A stretch of 64,000 bases of DNA from a virus, in the IMG/VR virus record IMGVR_UViG_3300009184_005291, positions 1 to 64,000 of that record. The stretch is one strand, 5' to 3'. The notes under the pieces were generated by a model. The model ran no database searches and was not told where the DNA came from. It was given only the letters and a program-made list of their open reading frames with translations. The position numbers were made by a program, and so were the translations under genes. Below, piece by piece: positions 1 through 64,000 of this stretch (the first letter of the stretch is position 1; each line of letters starts with the position of its first letter).

Positions 1-33
1 TGAGTAGTTGTTGATATTGTCTTTCTATATTAA

Positions 34-321
34 TCATTTTTCAAAATCACTAAATTTTAATCCCCACATTAACGAAACCATTCCCATTTCTCTTTCGCAT
101 AAGGTTTTATTCCAACGAAATACTCGTTTCATATAATCCATACCCCACTTTTTCCATTCCTCATTTTGTTCCATGGTCATTGTCCATTGGGCATACCAAT
201 CATCTTTTCTATCCTTTACATCATCGTAGGTTACTTGGTACCCTGCGATTTCAAACATTTTGTTGATTACATCTACAACAAATTGTTCTTGTTTCTGTTT
301 TGTAGTCAATCGTTTTGTCAT
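34..321 (-). CDS. hypothetical phage protein
   Basis: ORF in minus-strand operon; start moved to ATG at 321. Confidence 0.6.
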   Translation of the reverse strand: MTKRLTTKQKQEQFVVDVINKMFEIAGYQVTYDDVKDRKDDWYAQWTMTMEQNEEWKKWGMDYMKRVFRWNKTLCEREMGMVSLMWGLKFSDFEK

Positions 322-407
322 AATTTTATAGTTTACCAAATTGTTGGTGATTTTGTTGAATATAATTGGAAATGGAGAATCCTAACCAAATCTCTTTTAG
401 AATAACC

Positions 408-581
408 TTAATCTTTTGAATCATCTTTTTCATCTTCGTCTTCATCGAATAAATCATATCCTTTGTAATCAGGATGATTTTTATGCATGTAATCTATACC
501 TCTTACCCACAGAAAAGAAATAACGATGGGAGTTATAAGTAAAAAGAAAATCGCTACTAATATTTCAACTGATATAGTCAT
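408..581 (-). CDS. small membrane protein (57 aa, not in ORF track)
   Basis: Manual translation MTISVEILVAIFFLLITPIVISFLWVRGIDYMHKNHPDYKGYDLFDEDEDEKDDSKD; one TM helix, acidic tail; overlaps stop of upstream gene. Confidence 0.6.
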   Translation of the reverse strand: MTISVEILVAIFFLLITPIVISFLWVRGIDYMHKNHPDYKGYDLFDEDEDEKDDSKD

Positions 582-1215
582 AAACATCTTCGTTTGTTTT
601 ATCCATCAAATCATTATACTGTTTTACAAGTCGGTTTACATCTCCCCAAATAATATTGGCATTTGGGTCAAGTTCCTTGATTTGTTCCGCCAATTCCTTT
701 TGTCTTCCTTGAGAAAAATATTCTCCTTCTATTGCGTTTGCCAGATTATGAAGATGTTCAGGAGCACTTATTGAAATTCTCAAATCATAATCCGCCCACT
801 TTGTTTTATAATCATTCATCATGATACCTTTGGTCAGTTTCACTTTCAAATTATGTAAAGTTAGGTTACGAACTCTGATAATAGAATTATCTGACCCAAA
901 CAAGTGCAAGAAACGAAGAAACCATCTTGGGCAACCTTTAGGTTTCGCTTCGTAATCCATTGCTAGTACCAAAGGGTACATTGCTTTGAATACAGTTCCG
1001 AGTTCTATGTAAGGTACAGAACCCAAATATTTATACTTCTCGTAAAAATTTTCTGGAAAAAATACTGCACGAATATCGTCCAAAGTAATATCTCTGGTAT
1101 AAATCATTCCTTTTTTTCTACCTCTCCAAAATAGAAGGCTTTGTAGAAAATTCAAAGCTTTCTCATCAAAAGGTCTATTGTCCTTGAATGGACCGAATTT
1201 ACTAGTTGTTTTCAT
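565..1215 (-). CDS. hypothetical protein
   Basis: 216 aa ORF tightly packed in operon. Confidence 0.7.
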   Translation of the reverse strand: MKTTSKFGPFKDNRPFDEKALNFLQSLLFWRGRKKGMIYTRDITLDDIRAVFFPENFYEKYKYLGSVPYIELGTVFKAMYPLVLAMDYEAKPKGCPRWFLRFLHLFGSDNSIIRVRNLTLHNLKVKLTKGIMMNDYKTKWADYDLRISISAPEHLHNLANAIEGEYFSQGRQKELAEQIKELDPNANIIWGDVNRLVKQYNDLMDKTNEDVYDYIS

Positions 1216-1534
1216 TTTGTTTAGATAGTTTATTTTCTAATTTACTTATTTTTTTCCCAAAAAGTTTGAATATTTTATATCTGATGTTTTCTACGTGTCT
1301 CATCGCAATCCACTTTCCAATAACACTACCACCAACGTAAAATGGAATAACCCACCAATCACCTTCAAACAGAAGGTCCAATGACCAATAAACTGTTGCT
1401 AAGGAGACTAAGTTAATGTAAACAGAATTATATAACAATAGAGTCAACCTGTTCTCGTACGTGTATTTTATCTCCAACACCTTAAAGATATTGAACATAA
1501 TTTGAAACACCAAAACCAAAAGATAATATTTCAT
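1202..1534 (-). CDS. small multi-pass membrane protein
   Basis: Three hydrophobic segments, basic C-tail. Confidence 0.65.
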   Translation of the reverse strand: MKYYLLVLVFQIMFNIFKVLEIKYTYENRLTLLLYNSVYINLVSLATVYWSLDLLFEGDWWVIPFYVGGSVIGKWIAMRHVENIRYKIFKLFGKKISKLENKLSKQNENN

Positions 1535-1731
1535 AATTTATTTTGGTTCTCCCATTCTTCGATGATGTAGTTTATGTTGTCGGATAGATAATCTTGTTTT
1601 GATAACCATTCAATGAATTCTTTAGTCCCCAAATCATAAGATTGTTCCATACATTTTTCAACTGAATTTCTATCAAAAAATCCAGTATGCACAATGTGAT
1701 TATTTAATATTTTTTCTAAACTCGGTTTCAT
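1531..1731 (-). CDS. hypothetical protein
   Basis: ATGA overlaps with both neighbours when started at 1731. Confidence 0.6.
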   Translation of the reverse strand: MKPSLEKILNNHIVHTGFFDRNSVEKCMEQSYDLGTKEFIEWLSKQDYLSDNINYIIEEWENQNKL

Positions 1732-2783
1732 GATTCGATTTCTTTTTGCCAAAATGGTCTACTGTACTCCGGTTTTATTAATTTCCAAATAAATGGAGAA
1801 ACGTCTTTCCCGTTCAACATACTGAATAATATTGATGGATGGTCATATCCTTTCGCATTCTCAGCAAAATCCTTTTGTTCTAAATTATTTGATTTCAGTT
1901 CATTGAAGATTTCAGTGTAATCTTTGAGTATATTTTCATATCTGGCAACCAAATCTTTAACCGTAGTTTTCACCCAAGAATCAAATTCATCAGGGACTCT
2001 GTCCAACAATACATTCAAGTCCTTATTGTCTTTCAAATATTCCCAAATGTCCACATTTGAAAACTCGGTCAATAATCTGTGAAGATAAACGTAATCTTCA
2101 CCCTTTATCTTCATTCTAAGACCACTTCTGAATTTAACAACATAACCCTCCCTTTCTTTGGAGATAGAGGATTTGAGGTTCTTATAATCTTGAATTCCGT
2201 CGTATTTTTTGATTACAGGTAATCCCGTTTCTTTATTTATCAATAATAATGAATCATGTTCGAGTTCTTTGCCATTAGCATTACTAATCATCGACAAAAC
2301 AACCAAAGATTCATCACTACCGTAATCACATACAATTCTATTCTGAGGGTAGATTATTTCGACTAAAGTAGTATATCCTTTCGGGATAGGCTCCACATTA
2401 TACTTCTCATCTAATATTTGTCTTGCTCTTATTGATTGTGAAGAAGTAAATGACCCTTTACTAGCGATAATCCATTTACCTTGATACCAAAACAAAATAC
2501 CTAAAGATCCATCAAGTTTTTCATATACTTCGAAATCTTCGTTGGGAATTTCTTGAGGGGAATGTTCTTCCAAATTGAAAAACTTATCAAATGATTTTGC
2601 TATCACATTACCTTGATTGTCCAAAATTAATCCTCTACAACTTTTGGTGATATTATCCCACAATTTTTCGTATTGGGTTTTTCTGGTGTAGTTGTATATA
2701 GATAAAGAAAGGGTTGGATGGTCATTTTTGACCACCAAACCCTTTTCAATGTAATCATTCAATATGTTTAAGTCGAAGTTCAT
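1728..2783 (-). CDS. T4 Rnl1-family RNA ligase
   Basis: Motif I EKLDGSLG, CRGLILD, KFFN, EGYVV and MKIK motifs. Confidence 0.88.
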   Translation of the reverse strand: MNFDLNILNDYIEKGLVVKNDHPTLSLSIYNYTRKTQYEKLWDNITKSCRGLILDNQGNVIAKSFDKFFNLEEHSPQEIPNEDFEVYEKLDGSLGILFWYQGKWIIASKGSFTSSQSIRARQILDEKYNVEPIPKGYTTLVEIIYPQNRIVCDYGSDESLVVLSMISNANGKELEHDSLLLINKETGLPVIKKYDGIQDYKNLKSSISKEREGYVVKFRSGLRMKIKGEDYVYLHRLLTEFSNVDIWEYLKDNKDLNVLLDRVPDEFDSWVKTTVKDLVARYENILKDYTEIFNELKSNNLEQKDFAENAKGYDHPSILFSMLNGKDVSPFIWKLIKPEYSRPFWQKEIES

Positions 2784-2983
2784 TTTTTTTCAGTACCCCT
2801 AAAGATACGAAAAAAAAGTAGATAAAACACAAGTGAAATTAAAATTCCTCCCAAAATTGTCGAGATTGTCGAAACAAAAAAATTTGTAGATTCCGTCAAT
2901 GGTATAAGAGAAAAAACTAAAAAGATTCCCAACAAAAGTGGTGGCAAAAATCTTTTGATTAAAATTACAATTTTTTTCGTCAT
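2780..2983 (-). CDS. small two-TM membrane protein
   Basis: Two hydrophobic helices; ATGA overlap with ligase. Confidence 0.55.
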   Translation of the reverse strand: MTKKIVILIKRFLPPLLLGIFLVFSLIPLTESTNFFVSTISTILGGILISLVFYLLFFRIFRGTEKK

Positions 2984-2986
2984 AAT

Positions 2987-3211
2987 TTAATTTTGGATTA
3001 GCATGTTTGTATTAGAGACTGGAAATCTACCTACAGGTACTCTTATCTCTCCTTCTTCACTTGCTTGTTTAACCATGACTTCGTAGTATGTGTCCAAAAC
3101 TTTTACGGTTGGAACGTCTTGGAAAGTATAAAGAATTTTTGAATGATGTTCTCCTTCGTAAACTACGACGGATTTTGTTTTTGTGTTGAAAATTAGTGTT
3201 TGTAGTGCCAT
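2987..3211 (-). CDS. hypothetical protein
   Basis: 74 aa ORF in operon. Confidence 0.6.
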   Translation of the reverse strand: MALQTLIFNTKTKSVVVYEGEHHSKILYTFQDVPTVKVLDTYYEVMVKQASEEGEIRVPVGRFPVSNTNMLIQN

Positions 3212-3222
3212 ATTTTTTTATT

Positions 3223-3411
3223 TTAGTAATATTGTTTTTGTATAACTATTCCGTAAGCAAAATTATAAAAAGAAACATTAAGACCAAAGGCCGGAGTGTT
3301 TACTCCTGATTCCAAGAAGTAATATTGATCATACCAAATAGATATACAGGGAATTAACCAATATTTTCCTATAACTTTTCTAAGTTTACTGTGATTTACT
3401 TTCCATTTCAT
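3223..3411 (-). CDS. hypothetical protein
   Basis: 62 aa ORF in operon. Confidence 0.5.
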   Translation of the reverse strand: MKWKVNHSKLRKVIGKYWLIPCISIWYDQYYFLESGVNTPAFGLNVSFYNFAYGIVIQKQYY

Positions 3412-3441
3412 ATTGTTCTTTTTTATAAAGATAAGAAAAAA

Positions 3442-3696
3442 TTACTCAGAAACCAAAAATACTGGATTTTGTTCACCAGCATAAAGCCCGATGATGTTAT
3501 AATCAAAAAATTCCATCGCTTCAGTCATAGTCATTAAATCTCTTTCACATAAAATGTTAAGGATTTTGTTTTTGGAATAAAGGATGCGAGGTCCGTTTCC
3601 GAACTCCTCAACAATCCCAATGATTGCCTCGTCAAGTCCATCAAGGATGATGGCACCTTCAGCGTATTCGTGGATGTCGTAGTCGTTGATTGTCAT
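3442..3696 (-). CDS. conserved phage hypothetical protein
   Basis: DGLDEAIIG...EAMEFFDYNIIGLYAGEQNPVF pattern recalled from many phages. Confidence 0.7.
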   Translation of the reverse strand: MTINDYDIHEYAEGAIILDGLDEAIIGIVEEFGNGPRILYSKNKILNILCERDLMTMTEAMEFFDYNIIGLYAGEQNPVFLVSE

Positions 3697-3708
3697 AGTA
3701 GTTAAATA

Positions 3709-3783
3709 ACAAGTGAGCCCGTAAACTGAGGCGATAAATAAATTACCAAGATACTATCGGATGAAAATACGGAACTCACTTGT
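3709..3783 (-). promoter_or_regulatory. 75-nt stem-loop in 5' leader of minus-strand operon
   Basis: ACAAGTGAG/CTCACTTGT, CCGTA/TACGG and CGATA/TATCG nested inverted repeats. Confidence 0.55.
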
Positions 3784-3868
3784 ATATTACAATAATAGAT
3801 TTTCCACTTAAAATTGTCAAATGAAAAAAATGAAAAAATAAAAGTATTTATAAATAAAACTATTAGTT

Positions 3869-5572
3869 ATGAGAGGATACTTTGGATTAGGACAGTTGTC
3901 TGCTGCTGAGAAGTCAGATATTTTAGACCAACACAAAAGTTTGTATAATGGATACCAAACCATGCAACCACAGGTCTCAAACACTCAACCATTATATACT
4001 TACGATTTCGCTGGTGATAAAGACGGATTGGTGGTAAACAACAAAGGTGAAGTAAAGAAATATACAAATATGGGAATTAACGAACAAGTTAACCAATCTA
4101 CAGGTCCGTATGATGAATGTTTCATTTCACAAGGAATACCTAAAGAAAAGATTCCTCAATTTTGTAAATCATGGGAAACTATGGGAAAGTGTGCAAGTGA
4201 AATGATGAAAGGGGAATTTTATAAGACTACCGAATTTATGGATAAAGTTGATGCCGCACTTGATTGTATGTTTAAGAAAATCAGAGAGGAGAAAGACTAT
4301 GGAATTAACGAACAAGTTGAATCCAAAGAAATGTGTGAGCAATGTGGAGGTCGAATGACCGAAGGCATTTGTGAACAATGTGGTGGAGGAGAAATGGAAG
4401 AAGCCACTGGTAAATTGGACGACATCTATGATGAGGAGGATTTGAATCCAAGCGCAGGTTTTGACTACATCGAAGGACCATCCAATAGTATTGATACCTT
4501 TGAAAAAATGCACCACATGAAAAAAATAAAATCAGAAGGTAAATACGAAGACGATGATAATGAAGATGACGCAGTTGTAGGATCAGAAGACATGCAAATC
4601 GATTCAAGTGAAATGTATGAAGATGAGACAGATGACAAACCTTATGAAAAAGGTAAAAGAGGTATGAAAGCATCCCGAGCAAGAGCTTCGTTCACTCCAA
4701 CACCACAAGAAAATGAAATTCTAAATAATTTATTCGGACAATATGGAGAAGATATTCCACCAATTGTAATCAGATACTTAAGAAAATTACCAAGAAAAAC
4801 ATTATTAAACCGTTTAGTTAAAGTAGGTCTTATTGATAAAGATTTATTACAGGGGAAAGAAACTATCGACGAACAAGGATATACAGGTGGTGGAAACGCT
4901 CCCGACATGGATATAAGTAACATCGAACCAGCTTACAACTTTAGAAGTAACGGTCCTGATGAAGTTTATCCAACTGAAGGAGAAATGGAAGAACAAACTC
5001 CTGAGGATAATACGAGGTATAGAAGAAGAGGAATTACTTATGACAACCTATTAAGTTTTATTGATTATGAAAAAACTCAATGGGATGCGTGTCATGATTT
5101 TAGTGATGAATTCGAATACGCTGACAACATTATTTCTTCGGCAATTGATAATTTCTTCGCTGAAACAGGACAAGATTATGAAAATGATGATCTTTTTGAT
5201 GAATTACATGATATTTGTAAAGATTGGTTTGGAGAGGAGTTACTTTCAAGTTATTACGAAGAGTGCGGAGGTCAAGAAGAGGAAGAAGAAGAGGACTTCA
5301 TGTTTATGGAATCAGCATTCGCAGATGAAATAGACGAAGTCGATGTATCAGGTTCTCAAGGTATTTACGGTGAAATGGAACCACCTTATGTTTTTGATCC
5401 CGAAGGACCTGGAAAAGCAGGACCATACCAAAGATCAAGTTATTACGAGGAAGAAGATGAGGATGAAGAATCCGAAGAAGATTTTGAACTTGATGAAGAT
5501 TTGAAAGAATCTTTTATGGAACAAAAAAATAAAGTCATGAAAATGATGAATCGAATGAAAATAATAAAATAA
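3869..5572 (+). CDS. large acidic late protein, probable internal head (poly)protein
   Basis: Very acidic, repeated (I/M)xE-Q sites, CEQCG motifs, TATTTAT upstream, terminator downstream. Confidence 0.6.
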   Translation: MRGYFGLGQLSAAEKSDILDQHKSLYNGYQTMQPQVSNTQPLYTYDFAGDKDGLVVNNKGEVKKYTNMGINEQVNQSTGPYDECFISQGIPKEKIPQFCKSWETMGKCASEMMKGEFYKTTEFMDKVDAALDCMFKKIREEKDYGINEQVESKEMCEQCGGRMTEGICEQCGGGEMEEATGKLDDIYDEEDLNPSAGFDYIEGPSNSIDTFEKMHHMKKIKSEGKYEDDDNEDDAVVGSEDMQIDSSEMYEDETDDKPYEKGKRGMKASRARASFTPTPQENEILNNLFGQYGEDIPPIVIRYLRKLPRKTLLNRLVKVGLIDKDLLQGKETIDEQGYTGGGNAPDMDISNIEPAYNFRSNGPDEVYPTEGEMEEQTPEDNTRYRRRGITYDNLLSFIDYEKTQWDACHDFSDEFEYADNIISSAIDNFFAETGQDYENDDLFDELHDICKDWFGEELLSSYYEECGGQEEEEEEDFMFMESAFADEIDEVDVSGSQGIYGEMEPPYVFDPEGPGKAGPYQRSSYYEEEDEDEESEEDFELDEDLKESFMEQKNKVMKMMNRMKIIK

Positions 5573-5603
5573 AAAAAACCCCTCCGAAACGAGGGGTTTT
5601 TTT
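5571..5603 (+). terminator. intrinsic terminator (bidirectional type)
   Basis: AAAAAAAACCCCTC-CGAAAC-GAGGGGTTTTTTT. Confidence 0.8.
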
Positions 5604-5670
5604 ATTAAATTATATGAAAAATATGACTTTTCATATATTTTTTAATATTTGTTTATAAATTGATATTGTT

Positions 5671-5970
5671 ATGGAAATCAAGGAAATCGTATCTTATTAT
5701 TTTAATAATGAGACCAATTTAGTAGATGTATCATTTAGAACCATCGAAGATGATGAAGATGTTGTAAGAATCGATACAATAGATTATAGTGTAATAGAAA
5801 GTTATGGGTTTGACTTAATCACAGAATCTTTCGATTTTTTTGATGATGACATTGAGGATGATTTATTTGAAGAAACAATAATTGAATTAGATGAAGATAT
5901 ACTAATAACTTTTCTAAACGAATATTATATCATTAATCCATCGTCAATACCTAACCCTGAATTTTATTAA
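5671..5970 (+). CDS. acidic hypothetical protein
   Basis: 99 aa ORF. Confidence 0.65.
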   Translation: MEIKEIVSYYFNNETNLVDVSFRTIEDDEDVVRIDTIDYSVIESYGFDLITESFDFFDDDIEDDLFEETIIELDEDILITFLNEYYIINPSSIPNPEFY

Positions 5971-6497
5971 GGACCGACTCGAGTTAATGACATGGTCATA
6001 ACTTGTTTCTCACCTAATTTACCAGCAAACCAAGCTCCCGACGATTTCAATTGGATAGTTTCCAATCCGTCATCTTCAATGATAAATTTCATTGGGACAT
6101 AACTACCGTTTTTGGTGGTGTAATGATATTGAATGTATCCCGAATGAAATGGAGTTGTTCCTGTTATTGTATAAAAAATATAATTGGGATTTGTACCATA
6201 AAACCAAATGTCTTCACCTGAAGGAGTAACCCCTTGAAATTTCATTCTTACAGTTGAATAGTCAAAATGAATGTAAAAATTATTTATTTTAATTTCGTTA
6301 AACGGGTCAGGTAATTTGGAATTTTTGTACGTTGACCCTAACAAATACGACTCATCTCTAGTCTGATTTTGGTCAACATTCGTTATCTCCAACTTGGATA
6401 CAACATACTTCCCACTCAACGTGACATCTTTGATTTCGGTCACGTAAAGTTGGCATGAAGTAAAAAATAGAAGAGTTATTAGTATAATCTTTTTCAT
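5967..6497 (-). CDS. putative lipoprotein
   Basis: MKKIILITLLFFTSC signal peptide with lipobox Cys. Confidence 0.65.
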   Translation of the reverse strand: MKKIILITLLFFTSCQLYVTEIKDVTLSGKYVVSKLEITNVDQNQTRDESYLLGSTYKNSKLPDPFNEIKINNFYIHFDYSTVRMKFQGVTPSGEDIWFYGTNPNYIFYTITGTTPFHSGYIQYHYTTKNGSYVPMKFIIEDDGLETIQLKSSGAWFAGKLGEKQVMTMSLTRVGP

Positions 6498-6545
6498 CCG
6501 CCAAATATAAAAAAAATTTTTTGATAACACAAAATATTTATTGAT

Positions 6546-6782
6546 ATGATATTAGACATCGACTTCCTTATTGATTTTTTTAATAAAAATTCCTTTACAG
6601 GAACCAAAGATGAAATGGGGGAACAAGAAGCCGCAGCAGCACCTACAGGAGGCGGAGGAGGTAAAGTTCCAAAATGGGCTGATTCATATCCAATAACAAG
6701 AGGTAAAGCAAATCGATTGGGAGCTTCGGGAGAAAAGTGGAATACCGACCTTAAAAGAGGATCCGCCAATCAGATTTGGTAA
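6546..6782 (+). CDS. hypothetical late protein
   Basis: TATTTAT 5 nt upstream; internal repeat TRGKAN/KRGSAN. Confidence 0.6.
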   Translation: MILDIDFLIDFFNKNSFTGTKDEMGEQEAAAAPTGGGGGKVPKWADSYPITRGKANRLGASGEKWNTDLKRGSANQIW

Positions 6783-6816
6783 TTAACGTATATTTATAAA
6801 ATAAAATATTAAAACT

Positions 6817-7728
6817 ATGGTACAACCAAAGTATAGCCCAGAGGAAGCACTAGAACGAGTGAAACTGATGATGAAGTATGATACTTCAAAAACTTTGAAT
6901 GAGAACAGAGAAATAATTTTTGAACAAAGTTATATTGATCCGTCCGCTGTTGGGGCGGGAGCCGTAACCGCTGCTGCTGGAGCATATGCTGGCGCCGCTA
7001 TCGGAACTGGCATATTTCCAATAGCCGGAACTGCCATAGGTGCCTTAGTTGGACTTGGTTTGGGGGCCTTAGGAAATTGGGCAACTAGTGCTGATAAAGG
7101 TGAAGATGGGTTCAGAAAAGTGATGGAGGCATGTAATGCCTCGGGTGCCTCTAAATTAGTTCCTAAATTATCTAAAACTGAGGTTAGAAATATTGCGTAC
7201 AAAATTGAAGACGCTAAAGGCGCTTGGAACGATGATGAAGATGCGATCGTAAGTGCTTTGATGGAAATACCAACAATTGCCGATTTATGTGCTGTTGATA
7301 AGAAAATCGCTGGCGGTCTTGCGGAGTTTTTGGATAATTTGACAGATGATCCTGAGGAGTGGAAGATGTTTACTCGGCCTTTGGAAGGAATAATTGAAGA
7401 TTCTGAGATTGTCTTAACACCTGAAGATCAAGAACAAGCCGATGGTGTATCAAATAGTGGAGGTTCTACTACAAGTGGATATAAATCTTGTTCAGGTACA
7501 TATAGTTACGGATGTAAATCAGATGCAATTAAAACTGTACAGGGATGTTTGAGTTTAGTTACGGACGGTAAGTTTGGCCCAAAAACACAGGCAGCTCTCA
7601 AAGCTAAGGGTTTCGATTCATTCACAGATGCTGACGTAAATAAAATTTGCAGTAAAACTACAGAAGAAGAACCTGAAGTTTCAGGAGAGTCGCCTTCGGA
7701 CGCTGACCAAAACAATCTTGAATTCTAA
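6817..7728 (+). CDS. glycine-zipper protein with C-terminal peptidoglycan-binding-like motif
   Basis: GAxxGAAIG hydrophobic zipper; VQGCL...DGKFGPKTQAAL PG-binding-like motif. Confidence 0.65.
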   Translation: MVQPKYSPEEALERVKLMMKYDTSKTLNENREIIFEQSYIDPSAVGAGAVTAAAGAYAGAAIGTGIFPIAGTAIGALVGLGLGALGNWATSADKGEDGFRKVMEACNASGASKLVPKLSKTEVRNIAYKIEDAKGAWNDDEDAIVSALMEIPTIADLCAVDKKIAGGLAEFLDNLTDDPEEWKMFTRPLEGIIEDSEIVLTPEDQEQADGVSNSGGSTTSGYKSCSGTYSYGCKSDAIKTVQGCLSLVTDGKFGPKTQAALKAKGFDSFTDADVNKICSKTTEEEPEVSGESPSDADQNNLEF

Positions 7729-7740
7729 ATTCATACATAT

Positions 7741-8730
7741 ATGAAAAATTCTAATTATAAAATAAAAAAATCTTTGATTTCAGAACAAACAACCCCCAAC
7801 GTAAGACAACAATTGGAGAAATTTTTGTCAGACGGTTGTGTAAAAGTTGGTAAAATTGTTTCTATGCAATCAAAAAATCCGTTATTACAATTTGCAATCA
7901 AACAAGAAAGTACAAAAACACCTGGTAAATTTAGATATTTATTCGCAGATAATAGGATTGGATCTTTTAATGAAAACGGGAAATTCGAGTTTAATCCTTC
8001 TAAATTTTCTTGCCAAGGAGTACTACAATCTGCGGCTGCGGCAGTGACAGCATCACAACAAGCAGAAATAGATTCTAAAATTGCAACTGAAATGAAAAAA
8101 GGTTGGAAAAAATTAGAAACTTTGAAGTCGGAAGGTGTTGATTTGACAACTTTAGATAAAGTTTTCGACAAAATAGTAATAGGTAATGTGGCTCTTTTCA
8201 GACCAAAAGGGTCTTCAACAACTTTTACTCCAGGAACTTCAACTGTTGATTTTAATAATGACCAACAATCTTTTGTCGATACATTTATCGCTAAAGGATA
8301 TAAATTAAATCCAACAAGGTTAGAACAAAATTCTTTAGTTAAAGTTACTGGTGAACAACTAGGAGCACCGGCAGACCTTTTCCCTAATGGATTAGTTATG
8401 TGGTATGATCCAAATCAACAATCTACAATCAGAGGTGGAGAAAATAGTATTTTAAGTGATATCTTGGATAATCAATCTATCAATAGAACCACTTGTAGAA
8501 AAAATGTTAAGGATTTCTTCGAATTGTATCGAAGAAGAAATAGTGCTCAAGTCGATCCAGCAACAGTTGACAGAGCAAAAAGAATTGTACAAGCGTGTAG
8601 AGATGAGCATTATGGTAAATGGGGTGTTACAGGTGGCAAAAACGTTGATGACATGTTAGATGTTTTATCAGGACGTAAAGAAGGTGGACCATTATCAACA
8701 GGACCAACCGCAATTTTCAGAATTAAGTAA
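7741..8730 (+). CDS. hypothetical (probable virion) protein
   Basis: 329 aa; N-terminal IKKSLISEQ leader. Confidence 0.6.
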   Translation: MKNSNYKIKKSLISEQTTPNVRQQLEKFLSDGCVKVGKIVSMQSKNPLLQFAIKQESTKTPGKFRYLFADNRIGSFNENGKFEFNPSKFSCQGVLQSAAAAVTASQQAEIDSKIATEMKKGWKKLETLKSEGVDLTTLDKVFDKIVIGNVALFRPKGSSTTFTPGTSTVDFNNDQQSFVDTFIAKGYKLNPTRLEQNSLVKVTGEQLGAPADLFPNGLVMWYDPNQQSTIRGGENSILSDILDNQSINRTTCRKNVKDFFELYRRRNSAQVDPATVDRAKRIVQACRDEHYGKWGVTGGKNVDDMLDVLSGRKEGGPLSTGPTAIFRIK

Positions 8731-8738
8731 TTATAGAT

Positions 8739-9446
8739 ATGTTACAGAAAAAAATTAAAAAAAGTCTGATCGAGACCAAAAACAAAAAAGAATCTATTTT
8801 GATTGAACAAAAATTAATCAAAAGCAGAATCATGATGATTGTTGAAAATGAAGATAATATCAAAAATTTCAAATCATTACCCAAGTCAAAACAAGAAAAA
8901 ATTGCCTACAAACTTTTTGAAGAAATAAATTATCTTCAAGAAACCAATATATTAAACGAGCAATTAATGGACTTCTTGAGTAAAATTTTTGGAAATGCTT
9001 TCGGTGGTATCGCTCAAACAATAGTTGAACCTATGGTTAACTCTCTTTTGAGTGGAATAGGTCTTGAAGGATATTTCAAAGATTTTCTAGTTTCATTTAT
9101 TACTTCCAACCCTGCGAGACTGGCAAAGGCTCTCAAAAGTTGTGACGAACTAACAAAGTTAGTCGCAGAATCTTTGTCAGAAGCGGTGTTTATGATGATT
9201 CAAAGACAACAAGGATTGGAAGGTCAAGGATATACATTCTTGAGGAATGCTTTAGGTGGAGCAGTAAAAGATACTGCGTTTATCAAAAGCATAGAAACCC
9301 AAATAAGTGGTATTGTTTGTCAGTTGTTCGGTAAAATGAACGACAAAGCATCAGGTGTATATGACAAACTTAAAACCGATGTTGGGACACAGGGTCTTGG
9401 AGGTATATTACCTTCATTATCTTCATTAACGGGCCAAAGTAAGTAA
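8739..9446 (+). CDS. hypothetical helical (probable virion) protein
   Basis: 235 aa; IKKSLIE, LIEQ and LNEQ motifs. Confidence 0.6.
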   Translation: MLQKKIKKSLIETKNKKESILIEQKLIKSRIMMIVENEDNIKNFKSLPKSKQEKIAYKLFEEINYLQETNILNEQLMDFLSKIFGNAFGGIAQTIVEPMVNSLLSGIGLEGYFKDFLVSFITSNPARLAKALKSCDELTKLVAESLSEAVFMMIQRQQGLEGQGYTFLRNALGGAVKDTAFIKSIETQISGIVCQLFGKMNDKASGVYDKLKTDVGTQGLGGILPSLSSLTGQSK

Positions 9447-9514
9447 AATTATTTTGTGATAAACTGACGAGCAAAAAGTAAAGGGGGTGTTCTAAAGTCT
9501 AAGAAAAAGAAGGG

Positions 9515-10195
9515 TTATTTACCCTTCTTTTTTGATTTTACGACCTCGTCAATGATACCGTATTCGAGAGCTTGGTTACTATCCAACCACAAATCTCTAC
9601 TAGCATCAATTTTAACTTGTTCAGGGTCTTTCCCACAGAACTCACCAAGTAAACCAAATAGAATATCATTCAATTTAGCCCACTCTCTCATTGTGATTTC
9701 CGCATCTTGGATGTTACCCACAGCACCACCCGAAGATTGGTGTAGCATTGTTCTAGAGTACTTCAAAGAACTTCTTTTTCCTTTGGTACCTGCTCCCAAC
9801 AATACAGACCCCATAGATGCCGCCATTCCTGTGTTCACAGTTCTAATGTCACAAGCAATGTAGTTCATTACATCAACCATAGATAGTCCTGATTTCACAC
9901 TTCCACCTGGACTGTCAATGTGCATCGTGATATCGGTTTTATCAACATTGTCCATGAACATCAATTGTGCCTGTACAATAGTTGACATTCTATCATCGAC
10001 AGGGCCAGCAACCCAAATGATTCTGTCTCTCATCAATCTTGAGAAGATGTCAATCTGAGTAGCTCTCATCTCTCTTTCTTCAAGAATGTAAGGAGTCATA
10101 GACGACTGAATTTGATTTGAGAAGTTGTGAAGATCCAATGATCCTTTACCCAAATGGTTTACGTAATAATTTTGAAATTCTTGTCCGATGTTCAT
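9515..10195 (-). CDS. clpP: ATP-dependent Clp protease proteolytic subunit
   Basis: DIFSRLMRDRII, IDSPGGSV, AASMGS (Ser), MLHQ (His), RD motifs. Confidence 0.95.
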   Translation of the reverse strand: MNIGQEFQNYYVNHLGKGSLDLHNFSNQIQSSMTPYILEEREMRATQIDIFSRLMRDRIIWVAGPVDDRMSTIVQAQLMFMDNVDKTDITMHIDSPGGSVKSGLSMVDVMNYIACDIRTVNTGMAASMGSVLLGAGTKGKRSSLKYSRTMLHQSSGGAVGNIQDAEITMREWAKLNDILFGLLGEFCGKDPEQVKIDASRDLWLDSNQALEYGIIDEVVKSKKKGK

Positions 10196-10234
10196 ATCTG
10201 TTTTATTTTTTACAAAGTTAATACATTTTTTAGT

Positions 10235-10720
10235 TTATCCAAAAGATTTTTGAAATTCTGTCCAAACGTTTAATAAGACCACGTCATCGTACATTATAGG
10301 TGGTTCATATGCTGACCTACTCATTGACATTTTAGCCTCCTCAGGGGTCTTATTATCCTTCTGTCGATTACATTTGGAACAACAAGTTACCAAGTTTGTC
10401 CATTCGTTTGTTCCTCCTCTAGATTTTGGTAATACGTGGTCTAAGGTTAAATGTTTTTTTGACCCACAATAAACACATTCATATCCATCTCTTTTGTAGA
10501 TTCTGCTACGGTTTGGTTTATTCAATCTTGTCCTATGTTTGATATATTTCAAAAGACGTATGATAACTGGTCGTACGTATTTGTTATACCCAGTAATGAT
10601 TGGATTTTCCCCAGATCTTACAATTTCTGCCTTACCTTTGGTGACCAACACAAATCCTCTATGAACACTTGTCACGTTCAAGGGTGTGTAGTCAGAATTC
10701 AAAACTAATACTCTACTCAT
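10235..10720 (-). CDS. HNH endonuclease
   Basis: RDGYECVYCG...LTLDHVLPKSRGG...NLVTCCSKCNRQK. Confidence 0.9.
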   Translation of the reverse strand: MSRVLVLNSDYTPLNVTSVHRGFVLVTKGKAEIVRSGENPIITGYNKYVRPVIIRLLKYIKHRTRLNKPNRSRIYKRDGYECVYCGSKKHLTLDHVLPKSRGGTNEWTNLVTCCSKCNRQKDNKTPEEAKMSMSRSAYEPPIMYDDVVLLNVWTEFQKSFG

Positions 10721-10791
10721 TTATCAAATGTTTCAACAAAAGTAATTTATTTTTTTTAGAAACGAAAGTTGTTGTGAATGAAAAATTTTAT

Positions 10792-10799
10792 TACCTTTG
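10792..10799 (+). promoter_or_regulatory. Bacteroidota-type -7 promoter element (TAnnTTTG)
   Basis: TACCTTTG upstream of first tRNA; same motif at 13919, 14838, 15203, 17078, 18338 (+) and 23620-23627 (-). Confidence 0.6.
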
Positions 10800-10873
10800 T
10801 CATGTTGATTTGATGGAAGTACATCGTTGATTTTTACGATAAAGAATATTATCATTGAAAACGAAGATAATAT

Positions 10874-10945
10874 GGACCCGTAGCTCAGAGGAAGAGCAGC
10901 GCTCTCATAAAGCGAAGGTCGGGATATCATGATTCCCCGGGTCCA
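10874..10945 (+). tRNA. tRNA with CAU anticodon (Ile2 or elongator Met), atypical T-loop
   Basis: GGACCCG/CGGGTCC acceptor, loop CTCATAA, T-arm GGGAT-ATCATGA-TTCCC. Confidence 0.8.
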
Positions 10946-10972
10946 CAAACAATTAAACTAAAACAAACTACA

Positions 10973-11704
10973 ATGAAAATCAAAAAATTAATCCTATCAG
11001 TTGTAACCCTATCCGTATTTTTAATTTCTTGTTCTAAAGAAGAAATTAATGGTAGTGAAATCACTCCTATCAATAATATGGAACATGCGACCATGTCAAC
11101 ATCAAGTATTGGTGGAGAACAAACACCTTTGAGAGCATATATTTTTGTGGAACCAATGTCGAAACATGTGATGATTAAAAACCATTTGAATAAGTTACCA
11201 TTTATTGGAAGACTCCCATTTGTTGGATTTCATGGTGTTAATGCAGGTGCATGGAAAGATAACTTACCAAATTATATTAATATGACTCATTGGATTGATG
11301 GTAGATTACCACAAATTATGCAAGTTGACATTCCCCAAACAAGTGGAGGAATCGATACATTTGGTAATCCTGTTCAAGCTTTCAATTTCAAAACTGTTAA
11401 AATAACAAAAAATACAGTAAATGATAAATTTTCTTGGATTATAGTTCTTATACCAATTAATGCGATGAGTAACGATACAAAAAGACAAAGAAGGATACGT
11501 ATTGATGAAAAGGCGGGTAATATAACAAAATCTTCAACAATTTTTACAACTGATAATGTTATGTCAGAAACTGTGATTAACTATAATGGTAATCGTATTC
11601 CGGCAGGTCAATATAGGGTTTATTCAACTTATCCATCAAGTGGTATGAGACTGAATTTGAACTCAACAAATGATGTTTATATTAGAGGTTTTAGTAACCA
11701 ATAA
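10973..11704 (+). CDS. putative lipoprotein
   Basis: Signal peptide ending LISC-SKEE, Bacteroidota style. Confidence 0.7.
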   Translation: MKIKKLILSVVTLSVFLISCSKEEINGSEITPINNMEHATMSTSSIGGEQTPLRAYIFVEPMSKHVMIKNHLNKLPFIGRLPFVGFHGVNAGAWKDNLPNYINMTHWIDGRLPQIMQVDIPQTSGGIDTFGNPVQAFNFKTVKITKNTVNDKFSWIIVLIPINAMSNDTKRQRRIRIDEKAGNITKSSTIFTTDNVMSETVINYNGNRIPAGQYRVYSTYPSSGMRLNLNSTNDVYIRGFSNQ

Positions 11705-11711
11705 TTAATAC

Positions 11712-11786
11712 GCTCCTAAAGCATTGCTGGCGATGCACATGACTTGTAATCATGATAACTTGGTTCGATTCCGAGTGGGAGCTCCA
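11712..11786 (+). tRNA. tRNA-Thr(UGU)
   Basis: Cloverleaf; CATGA-CTTGTAA-TCATG; encoded CCA. Confidence 0.9.
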
Positions 11787-11791
11787 ACAGT

Positions 11792-11965
11792 ACTTACTAC
11801 GCTACCCATAAGAACAGCGTCCCAGGGTAAGTCGTGTACCTCGATGTTAACCGTAAGAACAACACAGAGGTTGTATCGTGATATAAGTGAATAGCCCAAG
11901 GTATAAGCTAAAATCACACCCCTAACCTCTATTCAAATGACGATTTGATTATGTTAGGTTTTTTT
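11792..11965 (+). ncRNA. putative structured RNA, four hairpins, two with near-identical loops
   Basis: Manual fold; loops ACCCATAAGAAC and AACCGTAAGAAC. Confidence 0.5.
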
Positions 11966-12053
11966 GGAGAGATGGCAGAGTTGGCCGATTGCACCTGACT
12001 TGAAATCAGGAGTACCTGTGAGGGTACCGTGGGTTCGAATCCTACTCTCTCCT
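11966..12053 (+). tRNA. tRNA-Ser(UGA)
   Basis: CCTGA-CTTGAAA-TCAGG, long variable arm, GTTCGAATC. Confidence 0.92.
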
Positions 12054-12060
12054 CATCATA

Positions 12061-12155
12061 ATTGTGACGATTCGAAAGAATGACGGAACGGACGCTAAGA
12101 ATGAAATGGAAACTGAAGGATTATCCTTGGAAACAAACCGTACAGACGTTACAAT
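12061..12155 (+). ncRNA. putative structured RNA with ANGGA repeats
   Basis: Closing stem ATTGTGACG/CGTTACAAT, GAAA-capped hairpin, ACGG/CCGT inner stem. Confidence 0.45.
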
Positions 12156-12177
12156 CTTTTTCACAAATTAAATCATA

Positions 12178-12531
12178 ATGGCACATCCAAACTTACATGC
12201 AAAATCATCCGCCAAAAAGTTTGGTGGAAAACCTGAGGACTACATTCATTTACATGAATGGTTAGACGAAACCAAGTCATGGTTTGGTGATTCCTTACAT
12301 AGAATGTTTCGGCACCATAGTGAGGGGATATTCGAAATGGAAAAAAGGTTTGGTACCGAATTCAAAAACTCAGATGGAAAAACGGTTTATACTCGTTATG
12401 TTGGAGAACAACATATCAAGGAAGATTGTAATAACTACATTCCATCAGCCAAAGAATGGGTTAACAACATGATGTCCAATCAAAGACCACAGTGGATGTT
12501 GAAGACCATTAAATTAGAATTCGAAGACTGA
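12178..12531 (+). CDS. DUF6915-like protein
   Basis: MAHPxxHAKSSAKKFGGKPEDY...HRxxRHHSEGI...GEQHxxED signature (recalled). Confidence 0.75.
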   Translation: MAHPNLHAKSSAKKFGGKPEDYIHLHEWLDETKSWFGDSLHRMFRHHSEGIFEMEKRFGTEFKNSDGKTVYTRYVGEQHIKEDCNNYIPSAKEWVNNMMSNQRPQWMLKTIKLEFED

Positions 12532-12542
12532 TATTTATTTGT

Positions 12543-13241
12543 ATGTCACAAAATATATTAACACCAGAAGAAAAAAAATATTTAGGAAAAATATCAAGGT
12601 TTCTTAGATCGATGGGAATGAGATATGGAGAAATTCAATTTGAAATGGAACCGGACCAAGAGGGAATTGCGTACAGTCCAAACGATTTTCCAACTCATTT
12701 TGAAAATAATTATACCGCAGAAATACCGGACGGCCTTGTACCAATATTGAAAAAAATTATTGACTATGTTGATGATGATGGGTTATATAGCGAGGTACCT
12801 TATGATGGTTACCTCATTTATCAAAGATTTGACATTACAATTAATGCTATGTCAGGAGAAATATCTTTAACACACTCCTATAGTTATCAAATTGAGGGAG
12901 GTTCACAAGGTATCGAATACGATGATATGATTGAAGAGTGGGAAGAAAAAGGAGTTTTCAATGATACCGAAATTCCTGAAGACAATTATTTGGTCTTGAA
13001 GTATAATGGAGGTGGAGATAGTGGATACATCGAATCGAATTTTGAGAATGGAGAACCTGTACCAACCGAAGTAGAAGAATGGTGTTATCAACAATTGGAA
13101 GATAACTTCGCAGGCTGGGAGATAAATGAAGGATCTCAAGGTGAATTCCAATTTGATTTTAATGAAAAAACAGTTATATTATCACACGCATACAACATTG
13201 AAGAATCTAGATCCAACACACTGTGGGAAGAAGAATTTTAG
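12543..13241 (+). CDS. acidic protein with DUF6878-like C-terminal domain
   Basis: YNGGGDSG...GWEINEGSQGEF signature (recalled). Confidence 0.65.
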   Translation: MSQNILTPEEKKYLGKISRFLRSMGMRYGEIQFEMEPDQEGIAYSPNDFPTHFENNYTAEIPDGLVPILKKIIDYVDDDGLYSEVPYDGYLIYQRFDITINAMSGEISLTHSYSYQIEGGSQGIEYDDMIEEWEEKGVFNDTEIPEDNYLVLKYNGGGDSGYIESNFENGEPVPTEVEEWCYQQLEDNFAGWEINEGSQGEFQFDFNEKTVILSHAYNIEESRSNTLWEEEF

Positions 13242-13258
13242 AATGATTTATTAAATTT

Positions 13259-13909
13259 ATGGTGGAAACAACAATTATCAACGAAGATTTTAGAAACTGC
13301 GACATACCAACAGGATTAACAATAACCGACCCACCTTATAATCAAGAATATTCATACAACGAATACAAAGACAAGTTAACTGAACAGGATTATATTGAGT
13401 TATTATCCAAAATCCCAACTCCTTGTGTCATTATTCATTACCCAGAAGAAACAATCAACTTGTTACCAAAGGCAATAAATGATAAATGTGAACAGGTTGT
13501 TTGTTGGGTGTATAACTCCAACACAGGGAAACAAAGTCGATTGATATCATGGTGGGGTTGTAAGCCGGACTTCAGGAAAGTCAGACAGGAATATAAAAAT
13601 CTCAAAGACAAACGTATTCAAAAAAGAATTGCTGAAGGAAAGACTGGTGCCAAACTTTATGATTGGTGGGAAATTAATCAGGTAAAGAATGTCAGCAAAG
13701 AAAAAACCGAACACCCTTGTCAAATTCCTGAGGAAGTAATCCGAAGAATTATTTTGACAACCGCACAACCAAATCAAACAATTATTGATGTGTTCGGTGG
13801 AAGTGGGACGACAAGTAAGGTAGCTCAAGAGTTGGGATTCAACTCAATTAGTTATGAAATCGATGAGAAGTATTGTGAAATTATGAAACATCGGGTTGAA
13901 AGTATCTGA
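13259..13909 (+). CDS. DNA amino-methyltransferase (N6A/N4C, beta class)
   Basis: DPPY precedes HPCQ and DVFGGSGTT motif I. Confidence 0.88.
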   Translation: MVETTIINEDFRNCDIPTGLTITDPPYNQEYSYNEYKDKLTEQDYIELLSKIPTPCVIIHYPEETINLLPKAINDKCEQVVCWVYNSNTGKQSRLISWWGCKPDFRKVRQEYKNLKDKRIQKRIAEGKTGAKLYDWWEINQVKNVSKEKTEHPCQIPEEVIRRIILTTAQPNQTIIDVFGGSGTTSKVAQELGFNSISYEIDEKYCEIMKHRVESI

Positions 13910-13935
13910 AACTTTCATTATATTTGTAGAATAAT

Positions 13936-14256
13936 GTCCGGGTGATGAAATCGGTAGACATGCAAGACTTTAGAGGTAGACATGAATACTTTTATTAAAG
14001 TATTAAAGTTTACAAAATTGAGTGCCTGAGGGGAAACCTTCAGAGTAGAATTCCTCAAATTCGGTGAACCTTTTGAAATGGGAATACCGAGCGAAGCCCG
14101 AGAGGGAACGTGTAGAGACTAGACGGGGAACACCTAAATCGAGAGATATGGTGAAGGTATAGTCCAGACCACAAACCGTGAGGGTAGTGAAAACTATAGT
14201 GGTAAGAAAATCTTGTGGCTTAGGCCGTGCGGGTTCAAGTCCCGCCCCGGATACCA
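13936..14256 (+). tRNA. tRNA-Leu(UAA), exons 13936-13970 and 14207-14256, split by intron
   Basis: Joined exons give CAAGA-CTTAAAA-TCTTG, class II variable arm, encoded CCA. Confidence 0.9.
13971..14206 (+). ncRNA. group I intron (IC3-like) in anticodon of tRNA-Leu(UAA)
   Basis: Follows exon U34 and ends in G; P AATTCGGTGAA, Q AATACCGAGC, R GTGTAGAGACTAGACG, S AAGGTATAGTCC; no ORF. Confidence 0.88.
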
Positions 14257-14292
14257 AACACTATCGTTCTTTGGAATAAAGGAGAAAATTAT

Positions 14293-14544
14293 ATGGATTT
14301 AGTATCATTTATTTTAGGAATGTCTATAGTTGTGGTCATTGCTGTGGCAGTGGTTGCGGTTATTGCTTTTGTTAGAGTGAATAAACAGAAGGAAGAAATT
14401 AAACAAATAAATCAGTTTCTCGCAAGAGAAATTGAAAATCAAATGAGAGATCGTGATAGAATTATTGACGATATTTATCGAACAATCGATTCACGACTTG
14501 ATAAACTTGAAAGTAGATTGAACGCCGCAAGGCATAAAGATTAA
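14293..14544 (+). CDS. single-TM coiled-coil protein
   Basis: GGAG upstream of ATG 14293; hydrophobic N-terminus, coiled-coil tail. Confidence 0.65.
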   Translation: MDLVSFILGMSIVVVIAVAVVAVIAFVRVNKQKEEIKQINQFLAREIENQMRDRDRIIDDIYRTIDSRLDKLESRLNAARHKD

Positions 14545-14582
14545 ATAAAAACTTTCAAAGACGATAGTGTTATTCACATATT

Positions 14583-14744
14583 ATGTTCGGATTATTCAAG
14601 AAAAAAACAGAAAAAGAAAAATTACAGGAAACTTATGAGAAAATGATGGCAGATGCTTATAAATTATCTCATACAAACAGAACCGCATCTGACAAACTTC
14701 TGGCTGAAGCCGAAGAACTTGCGAAAAAAATATACGGTCAGTAA
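14583..14744 (+). CDS. Lacal_2735-family-like small protein (53 aa, not in ORF track)
   Basis: MFGLFKKKTEKEKLQETYEKMMADAYKLSHTNRTASDKLLAEAEELAKKIYGQ resembles this Bacteroidota family (recalled). Confidence 0.7.
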   Translation: MFGLFKKKTEKEKLQETYEKMMADAYKLSHTNRTASDKLLAEAEELAKKIYGQ

Positions 14745-14749
14745 TATTT

Positions 14750-14824
14750 GTCCCCGTAGCTCAGCTGGATAGTAGCGATTGCCTTCTAAGCAATAGGTCA
14801 CACGTTCGAATCGTGTCGGGGATA
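14750..14824 (+). tRNA. tRNA-Arg(UCU)
   Basis: ATTGC-CTTCTAA-GCAAT; canonical D and T arms. Confidence 0.92.
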
Positions 14825-14847
14825 CAAAATATTTCAGTATATTTGTA

Positions 14848-14938
14848 TTGTGATTGAGGAGCACGATTTAGATACACAAGCTCAATTACAAACTGGGTGA
14901 CACGGGAACGATTCAGATACTAGTGTTACCCTTTTTTT
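14848..14938 (+). ncRNA. putative twin-hairpin sRNA
   Basis: Own TATATTTG promoter, two hairpins sharing loop ACGATTYAGATAC, poly-T end. Confidence 0.6.
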
Positions 14939-15007
14939 ATTAGATATCAGAATAAATAATTTTACAAAATAAAAATATTTCATACATTAGAAGTACTTAT
15001 CAATACA

Positions 15008-15097
15008 ATGAGAACTACAAGTCAACATATTAACAGTAATAGTCAACAAGAGAATTGTTGTTATGAAAGTATTTGCCCTGTAGTTCGGATGTCATAG
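15008..15097 (+). CDS. putative leader peptide (29 aa)
   Basis: MRTTSQHINSNSQQENCCYESICPVVRMS followed by terminator hairpin. Confidence 0.4.
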   Translation: MRTTSQHINSNSQQENCCYESICPVVRMS

Positions 15098-15133
15098 AAA
15101 GTAATTTTTTAATTTAAGTTAAATTAAATTTTT

Positions 15134-15170
15134 AGACCCCGAACTCTTAAAAAAAGTTTGGGGTTTTTTT
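15134..15170 (+). terminator. intrinsic terminator
   Basis: AGACCCCGAACT...AGTTTGGGGTTTTTTT. Confidence 0.75.
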
Positions 15171-15222
15171 ATGACATGTTTTTGTTCTTTGAAATATTGT
15201 AGTATCTTTGTAAGACAAACAT

Positions 15223-15296
15223 GCTCCGGTCGTCTAATTGGTTAGGACATCCCCCTTTCACGGGGAAGCTTACGGGTTCGAGTCCCGTCCGGAGTA
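15223..15296 (+). tRNA. tRNA-Glu(UUC)
   Basis: TCCCC-CTTTCAC-GGGGA; canonical cloverleaf. Confidence 0.92.
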
Positions 15297-15420
15297 CTGA
15301 CACGAGAGGCAACCGAAGGCATACTAGACACTGTTTAGGCAATGGGAACGATCACACAGAATACCTCTCTCTCGTAGGTAAGTTTCAAGTTCTGTTGACT
15401 GTGGGGAAAGTCCCACTCTA

Positions 15421-15510
15421 TAGTCAGGTGGTGTAATGGTAGCACTCGGTGAAGTAGACGCAGTAATGTAGTCCCAATCCGTAGTACAGGTTCGAATCCT
15501 GTTCTTACTA
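15421..15510 (+). ncRNA. tRNA-like RNA 1 (acceptor, D and T arms; anticodon arm replaced)
   Basis: AGTCAGG-TG-GTGT AATGGTA GCAC ... ACAGG TTCGAAT CCTGT TCTTACT A. Confidence 0.7.
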
Positions 15511-15524
15511 CAAATAAAAAATAT

Positions 15525-15659
15525 ATGAAATGGATTATTAGACAATTTGGAAACGTATGGTGTTTATTTGTACATGGCTTTGTTTTAGATAAACACAAAA
15601 TGCATAAAGCATATGGACCACAAGAATGTCAAAAATGTGGTAGGTGGTGGGATTTATAA
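15525..15659 (+). CDS. small Cys/His (zinc-finger-like) protein, 44 aa, not in ORF track
   Basis: MKWIIRQFGNVWCLFVHGFVLDKHKMHKAYGPQECQKCGRWWDL. Confidence 0.55.
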   Translation: MKWIIRQFGNVWCLFVHGFVLDKHKMHKAYGPQECQKCGRWWDL

Positions 15660-15666
15660 TAGTCAG

Positions 15667-15891
15667 GTGAAAAAATTAAAAGTTGTGGAAAAAGAAATAA
15701 GTAAAGAAACTGATGAGTTTATTGATAAATTAGACCATCTGTGTTGGGAACATGGCTTTGAAATTTGGCCAACTGACACTATTAACAAAAGAAATGAAGA
15801 CGGCTCATATCCCACCTTTACTATTCATAATATAGGTAGTGGTGAAACAGTAAGATTGATATATGTCGATGGTGACGGAAGAGGTAAATAA
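15667..15891 (+). CDS. hypothetical protein
   Basis: 3' part of tracked ORF 15613-15891; GTG start chosen to avoid overlap. Confidence 0.5.
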   Translation: MKKLKVVEKEISKETDEFIDKLDHLCWEHGFEIWPTDTINKRNEDGSYPTFTIHNIGSGETVRLIYVDGDGRGK

Positions 15892-15897
15892 TTAGGC

Positions 15898-16006
15898 TAG
15901 TCAGGTGGCGGAATTGGTAGACGCTAGGGAGTTGGTACAAAAACTCTATCAGATGCATTGATAATGTACCTCATACATCATACAGGTTCGAATCCGGTTC
16001 TAACTA
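15898..16006 (+). ncRNA. tRNA-like RNA 2 (Leu-type D arm, multi-hairpin insert, T arm)
   Basis: AGTCAGG-TG-GCG GAATTGGTAGA CGC ... ACAGG TTCGAAT CCGGT TCTAACT A. Confidence 0.7.
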
Positions 16007-16077
16007 CGCAAAAAACAAATAAGATGGAGTTTCTTTACCCTTTCGAGGATGAGTTTTAGAAATCTAAATTATTATAT

Positions 16078-16149
16078 GGTGGCCGTAGCCTAGTGGGAGG
16101 GCGGAAGTTTGTGGCACTTCAGGTAAGAGTTCGATTCTCTTCGGTCACA
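16078..16149 (+). tRNA. tRNA-His(GUG)
   Basis: GAAGT-TTGTGGC-ACTTC; encoded G-1; A rather than C at discriminator. Confidence 0.85.
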
Positions 16150-16153
16150 CAAC

Positions 16154-16221
16154 AGTCAGGTGGTGTAAATGGCAGCACACAGTAGTTAACTGAGGAGCGG
16201 GTTAGAAACCCGTCCTGACAC
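16154..16221 (+). ncRNA. tRNA-like RNA 3 (shortened anticodon arm; degenerate Asn-like)
   Basis: GTCAGG/CCTGAC acceptor, D arm, CAGT-AGTTA-ACTG, T-loop TTAGAAA. Confidence 0.6.
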
Positions 16222-16230
16222 CTTATCAAT

Positions 16231-16304
16231 GGTCAGATACCCAAGTGGCTTAAGGGGCTTGTCTGCAAAACAAGTATCCATCGGTTCGAATCCGATTCTG
16301 ACCT
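16231..16304 (+). tRNA. tRNA-Cys(GCA)
   Basis: CTTGT-CTGCAAA-ACAAG; U73. Confidence 0.92.
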
Positions 16305-16322
16305 CATTTAATTAATTAAAAT

Positions 16323-16739
16323 ATGAAAATTGTAATTGTAAGCGGTTATTTTAATCCTGTTCATAAGGGACATATTGAATATTTCAATAAGTCCAAAGAA
16401 CATGGTGATAAACTCTATGTTATCGTCAATAACGACAAACAGAGAGAGTTGAAAGGTAGTAAAGAATTCCAAGATGAAGATGAAAGAATGTTCATCATCC
16501 AAAACCTTAAAATGGTTGATAGAGTATTTCTTTCAGTTGACACAGATCGAACTGTGTGTAAGACAATCGAATTGATCCATTCTTTTGGGGATAGGGACGA
16601 CGAATTCTTATTTGCCAATGGTGGGGACCAAAACAATAATAGCATCCCTGAGACACCTATTTGTGATTGGTTGGGGGTTAAATTGATTGATGGACTTGGA
16701 GATAAAATCCAATCTTCATCTTGGTTGTTGAAGAAGTAA
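16323..16739 (+). CDS. cytidylyltransferase-family (HIGH) protein
   Basis: SGYFNPVHKGH, FANGGD, KIQSSS motifs. Confidence 0.88.
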   Translation: MKIVIVSGYFNPVHKGHIEYFNKSKEHGDKLYVIVNNDKQRELKGSKEFQDEDERMFIIQNLKMVDRVFLSVDTDRTVCKTIELIHSFGDRDDEFLFANGGDQNNNSIPETPICDWLGVKLIDGLGDKIQSSSWLLKK

Positions 16740-16810
16740 ACATCTATGGTGAAATGGCATCATACCGGATTCCAAACCCGTTGTTCCAAGTTCGAGTCTT
16801 GGTGGGTGTG
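16740..16810 (+). tRNA. tRNA-Trp(CCA), weak anticodon stem
   Basis: Loop TTCCAAA, T arm CCAAG-TTCGAGT-CTTGG; two mismatches in anticodon stem. Confidence 0.7.
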
Positions 16811-16812
16811 CA

Positions 16813-16903
16813 AAATGTAAACTTCAGTACCCACACAGCAGTGGAGATGGGCTAAGTTAGATACGATTCCTCGTAGCTGGGAGTAGAATGCTGAAGAACA
16901 TTT
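16813..16903 (+). ncRNA. putative multibranch structured RNA
   Basis: AAATGT/ACATTT and CTTCAGTA/TGCTGAAG closing stems; CCCA/TGGG and TACGA/TCGTA arms. Confidence 0.45.
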
Positions 16904-16910
16904 ATAGGTT

Positions 16911-17033
16911 GATTGGGGAAGGAATGTATGTTAACCTGATGATGGAGGTGGTACATTTGGAGTTTGGAATCATCGTAGTAATGCCAATCGTAAAAGGAGA
17001 TGTCCACTGAACCATCTTCTCCTTTTCCTAATC
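16911..17033 (+). ncRNA. putative four-way-junction RNA
   Basis: GATTGGGGAAGG/CCTTTTCCTAATC closing stem with three internal hairpins. Confidence 0.5.
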
Positions 17034-17101
17034 TTTCAAAAAAAAATAAATAATTTTTTATTTTGATAGAAAAGTTTTATCTTTGTCTAAAATAATAAAT
17101 T

Positions 17102-17530
17102 ATGACCATTTCTGAGACACAAAAAAATAAATTTTATGAGTTAGGGAATACATTACCAAAATGTGTAAATCCTGGATGTGAAAATGATGTTGCAGTCAGA
17201 AACTGGGGAAATTGGTCATTCAAATCAGAATGTTCTCGGTGTCAATCAGACAGAAAAAAGGGATTAATAAGGGAGGGTATCACAATTCATAAAAAAGAAT
17301 ATTGTGAAAATATTGACGGTCATTTAGGATTCAAATGCCCTGTTCCCACAAAAGAAAGTTGGAAAGGGTTTGAAATAGGATGTTTAGATTTGGACCACAT
17401 AAATGGAGACCATAATAATAATTCAATTGAAAATGTTAAAACATATTGTAAATTGTGCCATAATAAAAAGAGCGTCGAAAGCGGCGATTGTTCTAATAAA
17501 AAAAAATCCGCAAGAATTTTTAATCACTAA
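17102..17530 (+). CDS. Cys-rich HNH-type endonuclease
   Basis: CVNPGC, CSRC, LDLDHINGDHNNNSIENVKTYCKLCH. Confidence 0.75.
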   Translation: MTISETQKNKFYELGNTLPKCVNPGCENDVAVRNWGNWSFKSECSRCQSDRKKGLIREGITIHKKEYCENIDGHLGFKCPVPTKESWKGFEIGCLDLDHINGDHNNNSIENVKTYCKLCHNKKSVESGDCSNKKKSARIFNH

Positions 17531-18327
17531 TGGAACAAAAAATTATTCATGAAGATTGTATTCAGGGGCTTAAAAAAATAAAAAATGAGATTATAAATCT
17601 AACATGGACATCACCACCATATTATAACGCTAAATCATATAGTGAATGGCCAACATATCAAGACTATCTTGATTTCTTAAAAGATGTTTTCTCTGAAGTT
17701 TTTAGAGTTACTTTGCCAGGTAGAATGTGTATTGTGAATCTTTCACCTGTAATTGTTCAAAGAGAATCTAGATCACATGAAAGTAAAAGATTGGCAATCC
17801 CTTTTCATTTTTTCACAATTATGGAATCTTTGGGTTGGAAATATATTGATGATATTGTTTGGGTTAAACCCGAAGGTTCTGCCATAAATAGAAACGGGGG
17901 GTTTTATCAACATCGTAAACCTGTTGCGTATAAACCTAATTTAGTATCTGAAACTATTTTTGTATTTCAAAAACCAGCGAATTTTTTGATAGACAAAATT
18001 GTTAGGTCATATAATGGTGAAGATTTGGAAAAATCATTAGTTAAAGGTCACTATGAAAGGAGTAATGTTTGGTTAATCAACCCTGAAACAAAATCAAAAC
18101 ATTTAGCTCCATACCCTGAAAAACTATCGGATAATATAATCCAATATTATTCTTTCTACGGAGATATTGTTTTAGACCCTTTTTTGGGATCAGGAACAAC
18201 TTTACTTTCCTGTGAAAAATATGGTAGGAATGGTATTGGTTATGAAATTCATAAGGAATATGTGGAAATGTCTGAAAAAAGAATAGAAGAATATAGAAAG
18301 AACAATAATCAACAAGAATTATTTTAA
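17530..18327 (+). CDS. DNA methyltransferase (SPPY, likely N4-cytosine, beta class)
   Basis: TSPPY, HLAPYP, DPFLGSGTT. Confidence 0.9.
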   Translation: MEQKIIHEDCIQGLKKIKNEIINLTWTSPPYYNAKSYSEWPTYQDYLDFLKDVFSEVFRVTLPGRMCIVNLSPVIVQRESRSHESKRLAIPFHFFTIMESLGWKYIDDIVWVKPEGSAINRNGGFYQHRKPVAYKPNLVSETIFVFQKPANFLIDKIVRSYNGEDLEKSLVKGHYERSNVWLINPETKSKHLAPYPEKLSDNIIQYYSFYGDIVLDPFLGSGTTLLSCEKYGRNGIGYEIHKEYVEMSEKRIEEYRKNNNQQELF

Positions 18328-18364
18328 GAAAACTTACTATCTTTGTCGCGATTTGGACTCTACA

Positions 18365-18389
18365 GCAGGTTCGAGTCCTATCGGTCCCA
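18365..18389 (+). pseudogene. orphan tRNA 3' fragment (T arm plus acceptor 3' strand)
   Basis: GCAGGTTCGAGTCCTATCGGTCCCA with no matching 5' half upstream. Confidence 0.6.
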
Positions 18390-18390
18390 C

Positions 18391-18471
18391 AAGACAGACA
18401 CACGCTTCCCACGGTGTTAAAGTACAAGGATAATGAAGAGAATAATACGTCTCCTAAGGTCTGTCTAAACT
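18391..18471 (+). repeat. 81-nt structured direct repeat, copy 1
   Basis: Identical to 19644-19724; AGACAGAC/GTCTGTCT terminal stem. Confidence 0.9.
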
Positions 18472-18541
18472 GTCTCATGGTGTAACGGTAGCACAAGTCA
18501 CTTTGGTTGACTTAGTTCAGGTTCGAATCCTGATGAGATAT
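18471..18541 (+). tRNA. tRNA-Gln(UUG)
   Basis: AGTCA-CTTTGGT-TGACT; U1-A72. Confidence 0.9.
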
Positions 18542-18594
18542 CAAGTTATTCATGTTCCAAAACATGAAAAAACAGTAAGTTTTGGAACATGAAT

Positions 18595-18679
18595 AGAGAA
18601 TTGCCTGAGTGGTTAAAGGAGCAGATTGCTAATCTGTCATCTCGAAAGGGATGCATTGGTTCGAATCCAATATTCTCTG
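18595..18679 (+). tRNA. tRNA-Ser(GCU)
   Basis: GCAGA-TTGCTAA-TCTGT; long variable arm; G73. Confidence 0.92.
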
Positions 18680-18684
18680 CATTT

Positions 18685-18827
18685 TGTAAGGTGTTGAAAT
18701 TGGCAGACAATCCCCGCCTGTCTCGTGGGGGAGGATCATCTGATAAACGAAGGATAATGGGTTGACCACAATCATGTAATGTCCTTTGGCTAAAGACCTC
18801 GTGGTGGTTCGAATCCATCTCTTACAG
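18685..18827 (+). tRNA. atypical 143-nt tRNA with GUC anticodon and ~70-nt variable arm
   Basis: TGTAAGG/TCTTACA acceptor, CCCGC-CTGTCTC-GTGGG, GGTGG-TTCGAAT-CCATC. Confidence 0.7.
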
Positions 18828-18836
18828 CATAAAAAA

Positions 18837-18910
18837 GCGGGTATAGCTCAATTGGCTAGAGTGCCGTCCTTCCAAGTCGGAAGTTGTGAGTTCGAATCTC
18901 ACTACCCGCT
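18837..18910 (+). tRNA. tRNA-Gly(UCC)
   Basis: Loop CTTCCAA; GCGGGTA/TACCCGC; U73. Confidence 0.9.
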
Positions 18911-18926
18911 CTTTTACTTACAATAA

Positions 18927-19000
18927 TGGAATATAGCTCAGTTGGTTAGAGCGCTATCCTGATACGGTAGATGTCGGTGGTTCGAGTCCACCTATTCCAA
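18927..19000 (+). tRNA. tRNA-Ile(GAU)
   Basis: CTATC-CTGATAC-GGTAG; canonical arms. Confidence 0.9.
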
Positions 19001-19001
19001 C

Positions 19002-19337
19002 ATGGAAAATGTAATCAAGAAAAATAAAAACAAGGTAAAACTTGAGAAGATTGTAAAGGAGTATAATGATGCAAGTTCTTATGAAATTTGGGAGGGTGTC
19101 CGAGATAATTTTATCTTTGGATTCATCGCGGCAACCTTGGTTGTTTTTATCGCAACTCAGACTGATTTGGCGGTTTTAATAGGTTATTTGACTTATTATT
19201 TCTTTATGGGTAAAATTGTTAATAGACCTAAATATGTTACAGATTTGGGTAAGTTAATTGTATTTCCAATACCCTCGGCTCTCGGTGCTTTTGCGGGGTA
19301 TAAACTTTCATATTACTTTTTACAATATTTAAGTTAA
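19002..19337 (+). CDS. membrane protein
   Basis: Three hydrophobic segments. Confidence 0.65.
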   Translation: MENVIKKNKNKVKLEKIVKEYNDASSYEIWEGVRDNFIFGFIAATLVVFIATQTDLAVLIGYLTYYFFMGKIVNRPKYVTDLGKLIVFPIPSALGAFAGYKLSYYFLQYLS

Positions 19338-19435
19338 AAAAAAGGTTTGAAAAAAAACTAAATTATTTGACTCTTCCGTGAAAATTCAATATATTTATAG
19401 TTCGTAAATTAAATTAAAAACAAAAAACAAAAAAA

Positions 19436-19627
19436 ATGAAAAAAATTTTAGTAGTATTCACAATCCTTTCTACAATCGTTCTTGCTTCTTGTGGAGGTAA
19501 GGGTGTTTCAACTGAAGGAACTGATTCTGTATCAGTAGATTCAACTGAAGTAGCTGTTGACACAGTTGCTGTTGAAGTTGTAGATAGCGTTGAGGTTGAA
19601 GCCGATCTAGTTGAGGCTGTAAAGTAA
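19436..19627 (+). CDS. small acidic lipoprotein
   Basis: LASC lipobox followed by DS/DT-rich repeats typical of Bacteroidota. Confidence 0.7.
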   Translation: MKKILVVFTILSTIVLASCGGKGVSTEGTDSVSVDSTEVAVDTVAVEVVDSVEVEADLVEAVK

Positions 19628-19643
19628 TTTTACCACAACAAAA

Positions 19644-19724
19644 AAGACAGACACACGCTTCCCACGGTGTTAAAGTACAAGGATAATGAAGAGAATAATA
19701 CGTCTCCTAAGGTCTGTCTAAACT
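19644..19724 (+). repeat. 81-nt structured direct repeat, copy 2
   Basis: Identical to 18391-18471. Confidence 0.9.
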
Positions 19725-19765
19725 ATCCTATGGTGTAACGGTAGCACAAGAGATTTTGGTTCTCT
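19724..19765 (+). pseudogene. truncated tRNA-Gln(UUG), 5' half only
   Basis: TATCCTA-TG-GTGT AACGGTA GCAC-A-AGAGA TTTTGGT TCTCT, then terminator; no T arm. Confidence 0.7.
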
Positions 19766-19766
19766 T

Positions 19767-19798
19767 AAAAAAAAACCCACCTTTCGGTGGGTTTTTTT
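19767..19798. terminator. bidirectional intrinsic terminator
   Basis: A-run, CCCACC-TTTC-GGTGGG, T-run between convergent units. Confidence 0.8.
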
Positions 19799-21038
19799 AT
19801 AACATCTTTTTTATTTTTTCTATATTCTCGTTTACTTTTTTTCGATTGAATGGGTCTTTCAAAAAGTTTAATACGAATGGGTCAACTTGTTTTTTATCTG
19901 CGACACCACCAAATCGTTTTTCAGTTCTATCACCTTCTTTGTTATATTTATCTTGGAATATGCTGAGAGGAGCCTTCATTAATGCTGCCATTAATGGATC
20001 CCAATATTCAGGTTCTGACGAACCTTTCTTTTTTTCAGTGTCTTTTTCAACTTCTTTTCCTATTGTTTTTACATTCTCATATGTAATAGGTATTCTAGAC
20101 CATTTATGATCATACAATGTAACCTCAACATCAGAATCTGTGTTACCTAATACACTACCGGCACTTACAACATCTCCAGTTGAAAGGGAAGGATTTGATA
20201 TTCCACAATATTGTAGATATTTGGTCCCATTATTATCATATTCAATTGTTGTCTGATTTACACAACCTGAAAAAAATTTTCTATTATTAATTTTTCCCGA
20301 AATAGGAGATTTAATTTTTGGATTGTCATCTTTTGGAATTATAATTCTACCATATCTGTCCGAGGTATTTTTCCCAAAATTTCTATTTTCAAATATCCCT
20401 AGTTTTTCATAATTTACGTTACCGACTAATGGTGCGTATTCTGTTGGGCCACTTGGTCCAAATGAAATAACATCTGACACGTCGCTCGATGATGTACTCG
20501 AACTTGTTGTTGTTCCTGATTTTTTTTCTGGAGTTGTGATAGGGCCTGTCAAATTTATCCCTTCTTTGTTTAAGTAGTCCATCGGATTAATCGGTTGACC
20601 ATCTTTTTCCAATCCAAAGTGCAAATGTGGCCCATCACTTCTGCCTCGTCCAACATCATTCGGGCCTCCTCCGCTTATACCTATAATGTCGCCTTGTCTT
20701 ACTTGTTGACCAGGAGAAACATTAATTTTTTTCAAATGACAATATTTAGTTTTGAACCCGCTAGAGTGATTGATTTTTACAGTACCTCCACAATCATCAT
20801 CCAATATTGCTCCAACTTCTACAATACCGTCGGCTGCGGATTTGACATTTGCATTATTCGCAGTCAAATCTACTCCACGATGAAGTCTTCCCCACCTCGG
20901 GCCAAATGGTGAGGTTACGGATGTATTATCCACAGGAGAAATAAACGCAGCCTCATTAATTGATGAAACTTCTTTGATAGAATTTTTTAACAATTCAAGT
21001 TCCTCAAATATTCTTGAAATATTTTTTTCGATACTCAT
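19797..21038 (-). CDS. M23-family peptidoglycan peptidase domain protein
   Basis: HRGVDL, YCHL, GPHLHF motifs; second degenerate M23-like domain; start moved to 21038. Confidence 0.85.
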   Translation of the reverse strand: MSIEKNISRIFEELELLKNSIKEVSSINEAAFISPVDNTSVTSPFGPRWGRLHRGVDLTANNANVKSAADGIVEVGAILDDDCGGTVKINHSSGFKTKYCHLKKINVSPGQQVRQGDIIGISGGGPNDVGRGRSDGPHLHFGLEKDGQPINPMDYLNKEGINLTGPITTPEKKSGTTTSSSTSSSDVSDVISFGPSGPTEYAPLVGNVNYEKLGIFENRNFGKNTSDRYGRIIIPKDDNPKIKSPISGKINNRKFFSGCVNQTTIEYDNNGTKYLQYCGISNPSLSTGDVVSAGSVLGNTDSDVEVTLYDHKWSRIPITYENVKTIGKEVEKDTEKKKGSSEPEYWDPLMAALMKAPLSIFQDKYNKEGDRTEKRFGGVADKKQVDPFVLNFLKDPFNRKKVNENIEKIKKML

Positions 21039-21077
21039 ATTAATAAATACCCGAGTTAAATAAAAAAAGACCAACTA

Positions 21078-21404
21078 TTAGTCGGCCTTCTTTGTATACG
21101 TAAGTCTTTTAATTTTAACTTGAGTCGGTTCAGGTAATCCTGTTAATAAGGTTGATTCCTCTTCCTTAACTGGTTTTGGGTTTTCATCCGGTTTAACCTC
21201 GGTCAATCCAAATCTAATATGTTTGTACCAAACTCGTTCATGTATGTAATATTGAATTGGTTTCCATACTAATTCAATTATACTAAAGGCGGCTCCTATT
21301 TCTATGGAGTCGGTTACTAACCACATAGTAATAAATCCAATACTCGTACTCAAAATACGATATGATATGGTTTTTGCTAAGTGTCTTTTTGGTGAAACGG
21401 TCAT
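21078..21404 (-). CDS. DUF2061-like membrane protein
   Basis: RHLAKTISYR...YYIHERVW signature (recalled). Confidence 0.75.
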   Translation of the reverse strand: MTVSPKRHLAKTISYRILSTSIGFITMWLVTDSIEIGAAFSIIELVWKPIQYYIHERVWYKHIRFGLTEVKPDENPKPVKEEESTLLTGLPEPTQVKIKRLTYTKKAD

Positions 21405-21445
21405 GGAATTTGTATTAAAATTTATTATAAAATAATAGTATATTA

Positions 21446-21640
21446 TTAACTATTATCAAAGTTAGTTTTGTTTAATTCTTTTATAGTAATTTCATTATGT
21501 TTCCACATTTTCCATGTGTTAAATTCTTTGAGAGATTCTAAAGTTTTTTCATGAACCAAAACAAAACCTTCGGGAGCAACTCCACCAAACTTACGAACTT
21601 CACCTTCTTCTTCCAATATTTTTTTTATGTTAACTAGCAT
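21446..21640 (-). CDS. hypothetical protein
   Basis: 64 aa ORF in operon. Confidence 0.55.
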   Translation of the reverse strand: MLVNIKKILEEEGEVRKFGGVAPEGFVLVHEKTLESLKEFNTWKMWKHNEITIKELNKTNFDNS

Positions 21641-22239
21641 GATAAATATTTTATTATTTTTTCTTTTATTCCACTTTGTTTGATTCCTTCATCACATTGA
21701 GGAGTCCAAACAAAGTTCTCCAATCCCCAATCTCTGTCGTATGGCCCATAATAACTCGCATCAACATGAGTACCCATATGAAGGTCATCAACTGCAACCC
21801 AATGTGTAACTTCGGGATGTGATTTTAACCATTCTTTAATCTCAAAGTGTCTTTCTTGTTCTTGACCATCGGTCCTATTCCAATCAAAATCAGACGGAAC
21901 ACGACCTTCATCTAACCAATTTGTGTAATGAAACACTTCGGTGAATCCGATTGGTTTTTTGATGATACCTTGAGATGTGTAGTATTCTCCCAACTCTTCC
22001 AATGTACCATGTAATCTCCAATCGGAACTTACCACGATTTCAGCACCAGTGGTTTCCAATATTTGATTTAGGATTTTAACCGCCTTTACGTCAAAGTTAT
22101 CGAAACGATACTCAACTGGTAATTGGTTATTATGGTCAAAGACTGGATTTTCACCTAATTTTTTTTGTTTTTTATGTCGGGAACCCCAGTTATTACTGAG
22201 ACAAATTACCCCATCATTATCTAAGAATATTACTTTCAT
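21634..22239 (-). CDS. HAD-family phosphatase (Swiss Army Knife RNA-repair type)
   Basis: IFLDNDGV, IVVSSDWR, WVAVDD motifs. Confidence 0.8.
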   Translation of the reverse strand: MKVIFLDNDGVICLSNNWGSRHKKQKKLGENPVFDHNNQLPVEYRFDNFDVKAVKILNQILETTGAEIVVSSDWRLHGTLEELGEYYTSQGIIKKPIGFTEVFHYTNWLDEGRVPSDFDWNRTDGQEQERHFEIKEWLKSHPEVTHWVAVDDLHMGTHVDASYYGPYDRDWGLENFVWTPQCDEGIKQSGIKEKIIKYLSC

Positions 22240-22240
22240 T

Positions 22241-22588
22241 TTATTTCCAAAATACTTGTACTGAAACAATTATGAATGCTAAAATTAAACAGATTATTGT
22301 CTTCGGAGTCATATTTTCTTGAAACAAGGTAGATGACAAAATTGTGAATATGACAACACCTAAAGCAAATCCAATCAATCTGCTAGGCCAAATCTGACCT
22401 CCAAATCCTTGTACATAAAGATTAACGGATTTGATGTAAAGGTAACTGATTGGAATACCTGATAGTAAGAGTAACCAAAGGTATTTCTCTGACCAACCAT
22501 ATTTGATTGACCCTTGTAGCTGTATAAATGATCCTATTTGACCTAAAATCATTAACAGTGTCGCTAGTATTATTTTTGTGATATCCAT
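22241..22588 (-). CDS. four-TM membrane protein (DMT/SMR-like size)
   Basis: Four hydrophobic helices in 115 aa. Confidence 0.6.
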   Translation of the reverse strand: MDITKIILATLLMILGQIGSFIQLQGSIKYGWSEKYLWLLLLSGIPISYLYIKSVNLYVQGFGGQIWPSRLIGFALGVVIFTILSSTLFQENMTPKTIICLILAFIIVSVQVFWK

Positions 22589-22630
22589 TTTGTAAAGATA
22601 AAAAAAATCCCTTGAATATTCGAGGGATTT

Positions 22631-23077
22631 TTAATTTTTGATAAGGTTTATGATTTTTTTTATTTTCGTTTTATTTTCTCTGACACCTGCTTTGAGAGAA
22701 AGAATTTTTTCTACTTCGAATCGTAAAAGTTCTTTGGAATTTGTTGAGGACACTCCATGTTTGAGAACCTCTTCCACCCCATGGGATCTGTGATACGCAT
22801 CCAAGTGAGTTGAGGACACTCCATGTTTGAGAACCTCTTCCACCCATTCCTCTATAACAGGTTCATATTCTTTCCGTTCCATGCCAAACAACGGAAAAAA
22901 ATCATTGAAGAATGAGTATCTCCACCATAGAACTCCCACACTTTTTAGTTCCAAATACCAATACTTATTTGCACGATCGATGAACCAAATCGAGTTATTA
23001 TCATCCACAATGATTTCAGCCTGACCTAAATCTTGGTCTAACTTTTTGAAAATGATTTTTTTAAGCCTTTCGTGCAT
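22631..23077 (-). CDS. hypothetical protein with internal duplication
   Basis: VEEVLKHGVSST twice (37-nt repeat at 22743 and 22809). Confidence 0.6.
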   Translation of the reverse strand: MHERLKKIIFKKLDQDLGQAEIIVDDNNSIWFIDRANKYWYLELKSVGVLWWRYSFFNDFFPLFGMERKEYEPVIEEWVEEVLKHGVSSTHLDAYHRSHGVEEVLKHGVSSTNSKELLRFEVEKILSLKAGVRENKTKIKKIINLIKN

Positions 23078-23160
23078 ATTGGTTGATGTCTATGTGATAC
23101 AAAAATACTAATATTTTACGTAATTCAAAAATTAAGGTTTCCTTCGAAAGGGAATTAAAA

Positions 23161-23189
23161 AAAAAAGGGAGTCATTGACTCCCTTTTTT
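23161..23189 (-). terminator. terminator downstream of tmRNA
   Basis: AAAAAAGGGAGTCA-T-TGACTCCCTTTTTT. Confidence 0.75.
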
Positions 23190-23197
23190 ATTGATTG

Positions 23198-23610
23198 TGG
23201 AGGTGCAGGTTACCGCCACCTGGTCTTACCCGCCATATCAAAAATGGACTACACGTTTAGGTCAAGGTTTGTGATACCTTCCGAAATAGATGGTTCCTAT
23301 TTTGACATCGTTACCAACAACTGTGTCGAGTTCACTTGTAATAAGGTAGCCCTCTGAACGTGACCTTTGATACGCTTCGGGTGGTATCGCACCTTGGAGG
23401 GCTTCTGTTCCTAGGTTATATGCCCATTCGACCTGACGTTGTATCTACTTATCAAGCAGTTACAACAGATGCTTCTCTAGTTAAACCTAAAGCAGACATC
23501 TTAGCAAGAGTATTGCCGTTTACTTTCTTCACCGTGGATTTAAGTCATAGATGAATTCTGACTACGTGCCCATTGATTATACAAACGTTAATCAATTCTA
23601 TTTCACCCCC
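23198..23610 (-). ncRNA. ssrA: tmRNA
   Basis: 5' GGGGGTGAAATAGAATTGA; 3' GACCAGGT-GGCGGTA-ACCTG-CACCTCC-A; G3:U70 pair; internal tag ORF 23517-23452 with tandem stops. Confidence 0.88.
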
Positions 23611-23671
23611 ATTGTTGTACAAATGTAAGTATAAATATCTCCAAATCCAACCGAATTGATATTTATTTCAT

Positions 23672-24718
23672 ATGATAAGTTTAGAAACATTTGTTGCTCT
23701 GAGAAATTACGTCAAAGGAAAAATTGACGCTCATCAACTTATGGATGCAGACAAATTGTTTGATTCGATTAAAGAGAATTATAGATATCCTGCTGAAAGT
23801 ATTATTCGTATTGACTTCAGAAACAAAGAAGATCTTCTCAAAACCTTGGGATTAGCGGATGACGATATATATTTTTATTTTGATGTGACAAGTCCTTATA
23901 ATAGTTATGAGTTCATAGATCATTACTCCGCTATAGAAGAGTTCAAAGATGGGTATGGATTTTACAATTATTTAGATGAAGAAAATAAATATACCTTGTC
24001 TCAAATATCTCGTGCGATTTTACCAAAAAAAGTTGACTTTGGAGATGATGAATTTTTACAAGAATTATCCGCAGTTTTATTACAAAACTTCAAACAAGAA
24101 ACTGAAGATATAATTGATGAATACGCGGCCGAGAAAAATTATCAAATGAACCGAGAGGCATATAAAGTTGTAGAAAAGGAATTACAGGATTACACTGATT
24201 CATTAGCATTTGAGGTCACCGATTCGGGATTAAGAATTAGTGTTGGTCAACTAATACAACTTTATTTGATGGAGAATGCAATTCATATACCATTAAAAAA
24301 ATTGCTTGAAAAAGTTTTTGAATCTAACAAACAATATTTTGGATGGTCTGATGATATCTACGAATACGCCAATGATGACGATTTTGATTCGGTAAGTTTT
24401 AATAAATATGCTGGAAGAATATTAGATAATATTTTAGACAGAATCGTAGACGCTGGAGAAGAATTGGGAGTAGACATAAATGACTTTACCTCCATGACGG
24501 CAAGAATCGAAAAAAAGTTCAAAGCTGGAGAATGGTATTTTTTACCAAAAGACAAGACCAAACAGACTAGATTCAAAGTGGAGGGATTTGAATTTCCTAA
24601 TATGAAAATATCGGTATTATTACAAAAAGGATTGAAAGAAAAAAAAGTATCATTATCAGAACAAAATTTTTATAATTTATTATATCAACCATCATTATTC
24701 AGTTTGGATGAAATCTAA
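23672..24718 (+). CDS. acidic hypothetical protein
   Basis: 348 aa ORF with TATTTAT upstream. Confidence 0.7.
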   Translation: MISLETFVALRNYVKGKIDAHQLMDADKLFDSIKENYRYPAESIIRIDFRNKEDLLKTLGLADDDIYFYFDVTSPYNSYEFIDHYSAIEEFKDGYGFYNYLDEENKYTLSQISRAILPKKVDFGDDEFLQELSAVLLQNFKQETEDIIDEYAAEKNYQMNREAYKVVEKELQDYTDSLAFEVTDSGLRISVGQLIQLYLMENAIHIPLKKLLEKVFESNKQYFGWSDDIYEYANDDDFDSVSFNKYAGRILDNILDRIVDAGEELGVDINDFTSMTARIEKKFKAGEWYFLPKDKTKQTRFKVEGFEFPNMKISVLLQKGLKEKKVSLSEQNFYNLLYQPSLFSLDEI

Positions 24719-24738
24719 TTTATTTGTATCTTTATAAG

Positions 24739-25572
24739 ATGAACGATATAAATTTGCTCAAAGAAGTTTTGAGCGTACCTACAAAAACTAATCAAGAACA
24801 TCGGATGGTTGAATTTTTGGTTAATTGGTTAACTGAAAACAACATTGAACATTATGTCGATGACAAAATGAATGTCTATGCTACCAAGCAAGAGACATCT
24901 GATATTCCTGAAGATTTTTATTTTCCTTGTGTAATTTCACACACTGATACTGTCCACCACATAGATACAATTAACATCAGAGAAATGATGTTGGAAAATG
25001 CTCAAGGAGAACTTAAACCTTCTTTGAAAGCATTCAACGATATAGATTTGCCTACAGGTATTGGAGGAGATGATAAATGTGGTGTATTTGCTTGTTTAAC
25101 TTTATTAAAGGAATTACCAAATCTTAAAGCAGCATTCTTTGTTTCAGAAGAAACTGGATGTCACGGATCTCGTGCTGCAGATTCTAAATTTTTCGAAAAT
25201 GTTGGATATGGTATTCAGTTTGATGCTCCTGAAAATTGGATGATTACTGAAAAATGTTTTGGACAAGTATTATTCGACAGAGAAACAGAATTTTTTGAAA
25301 AAATTGATAAGGTTTTGACTGAGGGTATGGATAATGATAGAATGCAATATATGGTTCATCCGTACACAGATGTTTATGCTTTGAGAAGTAAATTTGACTT
25401 TTCTTGTATCAATTTTTCTATTGGTTATTATGATTACCATACTCCGAACGAATACGTAGTAATCGAAGATGTATTCAACGGAATAGAAATGGGTAGAAAA
25501 ATGATTGAAGAATTAGGATATAAGTTACATTTCAAAAAATCAGTCCCTAAAGGACAGTGGCATCCATTTTAA
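24739..25572 (+). CDS. M20/M28-like zinc peptidase
   Basis: SHTDTV, GGDDKCG, SEETG, YYDYH motifs. Confidence 0.8.
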   Translation: MNDINLLKEVLSVPTKTNQEHRMVEFLVNWLTENNIEHYVDDKMNVYATKQETSDIPEDFYFPCVISHTDTVHHIDTINIREMMLENAQGELKPSLKAFNDIDLPTGIGGDDKCGVFACLTLLKELPNLKAAFFVSEETGCHGSRAADSKFFENVGYGIQFDAPENWMITEKCFGQVLFDRETEFFEKIDKVLTEGMDNDRMQYMVHPYTDVYALRSKFDFSCINFSIGYYDYHTPNEYVVIEDVFNGIEMGRKMIEELGYKLHFKKSVPKGQWHPF

Positions 25573-26181
25573 TTAGATAAAATCCTCTAACTTATCTATG
25601 TGTCTTTTAACAATCGGGTGGTCTTGAATATCTTCATATTGACCTCCCGATTTTTTTATTTGTTTAATGTCGTTTATAATTTGTTGGATACCTCCACGAA
25701 CCATTTTGGACATCGAAGGATATTGTTGTACGTAAGGAGAAAGAGAAAATAATTTTTTCGCGATTTCTATTGGTATATTTAACTCGATTACGATTTTTGC
25801 CACCATATTTTTAGCAAACGCATCCGCATCCAATTCCATTTCCCAATATTGTTTATATAGTGCCTCAAAATCTTCTAAGTCGAAATCAGTTAGTGGATTG
25901 AGCATTTTCAAATCTCTCATTTGTTCTTCGTGCCTGAGTTCGTGAAATATGGTATACAGGAAATCTCCGATAGTCTCCATTTGTATTGGAGAACATATAA
26001 TTACTTGGTCACGAGTTCTCACTCCTTTGAATCCCGACGAACAAGAGTTCAAAAATTTTACGTTAATCTCATTATCTCGAATATAGTTTACGACAAAGTT
26101 TTCGATTGCATCAACTTTGGATTCTAATTCTGATGGGAAAGAATTTTTGAACTTTTCTAATAGTCTGGAAAAATTACTCAT
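25573..26181 (-). CDS. HExxH zincin-like protein
   Basis: IFHELRHEEQ plus downstream MELDADAFA. Confidence 0.65.
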   Translation of the reverse strand: MSNFSRLLEKFKNSFPSELESKVDAIENFVVNYIRDNEINVKFLNSCSSGFKGVRTRDQVIICSPIQMETIGDFLYTIFHELRHEEQMRDLKMLNPLTDFDLEDFEALYKQYWEMELDADAFAKNMVAKIVIELNIPIEIAKKLFSLSPYVQQYPSMSKMVRGGIQQIINDIKQIKKSGGQYEDIQDHPIVKRHIDKLEDFI

Positions 26182-26224
26182 AATTATAAATATAAAAAAA
26201 GGGGGAATTATCCCCCTTTTTAAT

Positions 26225-28240
26225 TTACCGTCCTTTCTTGACTACTTTGACTACTTCATCTTCGACTTTAATCACATAGGTTTTACCTGGTATGATTTTG
26301 TCGGTCAGAACTTCTTCAGATAATAAGTCTTCAACCTTATCTTGAATCGCTCTCTTGAGTGGTCTAGCACCGTATACCTCATCATATCCGATTTTTGATA
26401 GGTAATTCAAAAGTGATTCATCGTAAGTAATCTTATACTTCATTTCTTCAAGACGCTTCATCAACTTTTTAAGTTCGATGTCGGTGATTTTCTTAATGTC
26501 ATCTTGTGATAGAGAATTGAAAACGATAGTATCATCGATACGATTGATGAATTCAGGAGAGAAGAAATTTTTCATTTCTTTCATCAAGATTTCCTTCTTC
26601 GCTTCTTCGTTACTATAGGTATTGTTGGAGAATCCAATACCAGTTCCAAAGTCTTGTAATTTCTTCACACCAAGATTTGAGGTCAAGATGATAAGGGTAT
26701 TCTTGAAGTTAATCTTTCTACCCAAACTATCTGTAACGTGACCATCGTCCAAGATTTGAAGTAATACTGTAAACACATCTTTGTGAGCTTTTTCAACCTC
26801 ATCAAACAAGATGACAGAGTAAGGTTTATTCTTAACCTTTTCGGTCAACAATCCACCTTCTTCGTATCCAACATAGCCTGGAGGTGCCCCAACCAATTTG
26901 GATACGGTGTGTTTTTCTTGATATTCGGACATATCAACACGGATTAACGAATCTTCACTACCGAACATTTCTTTCGCTAGTTGTTTCGCTAAGTGAGTTT
27001 TACCAACACCTGTGGAACCCAAGAATACGAACGAACCAATTGGACGATTTGGATCTTTGATACCAAGTCGATTTCTCTTGATGGATTTTGCGACCTTGAT
27101 TACCGCAGCATCTTGACCAATTACGGTTCCAACAATATGTTTGTCCAAATTGATAAGTGCTTTAGTATCGTCAACCGACATTCTGCTCACAGGGATTTTA
27201 GTCATGTTTGATACCACATCATAAACATCCTCCAAGGTAATCTTTTGTTTGTCTTTGGACATTTGTTCTTCAAACTTTTGTTTTTCTTGTTCCAATTTGT
27301 CCAACAACTTTTTCTCTTTGTCTCTTAGATGTGCCGCTTGTTCGTAATTCTGTTTCTTAACAACATCCATTTTCTGTTGTTTAAGTTCTGCAGCTTTACG
27401 TTTCAAGTCTTCAATCGCTTCAGGAACTTTAAGTTCAGTCTGCATCTTAGCTCCAACTTCATCCAAAATGTCGAATGCTTTGTCAGGAAATTCACGGTCG
27501 GTAATATATCTGTCCGCCAACTTCACACAAGTTTCGATTACTTCATTTGAATAAATTACCTTGTGGTATGTTTCGTATTTATCTCGAACGTTATTCAAAA
27601 TTTGAATTGTTTCTGCTACGGTAGAAGGTTCCACAATCACTTTCTGAAATCTACGCTCCAACGCTCCATCTTTTTCAATGTGTTTTCTGAACTCATCCAA
27701 AGTTGTTGCACCGATTACTTGAATTTCACCACGAGATAATGCCGGTTTGAAGATGTTGGAACCATCCATAGTTCCTGATGAATTACCTGAACCAACTAAA
27801 GTATGAATTTCATCGATGAACACGATAATGTTCGGGTTCGCCTGAAGTTCTTCAATGATTACTTTCATTCTTTCCTCGAATTGACCACGGTATTTTGTAC
27901 CGGCAACAACTGAAGTCAAGTCCAAATTCACAAGTCGTTTATCCAACAAATTACGTGGACATTCACCATTCACAATTTTCATTGCTAAACCTTCAGCAAT
28001 AGCGGTCTTACCACAACCAGGTTCTCCGATAATGATTGGGTTATTCTTTTTTCTTCGTGAAAGAATCTGAGCAATTCTTAGGATTTCTCTATCCCTTCCG
28101 ATTACGGGATCTAGCTTACCTTCTTCGGCAAGTTTATTCAAATCTCTACTGAAATTGTCTAGTACAGGAGTCGAGCTGTCCGCAGCGGACTTCTGTTTTT
28201 TACTCATCATTTTGTCTTCGTCGTCCATTAAGTCGTTCAT
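26225..28240 (-). CDS. clpC: ClpC-like AAA+ ATPase lacking the N-terminal Clp repeat domain
   Basis: Walker A GEPGCGKT and GSTGVGKT, UVR-type middle domain, GIGF ClpP-docking loop, GARPLKR. Confidence 0.88.
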   Translation of the reverse strand: MNDLMDDEDKMMSKKQKSAADSSTPVLDNFSRDLNKLAEEGKLDPVIGRDREILRIAQILSRRKKNNPIIIGEPGCGKTAIAEGLAMKIVNGECPRNLLDKRLVNLDLTSVVAGTKYRGQFEERMKVIIEELQANPNIIVFIDEIHTLVGSGNSSGTMDGSNIFKPALSRGEIQVIGATTLDEFRKHIEKDGALERRFQKVIVEPSTVAETIQILNNVRDKYETYHKVIYSNEVIETCVKLADRYITDREFPDKAFDILDEVGAKMQTELKVPEAIEDLKRKAAELKQQKMDVVKKQNYEQAAHLRDKEKKLLDKLEQEKQKFEEQMSKDKQKITLEDVYDVVSNMTKIPVSRMSVDDTKALINLDKHIVGTVIGQDAAVIKVAKSIKRNRLGIKDPNRPIGSFVFLGSTGVGKTHLAKQLAKEMFGSEDSLIRVDMSEYQEKHTVSKLVGAPPGYVGYEEGGLLTEKVKNKPYSVILFDEVEKAHKDVFTVLLQILDDGHVTDSLGRKINFKNTLIILTSNLGVKKLQDFGTGIGFSNNTYSNEEAKKEILMKEMKNFFSPEFINRIDDTIVFNSLSQDDIKKITDIELKKLMKRLEEMKYKITYDESLLNYLSKIGYDEVYGARPLKRAIQDKVEDLLSEEVLTDKIIPGKTYVIKVEDEVVKVVKKGR

Positions 28241-28418
28241 AATGTTTTTTAGTTTTTACAAAGTAATAACAAATTTAGTTCTTATCCAAATGATTTGACA
28301 AATTGTCAGAAATATTTATTTTTATTAAATCTTTTTCTGACATAATGTCATATAAAAACCATCGGCATAAATCTTGAAACAAAGATAACAAATAAACTTA
28401 AAATAAAAAACTAAAATT

Positions 28419-28790
28419 ATGTTTGGTAACAGAAGATCGTATAACGACATTTTTAGAGCATTCGATGAAATGTTCACACAATTAACCCCAAATAACGGTG
28501 AGTGGAAAACTCAAAGTAAAGTTTCAGAAGATGGAACAATGAAAATAACTACGTATTACTACGACAACGCTAAAACAAACCCAACTTCAAAAAATCTGAA
28601 ACAACAACTTGAAATCGCAATTGAAAATGAAGATTTTGAAAAAGCGGTTGAACTAAGAGACCAAATCAAGAAATTGGATATCAATCAAAAGGAAATCAAC
28701 AAACTTGAAGAGGAACTCAAAAAATCAATCGAACAACAAAACTTTGAAAAATCAATTGAGATTCGAGACCAACTCAAAAAACTAAAGTAA
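28419..28790 (+). CDS. tandem UVR (UvrB/UvrC motif) protein
   Basis: AIENEDFEKAVELRDQIK and SIEQQNFEKSIEIRDQLK. Confidence 0.8.
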   Translation: MFGNRRSYNDIFRAFDEMFTQLTPNNGEWKTQSKVSEDGTMKITTYYYDNAKTNPTSKNLKQQLEIAIENEDFEKAVELRDQIKKLDINQKEINKLEEELKKSIEQQNFEKSIEIRDQLKKLK

Positions 28791-28869
28791 AATAATCCCC
28801 ACTCAAAAGGTGGGGATTTTTATTTTATATTGATTATCATACATAAAAAGTTTTATAATATTTATATTT

Positions 28870-29202
28870 ATGAAACCATTCGAAAGATATCTAACTCACT
28901 TAACCGACTTAAGAAAATTTTTGGACACATATTTGGAAATGAGACAATATTTCCAAGAATTAGATTTTTCTGAAAAGGACATGGAAAGTCCTCCAATGTA
29001 TACTGAAAAAATGTTTTTATATCATGAGAGATTAAATCGGCTCCATACTGACGTATTAAAACAAGTTAATGATTTTGGGTTTGATGTTTCTGAAGAAGAA
29101 TTTGATGATTTTATAGTACCACGACTGAAAAAGATAAACGAACTAATACCCCTTAAAGATGGCAATAGTAAAAGAACAGATATTGGGAACGAAGATTATT
29201 AA
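28870..29202 (+). CDS. hypothetical protein
   Basis: 110 aa ORF. Confidence 0.6.
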   Translation: MKPFERYLTHLTDLRKFLDTYLEMRQYFQELDFSEKDMESPPMYTEKMFLYHERLNRLHTDVLKQVNDFGFDVSEEEFDDFIVPRLKKINELIPLKDGNSKRTDIGNEDY

Positions 29203-29401
29203 TGAAATTAAATCTTCCAATATAAAAAAAACTGAATACGACACCGAAACCAAAAAACTCGTTATAGAATTTAATAATGGATTCAAATATGAGTACGATG
29301 ATGTTCCACATCAGATTTACACTAAATTTAGAATGTCAGAGTCTCAAGGGAAGTTTTTTACCACTGACATATCCAAGGCCTACAAGTACAAGAAGTTGTA
29401 G
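29159..29401 (+). CDS. KTSC domain protein
   Basis: SSNI..YD....LVIEFNNG..YEY.DVP......SESQGKFF. Confidence 0.85.
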   Translation: MAIVKEQILGTKIINEIKSSNIKKTEYDTETKKLVIEFNNGFKYEYDDVPHQIYTKFRMSESQGKFFTTDISKAYKYKKL

Positions 29402-29412
29402 TATTTATATAA

Positions 29413-30156
29413 ATGAATAACTTCCAAAAAATTCTTAATAGTTTTTCAGTACAGGAAACTCTCAACCCAAAAATTTGGCAGAATCCTGATGACCCTCAGA
29501 AATCAAAAATGATTCCTAAGGTGAAAAACGCATTGATGAGAATTGCGGAAGAATTTATTGAATATCTTGGAGAAGAAGTCTTTGTTGAAGATATTGTTTT
29601 GACTGGTTCATTAGCAAATTTTAATTGGTCTGAGTATTCAGATTTTGATTTACACATTATTGTTGATTTTCAACAATTCGAAGATGAGTCACCATTATAT
29701 AAAGAACTATATAATCTAAAGAAACAAGTATTCAACGACAAACACGATATCAAAATATTTGGATATGATGTTGAACTCTATGCTCAAGATAACGAGGAAC
29801 CACATTTTGCAACAGGTGTCTATTCTGTGATGAACGATGAATGGGTGACAAAACCTAAAAAGTTAGAAAATGAAATCGACAAAGCAGTTTTGGAGAAGAA
29901 AATCAAAAACTGGACAGAAAAAATAGACAAAGTAATTGAGACCGATGAACCTGAAGATGATAAAAAGTTAATCGATTCAATTAAAGATAAATTGAAAGAT
30001 TATAGAAAATCTGGATTAGAAAAGGAGGGGGAGCTCTCATATGAAAACTTGGTTTTTAAGTTTTTAAGAAGGTCAGGGCATATTCAAAAATTATTTGATA
30101 TTTCGAATAAAGCTCTCGATAAAGAGCTTTCTATCGAGAGAAAAATAGAAGACTGA
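29413..30156 (+). CDS. Pol-beta-superfamily nucleotidyltransferase
   Basis: LTGSLANFNWSEYSDFDLH (GS...DxD) and VELY. Confidence 0.75.
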   Translation: MNNFQKILNSFSVQETLNPKIWQNPDDPQKSKMIPKVKNALMRIAEEFIEYLGEEVFVEDIVLTGSLANFNWSEYSDFDLHIIVDFQQFEDESPLYKELYNLKKQVFNDKHDIKIFGYDVELYAQDNEEPHFATGVYSVMNDEWVTKPKKLENEIDKAVLEKKIKNWTEKIDKVIETDEPEDDKKLIDSIKDKLKDYRKSGLEKEGELSYENLVFKFLRRSGHIQKLFDISNKALDKELSIERKIED

Positions 30157-30209
30157 TACTTAGAACTTAATAATTGTGAATAATCATATATTTATAAAGA
30201 AAAACTTAA

Positions 30210-31619
30210 ATGGCTTTTAATTATTATATTGCGTCTTCTTGTAACTCTTCCACAAATTTATATGTAAAGTCGGAGGAAAATCTTATTGTGGGTAAAATCT
30301 ACGACTTAATCATCGAAGGTGGTGGGAACGGATGTTATTCAATTGATCCTGGTGTTGAAACACCATTGGCATTGACCGCAACAATTTTTAATGGACCATG
30401 GAATAATTGTCCTGAATGTTTGGGAGATATAACCCCAACCCCAACGGCATCAAATACTCCAACACCAACTGTTACTACAACTAATACTCAAACTCCAACT
30501 AACACTGCAACAAAAACTCCAACACCTACGCCAACTAATACACAAACTGCGACACAAACTTCTACTCCTACAGTAACTCCAACTAATACTACAACTCCGA
30601 CTGTAACTCCAACAAAAACAACAACTCCAACTAATACTACAACTCCGACTGTAACTCCAACAAAAACAACAACTCCGACTGTTACTACAACTAATACTCA
30701 AACTCCAACTAACACTGCAACAAAAACTCCAACACCTACGCCAACTAATACTACAACTCCGACTGTAACTCCAACAAAAACAACAACTCCGACTGTAACA
30801 CCAACTAATACCTCTACTCCAACAGTTACTCCAACAAATACTGTCACACCAACAAAATCTCCTTTACCTTTCACTTATTATATTATAACTCCGTGTGCGG
30901 GTGGAGAAGCGTTCTATGCCAAATTTATAGGTAACCTCATAAATAATAAAATTTATGATTTATCATTCGAAGACGCAAGTCATCAATGTTATACTGTTGT
31001 TGATGGATTTGAAACTCCATTAGCCCTAACAGTGACAATTTTTAACGGTCCTTGGAATACTTGTGTCGAGTGTCTTGATGATATAACTCCAACACCAACG
31101 GCATCAAATACTCCAACACCAACTCTTACTCCAACTAATACTCAAACACCAACTAACACTGCTACAAAAACTCCAACACCTACGCCAACTAACACACAAA
31201 CGCCAACTAATACTTCAACACAAACTCAAACACCAACTAACACATCGTCGGCAACAAGAACACCGACACCAAGTGTAACGTCAACTCAAACACAGACACC
31301 AACAAATACCGCAACAAGAACTCCGACTCCGAGCATCACTTCATCACCTACAGGAACAGCTGGACTGACACCTACACCAACAGGAACACCGGCATCGACT
31401 CCAACATCGACTCCAACACCAAGTGTAACTCCGTATCTTGTTATTGAAGTGAACCAACAATATGAATATACTCTTGGTATGTTGGGTTCATTTAGCGGAG
31501 GAACTGCACCGTCAGGTTCAACAGTTCCATATCAAGTCATGACTAGTGAAGATGGGGATGAAGTAATTGTACAACTAAACGCAATTTCTTTAGGAGGATT
31601 TCAAGGATTAAATAATTAA
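30210..31619 (+). CDS. Thr/Pro-rich mucin-like virion protein with duplicated Cys domain
   Basis: Two IFNGPWNxCxECLxDITPTPT domains each followed by long TPT repeats. Confidence 0.75.
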   Translation: MAFNYYIASSCNSSTNLYVKSEENLIVGKIYDLIIEGGGNGCYSIDPGVETPLALTATIFNGPWNNCPECLGDITPTPTASNTPTPTVTTTNTQTPTNTATKTPTPTPTNTQTATQTSTPTVTPTNTTTPTVTPTKTTTPTNTTTPTVTPTKTTTPTVTTTNTQTPTNTATKTPTPTPTNTTTPTVTPTKTTTPTVTPTNTSTPTVTPTNTVTPTKSPLPFTYYIITPCAGGEAFYAKFIGNLINNKIYDLSFEDASHQCYTVVDGFETPLALTVTIFNGPWNTCVECLDDITPTPTASNTPTPTLTPTNTQTPTNTATKTPTPTPTNTQTPTNTSTQTQTPTNTSSATRTPTPSVTSTQTQTPTNTATRTPTPSITSSPTGTAGLTPTPTGTPASTPTSTPTPSVTPYLVIEVNQQYEYTLGMLGSFSGGTAPSGSTVPYQVMTSEDGDEVIVQLNAISLGGFQGLNN

Positions 31620-31649
31620 AAAAAACAAAAAATATAAATAAATCATAAT

Positions 31650-32879
31650 ATGGGAGATTTGAAACCACTTGGCAGTGAAAAATTGACTGGACAAGACAAA
31701 ATAAAAAGAATCATGGAAATTGCTCGTTTCAATGAAGTGATACCAACAAATATTAATGAAACCGCAAGATCTGAATATTCAATTTCTTTAGCCGATGGTA
31801 ATCGGTATGAAATCGTTAAGGAAAGACAGGGTTATATTATTAAAAAAACCATTTCGGAATCTGAGACTGATTATATTGAGCCAATGAAAAATAGAAAATA
31901 CTATTCTTCATATTCTCAAGCATTCAAAAGATTAAATTTAGTTGCCGGAGAGTTGAACAGAATAAACGAAAACGAAGAAGGAGTTTCTTTATACGGAGAA
32001 CAAAAAAAGTTCACGTTAAAAACTCCTAAACCTGCTGAAGCTCCAGCGCCAGCGGCTGAAGTACCTGCAACTCCACCACCAGTTCCCGCTCCAGCATTAC
32101 CTCCATCCCCAAGTGCAGAAATGCCTGCAGGTGATGATATGGGTATGGGAGATATGGGTATGGAAGATATGGGTATGGCCCCTGAAGCGGAAGTTGAGGT
32201 TGACGCAACTATGGATGTTGAATCTCCTGAAACTGGTGAAGAAGAGACAGTAAGTTTCAGAACTATCCAAAAACTTACAGGTAAATTGACACAGAAAATC
32301 AGAACTTTGGATACACAAGAAGGAATGACTTCTGAAGATATTAAGTATGTAATCAACATGGTATTATCATCATTAGACCTTAAATCATTGTCTGAAGAGG
32401 ATAAAGAAGACATCATGGGTAAGTTCGATGAAGAATCTGAAGACTTAAGTGGTGATGATATGGGTGGATTGGATATGACTGACGATAGTGAAGTTGAAGA
32501 TATCCAAGCTGACATGGACGTTCCAGTGGAATCCGAAATGGAAGAAGGTGGATATGGAAATGGAGCTATCATCGATAGTATTTTCGGAGAATCTACGGTT
32601 GACAAAGTAATCTCTAAGTATTTCGAAATATCTAAAAAAGAAATTCTTGAAAGTAAGGAAAAAAATTTACAAAAGAAAAAAAGTGTAATTTCTCAATCAA
32701 AAAAACAGATGGAAGAAGTTATTAGACTGAGTGAAACTATTGAACAAGAATTAACGGCTAAAAAATTCTTAAATGAAAACTCCAACGCAAAAATTGTTGG
32801 ACTTACAAATAAGAAAAATTTAGTGTTTGAGAATAAAGGAAAACAGATTAAAATATCACCTGAAGGATTATTAGTATGA
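31650..32879 (+). CDS. acidic Pro-rich probable head-associated protein
   Basis: 409 aa in late operon. Confidence 0.65.
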   Translation: MGDLKPLGSEKLTGQDKIKRIMEIARFNEVIPTNINETARSEYSISLADGNRYEIVKERQGYIIKKTISESETDYIEPMKNRKYYSSYSQAFKRLNLVAGELNRINENEEGVSLYGEQKKFTLKTPKPAEAPAPAAEVPATPPPVPAPALPPSPSAEMPAGDDMGMGDMGMEDMGMAPEAEVEVDATMDVESPETGEEETVSFRTIQKLTGKLTQKIRTLDTQEGMTSEDIKYVINMVLSSLDLKSLSEEDKEDIMGKFDEESEDLSGDDMGGLDMTDDSEVEDIQADMDVPVESEMEEGGYGNGAIIDSIFGESTVDKVISKYFEISKKEILESKEKNLQKKKSVISQSKKQMEEVIRLSETIEQELTAKKFLNENSNAKIVGLTNKKNLVFENKGKQIKISPEGLLV

Positions 32880-33271
32880 GCAATTTGATATACGTAAATG
32901 GTTTAGGACCCAACTATAAGGGAGACAATCTTTACGAATTCATTTTCTCTGATAGTCTTGATGTTTGGGGAGATTCTTGGGAAAGTAGACCGGCTAACGG
33001 TTATCCAAGTCCTCCCGAATTACATCATATTAAAAAAGTAGGAGTTCTGAGAAATACTGATGTAAAATTGGAATTGATTCAGAACTCCGATTTTTTTTCT
33101 ATGGAAGATGCAATTGACGATGTGGTCGCATTAGCCTGGGAAACAGACGAAGATGGAAATCATAAAAGAATGGTTTTTAGATTTGGAATGTCCGAACAAC
33201 AAATAAAAGACAAACTCTACGAAAGAGATTTGATATTAGAATTCGAAAAAAAAGTAGTTTATGAAAGTTAA
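32876..33271 (+). CDS. hypothetical protein
   Basis: 131 aa, ATGA overlap. Confidence 0.7.
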   Translation: MSNLIYVNGLGPNYKGDNLYEFIFSDSLDVWGDSWESRPANGYPSPPELHHIKKVGVLRNTDVKLELIQNSDFFSMEDAIDDVVALAWETDEDGNHKRMVFRFGMSEQQIKDKLYERDLILEFEKKVVYES

Positions 33272-34103
33272 TAAAAAAGCACTTGAATTAATCGATAAAG
33301 GATTATCCGCAAATACTGTTAAAAAATTAACAGAATCTCAAATTAACATTCTTCATTCCAAACTATTCAATGAAGCAGTTACAACTACCACAACTACATC
33401 ATATAACATATCGACTGATGATGTAAAAAAAGGTGTAACATTACCAGAGGTACCTGGGAAAAAAATGACAATTCAACAAACTCAAACAGGAATAAAGGCT
33501 ACTCCAACTGAAGAAGTAAAAGAAACTGATGAGGTTGAAGTAACCTCCGACCCAAACAAGGAAACTGAAACTCAAGACCCAAAACAAGTGGGACCATCAT
33601 CAGATGATGGATTTGGTGATGAAACTGATGGAATGGGTATGTTTGAAAGTGAAGCAGACCTTAAGCCAGGACAACCAAATCCATGGGCAATATGTCATGC
33701 TCAGGTTGGGCCTAAAAAAACAAGAAAATTTGAAAGATGCGTAAAATCAGTAAAAAAACAGTTGGAAGAAGGAAAAAATCCTGTATCTTTGTTTATAGAA
33801 TCTGAAATTACTAAAATCGTGGAAAGAAACATACTACCGAGAATTACGAAAGGTGACTTATTGAAATATCTTTCAGAGGCATCTCATACCAAAATGAAGA
33901 AGGATACTGTAGAAGCAGCGGAACCAACTATTGCTCCGTCTAAACCAATTACTAAACCTGACACAAAACCAAGAACGAGACCATCTCACCCAGGCAAAAA
34001 TCCATTCCCTGGTGAAAAAGAAGCTCCGAGAGCTGGTAAAGTTTCGCCTGATGAAGCTAAGGACAAATTAATTGATGTGATATTAAATTTACTAAAAAAA
34101 TAA
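33261..34103 (+). CDS. hypothetical probable head-associated protein
   Basis: NPWAICHAQ...KFERCVKSVK module, many xxE sites. Confidence 0.65.
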   Translation: MKVNKKALELIDKGLSANTVKKLTESQINILHSKLFNEAVTTTTTTSYNISTDDVKKGVTLPEVPGKKMTIQQTQTGIKATPTEEVKETDEVEVTSDPNKETETQDPKQVGPSSDDGFGDETDGMGMFESEADLKPGQPNPWAICHAQVGPKKTRKFERCVKSVKKQLEEGKNPVSLFIESEITKIVERNILPRITKGDLLKYLSEASHTKMKKDTVEAAEPTIAPSKPITKPDTKPRTRPSHPGKNPFPGEKEAPRAGKVSPDEAKDKLIDVILNLLKK

Positions 34104-34105
34104 TC

Positions 34106-35437
34106 ATGGCTAAGAAATTAAAAGAACAAATAGATTACGGAAATACTCCTGAAAGAATGGACCCTAATCTTGAAAGAAAATTAGGAGATCCTGAAAGTCT
34201 ATATGCTCAGAACCCTGCAATGAAAAAAGGAGCTGAAGATGTTCAGAGGTTAGTTAGCCAAAGATTTCAGAAAGTTGCGGACAAACTGAGACAAGTTACC
34301 GGAATTGGAAATCTTAACTCCAAACAAGTTCAAGGAATGATTTATCAGGAAATGATGAGTAAACTTCCAAGAATTATGTCAATCGAAGCCCGCCATAAAG
34401 ATGAATTAATTCAATTAGCAATTGACGCTAGTTTGGAGGAGGGTGAGGTTCCTGAAAACACCTATCAGATTGAAGGATTTTTAGGTGAAAGTATTGACGC
34501 TTCGAATTTTAGATATCAACCTGACGAAGAAGAGGACGAAGAAGAAGAGGATGACGAAGATGAAAAAATGAGTATCCCTTCTTTTGATGTCGAAGATTTA
34601 ACCGATGAAGAAGAATTAGAATTAGAAAAACACAAAAGAAATATAATTAACGCTATCATTCAAGGAGCGGCAAAAAAAGGACATTACCTTTTTCAGAAGC
34701 CCAATGTGAAGGCAAGATTAGATGCAATTGACCCATCACTATATCCAAGTTATTTGGGTATAATGGCAATAAACGACTTTATGTACTTCACCATGGAACA
34801 GATGATTGAAATGATGAGTCAGACCGGTCAAGGTGTCGCAGGTAAAATGTCATTAGAAGATGCTGATGATGAAGGTGGAGAAGGTGATGATGATGCCCCC
34901 GACACAAAAATTGTTGCAGAAGGAATGATTTTTCCAATTTTGTGCCATGAGATTATCAAAGGATTAGAGGCGGTTAAAGGTAGATACGGACAATCACAAA
35001 ATCCAAGTATCAGACAAAAAGTGAAAGGTGCCGTGGATTTGTTATCAAACGAACCAATGCAACTTAGAATCGGTCCTGAAATTGTAGAAAAAATTAGACT
35101 TGCATTACCTGATGAGATGTTCTCTGAGTCAAATAAGGGATTAATCAATTGGTTTCATATTTCATTATATCAGTTAGCCGCTCAAGAATTTTTACAACTT
35201 ATGGGAGATGTTATCTCTGCAGATGGATCTAAAGTCAAAAGAGCGACTTCAAGATTTAGGGAAATTATGAAAGAAGCGATGCAACTTAAGGCGGAATATG
35301 ACGAGTATGTTGCCAGCAAAGAAGAGGAAGAAATGGGAGATTTCTTAGGAAGTTTAGGGCCTAATGAACCTGATGATGACGATGACGATTTTCTCGATGA
35401 TTTCTTAGGTAGTATGAACATATCAAGACCTAAATAA
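34106..35437 (+). CDS. acidic hypothetical protein upstream of terminase
   Basis: 443 aa ORF. Confidence 0.7.
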   Translation: MAKKLKEQIDYGNTPERMDPNLERKLGDPESLYAQNPAMKKGAEDVQRLVSQRFQKVADKLRQVTGIGNLNSKQVQGMIYQEMMSKLPRIMSIEARHKDELIQLAIDASLEEGEVPENTYQIEGFLGESIDASNFRYQPDEEEDEEEEDDEDEKMSIPSFDVEDLTDEEELELEKHKRNIINAIIQGAAKKGHYLFQKPNVKARLDAIDPSLYPSYLGIMAINDFMYFTMEQMIEMMSQTGQGVAGKMSLEDADDEGGEGDDDAPDTKIVAEGMIFPILCHEIIKGLEAVKGRYGQSQNPSIRQKVKGAVDLLSNEPMQLRIGPEIVEKIRLALPDEMFSESNKGLINWFHISLYQLAAQEFLQLMGDVISADGSKVKRATSRFREIMKEAMQLKAEYDEYVASKEEEEMGDFLGSLGPNEPDDDDDDFLDDFLGSMNISRPK

Positions 35438-35445
35438 TTCAGTGT

Positions 35446-37206
35446 GTGAACAAAGAACAATTAATTATAGAATATACGAAGTGTATGAGGAGTACTCCTT
35501 ATGCACTTCGTTCTTATTTACAGACATACGATAATACAGTATCAAAGTATGTCCCATTAGAACTTTTTCCTGACCAAGTTTCACTACTTGAAGATTACGA
35601 AAGCTACAACGAAAACATTGCATTAAAATACAGACAAGCGGGGGTTTCAACTGTAACCGCGGCTTGGGCGTCAAAAAAACTTGCGTTTGCAAGAAAGGAA
35701 AAACCTGAAAAAGTTCTAATCATCGCCAACAAGTTGGATACTTCTGTGGAAATGGCCAACAAAATAAGGGCATTTATTGAACAATGGCCTGATTGGGTTG
35801 ATATAAGATTCTCTGTGGAAAAAAACTCCCAAAGACATTTCAAACTAAATAATGGATGTGAAGTTAAAGCGGTGGCAACATCCAAAGATGCTCTTAGAGG
35901 TTATACACCAACAATTCTTATTTTTGACGAAGCCGCCTTTATCGAGGCAGATGGAGACTTTTGGTCTGCTTGTATGGCTTCACTATCCACGGGTGGTAAA
36001 GTTATTGTAGTTTCCACACCAAACGGTTACGACCCAATCTATTATGAAATATATGACCAAGCATTAAGAGGAATGAATGATTTCAAAATCTCTGAAATGT
36101 TTTGGTATCGAGACCCTCGTTATACCAAAGATTTGTACATGGTAAAGACAAATGATTTGGTTCATTATCTTTTGAATCGAGAAGATTATCCAATAGATAC
36201 CGTAATTAACTTATCCAATAATAATCCTTATGATAGAGACCATACTATTGTAACAGATTATATTTCCCAAGGATATAAACCTTGTTCTGCATGGTTTGAG
36301 GGAATGGTAAAAAAGCTCAAGTACGATAGACGTAAAGTTGCTCAAGAACTTGAATGTAACTTCTTAGGATCGGGTGATAACGTATTCGATTCAGATCTAA
36401 TGCAGAACATTTCCAAAAACCAATTAAGACCTCCACAAGCTAAACTTATGGGTAACGCTCTGTGGATTTTTAAGGAACCTGTAAATGGACATAAATATGT
36501 TATGGGGGTTGACGTTTCTCGTGGTGACTCTGAGGATTTTTCATCAATCCAAATTATTGATTTTGATGAACGGGAACAAGTATTAGAATATGTTGGTAAA
36601 ATCCCTCCCGATGTTTTAGCAGAAATTGCTTATAAGTGGGGGACAATGTACAATGCATTCTGTGTAATTGATATTACAGGAGGTATGGGAGTTTCAACCG
36701 CCAGAAAAATGCAAGAATTACAATATCAACCCGGATTGTATGTTGATGGAGTCGATACTTCTAACAAATGGAAGTGGGACCCGAAAATAAATGAAAAAAT
36801 TCCTGGTATCAACTTCAACACAAAAAGAGTTCAAATTATAGCCGCATTTGAAGAGGGGGTTAGACACGGATTTAAGATATATTCACATAGAACGTATAAT
36901 GAGATGAATACCTTTGTATATATTCATGGAAGACCTGATCACCAAAAAGGACAACATGATGATTGTATCATGGGTCTTTCCATGGCAATTTATGTTGCAG
37001 AGAAGTCATTTCAGTCATTAACAAAAGTTGTTAACCACACAAAAGCCATGTTGAATTCGTGGTCTACTGTGATGAATGAAAATAAAAATACTTCAGATTT
37101 TTTTAATCCATTGGTACCTCAGATGGGAAGAGACTCCAACTTGAGTAATAATGGGGCATCCAAAGCGGATTACCAAAAATATGGTTGGTTATTTGGTGCT
37201 AAATAA
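35446..37206 (+). CDS. terminase large subunit (T4 gp17-like)
   Basis: KYRQAGVST Walker A, LIFDEAAF Walker B, VSTPNG, GVDVSRG and HDDCIM nuclease motifs. Confidence 0.95.
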   Translation: MNKEQLIIEYTKCMRSTPYALRSYLQTYDNTVSKYVPLELFPDQVSLLEDYESYNENIALKYRQAGVSTVTAAWASKKLAFARKEKPEKVLIIANKLDTSVEMANKIRAFIEQWPDWVDIRFSVEKNSQRHFKLNNGCEVKAVATSKDALRGYTPTILIFDEAAFIEADGDFWSACMASLSTGGKVIVVSTPNGYDPIYYEIYDQALRGMNDFKISEMFWYRDPRYTKDLYMVKTNDLVHYLLNREDYPIDTVINLSNNNPYDRDHTIVTDYISQGYKPCSAWFEGMVKKLKYDRRKVAQELECNFLGSGDNVFDSDLMQNISKNQLRPPQAKLMGNALWIFKEPVNGHKYVMGVDVSRGDSEDFSSIQIIDFDEREQVLEYVGKIPPDVLAEIAYKWGTMYNAFCVIDITGGMGVSTARKMQELQYQPGLYVDGVDTSNKWKWDPKINEKIPGINFNTKRVQIIAAFEEGVRHGFKIYSHRTYNEMNTFVYIHGRPDHQKGQHDDCIMGLSMAIYVAEKSFQSLTKVVNHTKAMLNSWSTVMNENKNTSDFFNPLVPQMGRDSNLSNNGASKADYQKYGWLFGAK

Positions 37207-37242
37207 CTATTTATATTACTGAGGTAAAGAGTAAATTAGATT

Positions 37243-39087
37243 ATGGCAGAACAAAATATGACGGTTTGGCAAAGACTGTCACAAACATTTGGACCTAACT
37301 CATTATTAAATCAAGACTATCCAACATTCAAGTTTGATAAAAAGGAACTCCTACGCACAAAAAGTAGAGAGGAGTATGAGAAAGAAAAACTTCAAGCACA
37401 ACAAACATATTATCTTACCAATCAGTGGTCTAAGGTTGAAAATAACCTTTATTCTCAGGCGATTTATTATGAACCTACAAGGTTATCTGCTCAGTATGAC
37501 TACGAATCAATGGAATACACTCCTGAGATTTCCGCAGCATTAGACATTTATGCCGAAGAGTCAACTACAACAAATGAGGACGGTTTCATATTACAAATTT
37601 ATTCAGAATCTAAAAGAATTAAGGGAGTTCTTGCCGATTTATTTAACAATGCTTTAGACATCAACACCAATTTACCTATGTGGACAAGAAACACATGTAA
37701 ATATGGTGATAACTTTGTATATCTGAAATTAGACCCTGAAAAAGGAATTGTTGGGGTACAACAATTACCGACTATTGAAATTGAAAGACATGAGGTTGGA
37801 GCAAGTGGTAAAATATCTGTCGATGTAAAAAATGAAGTAGATAAAGATAAAAAGGCGTTACACTTCACATGGAAAAATAAAAATATGGAATTCCAATCTT
37901 GGGAAATTGCTCACTTCAGATTATTAGGTGATGACAGAAAACTTCCATATGGAACTTCCATGTTAGAAAAAGCAAGACGTATTTGGAAACAACTTTTACT
38001 ATCAGAAGATGCGATGTTAATTTATCGTACATCAAGAGCCCCTGAGAGAAGAATGTTCAAAGTATTCGTTGGAAACATGAATGATGACGATGTTGAGGCT
38101 TATGTACAACGTGTTGCCAACAAGTTCAAAAGAGAACAAATTGTTGATAGTAAAACAGGTAACGTAGATATGAGATTCAATCAAATGGCGGTTGACCAAG
38201 ATTATTTTATTCCTGTAAGAGACCCCGCAGCGCCAGACCCAATCTCAACATTACCTGGAGCAACTAACTTATCTGAAATTGCCGATATTGAATATATCCA
38301 AAAGAAATTGTTAACCGCCCTCCGAGTACCAAAGGCTTTCTTAGGATTTGAAGAAGTTGTTGGTGATGGTAAAAATTTGGCGTTACAAGATATACGATTT
38401 GCTCGTACCATCAACAGAATTCAAAAGAGTATGATTGCCGAATTGAATAAAATTGCAATTGTACATTTATTTTTATTAGGATTTGAAGACGAACTTTCAA
38501 ATTTCACAATTGGATTAACAAATCCATCTACTCAAGCGGATTTACTTAAAATTGATGTTTGGAAAGAGAAAGTATTATTGTATAAAGATTTGGTTTCTGA
38601 TCCAGGAAATGGAATTCAGGCAACTTCATCTACATGGGCTAAGAAGCATATTTTTGGATGGTCAGATGACGAAGTTCGTTTGGACTTACAACAACAAAGA
38701 ATTGAAAGAGCCGTTGGAGAAGAATTAAAAGCGACTCCAACTGTTATAACAAAAACTGGATTGTTTGATAATATTGACAAATTATATGGTAGCCAAACAG
38801 GGTCAACACCAACGGCAGGAGCTTCTACGACAATGGACGGAGGAGAGGAATTAGGATCTCCACCATCATTTGGAGGAGGTGGTGGTGAGATACCTGGAGG
38901 AGAACCCGAGTTACCTCCAGCAGGTGAAGCTCCTCCCGCCGAAATAACACCAGAATCAAGGAAAAAAGATCTAAATATTTTAGTGGAAAATAATTTAATT
39001 GAAGGGTCTCGAATAATAAATTTGGGTCAGGGACAAGATTCTTTAGGAGAAATTTCAAAACACTTAGATAAGTTATTAAATTCATAA
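37243..39087 (+). CDS. portal protein (T4 gp20-like)
   Basis: EDAMLIYRTSRAPERRMF, DYFIPVR, TLPGATNL, ALRVPK. Confidence 0.95.
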   Translation: MAEQNMTVWQRLSQTFGPNSLLNQDYPTFKFDKKELLRTKSREEYEKEKLQAQQTYYLTNQWSKVENNLYSQAIYYEPTRLSAQYDYESMEYTPEISAALDIYAEESTTTNEDGFILQIYSESKRIKGVLADLFNNALDINTNLPMWTRNTCKYGDNFVYLKLDPEKGIVGVQQLPTIEIERHEVGASGKISVDVKNEVDKDKKALHFTWKNKNMEFQSWEIAHFRLLGDDRKLPYGTSMLEKARRIWKQLLLSEDAMLIYRTSRAPERRMFKVFVGNMNDDDVEAYVQRVANKFKREQIVDSKTGNVDMRFNQMAVDQDYFIPVRDPAAPDPISTLPGATNLSEIADIEYIQKKLLTALRVPKAFLGFEEVVGDGKNLALQDIRFARTINRIQKSMIAELNKIAIVHLFLLGFEDELSNFTIGLTNPSTQADLLKIDVWKEKVLLYKDLVSDPGNGIQATSSTWAKKHIFGWSDDEVRLDLQQQRIERAVGEELKATPTVITKTGLFDNIDKLYGSQTGSTPTAGASTTMDGGEELGSPPSFGGGGGEIPGGEPELPPAGEAPPAEITPESRKKDLNILVENNLIEGSRIINLGQGQDSLGEISKHLDKLLNS

Positions 39088-39108
39088 TATTTATTTGAAA
39101 AAGACACA

Positions 39109-39807
39109 ATGACCTTCGGAATAGTAAAATCCCTAATAGAAAAAAATCTCTTGGAATCATACAAAAATGAAATGGAATTCAAGAAGACTTTACGAGAATT
39201 CAAACACAACGTTTTGAATAATAAAGCTATGTCTAAAGCGTACGACATTTATAGTCAACTGAGTTCACCTCAAGGTTTAGGTGAACAAGATGCAAAAGAT
39301 TTTATTGAAGAAGGGATTTCTTTATTAAACAAAATTTTACCAAGTATTAAACTTCCAATTACTCTTTCCGAAAAAACTGAAAACAATTATACCGAAATTG
39401 ATACATTAGTTTATAACCAAGGTGTTAATTTACTTGAAAGATTAAATGCGAAGAAAAATATTTTGAAGGTGGTTACATCAACTAAAGAAACAATTAAAGA
39501 AAATATTAATATTCCGATTAGTTCTATGGTTACCATAGCAAACCAAACAGTTAATAACTACATACTTAGTTTAGATGAAAATTCTAAAAAAGAATTTTTT
39601 CAAATAGTTTCTGAAGATGTCAAAACTTTGGAAGCAAAATTTGAAACAATTAAGGAAAGTGCAATATCTAAATTGACGGAACTCCAAAATAGTGAAGATT
39701 CGCAAGATATTAAAACAAAAATTTCAGAAACAATCGATAAAGTTAAGTCTGAAAAGTTTGACCAATTGAATTTTTTGAAATTAAAAAATTTGGAAGAATC
39801 AATTTGA
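39109..39807 (+). CDS. hypothetical head-module protein
   Basis: 232 aa helical ORF after portal. Confidence 0.7.
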   Translation: MTFGIVKSLIEKNLLESYKNEMEFKKTLREFKHNVLNNKAMSKAYDIYSQLSSPQGLGEQDAKDFIEEGISLLNKILPSIKLPITLSEKTENNYTEIDTLVYNQGVNLLERLNAKKNILKVVTSTKETIKENINIPISSMVTIANQTVNNYILSLDENSKKEFFQIVSEDVKTLEAKFETIKESAISKLTELQNSEDSQDIKTKISETIDKVKSEKFDQLNFLKLKNLEESI

Positions 39808-39990
39808 TTGGTCTTTAATACTTTGAATATATTTCGCTTTTAGAATCTGTGCTCTTCTAAGTACAGATTTTTTTGTATATTCTCTTTTCTCGAATAAAAT
39901 CTGATTTTGCTTTGTTTTGATTACTTTTGACTTTAGGGTTTTGAGGGCTTTCTCAATATTGTTACCCTGATTAATTTTAATTATTATCAT
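39799..39990 (-). CDS. rpsU: ribosomal protein bS21
   Basis: 63 aa basic; NIEKALKTLKSKV...EKREYTKKSVLRR matches bS21 pattern. Confidence 0.85.
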   Translation of the reverse strand: MIIIKINQGNNIEKALKTLKSKVIKTKQNQILFEKREYTKKSVLRRAQILKAKYIQSIKDQSN

Positions 39991-40089
39991 ATATTAGAAA
40001 TATCTTCAAGTATAAAAAAATTTTGACATTTATGTATATATTGTATATTTTTTCATTAACAAAAATAAACATACGTAATATCATTATTA

Positions 40090-40527
40090 ATGAAAAAAGG
40101 AAAAAGTGTTAAACTTAACCTATTCAATCCTATTAAGTCCCAATACGGGACAGTAGATTCCAAAAACTTAAAATCGGTTTATATAAATATTCAATCATGG
40201 GTTACACCAAAAGATGAGTTAGATAATTGGAACCGAATTGTATCTGGTTTAGGAAGAGAAATAAAAAATTCAGTTTTTGAATCAATTGATTCAAAAATTT
40301 TTCAAGAAAAAAATATTGTTGATTTGGACCTAAGAACAAGTGGAATTTCTAAAGGGAAAAAATCATTTTTCAACTTAGAAATTAATCTATACACTCTCCG
40401 AGAGATGGATTTCAAATCTGATGAAATAAAAGAATCCATAAAAAACATTGTCAAATCAATCTATAAAAATAACGTAGTTCAGAACAAATACTTCGAATTT
40501 TCAATTTCTAAAAAAGACGAAATTTAG
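40090..40527 (+). CDS. hypothetical protein
   Basis: 145 aa ORF. Confidence 0.7.
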   Translation: MKKGKSVKLNLFNPIKSQYGTVDSKNLKSVYINIQSWVTPKDELDNWNRIVSGLGREIKNSVFESIDSKIFQEKNIVDLDLRTSGISKGKKSFFNLEINLYTLREMDFKSDEIKESIKNIVKSIYKNNVVQNKYFEFSISKKDEI

Positions 40528-40566
40528 CAAACTATCTGAATCCGTATATTTATCTTAAAAGATTAG

Positions 40567-41283
40567 ATGAAAAATTTAAGAATTTTAGAAGCGAGCGAGC
40601 TTGGCCACGGTATATTAATTGAAATGGACGCTGGTTGGGTTTCTCCGAAAGATGCTCAGAATATTGACATTATAAAAGAAGCATCCAATTTAGATTATAG
40701 AAATCCATTTGAATTTTACGCAGTACTTCAAAAATATGATACTCCAAATAGAAATGGTAGAACATATCCTGAGAGGATTCTAAAAAGAGAGGCAGATAGA
40801 TATAAACAATCTATTTCTAAGGGGTTGTCAACATCTGAATTAAATCACCCTGAATCATCATTAATTGACTTGGACAGAGTATCTCACATCATTACCGATA
40901 TATGGTGGGATAAAAATATACTCATGGGAAAACTCAAATTATTGACATCTCCAGGGTTTCACGAAAGAGGGATTGTTTCGACTAAAGGAGACCAAGCCGC
41001 CAACCTAATGAGACAAGGGGTAACTTTAGGTATTTCTTCAAGAGGTGTTGGGTCGTTGAAGAAAGTAGGAGAAAGAAATGAAGTACAAGATGACTTTGAA
41101 CTAATCTGTTTTGATTTGGTATCTTCACCTTCAACTCCAGGAGCATATCTTTTTACTAATCCTGATGAACGAAGTAAATATGAAGAAAATTTAGAGGAGG
41201 AAATAAAATCTAAACAAAATAATGAGTACGCTGAAAAGTCAGTTGACTTAATGAAAAAATTAGACGATTTTTTAAGAAAATAA
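40567..41283 (+). CDS. prohead core protease (T4 gp21-like)
   Basis: NRNGRTYP, ELNHP, GISSRGVGS, FDLVSSPS. Confidence 0.93.
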   Translation: MKNLRILEASELGHGILIEMDAGWVSPKDAQNIDIIKEASNLDYRNPFEFYAVLQKYDTPNRNGRTYPERILKREADRYKQSISKGLSTSELNHPESSLIDLDRVSHIITDIWWDKNILMGKLKLLTSPGFHERGIVSTKGDQAANLMRQGVTLGISSRGVGSLKKVGERNEVQDDFELICFDLVSSPSTPGAYLFTNPDERSKYEENLEEEIKSKQNNEYAEKSVDLMKKLDDFLRK

Positions 41284-41287
41284 AATT

Positions 41288-41497
41288 ATGGAAGAAAAAT
41301 ATTTTGTAGCAAAAATTCAGTACGATTTTCCTGATGAAAACACAGGTAAGATTAAAAAAGTTAGAGAAGAGAAACTAGTAAAAGGTTACTCTGTCACAGA
41401 CGTTGAAGCAAAAGTAACCAAGAAATATGAGGGGTTCACTCATGATTGGAGAATCACTGCTGTGTCTGAAAGTAAAATCGACGAGGTAATTGAGTAA
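41288..41497 (+). CDS. small conserved protein (DUF4494-like)
   Basis: GKIKKVREEKLVKGYSVTDVEAKV...SESKIDEV (recalled). Confidence 0.6.
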   Translation: MEEKYFVAKIQYDFPDENTGKIKKVREEKLVKGYSVTDVEAKVTKKYEGFTHDWRITAVSESKIDEVIE

Positions 41498-41622
41498 TCA
41501 ACATTATTAAACTGAAACAAATGAAGTGGTCTATTGACCACTTTTTTTATTTTAGGGATATCGTGAAATGACTTTTTTTCATTTTGGTACTATTTATATG
41601 ATAAATTAAACAATTTTTTTCT

Positions 41623-43161
41623 ATGCAAGAAAATAAAAACTTAGTACAGGAGGCGTTAATTCAAATGAAAAATGTTGAAGAAGCTATCGCCCAGAACGCA
41701 AAAGGAATACTTGCTTCTACTATGAAGGAAGAAATCAACCAATTAGTAAAAGAATCTCTATCAGAACAAGACATGGAAGATGAGGTTGAATTAGATACAG
41801 ACATCGAAATGGATGAACCTGTTGATAATGAAGATGATATGGAAATGGACATGGAATTTGACATGGACATGGATATGGATTCAGAAGAAAGTCCAATAGA
41901 TTTGACTGACGCTTCTGACGAAGAAATTCTGAAGGTGTTCAAGGCCATGGGTGAAGAAGATGGCATCATCGTAAAAAAAGATGGTGAAGATATTCACTTA
42001 ACCGATAATGACACCGATTCTGAATACTTAGTTAAGCTTGGTGAGTCTGAAGAAGACGAAGAAGAATTAGACGAAACAATGCACATGGATGAAATGGATG
42101 ACATGGATCTTGACACAGAAGATGTTATCAATGCAATTTTCTCTAAAGATGGCGATGTTGAAGACATCGACATGGAGGATGAAGAAGTTATGTACGAAAT
42201 TGAATTTAACGAAGAAGATGATGACATGATGGAACAAGAAGATGATGACATGATGGAAGAAGAAGATGACGACATGATGGAAGAAGAAGATTTGGACGAA
42301 TCTTACAACCACAGAAGATCTGTTAGAGAAGGTAAATCGACAGTAAAACCTAAGGGTGTTGGAATTGGGTCTGGACCAAAATTCACTTACAAAGATAAAG
42401 CTAAAGGCGGATTCGATGAAAAGAAGAAAGAAGGACCAAAATCAGTTGGTACTGGTAAACCAAAATTCGAATACAAGAAAGGTGAAAATATGGAACAAAA
42501 ATCCAAAGTTGTTAAGGCAGAAACAAAAGAAGGTCAAGGATACAAAGACAAAGAGGATGAAAGATTGGCAATGAAACATGGTAAAATTGCTTCAAAAGAT
42601 CTTAAAACTACTAAGGCTCGTAGAGATGACGCAGGTTTTGAAAAAAGAGAAACCAAAGAGGCGGCTAGAACTTATGGAATGGGTTCAAAAGAAGGACGAG
42701 GACTAAGAAAAGGTATTACTAATAACAGAAATTATGTTTATGGTAAAAACGGAGTAAAAGTTGAATCCACAGAATCAGAAGTTAATGTGTTGAGAGAAAA
42801 GAATGAAGAGTACAGAAAAGCATTAAATATTTTCAGAGAAAAACTTAATGAAGTTGCTATCTTCAACTCAAACTTGGCATATGCTACAAGATTGTTCACT
42901 GAACATTCGACCACTAAAAAAGAGAAAATTAATATTCTTAGAAGATTCGATAATGTAGATACTTTGAAAGAATCTAAAAATCTTTATAGGTCAATTAAAG
43001 ATGAATTGTCTAAAACTGAAAGTACACCAATTAACGAATCAGTAGAAGCTAAATTAAACAAGAATGTTTCTACAGGTTCATCAACTACCCTAATTGAATC
43101 AAAAACTTATGAGAATCCTCAATTCTTAAGAATGAAAGATTTGATGAGTAAAATTGGGTAA
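41623..43161 (+). CDS. prohead scaffold/core protein
   Basis: Very acidic with coiled-coil C-terminus; between protease and MCP. Confidence 0.75.
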   Translation: MQENKNLVQEALIQMKNVEEAIAQNAKGILASTMKEEINQLVKESLSEQDMEDEVELDTDIEMDEPVDNEDDMEMDMEFDMDMDMDSEESPIDLTDASDEEILKVFKAMGEEDGIIVKKDGEDIHLTDNDTDSEYLVKLGESEEDEEELDETMHMDEMDDMDLDTEDVINAIFSKDGDVEDIDMEDEEVMYEIEFNEEDDDMMEQEDDDMMEEEDDDMMEEEDLDESYNHRRSVREGKSTVKPKGVGIGSGPKFTYKDKAKGGFDEKKKEGPKSVGTGKPKFEYKKGENMEQKSKVVKAETKEGQGYKDKEDERLAMKHGKIASKDLKTTKARRDDAGFEKRETKEAARTYGMGSKEGRGLRKGITNNRNYVYGKNGVKVESTESEVNVLREKNEEYRKALNIFREKLNEVAIFNSNLAYATRLFTEHSTTKKEKINILRRFDNVDTLKESKNLYRSIKDELSKTESTPINESVEAKLNKNVSTGSSTTLIESKTYENPQFLRMKDLMSKIG

Positions 43162-43203
43162 TCAAAATTAAATAAACAAATAAAACAAAACAAAATACTA
43201 AAA

Positions 43204-44997
43204 ATGGGAGCATTATTAGAATCAGGTCTTGTAGGTAACATCGGTCTTAAGCACCTTAAAGTTATCAAAGAAGACACAATCAACAAATGGGACAAATTAG
43301 GATTCTTAGAGGGTCTTAAGGGTCACATGAGAGAGAACGTAGCTCAACTTTATGAAAACCAAGCTTCTCACTTAATCAACGAAGCATCATCTACATCTGA
43401 TACAGGTGCATTTGAGACAGTGGTTTTCCCTATCGTTAGAAGAGTTTTCTCTAAATTATTAGCAAACGATATCGTTTCAGTACAAGCAATGAACTTACCA
43501 ATCGGTAAATTATTCTACTTCGTACCTAACATCCAATCTTATGAGAATGGACAGAATCAACACTGGGCTCCTTACGGATCACCAAACGCTGCGGCTGACC
43601 AAACTCCTAATTCAGGATATGATTACAACTTAACTAAAGACCTTTACGATAGATTCTACGAAGGTAACGAACCAGCGTTGGATCCACCAGGTTTATTCGA
43701 CTATTCAAAAGGACAGTTTTCAGCGATTACTGCTGACGTTACAACTGTAGCATGGGCTGGAAGCAACTTGATTCCTTCAGCGTATACTCTTTCTGATTAC
43801 AGAAAAGTATTGATAGTTATGTCAGGTTTTGCTTCTGATGGAGCAGGTAAGTTAATTGGTCCTGATGGTCAACCAATGGATAACGAAGCATTCTTATCTG
43901 ATTTGACTGTTTATGGTTCAGCTGGTAACGTTTACACTTCAGCTAACACATCAAACCCTTACTTATTCAGAGTTGTAACTCAGAGATATGGTAAAGGTAT
44001 TGTAGAATATGGTAATAACAACCAAACGTTGGTATTCCCTAACAGTAAGACAGATGGTGGTCAGTTTGACAACGTTTGTGACGCTGAAGGTAAAATCTAC
44101 TTAGAAGTTGATTTACAAGTACCAGTATGTATCACTTGCGGTGGTTCATTAGATGGTTACACTGGTTCAACATTCGCGTCAACAATCGCAACTAACTCTC
44201 AAGCATTCTCAGCAACTTATAGAATCTATAAGAACTTGGAATTCGAAGACAGAATTGGTGAAGTTTCTTTTGACCTTATGTCAGTAACAGTTTCTGTAAC
44301 TGAAAGAAAATTAAGAGCTCAGTGGTCTCCAGAAATGGCTCAGGACGTTGCGGCATTCCACAACATCGACGCTGAAGCTGAATTAACAGCATTGTTATCT
44401 GAGCAAGTTGCTGCTGAAATCGATAGAGAAATCTTGAGAGACCTTAGAAAAGCTGCAGCTTGGAACTTAAGATGGGATTACAATGGATGGAAGAGATTAG
44501 GTTCTTCTGCAGTACCTTATACTCAGAAAGACTGGAACCAAACTCTTATCACAGCAATCAACCAAATTTCTGCACAAATCCACAAGTCAACATTGAGAGG
44601 TGGAGCTAACTGGATCGTTGTTTCTTCTGAAATCAGTGCTATCTTTGATGACTTGGAATACTTCCACGTATCAAACGCAGCTCCTGAGCAGGATCAGTAC
44701 AACATGGGTATTGAAAGAGTTGGTACATTAGCAGGTCGTTACCAAGTGTATAGAGACCCTTACTTCCCACCTAACCAAGTGTTGATGGGTCACAAAGGAA
44801 CTTCTCTATTGGACACAGGTTACATCTACGCACCGTATGTACCTCTACAATTAACTCCTACAATGTACAATCCGTTTAACTTTACTCCGATTAAGGGTAT
44901 TATGACGAGATACGCTAAGAAAGTTGTCAACAATCGCTTTTACGGACGAATTACAGTTGATGGTGTTAGAACATTTGACTTGAGAGAATTGAGATAA
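43204..44997 (+). CDS. major capsid protein (T4 gp23-like)
   Basis: PIVRRVF, RKLRAQWSPEMAQD, EIDREI, YAPYVPL, GIMTRY. Confidence 0.96.
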   Translation: MGALLESGLVGNIGLKHLKVIKEDTINKWDKLGFLEGLKGHMRENVAQLYENQASHLINEASSTSDTGAFETVVFPIVRRVFSKLLANDIVSVQAMNLPIGKLFYFVPNIQSYENGQNQHWAPYGSPNAAADQTPNSGYDYNLTKDLYDRFYEGNEPALDPPGLFDYSKGQFSAITADVTTVAWAGSNLIPSAYTLSDYRKVLIVMSGFASDGAGKLIGPDGQPMDNEAFLSDLTVYGSAGNVYTSANTSNPYLFRVVTQRYGKGIVEYGNNNQTLVFPNSKTDGGQFDNVCDAEGKIYLEVDLQVPVCITCGGSLDGYTGSTFASTIATNSQAFSATYRIYKNLEFEDRIGEVSFDLMSVTVSVTERKLRAQWSPEMAQDVAAFHNIDAEAELTALLSEQVAAEIDREILRDLRKAAAWNLRWDYNGWKRLGSSAVPYTQKDWNQTLITAINQISAQIHKSTLRGGANWIVVSSEISAIFDDLEYFHVSNAAPEQDQYNMGIERVGTLAGRYQVYRDPYFPPNQVLMGHKGTSLLDTGYIYAPYVPLQLTPTMYNPFNFTPIKGIMTRYAKKVVNNRFYGRITVDGVRTFDLRELR

Positions 44998-45076
44998 TCG
45001 AAATTTCGATATGGTAAAAAGGGACAAGAAATTGTCCCTTTTTTTATGTTCTGATATTTATAATAAATTGTATATT

Positions 45077-46255
45077 ATGATTAAGCAAACTTGGGAAATA
45101 TCACAAGAAGAACGAAATAGAATTATTTCACTTCACGAATCCGCAACAAAGAATCTTTATTTAGTGTCTGAACAAAATACTGCCGAACCTGAAAAAGATT
45201 CAATTAGTTTGACCAAACGGGTTGAATTTCCAAGTGGATTTCATAGTTCATCTGCAGTAAATCTTGAAACCCTCATAGATTTGTCCAAAATTGAAGAATT
45301 CTTAAAAAAATATAAAGATAAAAAGATAGTTATTAAACTAAAGTCAAGTGAATCACAGGTTCCAAATAATGATAACGAGGTTACTCCAAAGAAAAGACTT
45401 AACCCTGGAGACCTTAGTAAAATGAGATATCAAACTATTCAAACTTTTATGACTGAATGGTTAAATGGTCTTGTTTCTAAAGGTATTATTTCTCAAGTTC
45501 CTAAATTTATAAACACTGAACCTCATATTGACACAACTACGCCTTGGGATCCAAAATCATCTCCTAAAGATCCAAAATATACTAAACATCAGTTTGTTGA
45601 GATTGAGGTAAACGCGGAAGGTCAGATAGAGCCGAAAAAAACTTTAACACCTGAGTTTCAGAAGGTCGAAACTTCGAGAACAGAATATTCAACGACAAAC
45701 AATTATAATACTGCTTTATTTTATAACTATAGTTATGCACCAGGTGCTGTCCTTGGTATGAGTCAGTCGGAAGCTGAGTCTTTGCCTGGAGCTTTATTAA
45801 CTATGAATAGGGAATTTGTACTTGATACTCCAGCACCAAAATTAAATCTACCATCATTCCCAATAAAAATAACCCCAAATGGTGGACAAACTGTACCCGT
45901 AATAGTTTTGAAACAAAAGAAAGGTAATGAAGTACCCGATTCACCAAATTATTGGATAAAATGGAACGCATATGTTTCAGACTCATATACCCTTGAAATT
46001 CCATTTCCGAAAGATAGTAAAGAATTTCAATCTGCTTGGCTATTCATGTATTTTTATATTAATTCACCAAATTCATTCCCTCAAGATTGGAAATTTATTG
46101 CAAACAAACCTGAAAATGTAGATTGGAATTTAGTTGATGTTGAATTACAAAGTGGCGGGGAACAAAAATACAGTAAGACTATCGCAACCCAAAAAGATGT
46201 ATGGAGTAAATATCCTATGGATTGGTATGCTAATATGGTAAAGAAAGTTTATTGA
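45077..46255 (+). CDS. hypothetical late protein
   Basis: Start moved to 45077 after TATTTAT; N-terminal ISQEERNRIISLHE leader. Confidence 0.7.
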   Translation: MIKQTWEISQEERNRIISLHESATKNLYLVSEQNTAEPEKDSISLTKRVEFPSGFHSSSAVNLETLIDLSKIEEFLKKYKDKKIVIKLKSSESQVPNNDNEVTPKKRLNPGDLSKMRYQTIQTFMTEWLNGLVSKGIISQVPKFINTEPHIDTTTPWDPKSSPKDPKYTKHQFVEIEVNAEGQIEPKKTLTPEFQKVETSRTEYSTTNNYNTALFYNYSYAPGAVLGMSQSEAESLPGALLTMNREFVLDTPAPKLNLPSFPIKITPNGGQTVPVIVLKQKKGNEVPDSPNYWIKWNAYVSDSYTLEIPFPKDSKEFQSAWLFMYFYINSPNSFPQDWKFIANKPENVDWNLVDVELQSGGEQKYSKTIATQKDVWSKYPMDWYANMVKKVY

Positions 46256-46260
46256 ATTCA

Positions 46261-46782
46261 TCAATTCAACGCAATAAAAGAGAAATAATAATGATTTTCA
46301 GTTTTTTGATAAGAAAGGTAAAATCTTTTTGTTTTCTCATCGAGAAGAAGTTCGTTGTGTGATTCGGAATGTTTCCATTTTAAGAAACAATATTTTACAA
46401 CATCGTATTCTGTCGAAGTTTCCATTGACATCTTGTTCAAGATTTCTTCGATTTCTTTTACGTTTGAAAACCAATTTCCTATTCCGTCTTTTTTAGGGAT
46501 ATTTATTTTCATAATATTTTCCCCCCCGTATGTAAAATCAGAAATATACGAATGTATATTTTCATTAAATCCATTGTGACTGTAATCTTCCACTATACTT
46601 TTACTACGTAAATCGGCAAATTCTTTCATAGAGTAATCGATTTTAACTGGATTCAATCCATTTGAACATCTATACTCATTTAAGATTTGTTCAAAATTAA
46701 TAATAATGGGAGTACTGTCATTATTTGGATTCTTGAACCCAAATAATAAAAATGAAAGCAATAGAATAACAATTTTTTTCAC
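46261..46782 (-). CDS. secreted CAP/SCP domain protein
   Basis: Signal peptide, NEYR..NGLNP, YSH, GEN, WKHSESHNELLL. Confidence 0.75.
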   Translation of the reverse strand: MKKIVILLLSFLLFGFKNPNNDSTPIIINFEQILNEYRCSNGLNPVKIDYSMKEFADLRSKSIVEDYSHNGFNENIHSYISDFTYGGENIMKINIPKKDGIGNWFSNVKEIEEILNKMSMETSTEYDVVKYCFLKWKHSESHNELLLDEKTKRFYLSYQKTENHYYFSFIALN

Positions 46783-46787
46783 AAAGA

Positions 46788-47012
46788 TTATTTTTTTTCA
46801 GTAAAGTGGTTATTCATTATTCTTAATGATTTAGAAACAATTTCAGATTCTTGTAATGAGAAAATTCTTGAATTGTGAGAGTATTCTAATGCTTTGATAA
46901 TCATGTAATATGCCTGTTCCAAGTTCATGTCATCACACAGGGTGTTTACATCGTTTGGAGTGTAATACGCGATACTATCGAATAGTAATCCTATTGGTTG
47001 TTTTTGTTCCAT
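46788..47012 (-). CDS. hypothetical protein
   Basis: 74 aa ORF. Confidence 0.6.
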   Translation of the reverse strand: MEQKQPIGLLFDSIAYYTPNDVNTLCDDMNLEQAYYMIIKALEYSHNSRIFSLQESEIVSKSLRIMNNHFTEKK

Positions 47013-47049
47013 TATTTTGAATTGACGGTATATTTATTGTTACAAAGTT

Positions 47050-47736
47050 ATGAAAAAAAATTCAATAAAAGAAGCGACAGGTTCTGGTAGTTCCGGAAAA
47101 TTTAAGGTACCTATTGTTCTTGCCCCACAGCCATGGGAAAAGAATCAATTAGCACCATTCACAGACCCTTTATATTCGTATACAAATGCCGAATTAGCCT
47201 ACGAAGAAGCGGACGGAGACTTCATAGAATCTCCTGAAAAAAGGGCTCAAATTGAAAAAAGAACTAAAAAATTATCTAAAATGACTGATTATTTGAAACA
47301 ATTTTATACTGGACAAAATGACGAAGAGGGATCGGCACTTAATCCAACTATGAGTGGTGACCCATTAAAAGAATCATTATTGAAAGAAGATTTGGCGGTT
47401 TGGTTCGGTACTAAGAAAAAACCTAAAGGATCGAAACAGCCTTCAGGACCATGGGTTAATATTTGTAGAAAAAAGGAAGGAGGAGGGCATCCTCCTTGTG
47501 GTAGACCTGAAGCAGATAGTAAGGGATATCCTAAATGTCGTGCTAAAGGAGTCGCCGCAAACATGACCGACGCCCAAAAGAAATCAGCATGTTCACAGAA
47601 AAGACGTGCCGAGAAAAAAGACCCCAAAGTTGGAACTGGAAACAAACCAACTATGACATCTTATAAACCAAAAAAATCCCAAAATGAATCATTAAGGGAT
47701 TTAATTCTTAAAATTTTGAAAGAAAACATTAGATAA
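47050..47736 (+). CDS. basic Cys-containing late protein
   Basis: LAVWF...WVNIC...PCGR...YPKCR module after LKE sites. Confidence 0.7.
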   Translation: MKKNSIKEATGSGSSGKFKVPIVLAPQPWEKNQLAPFTDPLYSYTNAELAYEEADGDFIESPEKRAQIEKRTKKLSKMTDYLKQFYTGQNDEEGSALNPTMSGDPLKESLLKEDLAVWFGTKKKPKGSKQPSGPWVNICRKKEGGGHPPCGRPEADSKGYPKCRAKGVAANMTDAQKKSACSQKRRAEKKDPKVGTGNKPTMTSYKPKKSQNESLRDLILKILKENIR

Positions 47737-48124
47737 GCTTTTCTAAAATTTTCTTCAGTGAGTGTTGTACTTGGCTATGCATTTCCTTTTCAAATTTCAT
47801 TCTTGCTTCTTCTACTTTGTTATCAAACATTCTGTTTAATTTCTCAGACATCAAATCAGAAACTACAATGTCGTAGTTATACACGTGATTTGTTATATTT
47901 ATCCTGTTTTCGTGAAGAACCACAAACATTTGTAGAAACTCATTTTTGATATATCTTTTTTGTGAGAGAGGGGCAATTAAAAATTTAGAACTTTCATGAT
48001 TGATTAACTTACGGCAAATTGAAGATGCAGTTTTTTCATTCTCATCAAGTTCTACTTGTGGTACAAGTTTTCTTTTGAATCTAATAAAAAATCTAGTCCA
48101 AATTTTTTTGAAGAATTTTTTCAT
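47729..48124 (-). CDS. hypothetical protein
   Basis: 131 aa ORF. Confidence 0.6.
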   Translation of the reverse strand: MKKFFKKIWTRFFIRFKRKLVPQVELDENEKTASSICRKLINHESSKFLIAPLSQKRYIKNEFLQMFVVLHENRINITNHVYNYDIVVSDLMSEKLNRMFDNKVEEARMKFEKEMHSQVQHSLKKILEKLI

Positions 48125-48209
48125 GATGATGGGTATGATTTGATAGTCTTACAAAAGTAATAAAATTCTTCGACAAAAAAAAGAAGAACCTAAATTCTTC
48201 TTTTTATTT

Positions 48210-48677
48210 TTAACAATAAGCCCCTGAGCAATGTTTTTTACCGTCTAAACCCGGCATCTTACCTTTACATACTTGGACTCCATAACCGTTCGAATAAGCG
48301 GAAGGAAAAACTTTGAATTTCCCTTTCGCAGCCGCGAGTCCTCTAGCACAAAGTTTGGTTCCAGTTTTCTTTCTACCTTCAGTCATTTCTTCATAATCAA
48401 CATATTGGTCCATTTTTCTTTTCTCATTCATTATGAAATCAAAAACTTGGTCCATGTTTGTCTTTGCTTCTGAAACGTGGTCGTCAGCCCAATCATGTCC
48501 ATCTTGTATAATTTGGTCAATCATTTCTTCATCCATTTCTAATAACATTTTACACTGTCTGGCAATTTGTTTTAGGTTACTGAAGAACATATAATTTTCA
48601 GTTTCTTGTTGTTCACTCAAAACTCGTTTAACTAAATGTGATAAATCCTTTTCTGTTAATTTCACTATTTTACTCAT
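48210..48677 (-). CDS. probable head-associated protein
   Basis: N-terminal IVKLTEKDLSHLVKRVLSEQ; C-terminal basic LCARG...FPSAYSNG module. Confidence 0.65.
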   Translation of the reverse strand: MSKIVKLTEKDLSHLVKRVLSEQQETENYMFFSNLKQIARQCKMLLEMDEEMIDQIIQDGHDWADDHVSEAKTNMDQVFDFIMNEKRKMDQYVDYEEMTEGRKKTGTKLCARGLAAAKGKFKVFPSAYSNGYGVQVCKGKMPGLDGKKHCSGAYC

Positions 48678-50182
48678 GATTGTTTTGTATTTACGATTGA
48701 AAATGTTAATTGTCTCTTATAAGTATCTTTTTCTCCTGAAGTGTTCACTTGAATATCAACAAAATATTGATTTGGAATTTTGTCTCTCATATCAAATATG
48801 AAGTAATATTCATTTGGTGTTCTGTTCAATGGAGTCCAATCTTGTACTAATACTTCAGTTGTTCCTTCCATTACATAAACTCTGTAGAACCCTGAAACAT
48901 CCAATAGAAGTACCTGTCCTGTGTATGCCTTTTTGATTGTTACTCCAACTTTTCTGATATCAGTATTAAGTATCTTTTCGTTTTGTAAGATACCATAGAA
49001 ATCAAATCCAAATATTTCAGGTTCTTTAGACACTGAACCGATTTGGATACCTGAGGTATATGGTTGTAATGTAAATTGATTAGTCACATTAGGGATAGAT
49101 TGTCCATTGATTGTAAGACCTGACCATACATCATAAAAAATACATGGTGTTGGATAGTTGGAAAACCCATTTGGAACGGTTACTTCATAAACACCTTTGG
49201 TTTTTAGACAGGTGGTTAAGGAACCCATACCCGCCACTGCGGTACCATTTCTATCTTCAATTCTTACAAAAGGGTCTGAATCAAGATTCGCGAAATCCCC
49301 ATTTTGATAAACGTATAAGAATAACTTATTTTCCTGATTTTTTAAGAATAGATTTCTATCATCCGTAATTAAGTCATTGTAATTTGTTAATAGATATGGT
49401 TGATAAAATGTTTGAGTGTGTCTTGAAAAGAACGCCACACTATAACTTTCTGTTAGGCCTGTAATATTTTCTATTTGAGGGAGATATGATATACCCCAAC
49501 CTGTGACTCCAGTTATTGACCCATTTAATATACCGTTGATTTCATTGGTCATATCCATATTCAAATCTTCGTTTCCGAGTTCGAAATGTTGTCTTGCGAC
49601 GATGGTCAAACCTGAATAGTTTACAGCCCCTTCATTCTTATTGTTGTAGATACCATTTTGAGACCATCCAGAGAGAGTTGTCGTTTGATACCAGTTAGAT
49701 GGTCGTGTAGAATATGCTCGACTGTCAACGTACGTTAAAGGGGAAATTCCACCGTTCGCACTATTTTGTGCAATATTGAAATCATTGTAATCATACCCTA
49801 CACCTTCATCCCACAATTGTGGATTACCTGTTGCTCCTGAAAATTTGGGGATTCTCCATAATATTAAGTCGAACGAGGTCGATCTTCTTCTTTCGTTTGA
49901 CATGAATGAATTTAATAATTCATTATCAAATGATGACGTGTTTGTCATTTGGAGAGTGTGTGTCATTGCTGAAGTACACCCTGTAGATATAACACCTGAA
50001 CTTATGTTTTCTTCTAATAAAGATAAATCTAAATCAAAGATAAATCTTGTGTAACCAAAGTTTGGGACAATTAAATCCGAAGCACCAAAATTCAACTCAA
50101 TTACAGGGTTTCTACCCGTATTTACGTATGAGTTTGAAATGATGGTATTGTTTTTATTTATATAAGACCTTAAGATTGACAT
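48674..50182 (-). CDS. probable virion structural protein (beta-rich)
   Basis: 502 aa, Thr/Gly/Asn-rich, late motif upstream. Confidence 0.6.
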   Translation of the reverse strand: MSILRSYINKNNTIISNSYVNTGRNPVIELNFGASDLIVPNFGYTRFIFDLDLSLLEENISSGVISTGCTSAMTHTLQMTNTSSFDNELLNSFMSNERRRSTSFDLILWRIPKFSGATGNPQLWDEGVGYDYNDFNIAQNSANGGISPLTYVDSRAYSTRPSNWYQTTTLSGWSQNGIYNNKNEGAVNYSGLTIVARQHFELGNEDLNMDMTNEINGILNGSITGVTGWGISYLPQIENITGLTESYSVAFFSRHTQTFYQPYLLTNYNDLITDDRNLFLKNQENKLFLYVYQNGDFANLDSDPFVRIEDRNGTAVAGMGSLTTCLKTKGVYEVTVPNGFSNYPTPCIFYDVWSGLTINGQSIPNVTNQFTLQPYTSGIQIGSVSKEPEIFGFDFYGILQNEKILNTDIRKVGVTIKKAYTGQVLLLDVSGFYRVYVMEGTTEVLVQDWTPLNRTPNEYYFIFDMRDKIPNQYFVDIQVNTSGEKDTYKRQLTFSIVNTKQS

Positions 50183-50203
50183 TTATCTTTTAACTAATAA
50201 ATA

Positions 50204-51739
50204 TCAATTAAGTCTAATATTTTTACTTAGAATTTTGTTAACCGCATTATTGAGTTCGGTTAGAATTGTTTGTGTGTTTGTTCCTTCTTGAGTTACGGGT
50301 ACTGGCGGAAGACCTGGATATGCGTGAGTGTGAGTTACCAAGAATTTTACAATCAAATTAATTAATTCCAAAAGTTCCTCCCCCCTAACCATACTTGAAG
50401 TTTTTGGTAATAATTCTTTTGTAAATTTTTCAGGACTTATACCATATAAAGTATCATCAAAGTTTATCTTACCCTTACCCGGAATTTGCGAGTTGTGAGA
50501 TACCAAGAATAAAACATCACTTCCCAAAGCACCATATGAAGATTCTTGATTAACATACTTTTGTTGGGGGACTACAAATTTTTTCGGAGTTCTTGGAGTT
50601 CCAACTTTTCCTTTTGCATAAATTAAACCATAACCACCTTTCAGAGCGGGATCCAATTTAATCCCTTTGTAAATGTCACTAATGTTACTAACTTCTATTG
50701 GTGTTGCAGATGAACCTAACGGTGTTGATGGGTTCAACTTTGAATACATAAGTGGACTTGGTCTGTAATAAATCGGAAATTTATTACTTGCGTTATTATC
50801 GTTGAATAACCTCACACCACTTTTAGTTACGTCTGTTTCATTACAAGTTTTTATAAAGTTATTAATAAATTTGATAGTTTCTGATTTGGACAACATTGCG
50901 AACGATTCAATTGCGACCAATTTTTTAAGGTTTTCAGAAATTTCGCTGTCCACTGAAATAAATTTGGAATTGATTAAAGGGTTTGGTTTTAATTGATATA
51001 AATAAACCGAACCTGAAAATTTGTCCTGAGTGTTCTCTGGGTTTGTAACTACCCATTCAATTAAATATTTGGTTAATAAAACATCTTCTTGTAATTCAAA
51101 ATAAACTTTCGGATCTAAATTTTGTAAGGTACTTTGAAACTTTGAAAGTTGTAAAAACCCTCTTTGTTGATTTGCAACAGGTATTACATTTGGTTGTAAT
51201 TGTTCCCCTTTGAATTTACCGGCTCTGATTAAAATTTCATCTTGTTTAACAATTACGTCAGCACTTCCCCGTCCCAAAAGAGCGTTGTCCCCTGGTTGTG
51301 GAAACACACCTTTATGGACTGACTGATCAGTAAATGTTCCATCTTGATTTTTTAATGGCTTAGGGTTTTTGATTTGCATACCTGTACCTGTGAATTTATT
51401 TCCTCCGAAATAATATTCGTTGAAGGTCGCGGTTGGGCTTGAAAACGTATTTTGAACGTAATACTGATTTTGGTACTGGAAATCTTTGTTTACATAAATT
51501 ACTTGGACTAATTCGTTAACTTTTGGAACTGAATATACAAAGTATGGTAGTAGAGCGTTAAATACTAAAGGGTCTCTTGAGGTCCATATATCTTTTTCTT
51601 CGTTCCATGGTGGATCAGAAATGCCTTTCAATATGTCATCATAGTTGTCAATAAGTCTAATACCTCTGATACGACCCAACATCATAGGGTCTTCAGTATT
51701 TAATACTCTACATTGAAAAAATATTGAGTTATCTTTCAT
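50204..51739 (-). CDS. baseplate hub/spike-like protein (gp5/VgrG-like)
   Basis: N-terminal DPMMLGRIR...PKVNELV OB-fold pattern; C-terminal HTHAYPG. Confidence 0.6.
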   Translation of the reverse strand: MKDNSIFFQCRVLNTEDPMMLGRIRGIRLIDNYDDILKGISDPPWNEEKDIWTSRDPLVFNALLPYFVYSVPKVNELVQVIYVNKDFQYQNQYYVQNTFSSPTATFNEYYFGGNKFTGTGMQIKNPKPLKNQDGTFTDQSVHKGVFPQPGDNALLGRGSADVIVKQDEILIRAGKFKGEQLQPNVIPVANQQRGFLQLSKFQSTLQNLDPKVYFELQEDVLLTKYLIEWVVTNPENTQDKFSGSVYLYQLKPNPLINSKFISVDSEISENLKKLVAIESFAMLSKSETIKFINNFIKTCNETDVTKSGVRLFNDNNASNKFPIYYRPSPLMYSKLNPSTPLGSSATPIEVSNISDIYKGIKLDPALKGGYGLIYAKGKVGTPRTPKKFVVPQQKYVNQESSYGALGSDVLFLVSHNSQIPGKGKINFDDTLYGISPEKFTKELLPKTSSMVRGEELLELINLIVKFLVTHTHAYPGLPPVPVTQEGTNTQTILTELNNAVNKILSKNIRLN

Positions 51740-51938
51740 TTCTATCTTGATAAACTTTTAATACTTTATTATACAATTCTTCAACACTATCTAAATAGAA
51801 AGTACTTTTAATTATAGATTCTTTTGTAGAATCAAAATCTGAAGATAACAAATCTAAATATTCCACCAATTTTGTGTTTGGTAAATCTTTTAGGCTTGAT
51901 TGGCTATCCAATATTTCCTTAAATTTTTCGTCTTTCAT
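51729..51938 (-). CDS. hypothetical protein
   Basis: 69 aa ORF in operon. Confidence 0.6.
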   Translation of the reverse strand: MKDEKFKEILDSQSSLKDLPNTKLVEYLDLLSSDFDSTKESIIKSTFYLDSVEELYNKVLKVYQDRNER

Positions 51939-51940
51939 AT

Positions 51941-54049
51941 TTATAATTTTTTTCCAAAACCGAGTAAACCTACATTAGCAATTTCAATTTTTCCATTTTC
52001 AGATTCCTCTTGGTCAACAGCTTTATTTGTCGCTAAATTGTATAGTAACATTAAATTAGGTGAACCATCTGGTAAAGTTCCGGTTGGAACACCTAGTCCT
52101 TGTAAAAGTTGAATAGCATTTATTGTTGCCCTTTCAGGTGAATAACCTGGTAATACACTAGATAATAATAAGAGTGGTAGTGGGATTTCATTTCGTAGAG
52201 GAGTATTTGCATTCAAACCTTGACCCACTAAGTTCAATAGAAGTAATATATTATCCAAAAGACTTTTACATTTTCTATAATCATTTACTAATTGTGATAC
52301 TATCAAAGCAAGTTGTGCCAATCTTAAAATTATTGCGTATTTTTTCAATAATTTAGATCTCGAAATATCAGATATTATTATGGAAACTAAATTAACAATA
52401 TCTTTTTTTAATATTTCATAAAGAACTTGTAAAAACTCAGCGTTTATTTGAGAAATGACCTGAATAGAAAACGCTTTATATTTTTTCAAAAAATCCTCCC
52501 CACTGTTAACAATATTACTACCTTGTTTTCCAACATCCGATCCATCGTTTCCTATTGTTGATAAGGATTCATTAGCATCAGTTGTAGTTTCATTAACTTC
52601 AGTCACCGCTTGATTATACGTAAAGGTTGCACCTGATTGTATTACGGATAATAAAGTATAAAGTGGTAGTAAATTTTTTGGAGTTAATACTGCCGAAGCA
52701 ACTGCTAAAGGTATTTTCTTGATGACATTTTTATCTATCGATACTTTCACATTCAAGTTTGCTGGCGCGGTAATGGACCAATCAGGATTATCTGAAATAG
52801 AATCAATAATTTGACCAAGAATTTCAACTTGTTGTTCTACGGTATTTCCACTTTCAGTATTTCTAAAATTAATTAATTCATCAATCAAAACTTCAGAATT
52901 CACAGGAAGTTTTATGTTATCACAATCCTCAAATTCAATAATACCATTTTGAACATTTGAAATTTCGATGTCGATATTTCTTAAATCAATTTCATTAAGT
53001 TCAAAAAATGAATCATCAACACCATCTAATTCGGCGACTTTGGCAACTCCACTAACATCTATTTCCCTTCTGTCATCAAAACATAACCCTAAAATTCTCT
53101 GTACTATTAGAGAAAATCTGGATTGGTTATTTATTTCTCCAAATCCAACTTGGGCGTTATAATTAATTGCCCCCGAAATAATATTGACAATTTGAGCACC
53201 AATATCAACCGAATCCACCAATTTAATTGTACTGTAATAATCGGAAATAAACTCTCCAACATTATTTGTTATATTACCAGAATTATCTTCTCTATCAATT
53301 AAAAATACTCTGTAATAATCACCAGTTACACCAAAACTATTGGTGTTAGTATATTGTAAATCAAAAAGGTCTTGTCCTGATTTCCCTAAATAATTTTTCC
53401 CATTTATTTGATTAAACGACCTTCCAGCATTATCGGAAGTCATCATATTGAATAATTGTTTATTCATTGGGAATGGTTCAGGCCCACCATACGGTCGAAA
53501 TATTGGATCGGCAGACGGGTCTGGTTTTTCATAATATATTTTACCAAAATTAGTTTCTGGAGACTGCTTTAGATTTGAAAAAAAATCTAAAGAATTGACT
53601 GGTATATATATTCCTTCTTGTTGTGGTCTTAAAGGGATTGGTTGTAATGATAAACTTTCCGAAGATACTCCGTTATAAGTTTGTTCAATAGAGCATCCAA
53701 GAGCTTTGATTGTTTCTGTTTTAAGAATACCTGAAACTTTTGGTTCTATTTTAGCTGCGGCCTCTAATATTTTTGTTCTAAGATATCTTAGTGTGGCATT
53801 TCCATTCCCTTGAGTTTGCCCTAAAAATCCCAATAGTTGATCCATAGAATTTGGTGGGTTTCTTTGGAATCGTTTTTGGAATTCACTTACTTTGTCGAGT
53901 TGACTCGAAATTTGAGAAGTTGCATCAGACGCAGAATTTCCCAATTTACCTAATAAACCTTTTTCAGAAGTAGATACCTCTCTATAGGTTTTATAGGCAT
54001 CAATTTTACTTTGAATTGATTGTTGAGTTGAATTTATATCTAATGGCAT
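51941..54049 (-). CDS. large hypothetical (probable structural) protein
   Basis: 702 aa ORF. Confidence 0.7.
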   Translation of the reverse strand: MPLDINSTQQSIQSKIDAYKTYREVSTSEKGLLGKLGNSASDATSQISSQLDKVSEFQKRFQRNPPNSMDQLLGFLGQTQGNGNATLRYLRTKILEAAAKIEPKVSGILKTETIKALGCSIEQTYNGVSSESLSLQPIPLRPQQEGIYIPVNSLDFFSNLKQSPETNFGKIYYEKPDPSADPIFRPYGGPEPFPMNKQLFNMMTSDNAGRSFNQINGKNYLGKSGQDLFDLQYTNTNSFGVTGDYYRVFLIDREDNSGNITNNVGEFISDYYSTIKLVDSVDIGAQIVNIISGAINYNAQVGFGEINNQSRFSLIVQRILGLCFDDRREIDVSGVAKVAELDGVDDSFFELNEIDLRNIDIEISNVQNGIIEFEDCDNIKLPVNSEVLIDELINFRNTESGNTVEQQVEILGQIIDSISDNPDWSITAPANLNVKVSIDKNVIKKIPLAVASAVLTPKNLLPLYTLLSVIQSGATFTYNQAVTEVNETTTDANESLSTIGNDGSDVGKQGSNIVNSGEDFLKKYKAFSIQVISQINAEFLQVLYEILKKDIVNLVSIIISDISRSKLLKKYAIILRLAQLALIVSQLVNDYRKCKSLLDNILLLLNLVGQGLNANTPLRNEIPLPLLLLSSVLPGYSPERATINAIQLLQGLGVPTGTLPDGSPNLMLLYNLATNKAVDQEESENGKIEIANVGLLGFGKKL

Positions 54050-54052
54050 AGT

Positions 54053-54421
54053 TTATCTCATTTTGTATGATTCCTCATCTTTGGAAACATCTTTTTCAAT
54101 GAGATTCTGTATTAAATCATCGTCTAAGTCTGCAAGAGAGAATGATTCCTCTTTGTTGTTATTTGATTTCTCCCAAATACTTGACTGTAGTTTTGATAAA
54201 CTAATTTTTTTCTCTACACAATCGTTTACAATTTTTTGTTGTTTTTCGATTACAGGACCAATAGTAGTCATGTCGGAAGGTTCTTTCAATAACGCCAACA
54301 TTTTATTTTGAATTCTAATGGCAGTCTGTCTTTGCTCAACAAGTTCATTATAGATTTCTTGCATGAGTGATAATATAGAATCTTTAGTGAAATTGATTTC
54401 TTTTCTTTGAGGTCTCGGCAT
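54053..54421 (-). CDS. hypothetical coiled-coil protein
   Basis: 122 aa ORF with late motif upstream. Confidence 0.65.
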   Translation of the reverse strand: MPRPQRKEINFTKDSILSLMQEIYNELVEQRQTAIRIQNKMLALLKEPSDMTTIGPVIEKQQKIVNDCVEKKISLSKLQSSIWEKSNNNKEESFSLADLDDDLIQNLIEKDVSKDEESYKMR

Positions 54422-54440
54422 ATCTATAAATACTTTTTTA

Positions 54441-55187
54441 TCAGTTTTTAATTTTTGACTGAATTACTATATATAATTTTTTGAATCTTTTAATAGAACT
54501 ACGTATTTCTTTGGTGCTCAAATTAGTCATTTCTCTTAAGGATAAAAGAATAACATTTTTGTTGAATTTATTATTATCCGCACCTGAGAATATTGATTCG
54601 TAATTATCAAACAAATCAATTAGAGCATATCCTAATTTCTTTTCATTATCGTTTAGTTGTTCTGATTCGATATAATCTTTTAGCTCCTCCAAATATTTAT
54701 TGATAACATAATCAGTTTCAATAATATCATCATCTATTCGATAAGACATATCAGGTCTTTCTTCAAGACTTGATGAAATATCTTCATATGATATTTTTCT
54801 ATTAGTTTCTTTTTGGTCTTTTATAATCTGTCCCATCAGATAATTTTTACAGATAGTACCAAAATAAGAATAAGCCTTTTTGTTTTTATCAGGCTTAAAC
54901 TTGTCGACTTTAGTCATCAGAAATGAATGAGTATCTGTATGAATTTCCTCAAAATCCATATCTTTACGATATAACTTGTATCGTCGTATGATTGAGGAAA
55001 TCATTTTATCTAAAGGTAACCTTAAAAATTGATTATATATTTTATTCTTTTCGTATGAAGTTTCGGCGATTAGAAAGTTTCTAACCGCCTCTTCTTCTCT
55101 TACATCAAAATAATTTTCTTTAACCGCCTTTCTACCTCTTTTTTTTGATAAAACATCCTCTGTGGTAGCAGAGAGTGAATTTAGCAT
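54441..55187 (-). CDS. sigma-factor-like protein (gp55-type late sigma candidate)
   Basis: Region-2-like KFKPDKNKKAYSYFGTICKNYL; C-terminal HTH-like segment. Confidence 0.7.
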   Translation of the reverse strand: MLNSLSATTEDVLSKKRGRKAVKENYFDVREEEAVRNFLIAETSYEKNKIYNQFLRLPLDKMISSIIRRYKLYRKDMDFEEIHTDTHSFLMTKVDKFKPDKNKKAYSYFGTICKNYLMGQIIKDQKETNRKISYEDISSSLEERPDMSYRIDDDIIETDYVINKYLEELKDYIESEQLNDNEKKLGYALIDLFDNYESIFSGADNNKFNKNVILLSLREMTNLSTKEIRSSIKRFKKLYIVIQSKIKN

Positions 55188-55993
55188 TAAATATTATCAG
55201 ATTGATATTTTATGGATCTGTCGTCCGTGAAAAAATATTCTCTTTTGGCGGTTTGAATCCAAAACTTAACCTCGTCCTCAACCATTTTATTATCACCAAA
55301 CTTATAGTTCCAGAAAACAGAACCTTCTCTTAGATTTACGTGTTTGTACCCTAGTCTTGGAATTGTCATTATTGATACTGAGTTATAAGTTAATCTTAAA
55401 AGAAATTCATAAATAAAAGTTAATTTTATAGATGGTTTGAAGCCACCAAAATCTTCTACGATTGTTTTTTTGAATACAGAACCAGCAGTTTGAAAATTTT
55501 GATATTCTTGTAATGTATCATTAGTCAAAATTCCCATTTCTTGTGAGAAATTGGCTGCGAATGTTGCTTCATTTGTAAAACCTGCGAATAATCCCTTTTC
55601 ATCTGTCTCAACGACTACGGGTAAAAACATCTGAACATCAGGAAATGATTCAACATATTGTTTTACATTTTTGAACCAAATGGAGGAATATTCGTCGTCG
55701 AATTCAAAAAGAGATACCCATGTTCCTTTAGCGTTTTTTATTCCGAAGTTTACTTGGTTAGCATAACTAGGGTCTTTATCCCACAATAATTTTGTGACAT
55801 TCAAATCACCAAAATCATAAGAATTCAAATGGTCGATTAGAGATTGCTCTTGTGTATGTACTATTACTAATTCTTCAAAACTAACTGTTTGATTTTTTAG
55901 AGAAGTTATTGCTTTTTCAAAGTATTCATCAAAATCTTTCGCTTTGGAAGATTTGATAGGAAGTATTACTGATAGTGATAATGTATTGTTCAT
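55187..55993 (-). CDS. glycosyltransferase, GT-A/family 2-like
   Basis: LSVILP, NFGIKNAKGTWVSLFEFDD; start moved to 55993. Confidence 0.8.
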   Translation of the reverse strand: MNNTLSLSVILPIKSSKAKDFDEYFEKAITSLKNQTVSFEELVIVHTQEQSLIDHLNSYDFGDLNVTKLLWDKDPSYANQVNFGIKNAKGTWVSLFEFDDEYSSIWFKNVKQYVESFPDVQMFLPVVVETDEKGLFAGFTNEATFAANFSQEMGILTNDTLQEYQNFQTAGSVFKKTIVEDFGGFKPSIKLTFIYEFLLRLTYNSVSIMTIPRLGYKHVNLREGSVFWNYKFGDNKMVEDEVKFWIQTAKREYFFTDDRSIKYQSDNI

Positions 55994-55994
55994 G

Positions 55995-57047
55995 TTATTC
56001 TTCTGTTTTGGAAATTTGATTTTCAAAGGCGTCCGCTCTATTTGACAAATAACCGTCAAATAATGAAACTATAGATGATTCAAACTTTTGTTTATCCGTA
56101 TATCTCTCAACGGTCTCCTTCATTTTTTCAAATATTTGTGGGTCAATATTATCTTCTAACCAATTTTGTGCGTAATCTGCTACCAAATCAGGTAATAAAG
56201 TTTGGTCTGTAACCCAAATACCATTTTCTTCACTCATCCAATCAGGAGACAAATTTGGAACTTTACCTATAACTGGAACGTTTGATTTCATAGATTCTAA
56301 TGGGAAGGTTCCAAATGCACTGTGGTCATCTATCCAAACACTTAGAAAACAGTCTCTCAAAGAATTAGCAAATTCTTTTTCTGACAATCCTCTCAAATCT
56401 CTGAAAGTAAACCATCTGTATTGAGGAAATTTTAGATAAAATGTTTTGATTAGGTTAATAGCATCACTTTGGTCTTTAGAATGAACCCCAATTATTGGCA
56501 TTGCCGGTGTTGACTTAGGTGTAAATTCTTCACCGATTAATGGGTCAATAATATCAAATGAAATTTGTCTCATAACTCTCTCAATGTATTCTTTTTGCTT
56601 ACTTGAAGTTGTGATACATTTCAAGAATCCAAATTGATTCCATGTTTGACCAGGTTGTAAAGTTTCTAACATATGAGAGTATTGTTGAGTAAGAACAATT
56701 TTAGCACATGGAAGTTGTTTTACTTGTTCCATAATGAATCCGAACACTTCAGGAATAACTAAGAAATCTTCTGGAGATATTTCTAAATTTTGACCTTCAA
56801 TTGCTTTATGAGGTAATGACATGTATTCTTCGTCTAACCACGCCACAACACCCGCATAATCAGATTTTTCGTGAAGTATGATTGGGTTGAACCCATTATC
56901 TTTTAATGTTTTTGCCATTTGATATATGAGTCTCACTGATGCCTTAGCGTTACCTTTAGTGTCTTGAACTAAAAAATAAATTCTGGCTTGTTTTCCTCTT
57001 AATATCTCAATGGACTGTTTTACTTTTTCTTGAAGTTGGTTTTCCAT
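55995..57047 (-). CDS. glycosyltransferase, GT-B-like
   Basis: FGTFPLESMKSNVPVIG donor-binding motif. Confidence 0.7.
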   Translation of the reverse strand: MENQLQEKVKQSIEILRGKQARIYFLVQDTKGNAKASVRLIYQMAKTLKDNGFNPIILHEKSDYAGVVAWLDEEYMSLPHKAIEGQNLEISPEDFLVIPEVFGFIMEQVKQLPCAKIVLTQQYSHMLETLQPGQTWNQFGFLKCITTSSKQKEYIERVMRQISFDIIDPLIGEEFTPKSTPAMPIIGVHSKDQSDAINLIKTFYLKFPQYRWFTFRDLRGLSEKEFANSLRDCFLSVWIDDHSAFGTFPLESMKSNVPVIGKVPNLSPDWMSEENGIWVTDQTLLPDLVADYAQNWLEDNIDPQIFEKMKETVERYTDKQKFESSIVSLFDGYLSNRADAFENQISKTEE

Positions 57048-57048
57048 A

Positions 57049-57333
57049 TTAATAATGATTGATAAGTTTTTTATTTAATAAACTATTAAATGCGATTCTG
57101 AATGGAATACTAACGTTCGAAGTTCCCTTCATTCCTAGTTTTTCATCCACTATTTCTTGCTCAGTGAGAACTGTATCTAACAACATTTTCACCATCTCGT
57201 ATTTAATAATGTTAATTTTTGTTTCCGTAAATCCTGATTCTGAGTCATCTGAGTCATCATTCTGGCTCATATCAAGATAAGTTTCAATTTCATCTAAGTC
57301 GATAAAATAATTTTCACCTAATACTTGTATCAT
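57049..57333 (-). CDS. hypothetical protein
   Basis: 94 aa ORF. Confidence 0.6.
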   Translation of the reverse strand: MIQVLGENYFIDLDEIETYLDMSQNDDSDDSESGFTETKINIIKYEMVKMLLDTVLTEQEIVDEKLGMKGTSNVSIPFRIAFNSLLNKKLINHY

Positions 57334-57929
57334 GTTATTTCTTGTATTTTTAGTTTTAACTCCTTAAGACTTGAAATATGAAAATCAGATTCAACATTTT
57401 GATTATATAATGTGTTGAATTTAATTACAATTTTGTTTTTTGGATGATTCAATAATAGTTTAGGATTAGCAGTAAGTAAAATGTCTACAGAATCCCACAA
57501 TGAATTAATCGTGCTTTCACTATAAAATTTTACGGATTCTACTAAACATCCAAACTTAGAAATAAAAAATAATGATGCTGGTTTAGATTTACCAATTTCA
57601 TCAGATACAACAATAATGTCGTGTAATTCTCTCATATCTAAATAAAATTCATTCAATTCCAAAAGACCTGAGGGTTCTACAGATCCGGCATGTCCAAAAA
57701 TTTCCATAGTATGCTCCTTATAAAGAAAATCGTACAATTCATCTTCATTCTTGAACTTCAGATGTTTACTAATGTCTAAAGAAGTTAAATCGGATATAAC
57801 TTCATATTCGAAATCTTCTTCTCCGGTTTCTTCTTTGAATGGATTATTTAGATACCACTTTTCATACTCTTGTTGTATTTTTTTTAGAGTATCCCTTAGA
57901 ACCCCATTCAATTCTACACCTATTCTCAT
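57330..57929 (-). CDS. 5'(3')-nucleotidase-like HAD-fold protein, degenerate motif I
   Basis: MRIGVELNGVLRD resembles IGIDxDGVL; YNQ near C-terminus. Confidence 0.55.
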   Translation of the reverse strand: MRIGVELNGVLRDTLKKIQQEYEKWYLNNPFKEETGEEDFEYEVISDLTSLDISKHLKFKNEDELYDFLYKEHTMEIFGHAGSVEPSGLLELNEFYLDMRELHDIIVVSDEIGKSKPASLFFISKFGCLVESVKFYSESTINSLWDSVDILLTANPKLLLNHPKNKIVIKFNTLYNQNVESDFHISSLKELKLKIQEIT

Positions 57930-58660
57930 TCTTCGTATTTTTCTAATATTTTAGATATTAAAGGATTTCTTACAATATCTGTGGATTTGAATTCAAAAAC
58001 TCCAATATCATTCATATTTTGAAATTTTTTGAGAGCATCCCATAATCCAGTTTGTGTTTTATCTTTGTGTCTATCAAATTGTTCCAAATCACCTGATATG
58101 AAAAATTTGGAATTAAATCCAATTCTTGTTAATAATAATTTCATTTGACTCGGAGTTGAATTTTGAGCCTCTTCGAAAATTAAGATAGAGTTGTCAATAT
58201 TCATTCCCCTCATATAAGCCAAGGCGAAAACTTCTATTGCTTCAATCTCTTTTAATTTTTCTCTTACATCTTTACCAATTATTTTATTCAAAAGGTAATA
58301 TGATGGGAAAATGTATGGGTCAAGTTTTTCTTCAACACCACCCGGTAAACTACCCAACTTTTCTTCAGCTTCAACTGCGGGTCTAACAATTATGATTTTC
58401 TCATAAGGAGTATTAGGGTCAGACAACAAATCAACAGCACATTTCATTGCGATATAACTTTTACCAACACCCGCTGGTCCTGAGCATATACATATTTGAT
58501 TATTTACCAGTTTTTCATAATATTCTTTTTGACTTTCAGATAAAAATTTTTCTTTTGTTTTTCGTTTGATTATTGAACAAATTTGTTGTTTTTTATTTTT
58601 AATCGGAGCATCTTCACTTGGTAAAGTTGCAGTTGGTTTTGGTTTTGTTAGTCTACCCAT
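57926..58660 (-). CDS. phoH: PhoH-family ATPase
   Basis: GPAGVGKS, RPAVE, LGSLPG, YMRG, EEAQN, GDLEQ, VRNP. Confidence 0.93.
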   Translation of the reverse strand: MGRLTKPKPTATLPSEDAPIKNKKQQICSIIKRKTKEKFLSESQKEYYEKLVNNQICICSGPAGVGKSYIAMKCAVDLLSDPNTPYEKIIIVRPAVEAEEKLGSLPGGVEEKLDPYIFPSYYLLNKIIGKDVREKLKEIEAIEVFALAYMRGMNIDNSILIFEEAQNSTPSQMKLLLTRIGFNSKFFISGDLEQFDRHKDKTQTGLWDALKKFQNMNDIGVFEFKSTDIVRNPLISKILEKYEE

Positions 58661-58665
58661 TTTTT

Positions 58666-59760
58666 TTATTTAACTTTATGTCTTTTAGAATTCATAATTT
58701 CTCTTTTGTAAATTGTTTCTCCCCCATCAGGACTTTCATAAATCCATTTAGTTTCTAGTTTTTTTTTATCAACTTGAGATTTAATCCATTGATAAGTTTT
58801 TTTCAATCCAACTGATAGTGGTTCACTTACTTCCCATCCGATTTTTTCTCTGTAAAGTTTGTTATCGGAATTTCTTCCTTTAACTCCTAATGGACACTTG
58901 AATCCATATTTTTGAATAAACTCTTCTCCTTCGATATTTGTAATTTTAATATCTTTTTCTGATATTGAAATTGCCATACTTGCTAACTGATTGATTGTTA
59001 CCATTTCTTCACTACCAATATTAACAGGACCTTCGAAATCTGAATCCATTAATCTAAGAACCGCTTCAACACATTCATCCACATATAAGAATGAACGGGT
59101 TTGAAGTCCATTTCCCCAAACTTCAATTTCTCCACCATTTTCTGTTTCAGCAGCTTTTCTACACATTGCTGCTGGTGATTTTTCTCTACCACCTATCCAT
59201 GTACCTTGCGGCCCAAAAATATTGTGAAACCTTGCCACTCTTACGTTCAATCCATAGTTTCTACTGAATGCCAAAAACAATCTTTCAGAGAACAATTTTT
59301 CCCATCCATACTCCGAGTCTGGATTTGCAGGATATGCGGAAGATTCTTCACAGTTTGGATTTTCAGGATCTAACTGATTGTGTTCGGGATACATACAAGC
59401 TGATGATGAATAGAATAGTTTTCCAACTTTTTTCTTAACTGCCTCATGAGCAACGTTAAGGTTGATAGTCGCGGAATTGTACATAACGTCAGCATCATGT
59501 TCACCAGTAAAGATGTACAATGCTCCACCCATATCTGCCGCAAGTTGATAAACCTCATCAACACCTTCTTCTATTACTAGTTCAACTACTTTTGGGTCAG
59601 TCAAGTCACCTAGAATGAACTCATGACAAATTTCATCATGGAAGAAATATTCATGTTTTTTTATATCACATATTCTGACGTGATTACCTTCTTCTTTTAA
59701 TCTTTTGGCGAGATGTCCACCTATGAACCCTCCTCCACCTAATACTACGATTTTTTTCAT
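58666..59760 (-). CDS. NAD-dependent epimerase, GDP-mannose 3,5-epimerase-like
   Basis: GGGGFIG, LAADMGG, YSSSACMYP, YGWEK, GREKSPAAMCRK, GVKGRNSDN. Confidence 0.88.
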   Translation of the reverse strand: MKKIVVLGGGGFIGGHLAKRLKEEGNHVRICDIKKHEYFFHDEICHEFILGDLTDPKVVELVIEEGVDEVYQLAADMGGALYIFTGEHDADVMYNSATINLNVAHEAVKKKVGKLFYSSSACMYPEHNQLDPENPNCEESSAYPANPDSEYGWEKLFSERLFLAFSRNYGLNVRVARFHNIFGPQGTWIGGREKSPAAMCRKAAETENGGEIEVWGNGLQTRSFLYVDECVEAVLRLMDSDFEGPVNIGSEEMVTINQLASMAISISEKDIKITNIEGEEFIQKYGFKCPLGVKGRNSDNKLYREKIGWEVSEPLSVGLKKTYQWIKSQVDKKKLETKWIYESPDGGETIYKREIMNSKRHKVK

Positions 59761-59773
59761 TTTATTAATTAAT

Positions 59774-60676
59774 TTAATTCATTTGATATTGTAAGTATAA
59801 ATTCTTTCCCTGAAAAATAACCTTTTTATCTACACATTCTACATTAGATTTGGCGTACCAGTTTGTATTTTTTGGTATATCAAGGTCATTAGAAAAAACA
59901 ATTTTTTTACCACAACATATTTTAAGTTTGATTGGTAATATGTTATCAGTAACATTAATGAAATCAACTCTGTCTTCAGATATATCCAAAATCTTCAACT
60001 TAGTTTCATTGTAATTATTAAATCTAACATATTGAAGATTTATTGGGATTTTTTTCACTGAGACATTATTATTATCTAAGTGATTTTTTAGATTAGTTTC
60101 ATTGTGAGTTGTAAAATTATTATCATCACTTTTTGATAACCAATAATTTAATCTTGTCATGTATATCTCCATCAAATGTCTTGGACCAACGGCAAACCTA
60201 TCATTGTATCCTCCGAAAGAGTCTTCTGATGGTAATAGAATTTCATTTCCTAATAACTCCCAATTGAAATGAGACTTTATTTCTAAATCAGGTCTCAATC
60301 TCATTATATAGTCAAAAACCATATTATTATTCACTTCATATTCTTTAACTAAATTGTAAACCGAAGAAATTTGATTTAACTGATAATAGATTAATTTAGG
60401 GTCGATTTCACTATTAAGAATGAAACTTTCGTGAACATATTTTTTTTTCTGAAAACTTAAGTCAGGCAAAATTGGGTCTTCCTCAATCTTTATTGTGGAA
60501 GACATCTCAAAAAATTCTACAGGGATAGTAATAGGGGTTTTATCTTCTTTTACAAAAGATGTAAAAAATTTTAATTCAAATTTTGTATTTGTGAGAATTA
60601 AATTATCGAATATGGAAGGTAAACACCTATCAAAAGTTCTAAATTGACCTGATATACAAACCGCGACTTTTTTCAT
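59774..60676 (-). CDS. putative glycosyltransferase
   Basis: VAVCISGQFR, DYIMRLRPD, NDRFAVG motifs. Confidence 0.65.
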   Translation of the reverse strand: MKKVAVCISGQFRTFDRCLPSIFDNLILTNTKFELKFFTSFVKEDKTPITIPVEFFEMSSTIKIEEDPILPDLSFQKKKYVHESFILNSEIDPKLIYYQLNQISSVYNLVKEYEVNNNMVFDYIMRLRPDLEIKSHFNWELLGNEILLPSEDSFGGYNDRFAVGPRHLMEIYMTRLNYWLSKSDDNNFTTHNETNLKNHLDNNNVSVKKIPINLQYVRFNNYNETKLKILDISEDRVDFINVTDNILPIKLKICCGKKIVFSNDLDIPKNTNWYAKSNVECVDKKVIFQGKNLYLQYQMN

Positions 60677-61611
60677 TAATCAAAGTATTTTTGATATATG
60701 TCAAAATATTCGACAGTTTTTGATGGAAGCAAATCCCTAAAATCTTTTATGTTATCTATTAGATTCAACGTACCTCTATATCCGATTACTTCATTTTCTA
60801 AATTCCTAACTAGGTCTTGTGGATTTCTTGCTTGATAAACAGATGCTTTTGCGAAAATTACTGAATTAGGAAAGTAATGTTGCATCACATACGCTCCCCA
60901 AATATCATCCATTCTTCCTGTATATGGAAATACCGAGTAATATTTCAGAATACTTCTGTGTAAAAATGTATTTTGTGAGTTGAATGGAGTTAGTTGTTTT
61001 GTGGTGAATGGTTCAAATGGTTTGAATTTTACTATTGGTTTTTTACTTAATCTACAGATGGCATCGATGTCTGGATCACCATCCCAAAATTCAGCTTGAA
61101 CTAAAGGTGTTATTTTAATTTTACCTTTGTATTCAATATTGTTTTTAACTTGTAGATATTCAATTGGGAATCCTCTATGCCACAAATCATTGTGTTCGGT
61201 TGTAGAAATTGCATCAAAATAAGGACATGATAAGTTTTCGAATTCGTCAACTTCAATTTCTTGATTCAATAAAATATTATCTCCCCATGATTCATATGGA
61301 ATATTATCATCATCAACAGTTGCCACAATGTCCGCACCATTTTGGTAAGCATATACAAATCCGATGTTACGTCTTTGAATTGTTTTCCATCCGATTATTT
61401 CTGATAATTCAGGATATAACTCCGTTTGATATTCAGGAGTTAGATATACAACATTTTGAAAATCGGATACTAATTGTTGATACATTTCATGAGGAGTTTT
61501 AGTATCTCCGACAATTACGAAAGTAAAATCTTTTTTATCTGCTATTGTTGCGAACTTAAGAGTTGCCTCAGTTGGTTCATTGATTGTTGTTGTAATTATA
61601 AATTTTTTCAT
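60676..61611 (-). CDS. STELLO/RGP-like GT-A protein
   Basis: ITTTIN, VGDTKTP, RRNIG, VDDDN, DPDIDAI, PFNSQNT, RMDDIW. Confidence 0.75.
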   Translation of the reverse strand: MKKFIITTTINEPTEATLKFATIADKKDFTFVIVGDTKTPHEMYQQLVSDFQNVVYLTPEYQTELYPELSEIIGWKTIQRRNIGFVYAYQNGADIVATVDDDNIPYESWGDNILLNQEIEVDEFENLSCPYFDAISTTEHNDLWHRGFPIEYLQVKNNIEYKGKIKITPLVQAEFWDGDPDIDAICRLSKKPIVKFKPFEPFTTKQLTPFNSQNTFLHRSILKYYSVFPYTGRMDDIWGAYVMQHYFPNSVIFAKASVYQARNPQDLVRNLENEVIGYRGTLNLIDNIKDFRDLLPSKTVEYFDIYQKYFD

Positions 61612-61612
61612 G

Positions 61613-62221
61613 TTAATAGATTAAGTAAATATGGTTACCTTCTTTTGTGTTTATGATATTATAGTTTGGATTTATATCTCGAAGTAATGTTTCAAATTCA
61701 GATAAGGTAGGGAAATTACCTTGTCCAAGGTCTCTACAATCGTCAATTAACATCACGTGGTCGTTACGGTTACTTGCAGATTTGATGGACTTTAATTCTT
61801 CAGTCAAAGGACCGTCTAACATGCTATGGGCATCTAAGAGAATAAAAAATCTTTCGTCAGGTAATTCTTCTAATGCAGATTTCAAAGTATCTTCTGAGGT
61901 TCCAAAAAGGAAGGTTAAGTTTTCATATTTTTGCCCGAGTTCTTGATAAAGTTCTCGATAACTTCTACCATCATATGGGTTTCTATCCGGAAATAATTCA
62001 ACCGTGAAAGCAACATCAAAATGTTCGGCAAGAAAAATTGATGTTCTAGCATCGTGTGTACCAGTTTCAATCGCAAAATTTATATCACTTAGGTTTGGTA
62101 TTTCATTTTGATATTGATATAATAATGAAATAAATAAGTTTGGGATTGGTAGACTTTTTTTATGTGTTTCTGACATCTGTTCCCATCTCGGGTCACCAGA
62201 ATAATCTAAATTAAGTTTCAT
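61613..62221 (-). CDS. SAM-dependent methyltransferase-like protein
   Basis: IETGT, LDAH, LIDD motifs. Confidence 0.65.
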   Translation of the reverse strand: MKLNLDYSGDPRWEQMSETHKKSLPIPNLFISLLYQYQNEIPNLSDINFAIETGTHDARTSIFLAEHFDVAFTVELFPDRNPYDGRSYRELYQELGQKYENLTFLFGTSEDTLKSALEELPDERFFILLDAHSMLDGPLTEELKSIKSASNRNDHVMLIDDCRDLGQGNFPTLSEFETLLRDINPNYNIINTKEGNHIYLIY

Positions 62222-62222
62222 A

Positions 62223-63257
62223 TTAGTTATTTTTTATAATACATTTTAATATTTCATCTTTGTAGTCTGCTACGGTGTCAAAAGCTTTTTGAATGTTTTC
62301 AAAATCAAATTCGTGAGATATAATTTTTTCAATTTCTTCATCTCCTGTGTAATTCAAAACACAATCGTCTAATGTTTGATTAGACCTACGTACATTCTTA
62401 ATAGTTAATTCTTTAGTCCTCATTCTGTGAGGATTGTAAGAAACAAAATCTGCCTCAGGAATTCCTATCAATGCCACCCTACCATTTACTGCCGCAACAT
62501 TTATACATCCATCAATAGATTCTGTTGACCCACCGGTATCGATAGTCAAAGTCGCCCCCATACCGTGAGTTAATTCTTTAATTTTTTTAGAGTAATCCTC
62601 GGCCAATAAAAATGATTCTTTAGCACCGAATTTTTTAGCGAAATCCACTCTATAGGGTAGTTTATCAATCATGTATATATCTTTAAGACCCATTTTTTTT
62701 AGAATGGAAAACATACATAAACCAATTGGACCTGCTCCAAATATTGCAGCCGATTCAGTGAATTTTGGTTCAATTAAATTCGCGGTATGAAGACAAACCC
62801 CGAGTGGTTCGAGTAAACTTGCCAAATTAAAAGACATTGAGTCTGGAATTTTTACTAACTGTAATTCTTCAACAACAACATAGTCAGAAAACGCACCTTG
62901 GGAATTCGCCCCCATGAAAGTTCCTTTTTCACATAGATTGTGTTTACCTTTCAATGACCAGTAAGAAGTTATACAAGGCATACCTGGTTCAACCGCAACT
63001 CTATCTCCGTCTTTGAACTTACTTGATCCGTTGGCATCTACAACAACACCTGAGGGTTCATGTCCAATATACATCGGTAATGGATTTTTGAAAGAACCAA
63101 GTCCTCCCTCTTTGAAGTAGTGCATATCGGACCCACAAATTCCAACGGATTTCATGGCAACTAATAATTGTCCTTCTTTTAATTTTGGAATTTCTTCCTC
63201 GAAAATTTCAATTTTTCGAATTTGAGTTAGTTTTGCGACTCTGTTCTTCATAATCAA
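62223..63257 (-). CDS. zinc-dependent (sorbitol/threonine-type) dehydrogenase
   Basis: GICGSDMH, GHE, GDRVAVEP, GAGPIG. Confidence 0.88.
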   Translation of the reverse strand: MIMKNRVAKLTQIRKIEIFEEEIPKLKEGQLLVAMKSVGICGSDMHYFKEGGLGSFKNPLPMYIGHEPSGVVVDANGSSKFKDGDRVAVEPGMPCITSYWSLKGKHNLCEKGTFMGANSQGAFSDYVVVEELQLVKIPDSMSFNLASLLEPLGVCLHTANLIEPKFTESAAIFGAGPIGLCMFSILKKMGLKDIYMIDKLPYRVDFAKKFGAKESFLLAEDYSKKIKELTHGMGATLTIDTGGSTESIDGCINVAAVNGRVALIGIPEADFVSYNPHRMRTKELTIKNVRRSNQTLDDCVLNYTGDEEIEKIISHEFDFENIQKAFDTVADYKDEILKCIIKNN

Positions 63258-64000
63258 TATATGCTTTTTTTAAGACATCACATATGTAATTAACTTCATC
63301 TAATCTTAATTCAGGATAAAGTGGTGGGCATATGTGATGTTTACAATAGTAATCAGTATTTGGTAAATTTACAGAGGTAAATTGTTTTTTGTATAAAGGT
63401 TGGTGGTGAACAGGTATTTTATATACTTCACCAGTCAGAGTTATGTTCCTCTCTTTACAATACTTTTTCAACCAATCCCCTTCTATTGGAGTTATAACAA
63501 TTGCTTTATAGTTGGCACAAACTCCTTCACCATCTTGTCTAATTACCTTGTAATTTGTGTTTTCCAAATTTTTTTGGTATCTCTCAAGTAGTAGGGTTCT
63601 CCTTTCTATTCTACTGATGACTCTATCCAATTCGATACATCCTAAGAGTGAAGTGAATTCATTAATCTTAAAATTATTTCCTTCGGGATTAGCGATTATT
63701 CCGCCATCATTAATATCTCTTCCGAAATTTTTTAATGACTTCATTTTTTCATAATATTTTTTGTTGTTGGTAGTAATCATACCACCTTCACCAGTAGTCA
63801 TAACTTTGGTTGGAAAAAAAGAAAAGGTTCCAATATCTCCAATAGTTCCTGCTTTCAAATTTCCTTTAGATGAAAAATGTGCGTGAGCCGCGTCTTCTAT
63901 CAATGGAACTCGGTTTTTCTTACAAACATTTAATATTTTTTTTATGTCGTGACTTATAATACCTCCGATATGAACAATAATTACTGCTCCGACTTCAGGT
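63208..64000 (-). CDS. DegT/DnrJ/EryC1/StrS aminotransferase (5' end outside window)
   Basis: VIIVHIGG, IEDAAHAH, FSFFPTKVMTTGEGGM. Confidence 0.9.
   Translation of the reverse strand, partial: PEVGAVIIVHIGGIISHDIKKILNVCKKNRVPLIEDAAHAHFSSKGNLKAGTIGDIGTFSFFPTKVMTTGEGGMITTNNKKYYEKMKSLKNFGRDINDGGIIANPEGNNFKINEFTSLLGCIELDRVISRIERRTLLLERYQKNLENTNYKVIRQDGEGVCANYKAIVITPIEGDWLKKYCKERNITLTGEVYKIPVHHQPLYKKQFTSVNLPNTDYYCKHHICPPLYPELRLDEVNYICDVLKKAYIDYEEQSRKTNSNSKN

Follow-up and report, generated by a model that had tools for sequence, protein, structure and literature searches.

A widespread family of large tRNA-like RNAs carrying aspartate identity marks and a conserved extra arm in Bacteroidota and their phages

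Comparison with homologues establishes that a 143-nt element in a 64,000-nt stretch of DNA from a lake phage (referred to here as the window) is a genuine RNA gene, the proof being comparative and not a matter of single-sequence folding energy. The element is a phage member of a family that is absent from Rfam and common to bacteria of the orders Cytophagales and Chitinophagales and their phages. Natural tRNAs are thought to be confined to a narrow size range; the members of this family are 108 to 212 nt long and represent a widespread, strongly conserved RNA gene that neither tRNA finders nor Rfam detect, so that hundreds of bacterial and phage genomes carry it without annotation. The family body is that of a tRNA-Leu-type class II tRNA with a 7/5 acceptor/T-stem layout, its anticodon-like loop is N32-N33-N34-U35-C36-Y37-C38, and its extra arm combines a conserved internal loop with an exchangeable distal module. 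Judged from their sequences, these features suggest an RNA that is recognised like tRNA-Asp without being used in ordinary codon reading. The reading that we prefer, with a probability of roughly 45%, is that of an AspRS-recognised, non-elongator tRNA-like RNA, the conserved arm of which would be a putative handle for a partner.

RESULTS

Anatomy of the element

The RNA (Table 1) has the features of a tRNA cloverleaf, with four arms, a 7-bp acceptor stem, a 5-bp T stem, the T loop UUCGAAU and G18 G19. C74 is encoded directly after it, at 18828, and the CCA is not encoded. Both the fold and the homologues bear out what had been described from this sequence by itself (the original prediction), a cloverleaf with G73, a D arm of the Leu type, CUGUCUC as its loop and a long extra arm, which measures 70 nt. 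The first pair of the acceptor stem is U1-A72. The tip of the arm has to be redrawn, since the hairpin GGUUG-ACCA-CAAUC proposed earlier appears in the single-sequence fold only and the family consensus pairs U-GGG with CC(A)C-A around a UUGA loop. A reported match of the acceptor sequence TCTTAC to the 3' strand of another tRNA-like RNA was not recovered either, since the 3' strand of an unusual Leu-like RNA at 15899-16006 reads UCUAACU. TCTTAC is present in the 3' strand of the tRNA-Tyr called by ARAGORN that ends at 15511.

Table 1. Features of the tRNA-like RNA gene in the window
Feature	Position	Strand	Remarks
Whole tRNA-like RNA gene, 143 nt	18685..18827	+	Family model R1, 146.8 bits, E = 5e-35
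Acceptor stem, 5' strand	18685..18691	+	UGUAAGG (U1, G2); pairs with 18820-18826
D arm	18694..18710	+	UUG-AAAUUGGCAGA-CAA; 3-bp stem, tRNA-Leu-type loop with G18 G19
Anticodon-like arm	18712..18730	+	Stem CCCCGC/GUGGGG; loop CUGUCUC at 18718-18724
Loop positions G34 U35 C36; U37; C38	18720-18722; 18723; 18724	+	
Extra (variable) arm, 70 nt	18731..18800	+	Base stem GAGG/CCUC
Extra-arm helix	18739-18741 with 18794-18796	+	UCU/AGA
Extra-arm helix	18748-18756 with 18780-18788	+	CGAAGGAUA/UGUCCUUUG
Conserved internal loop of extra arm	18742..18747; 18789-18793	+	5' side GAUAAA; 3' side GCUAA
Distal hairpin	18758..18770	+	U-GGG-UUGA-CC(A)C-A; contains conserved GACCAC (18764-18769)
T arm	18803..18819	+	GGUGG-UUCGAAU-CCAUC; G49-C65, G50-U64, U51-A63
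Acceptor stem, 3' strand, and discriminator	18820..18827	+	UCUUACA; G73 (18827)

A search of the window with R1 finds the element as the sole family member. ARAGORN makes no call on it and is silent too on 12 loci with short family members, while the Rfam tRNA model (RF00005) gives no match at E <= 1 on 9 kb of sequence nor at E <= 10 for the 143 nt alone, and neither small ribozymes nor other Rfam families are found in the extra arm at E <= 10. An identity as tmRNA was rejected (none found by ARAGORN; Rfam tmRNA score 4.7 bits). The single-sequence folding energy is unremarkable (z = -1.32), with 18 of 200 shuffles folding at least equally well. The GAUAAA/CUAA internal loop of the arm may resemble the 'UAA/GAN' internal-loop motif.

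Spread of the family

More than 100 distinct phage or metagenome sequences and more than 100 bacterial sequences belong to the family, all bacterial members coming from Cytophagales and Chitinophagales (Bacteroidota); the sources are 9 + 83 viral contigs, 73 metagenome contigs and 120 bacterial stretches. Within Cytophagales the gene is present in 26 of the 41 genomes sampled, and carriers of the family include, by record title, Algoriphagus alkaliphilus DSM 22703, Spirosoma validum, Aquirufa species and Marinoscillum furvescens DSM 4134. Among GenBank phage records the window's type was found in LR756504.1 only (a 636-kb phage, unannotated), the homologue being 76% identical over the whole element, and two other subtypes gave no match. 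A search of open-access full text and bioRxiv brought up reviews and the allo-tRNA papers, none of which describes a tRNA-like gene of Bacteroidota or their phages that has an arm of this size.

Patterns containing CTGTCTCG and GGCAGAC retrieved the 111 bacterial copies and roughly half of those from phages, so that the invariance of the loop and the D loop in these sets is by construction; the loop statistics given below come only from model-found sets (alignments A3 and A4) or from the set found by an arm plus T-loop pattern (A5). The arm pattern yielded 82 loci, 13 of them without a model match at E <= 1e-10. Alignments A2 to A5 were fitted to the model and are biased towards its structure. 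A further pattern, CTGTCTCN{40,70}TTGACCACAAT, for which the true gap is 37, produced 19 chance matches (L012-L030) that are excluded from all counts.

Covariation and conservation

The original prediction had named covariation among homologues as a check, and covariation is strong in phage as well as bacterial copies, extra-arm helices included. Alignment A1 consists of the 38 homologues without a D-loop insert among 62 representatives at <93% identity; here, 98.1% of cells are paired, compared to 44-54% when the partners are slid, and 27 of the 39 pairs have changes on both sides, a number that none of 500 shuffles reaches. The acceptor helix is 100% paired with compensatory changes in 6 of 7 pairs, the anticodon-like helix is 99.6% paired, the T stem has compensatory changes in 4 of 5 pairs, and D-stem pair 10-25 covaries (A-U 21, U-A 11, G-C 2). 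The three extra-arm helices (helices 4, 5 and 6) are 98 to 100% paired, with 11 of 14 pairs compensatory, and they covary also in 109 distinct bacterial copies.

With respect to the arm, A59, A61, A108 and A109 of the internal loop are invariant in A1, as are G75 G76, U78 and G80-C85 of the distal hairpin, the closing pair of which is U-A in 18 copies and G-C in 12. The GAUAAA ... CUAA signature is kept in bacterial copies with a wholly different distal arm, and the distal hairpin module is absent from many bacterial copies. A tRNA with a cargo domain is the best fitting of the three options raised at the outset, since a conserved proximal internal loop is joined to a freely swapped distal module.

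The ends of the molecule are strictly conserved. U1-A72 is found in 111/111 bacterial and 101/104 phage copies, G2-C71 in 111/111 and 104/104, G73 in all 215 pattern-found copies, and C74 is encoded next in 225 of 225 copies. At position 10, U (116 copies) and A (82) outnumber G (17), the G10 of bacterial tRNA-Asp not being kept.

The anticodon-like loop

In the model-found copies, U35, C36, Y37 and C38 each occur in 48/48, U33 in 42/48 and G34 in 41/48. Of 522 ordinary tRNAs from these loci, 520 carry a purine at 37 and 521 carry U33. The window's subfamily, found without reference to the loop, has G34-U35-C36-U37-C38 in 44/44 full-length distinct copies (CUGUCUC in 40, UUGUCUC in 3 and UCGUCUC in 1), and siblings on the same body have G33 or C33 and A, C or U at 34. 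The variant 'anticodons' (GUC, AUC, CUC and UUC) all fall inside the GAN codon box.

These counts bear on the alternative that we consider rather unlikely and weigh first, an elongator tRNA-Asp isoacceptor with an oversized arm, which would be charged by AspRS, delivered by EF-Tu and read GAC/GAU, the arm adding regulation or stability. The constant GUC of the window's subfamily, the position of the gene inside a tRNA array, and the complete cloverleaf with its G18 G19 and standard T loop all speak for a decoder; the constant pyrimidine 37 and the siblings lacking U33 or G34 speak against it, and the window copy itself has U37 where a decoder loop would combine U33 with a purine at 37.

Relation to canonical tRNA-Asp

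Canonical tRNA-Asp (loop CUGUCAC) was found in 23 of 162 phage or metagenome loci, at most 15 kb from the family RNA, and in all five carrier bacterial genomes tested, the latter again arguing against an elongator. A collinear phage relative (L115) carries canonical tRNA-Asp at a place where the window has a clean deletion, at 12164. The family RNA exists beside canonical tRNA-Asp and not in its stead, and it is not the housekeeping tRNA-Asp. That the window holds no ordinary tRNA-Asp had been stated correctly, and the same is true of the whole 85-kb record (~28% complete), in which the element is the sole GUC-bearing gene, a point in favor of decoding.

The aspartate determinants given in PMC9976931 are G73, G34, U35, C36, C38 and, as a minor one, G2-C71. 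All are present in the window copy, which adds G2-C71 to the AspRS marks GUC, C38 and G73 that had been recognised before, and all are shared with elongator tRNA-Asp. The family RNA differs from elongator tRNA-Asp in its class II body, in having U1-A72 (212/215 copies) instead of G1-C72, in lacking G10, and in the T stem, where G49-C65 and U/A51-A/U63 stand in place of G/A49-U65 and G51-C63; the window copy has, moreover, U37 in place of A37. The missing G10 and G1-C72 of bacterial tRNA-Asp argue against AspRS recognition. Conservation in the family nevertheless follows the order U35 = C36 = C38 = G73 > G34, which agrees with the published strength of these determinants, and on this ground we infer that AspRS would recognise the RNA, through G73, (G34)-U35-C36 and C38.

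T stem and EF-Tu

G49-C65 is combined with A51-U63 in 103/111 bacterial and 62/104 phage copies, and with U-A at 51-63 in 27 more, the window copy included. Canonical tRNA-Asp has G51-C63 in 19/19 cases and never G49-C65. G49-C65 and A51-U63 keep Asp-tRNA-Asn off EF-Tu, and the Staphylococcus non-elongator tRNA-Gly has A-U pairs at these T-stem positions (Roy et al. 2007, PMC1904265); tRNA duplicates with a weak T stem have been put forward as candidate non-translational amino-acid donors (Schrader & Uhlenbeck 2011, PMC3239215).

Under the additive model of the latter study (its Table 2), the predicted EF-Tu term is +2.0 kcal/mol for the window copy, which has neither G51-C63 nor G/A49-U65 of a tight EF-Tu T stem, and averages +1.04 kcal/mol in phage and +1.43 kcal/mol in bacterial members, compared to -0.75 kcal/mol (average) for co-resident tRNA-Asp and +0.87 kcal/mol for tRNA-Asn. 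The family T stem is thereby predicted to be 1.8 to 2.75 kcal/mol weaker than that of co-resident tRNA-Asp, which counts against an elongator. By these predicted values, the family RNA shows the combination that marks a candidate non-elongator in the same source, an extra gene copy with a T stem >1.3 kcal/mol weaker than its class. The T stem G49C65/G50U64/A51U63 is flagged there as non-additive, one chimera having bound 0.4 kcal/mol tighter than predicted, and tRNA-Tyr and tRNA-Gln bodies come out as equally weak in the model. The EF-Tu argument would hold only if the attached amino acid is aspartate.

Genomic neighborhood and expression

Family RNA genes sit in tRNA arrays. Across 108 bacterial loci, the most frequent neighbors are a divergent Lrp/AsnC-like regulator (70 loci, ~142 nt upstream), sufB (55), a downstream fadD-like ligase (35), an ABC transporter (32), a PLP enzyme (28) and an RluD-like synthase (25); we read this as inherited synteny, since these are housekeeping genes. 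The regulator, which scores highest against AsnC in NCBIfam (169.8 bits, short of the cut-off of 227 bits), heads a sufBCDS operon. Among 138 phage loci no protein family occurs in more than 37, and the commonest small open reading frames (ORFs) probably overlap tRNA genes; an ORF of the RNA-repair type HAD_SAK_2 lies ~0.4 kb from the RNA in 23 of them. No candidate for a consuming transferase or partner enzyme was found among the conserved neighbors in the 108 bacterial and 138 phage loci.

Small portions of the stretch occur in six RNA runs, four of which were aligned to it. Contigs identical to this phage cover 16928-17116, 17877-18045, 18262-18412 and 19543-19741, with the element itself outside them, which proves nothing. 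In three runs there are contigs from relatives of the element that carry different arms, and RNA libraries may contain DNA. Expression of the window copy is therefore not established.

DISCUSSION

A possible role outside decoding

Under the preferred reading of an AspRS-recognised non-elongator, the RNA would be transcribed within the tRNA array, trimmed at its tRNA-like ends and given CCA. A role outside normal decoding is suggested by the non-elongator features taken together, i.e., pyrimidine 37, sibling loops without U33 or G34, and a T stem of the EF-Tu-evading type. The RNA might then act as a dedicated aspartyl carrier, its arm docking a partner enzyme, or it might sense or regulate either AspRS or the pool of Asp-tRNA, and phages that carry it in their tRNA arrays may supply a host function during infection. 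The first of these can be spelled out as a non-ribosomal aspartyl carrier, in which a tRNA-Leu-derived scaffold has been re-addressed to AspRS and is kept from EF-Tu and decoding while the arm docks a putative Asp-tRNA-dependent enzyme; in this specific form we regard the proposal as possible and somewhat doubtful.

Several observations stand against a non-decoding view. The location in tRNA arrays and the perfect GUC with U33 in most copies are decoder-like, and the confinement of the variant 'anticodons' to one codon box could reflect codon reading. The arm alone excludes nothing, because Escherichia coli ribosomes can use a tRNA whose variable loop holds a large aptamer (PMC5397188), so that ribosomes tolerate such an insertion. 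The giant functional tRNA-Asp of the original prediction keeps its AspRS marks and loses its marks as a decoder, given the pyrimidine at 37, the weak T stem, the sibling loops and the co-resident tRNA-Asp.

Further alternatives

An uncharged tRNA mimic, i.e., a decoy, sponge or scaffold whose UCYC loop and arm would bind a protein (candidates are AspRS, a nuclease, a modification enzyme and an RNA-repair factor), would account for free positions 33 and 34 next to a fixed U35-C38, for the conserved internal loop and for the nearby HAD_SAK_2 ORF, and the T4 tRNA cluster likewise keeps tRNA-like stable RNAs. The RNA-repair neighbor may, on the other hand, just follow tRNA arrays; strict U1-A72, G2-C71, G73 and encoded C74 are easiest to account for if the 3' end is used; and a host gene present in 26 of 41 Cytophagales genomes sampled is hardly a mere conflict decoy. 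We consider the mimic unlikely.

Very unlikely, in our view, is a platform for tRNA-dependent amidation, on which AspRS would load Asp and GatCAB, reading U1-A72, would convert it to Asn off the ribosome, with the UUC/CUC siblings serving for Glu to Gln. U1-A72 together with G73 occurs among 483 ordinary tRNAs only in tRNA-Asn (6/11) and one tRNA-Gln, the T-stem strength predicted by the model of PMC3239215 is near that of tRNA-Asn, and the divergent AsnC-like regulator lies upstream; its synteny may be unrelated, as it heads the sufBCDS operon, and a body of this kind charged with Asn would be expected to bind EF-Tu and cause mistranslation at Asp codons.

A missense tRNA, charged by SerRS on account of its long arm and G73, or by LeuRS on account of its Leu-type body, and placing Ser or Leu at Asp codons like an allo-tRNA, is highly improbable: the long arm with G73, a T stem whose predicted strength would go with a better-binding amino acid, and the ranking of GUC among the commonest allo-tRNA anticodons (PMC5389517) are outweighed by the 7/5 layout, by A72 for C72 and U11-A24 for C11-G24 in the SerRS case (G73, G2-C71 and the large arm being present), by G73 where LeuRS requires A73 (found in 48/48 tRNA-Leu of these loci), and by the implausibility of constitutive Asp-codon mistranslation for a gene conserved across two orders.

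Comparison with other systems

Like class II tRNA-Leu (RF00005), the family RNA has an acceptor of 7 bp, a standard T loop on a T stem of 5 bp, and a D stem of 3 bp that carries the loop AAAUUGG(C/U)AGA; in both, the extra arm is preceded by a single unpaired base and followed by two (GU). R1 cross-matches 82- to 86-nt class II tRNAs at ~50 bits. It differs in G73 instead of A73, in U1-A72 and in the NUC loop with pyrimidine 37, and the extra arm of the window copy alone is 70 nt long, where whole tRNA-Leu genes in these loci measure 82 to 86 nt.

With Asp-tRNA-Asn that evades EF-Tu and the cell-wall tRNA-Gly of Staphylococcus, as described in PMC1904265 and PMC3239215, the family has in common a second gene beside a normal isoacceptor and weak 49-65/51-63 pairs, a likeness that is predicted from sequence; the giant structured arm and pyrimidine 37 set it apart. 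AspRS marks, a weak T stem, pyrimidine 37 and an arm handle give concrete and testable grounds for proposing a second aminoacyl-tRNA system outside translation, similar to that of this tRNA-Gly, or, with the same features read differently, a new tRNA-based regulator. Should the aspartyl-carrier reading be true, it would mean a new tRNA-dependent pathway maintained by phages; should the RNA decode, it would far exceed every other natural elongator tRNA in size and offer a ready scaffold for RNA tagging. Since cultivable carriers exist, the question is directly testable.

Allo-tRNAs (Mukai et al. 2016/17, PMC5389517) resemble the family in their long arm, G73, non-serine anticodons (GUC common) and occurrence in bacteria and phages. 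They are defined by an 8/4 or 9/3 layout and a tRNA-Sec-like D arm, and they come from Clostridia, Proteobacteria and Acidobacteria, whereas the RNAs described here have a 7/5 layout (7 + 5 pairs backed by covariation) and a Leu-type D arm and come from Bacteroidota. Because of its layout the family RNA is not an allo-tRNA, and the earlier suggestion of an allo-tRNA-like, SerRS-charged species fails on this count and on the want of C72 and C11-G24.

The species 1 and 2 RNAs of phage T4 (rnaC, 139 nt, and rnaD, 119 nt) are, like the family RNA, stable RNAs inside a phage tRNA cluster, and the 3' part of rnaC is T-arm-like; we know of no function for either. Homology to them was rejected, as R1 matches only a portion of rnaC, at 12.2 bits (E = 0.014), and does not match rnaD. 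The best ordinary-tRNA match of R1 in T4 is the annotated tRNA-Leu (42.1 bits).

A conserved tRNA-like RNA gene with a giant extra arm

The tRNA array of the window holds 12 tRNAs called by ARAGORN, none of them tRNA-Asp, and the whole 85-kb IMG/VR virus record (CheckV completeness about 28%), whose first 64 kb form the window, yields the same 12, which agrees with the original prediction that the window holds no ordinary tRNA-Asp and extends it to the record. Between tRNA-Ser(GCU) and tRNA-Gly(UCC) lies the 143-nt giant-armed RNA, at which ARAGORN makes no call and Rfam 15, its tRNA model included, gives no match, whether 9 kb are searched at E <= 1 or just the 143 nt at E <= 10. Direct reading and folding return the cloverleaf that had been proposed for it, with acceptor stem UGUAAGG/UCUUACA and G73, D arm UUG-AAAUUGGCAGA-CAA, an anticodon-like arm of stem CCCCGC/GUGGGG and loop CUGUCUC, an extra arm of 70 nt, and T arm GGUGG-UUCGAAU-CCAUC. 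The folding energy of the window's RNA alone is not unusual (z = -1.32).

A pattern for the arm tip and T loop retrieved 9 viral and 73 metagenome contigs, and one for the D loop and anticodon arm retrieved 83 viral contigs; a 76%-identical copy in the 636-kb uncultured phage LR756504.1 shows compensatory changes across every helix. After filtering, the phage/metagenome set comprised 104 distinct sequences, reduced to 62 representatives at <93% identity, of which the 38 lacking a D-loop insert were aligned together with the window copy (alignment A1). RNAalifold predicts 36 pairs in A1, with double changes in 26. Across the 39 pairs of cloverleaf and arm, 98.1% of cells are paired, compared with 44-54% with slid partners, and 27 pairs change on both sides; 0/500 shuffles reach any measure. 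The three extra-arm helices are among the best supported, so the covariation among homologues that the original prediction had named as a check is strong and includes the arm; its tip hairpin GGUUG-ACCA-CAAUC is unsupported, the A1 consensus being U-GGG-UUGA-CC(A)C-A. The stretch 18685-18827 is a real, conserved RNA gene and belongs to an uncatalogued family that is, as far as searches reach, undescribed in the literature.

The extra arm is built of modules. The base stem, a short second helix and an internal loop of 5' GAUAAA opposite 3' (G)CUAA are retained in every copy, and the distal part differs between lineages, being a GGGUUGACCAC hairpin accompanied by a small palindromic one (window type), plain long hairpins, branched forms, or a bare tetraloop hairpin (members of 108-119 nt); some phage copies add a D-loop hairpin. 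A conserved internal loop beside a free distal module suggests either that a putative partner docks there or that the loop makes a tertiary contact.

Distribution and genomic context

With respect to hosts, a pattern scan of 185,579 species genomes gave at least 120 stretches. Among the matches listed, 79 of 80 record titles point to Bacteroidota, for the most part Cytophagales and Chitinophagales, with Cyclobacteriaceae, Cytophagaceae, Flammeovirgaceae, Saprospiraceae, Aquirufa, Algoriphagus, Spirosoma and Marinoscillum as carriers. R1, a model of the family, confirms 115 copies in 100 of these loci and finds no copy in the sole non-Bacteroidota locus. The bacterial copies covary in their own right (96.1% paired, double changes in 24 pairs, in an alignment fitted to the model). 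Of 151 genomes sampled evenly across the phylum, 16 hold a true member (at least 59.9 bits and at least 109 nt), and the remaining R1 matches are all class II tRNAs of 82-86 nt that score no more than 58.7 bits. Within the Algoriphagus order, 26 of 41 sampled genomes have a member (E <= 1e-12).

A divergent Lrp/AsnC-like regulator, heading the sufBCDS operon, lies ~142 nt from the bacterial copies in 70/108 loci, with sufB nearby in 55/108 and a fadD-like ligase ~167 nt downstream in 35/108; we read this neighbourhood as inherited synteny. Phage copies are located within tRNA arrays, where an HAD_SAK_2 RNA-repair-type ORF (23/138 phage loci) is the only recurrent non-tRNA neighbor of note. In contigs from lake metatranscriptomes, the giant-armed RNA is represented only by relatives, not by the window copy.

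Anticodon-like loop and acceptor end

In the window subfamily, 44 full-length distinct copies ascertained without using the loop carry CUGUCUC (40), UUGUCUC (3) or UCGUCUC (1). All 48 bacterial copies detected by the model alone have U35, C36, C38 and a pyrimidine at 37 (U 45, C 3), with G34 in 41 (C 3, A 2, U 2) and U33 in 42 (C 3, G 3). Second copies adjoining pattern-found ones show the G33 loops CGAUCUC, CGGUCUC and CGUUCUC; in Cyclobacteriaceae-type loci such siblings precede the long copy by 20-41 nt, and of five, four are short (116-119 nt) and one measures 159 nt. The control set is 522 distinct tRNAs that ARAGORN calls in the same loci as the family members; 520 of them carry a purine at 37 and 521 carry U33.

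The acceptor end is invariant or almost invariant at U1-A72, G2-C71, G73 and the encoded C74, and CCA is encoded in 15/121 bacterial and 14/104 phage copies. Among ordinary tRNAs of these loci, the combination of U1-A72 and G73 is confined to tRNA-Asn (6/11) and one tRNA-Gln (tRNA-Asp, 0/19; tRNA-Leu, 0/48). PMC9976931 gives G73, G34, U35, C36 and C38 as strong aspartate determinants, with G34 of just moderate strength in human mitochondria; the conservation ranking U35 = C36 = C38 = G73 > G34 in the giant-armed RNA matches these. Compared with tRNA-Asp, it lacks G10 and G1-C72.

Relation to tRNA-Asp and predicted EF-Tu binding

The giant-armed RNA is distinct from the housekeeping tRNA-Asp. 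Canonical tRNA-Asp genes of 73-77 nt with loop CUGUCAC occur in 23/162 phage/metagenome loci (fetched span 15 kb or less), and 5/5 carrier bacterial genomes searched have a canonical tRNA-Asp. The homologous locus L115, which is collinear with the window at 86-100% identity, carries a canonical tRNA-Asp gene whose flanks abut at a single window position, and the indel of ~77 nt is exactly that gene, indicating that the window phage cleanly lost tRNA-Asp and kept the giant-armed gene.

According to Roy et al. 2007 (PMC1904265), G49-C65 and A51-U63 of tRNA-Asn keep aspartylated tRNA off EF-Tu, tRNA-Asp has G49-U65 and G51-C63, and the Staphylococcus non-elongator cell-wall tRNA-Gly has A-U at both positions. 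We observe G49-C65 with A51-U63 in 103/111 bacterial and 62/104 phage giant-armed copies, and G49-C65 with U51-A63 in 27 further phage copies, the window's among them; co-resident canonical tRNA-Asp has G51-C63 in 19/19 and G49-C65 in none. By the additive Table 2 of Schrader & Uhlenbeck 2011 (PMC3239215), mean predicted EF-Tu terms are -0.75 kcal/mol for tRNA-Asp, -0.60 for tRNA-Glu, +0.87 for tRNA-Asn, +1.29 for tRNA-Tyr and +1.30 for tRNA-Gln, the order these authors expect for ordinary classes, and +1.04 for phage and +1.43 for bacterial giant-armed copies (window copy, +2.0). The giant-armed T stem is thus predicted to be 1.8-2.75 kcal/mol weaker than that of tRNA-Asp, exceeding the 1.3 kcal/mol that the same source uses to flag candidates for work outside translation. 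This argument presupposes that the RNA is charged with Asp, and that source also reports one chimera in which G49C65/G50U64/A51U63 is non-additive, 0.4 kcal/mol tighter than predicted.

Our leading, still tentative reading (probability roughly 0.45) is an AspRS-recognized non-elongator tRNA-like RNA whose arm would recruit a putative partner. A giant decoding tRNA-Asp is unlikely. A large variable-loop insertion by itself is no bar to ribosomal use (PMC5397188), so the case against decoding rests on pyrimidine 37, the variants at 33 and 34, the weak predicted T stem and the co-resident tRNA-Asp. An uncharged mimic is less probable again, an amidation platform is improbable, and a Ser/Leu missense tRNA is the least credible of these. 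Among known RNAs, class II tRNA-Leu is closest to the giant-armed body, T4 tRNA-Leu being the top ordinary match of R1. Homology to T4 rnaC or rnaD and identity as tmRNA were rejected, as was an allo-tRNA, because the acceptor/T-stem layout is 7/5, not 8/4 or 9/3.

Other elements of the array

Coordinates of the features discussed (L, homologous loci; G and C, bacterial genomes and contigs)
Feature	Location	Remark
tRNA array	window 11.7-19.0 kb	
Giant-armed RNA	window 18685-18827(+)	extra arm 18731-18800
tRNA-Asp flank junction	window 12164	indel, L115 681-757
Canonical tRNA-Asp	L115 684-758	
Split tRNA-Leu(UAG)	window 13936-14256(+)	Intron_gpI match 13994-14182
Second tRNA-like RNA	window 15899-16006(+)	
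Metatranscriptome-covered stretch	window 16849-17025(+)	downstream of tRNA-Trp
Array interruption	window 17035-18367	ORFs 17103-17530 and 17531-18327
T-arm-like fragment GGTTCGAGTCC	window 18368	within 18340-18390
Matching stretches	L115 7007-7125; window 19644-19762	94% match
Phage tRNA-Glu(UUC)	L115 4141-4213	normal size; U37, loop CUUUCUA; the 522 include just one other tRNA with a pyrimidine at 37
Sibling copies	L208 4017-4134; L225 3537-3654; L230 6709-6824; L237 5461-5579; L188 7366-7524	Cyclobacteriaceae-type loci
Damaged/variant copy	L005 3806-3922	5' third missing, break in anticodon-like loop
Damaged/variant copy	L009 2908-3047	D arm replaced
Tandem arrays in some bacteria	L294 3760-4526; G190:C24:115211-115892; G177:C1:3530026-3530598	three or four near-identical giant-armed copies

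The stretch downstream of tRNA-Trp is covered by contigs from four lake metatranscriptome runs, with contigs in each run stopping at its last nucleotide, and matches no Rfam family; an abundant small RNA is a possible explanation. A second tRNA-like RNA uncalled by ARAGORN (108 nt) combines a tRNA-Leu D arm (GCG-GAAUUGGUAGA-CGC) with an ordinary T loop and an irregular anticodon region, and was rejected as a family member at only 33 bits with R1. The tRNA-Leu(UAG) is split by a 223-nt intron (ARAGORN -i), which the Rfam match (50.8 bits, E 3.7e-12) identifies as a group I intron within a phage tRNA gene. Furthermore, the array is interrupted by a Zn-ribbon/HNH-like ORF followed by a DNA methyltransferase-like ORF, both absent from the collinear L115, in what looks like a mobile insertion.
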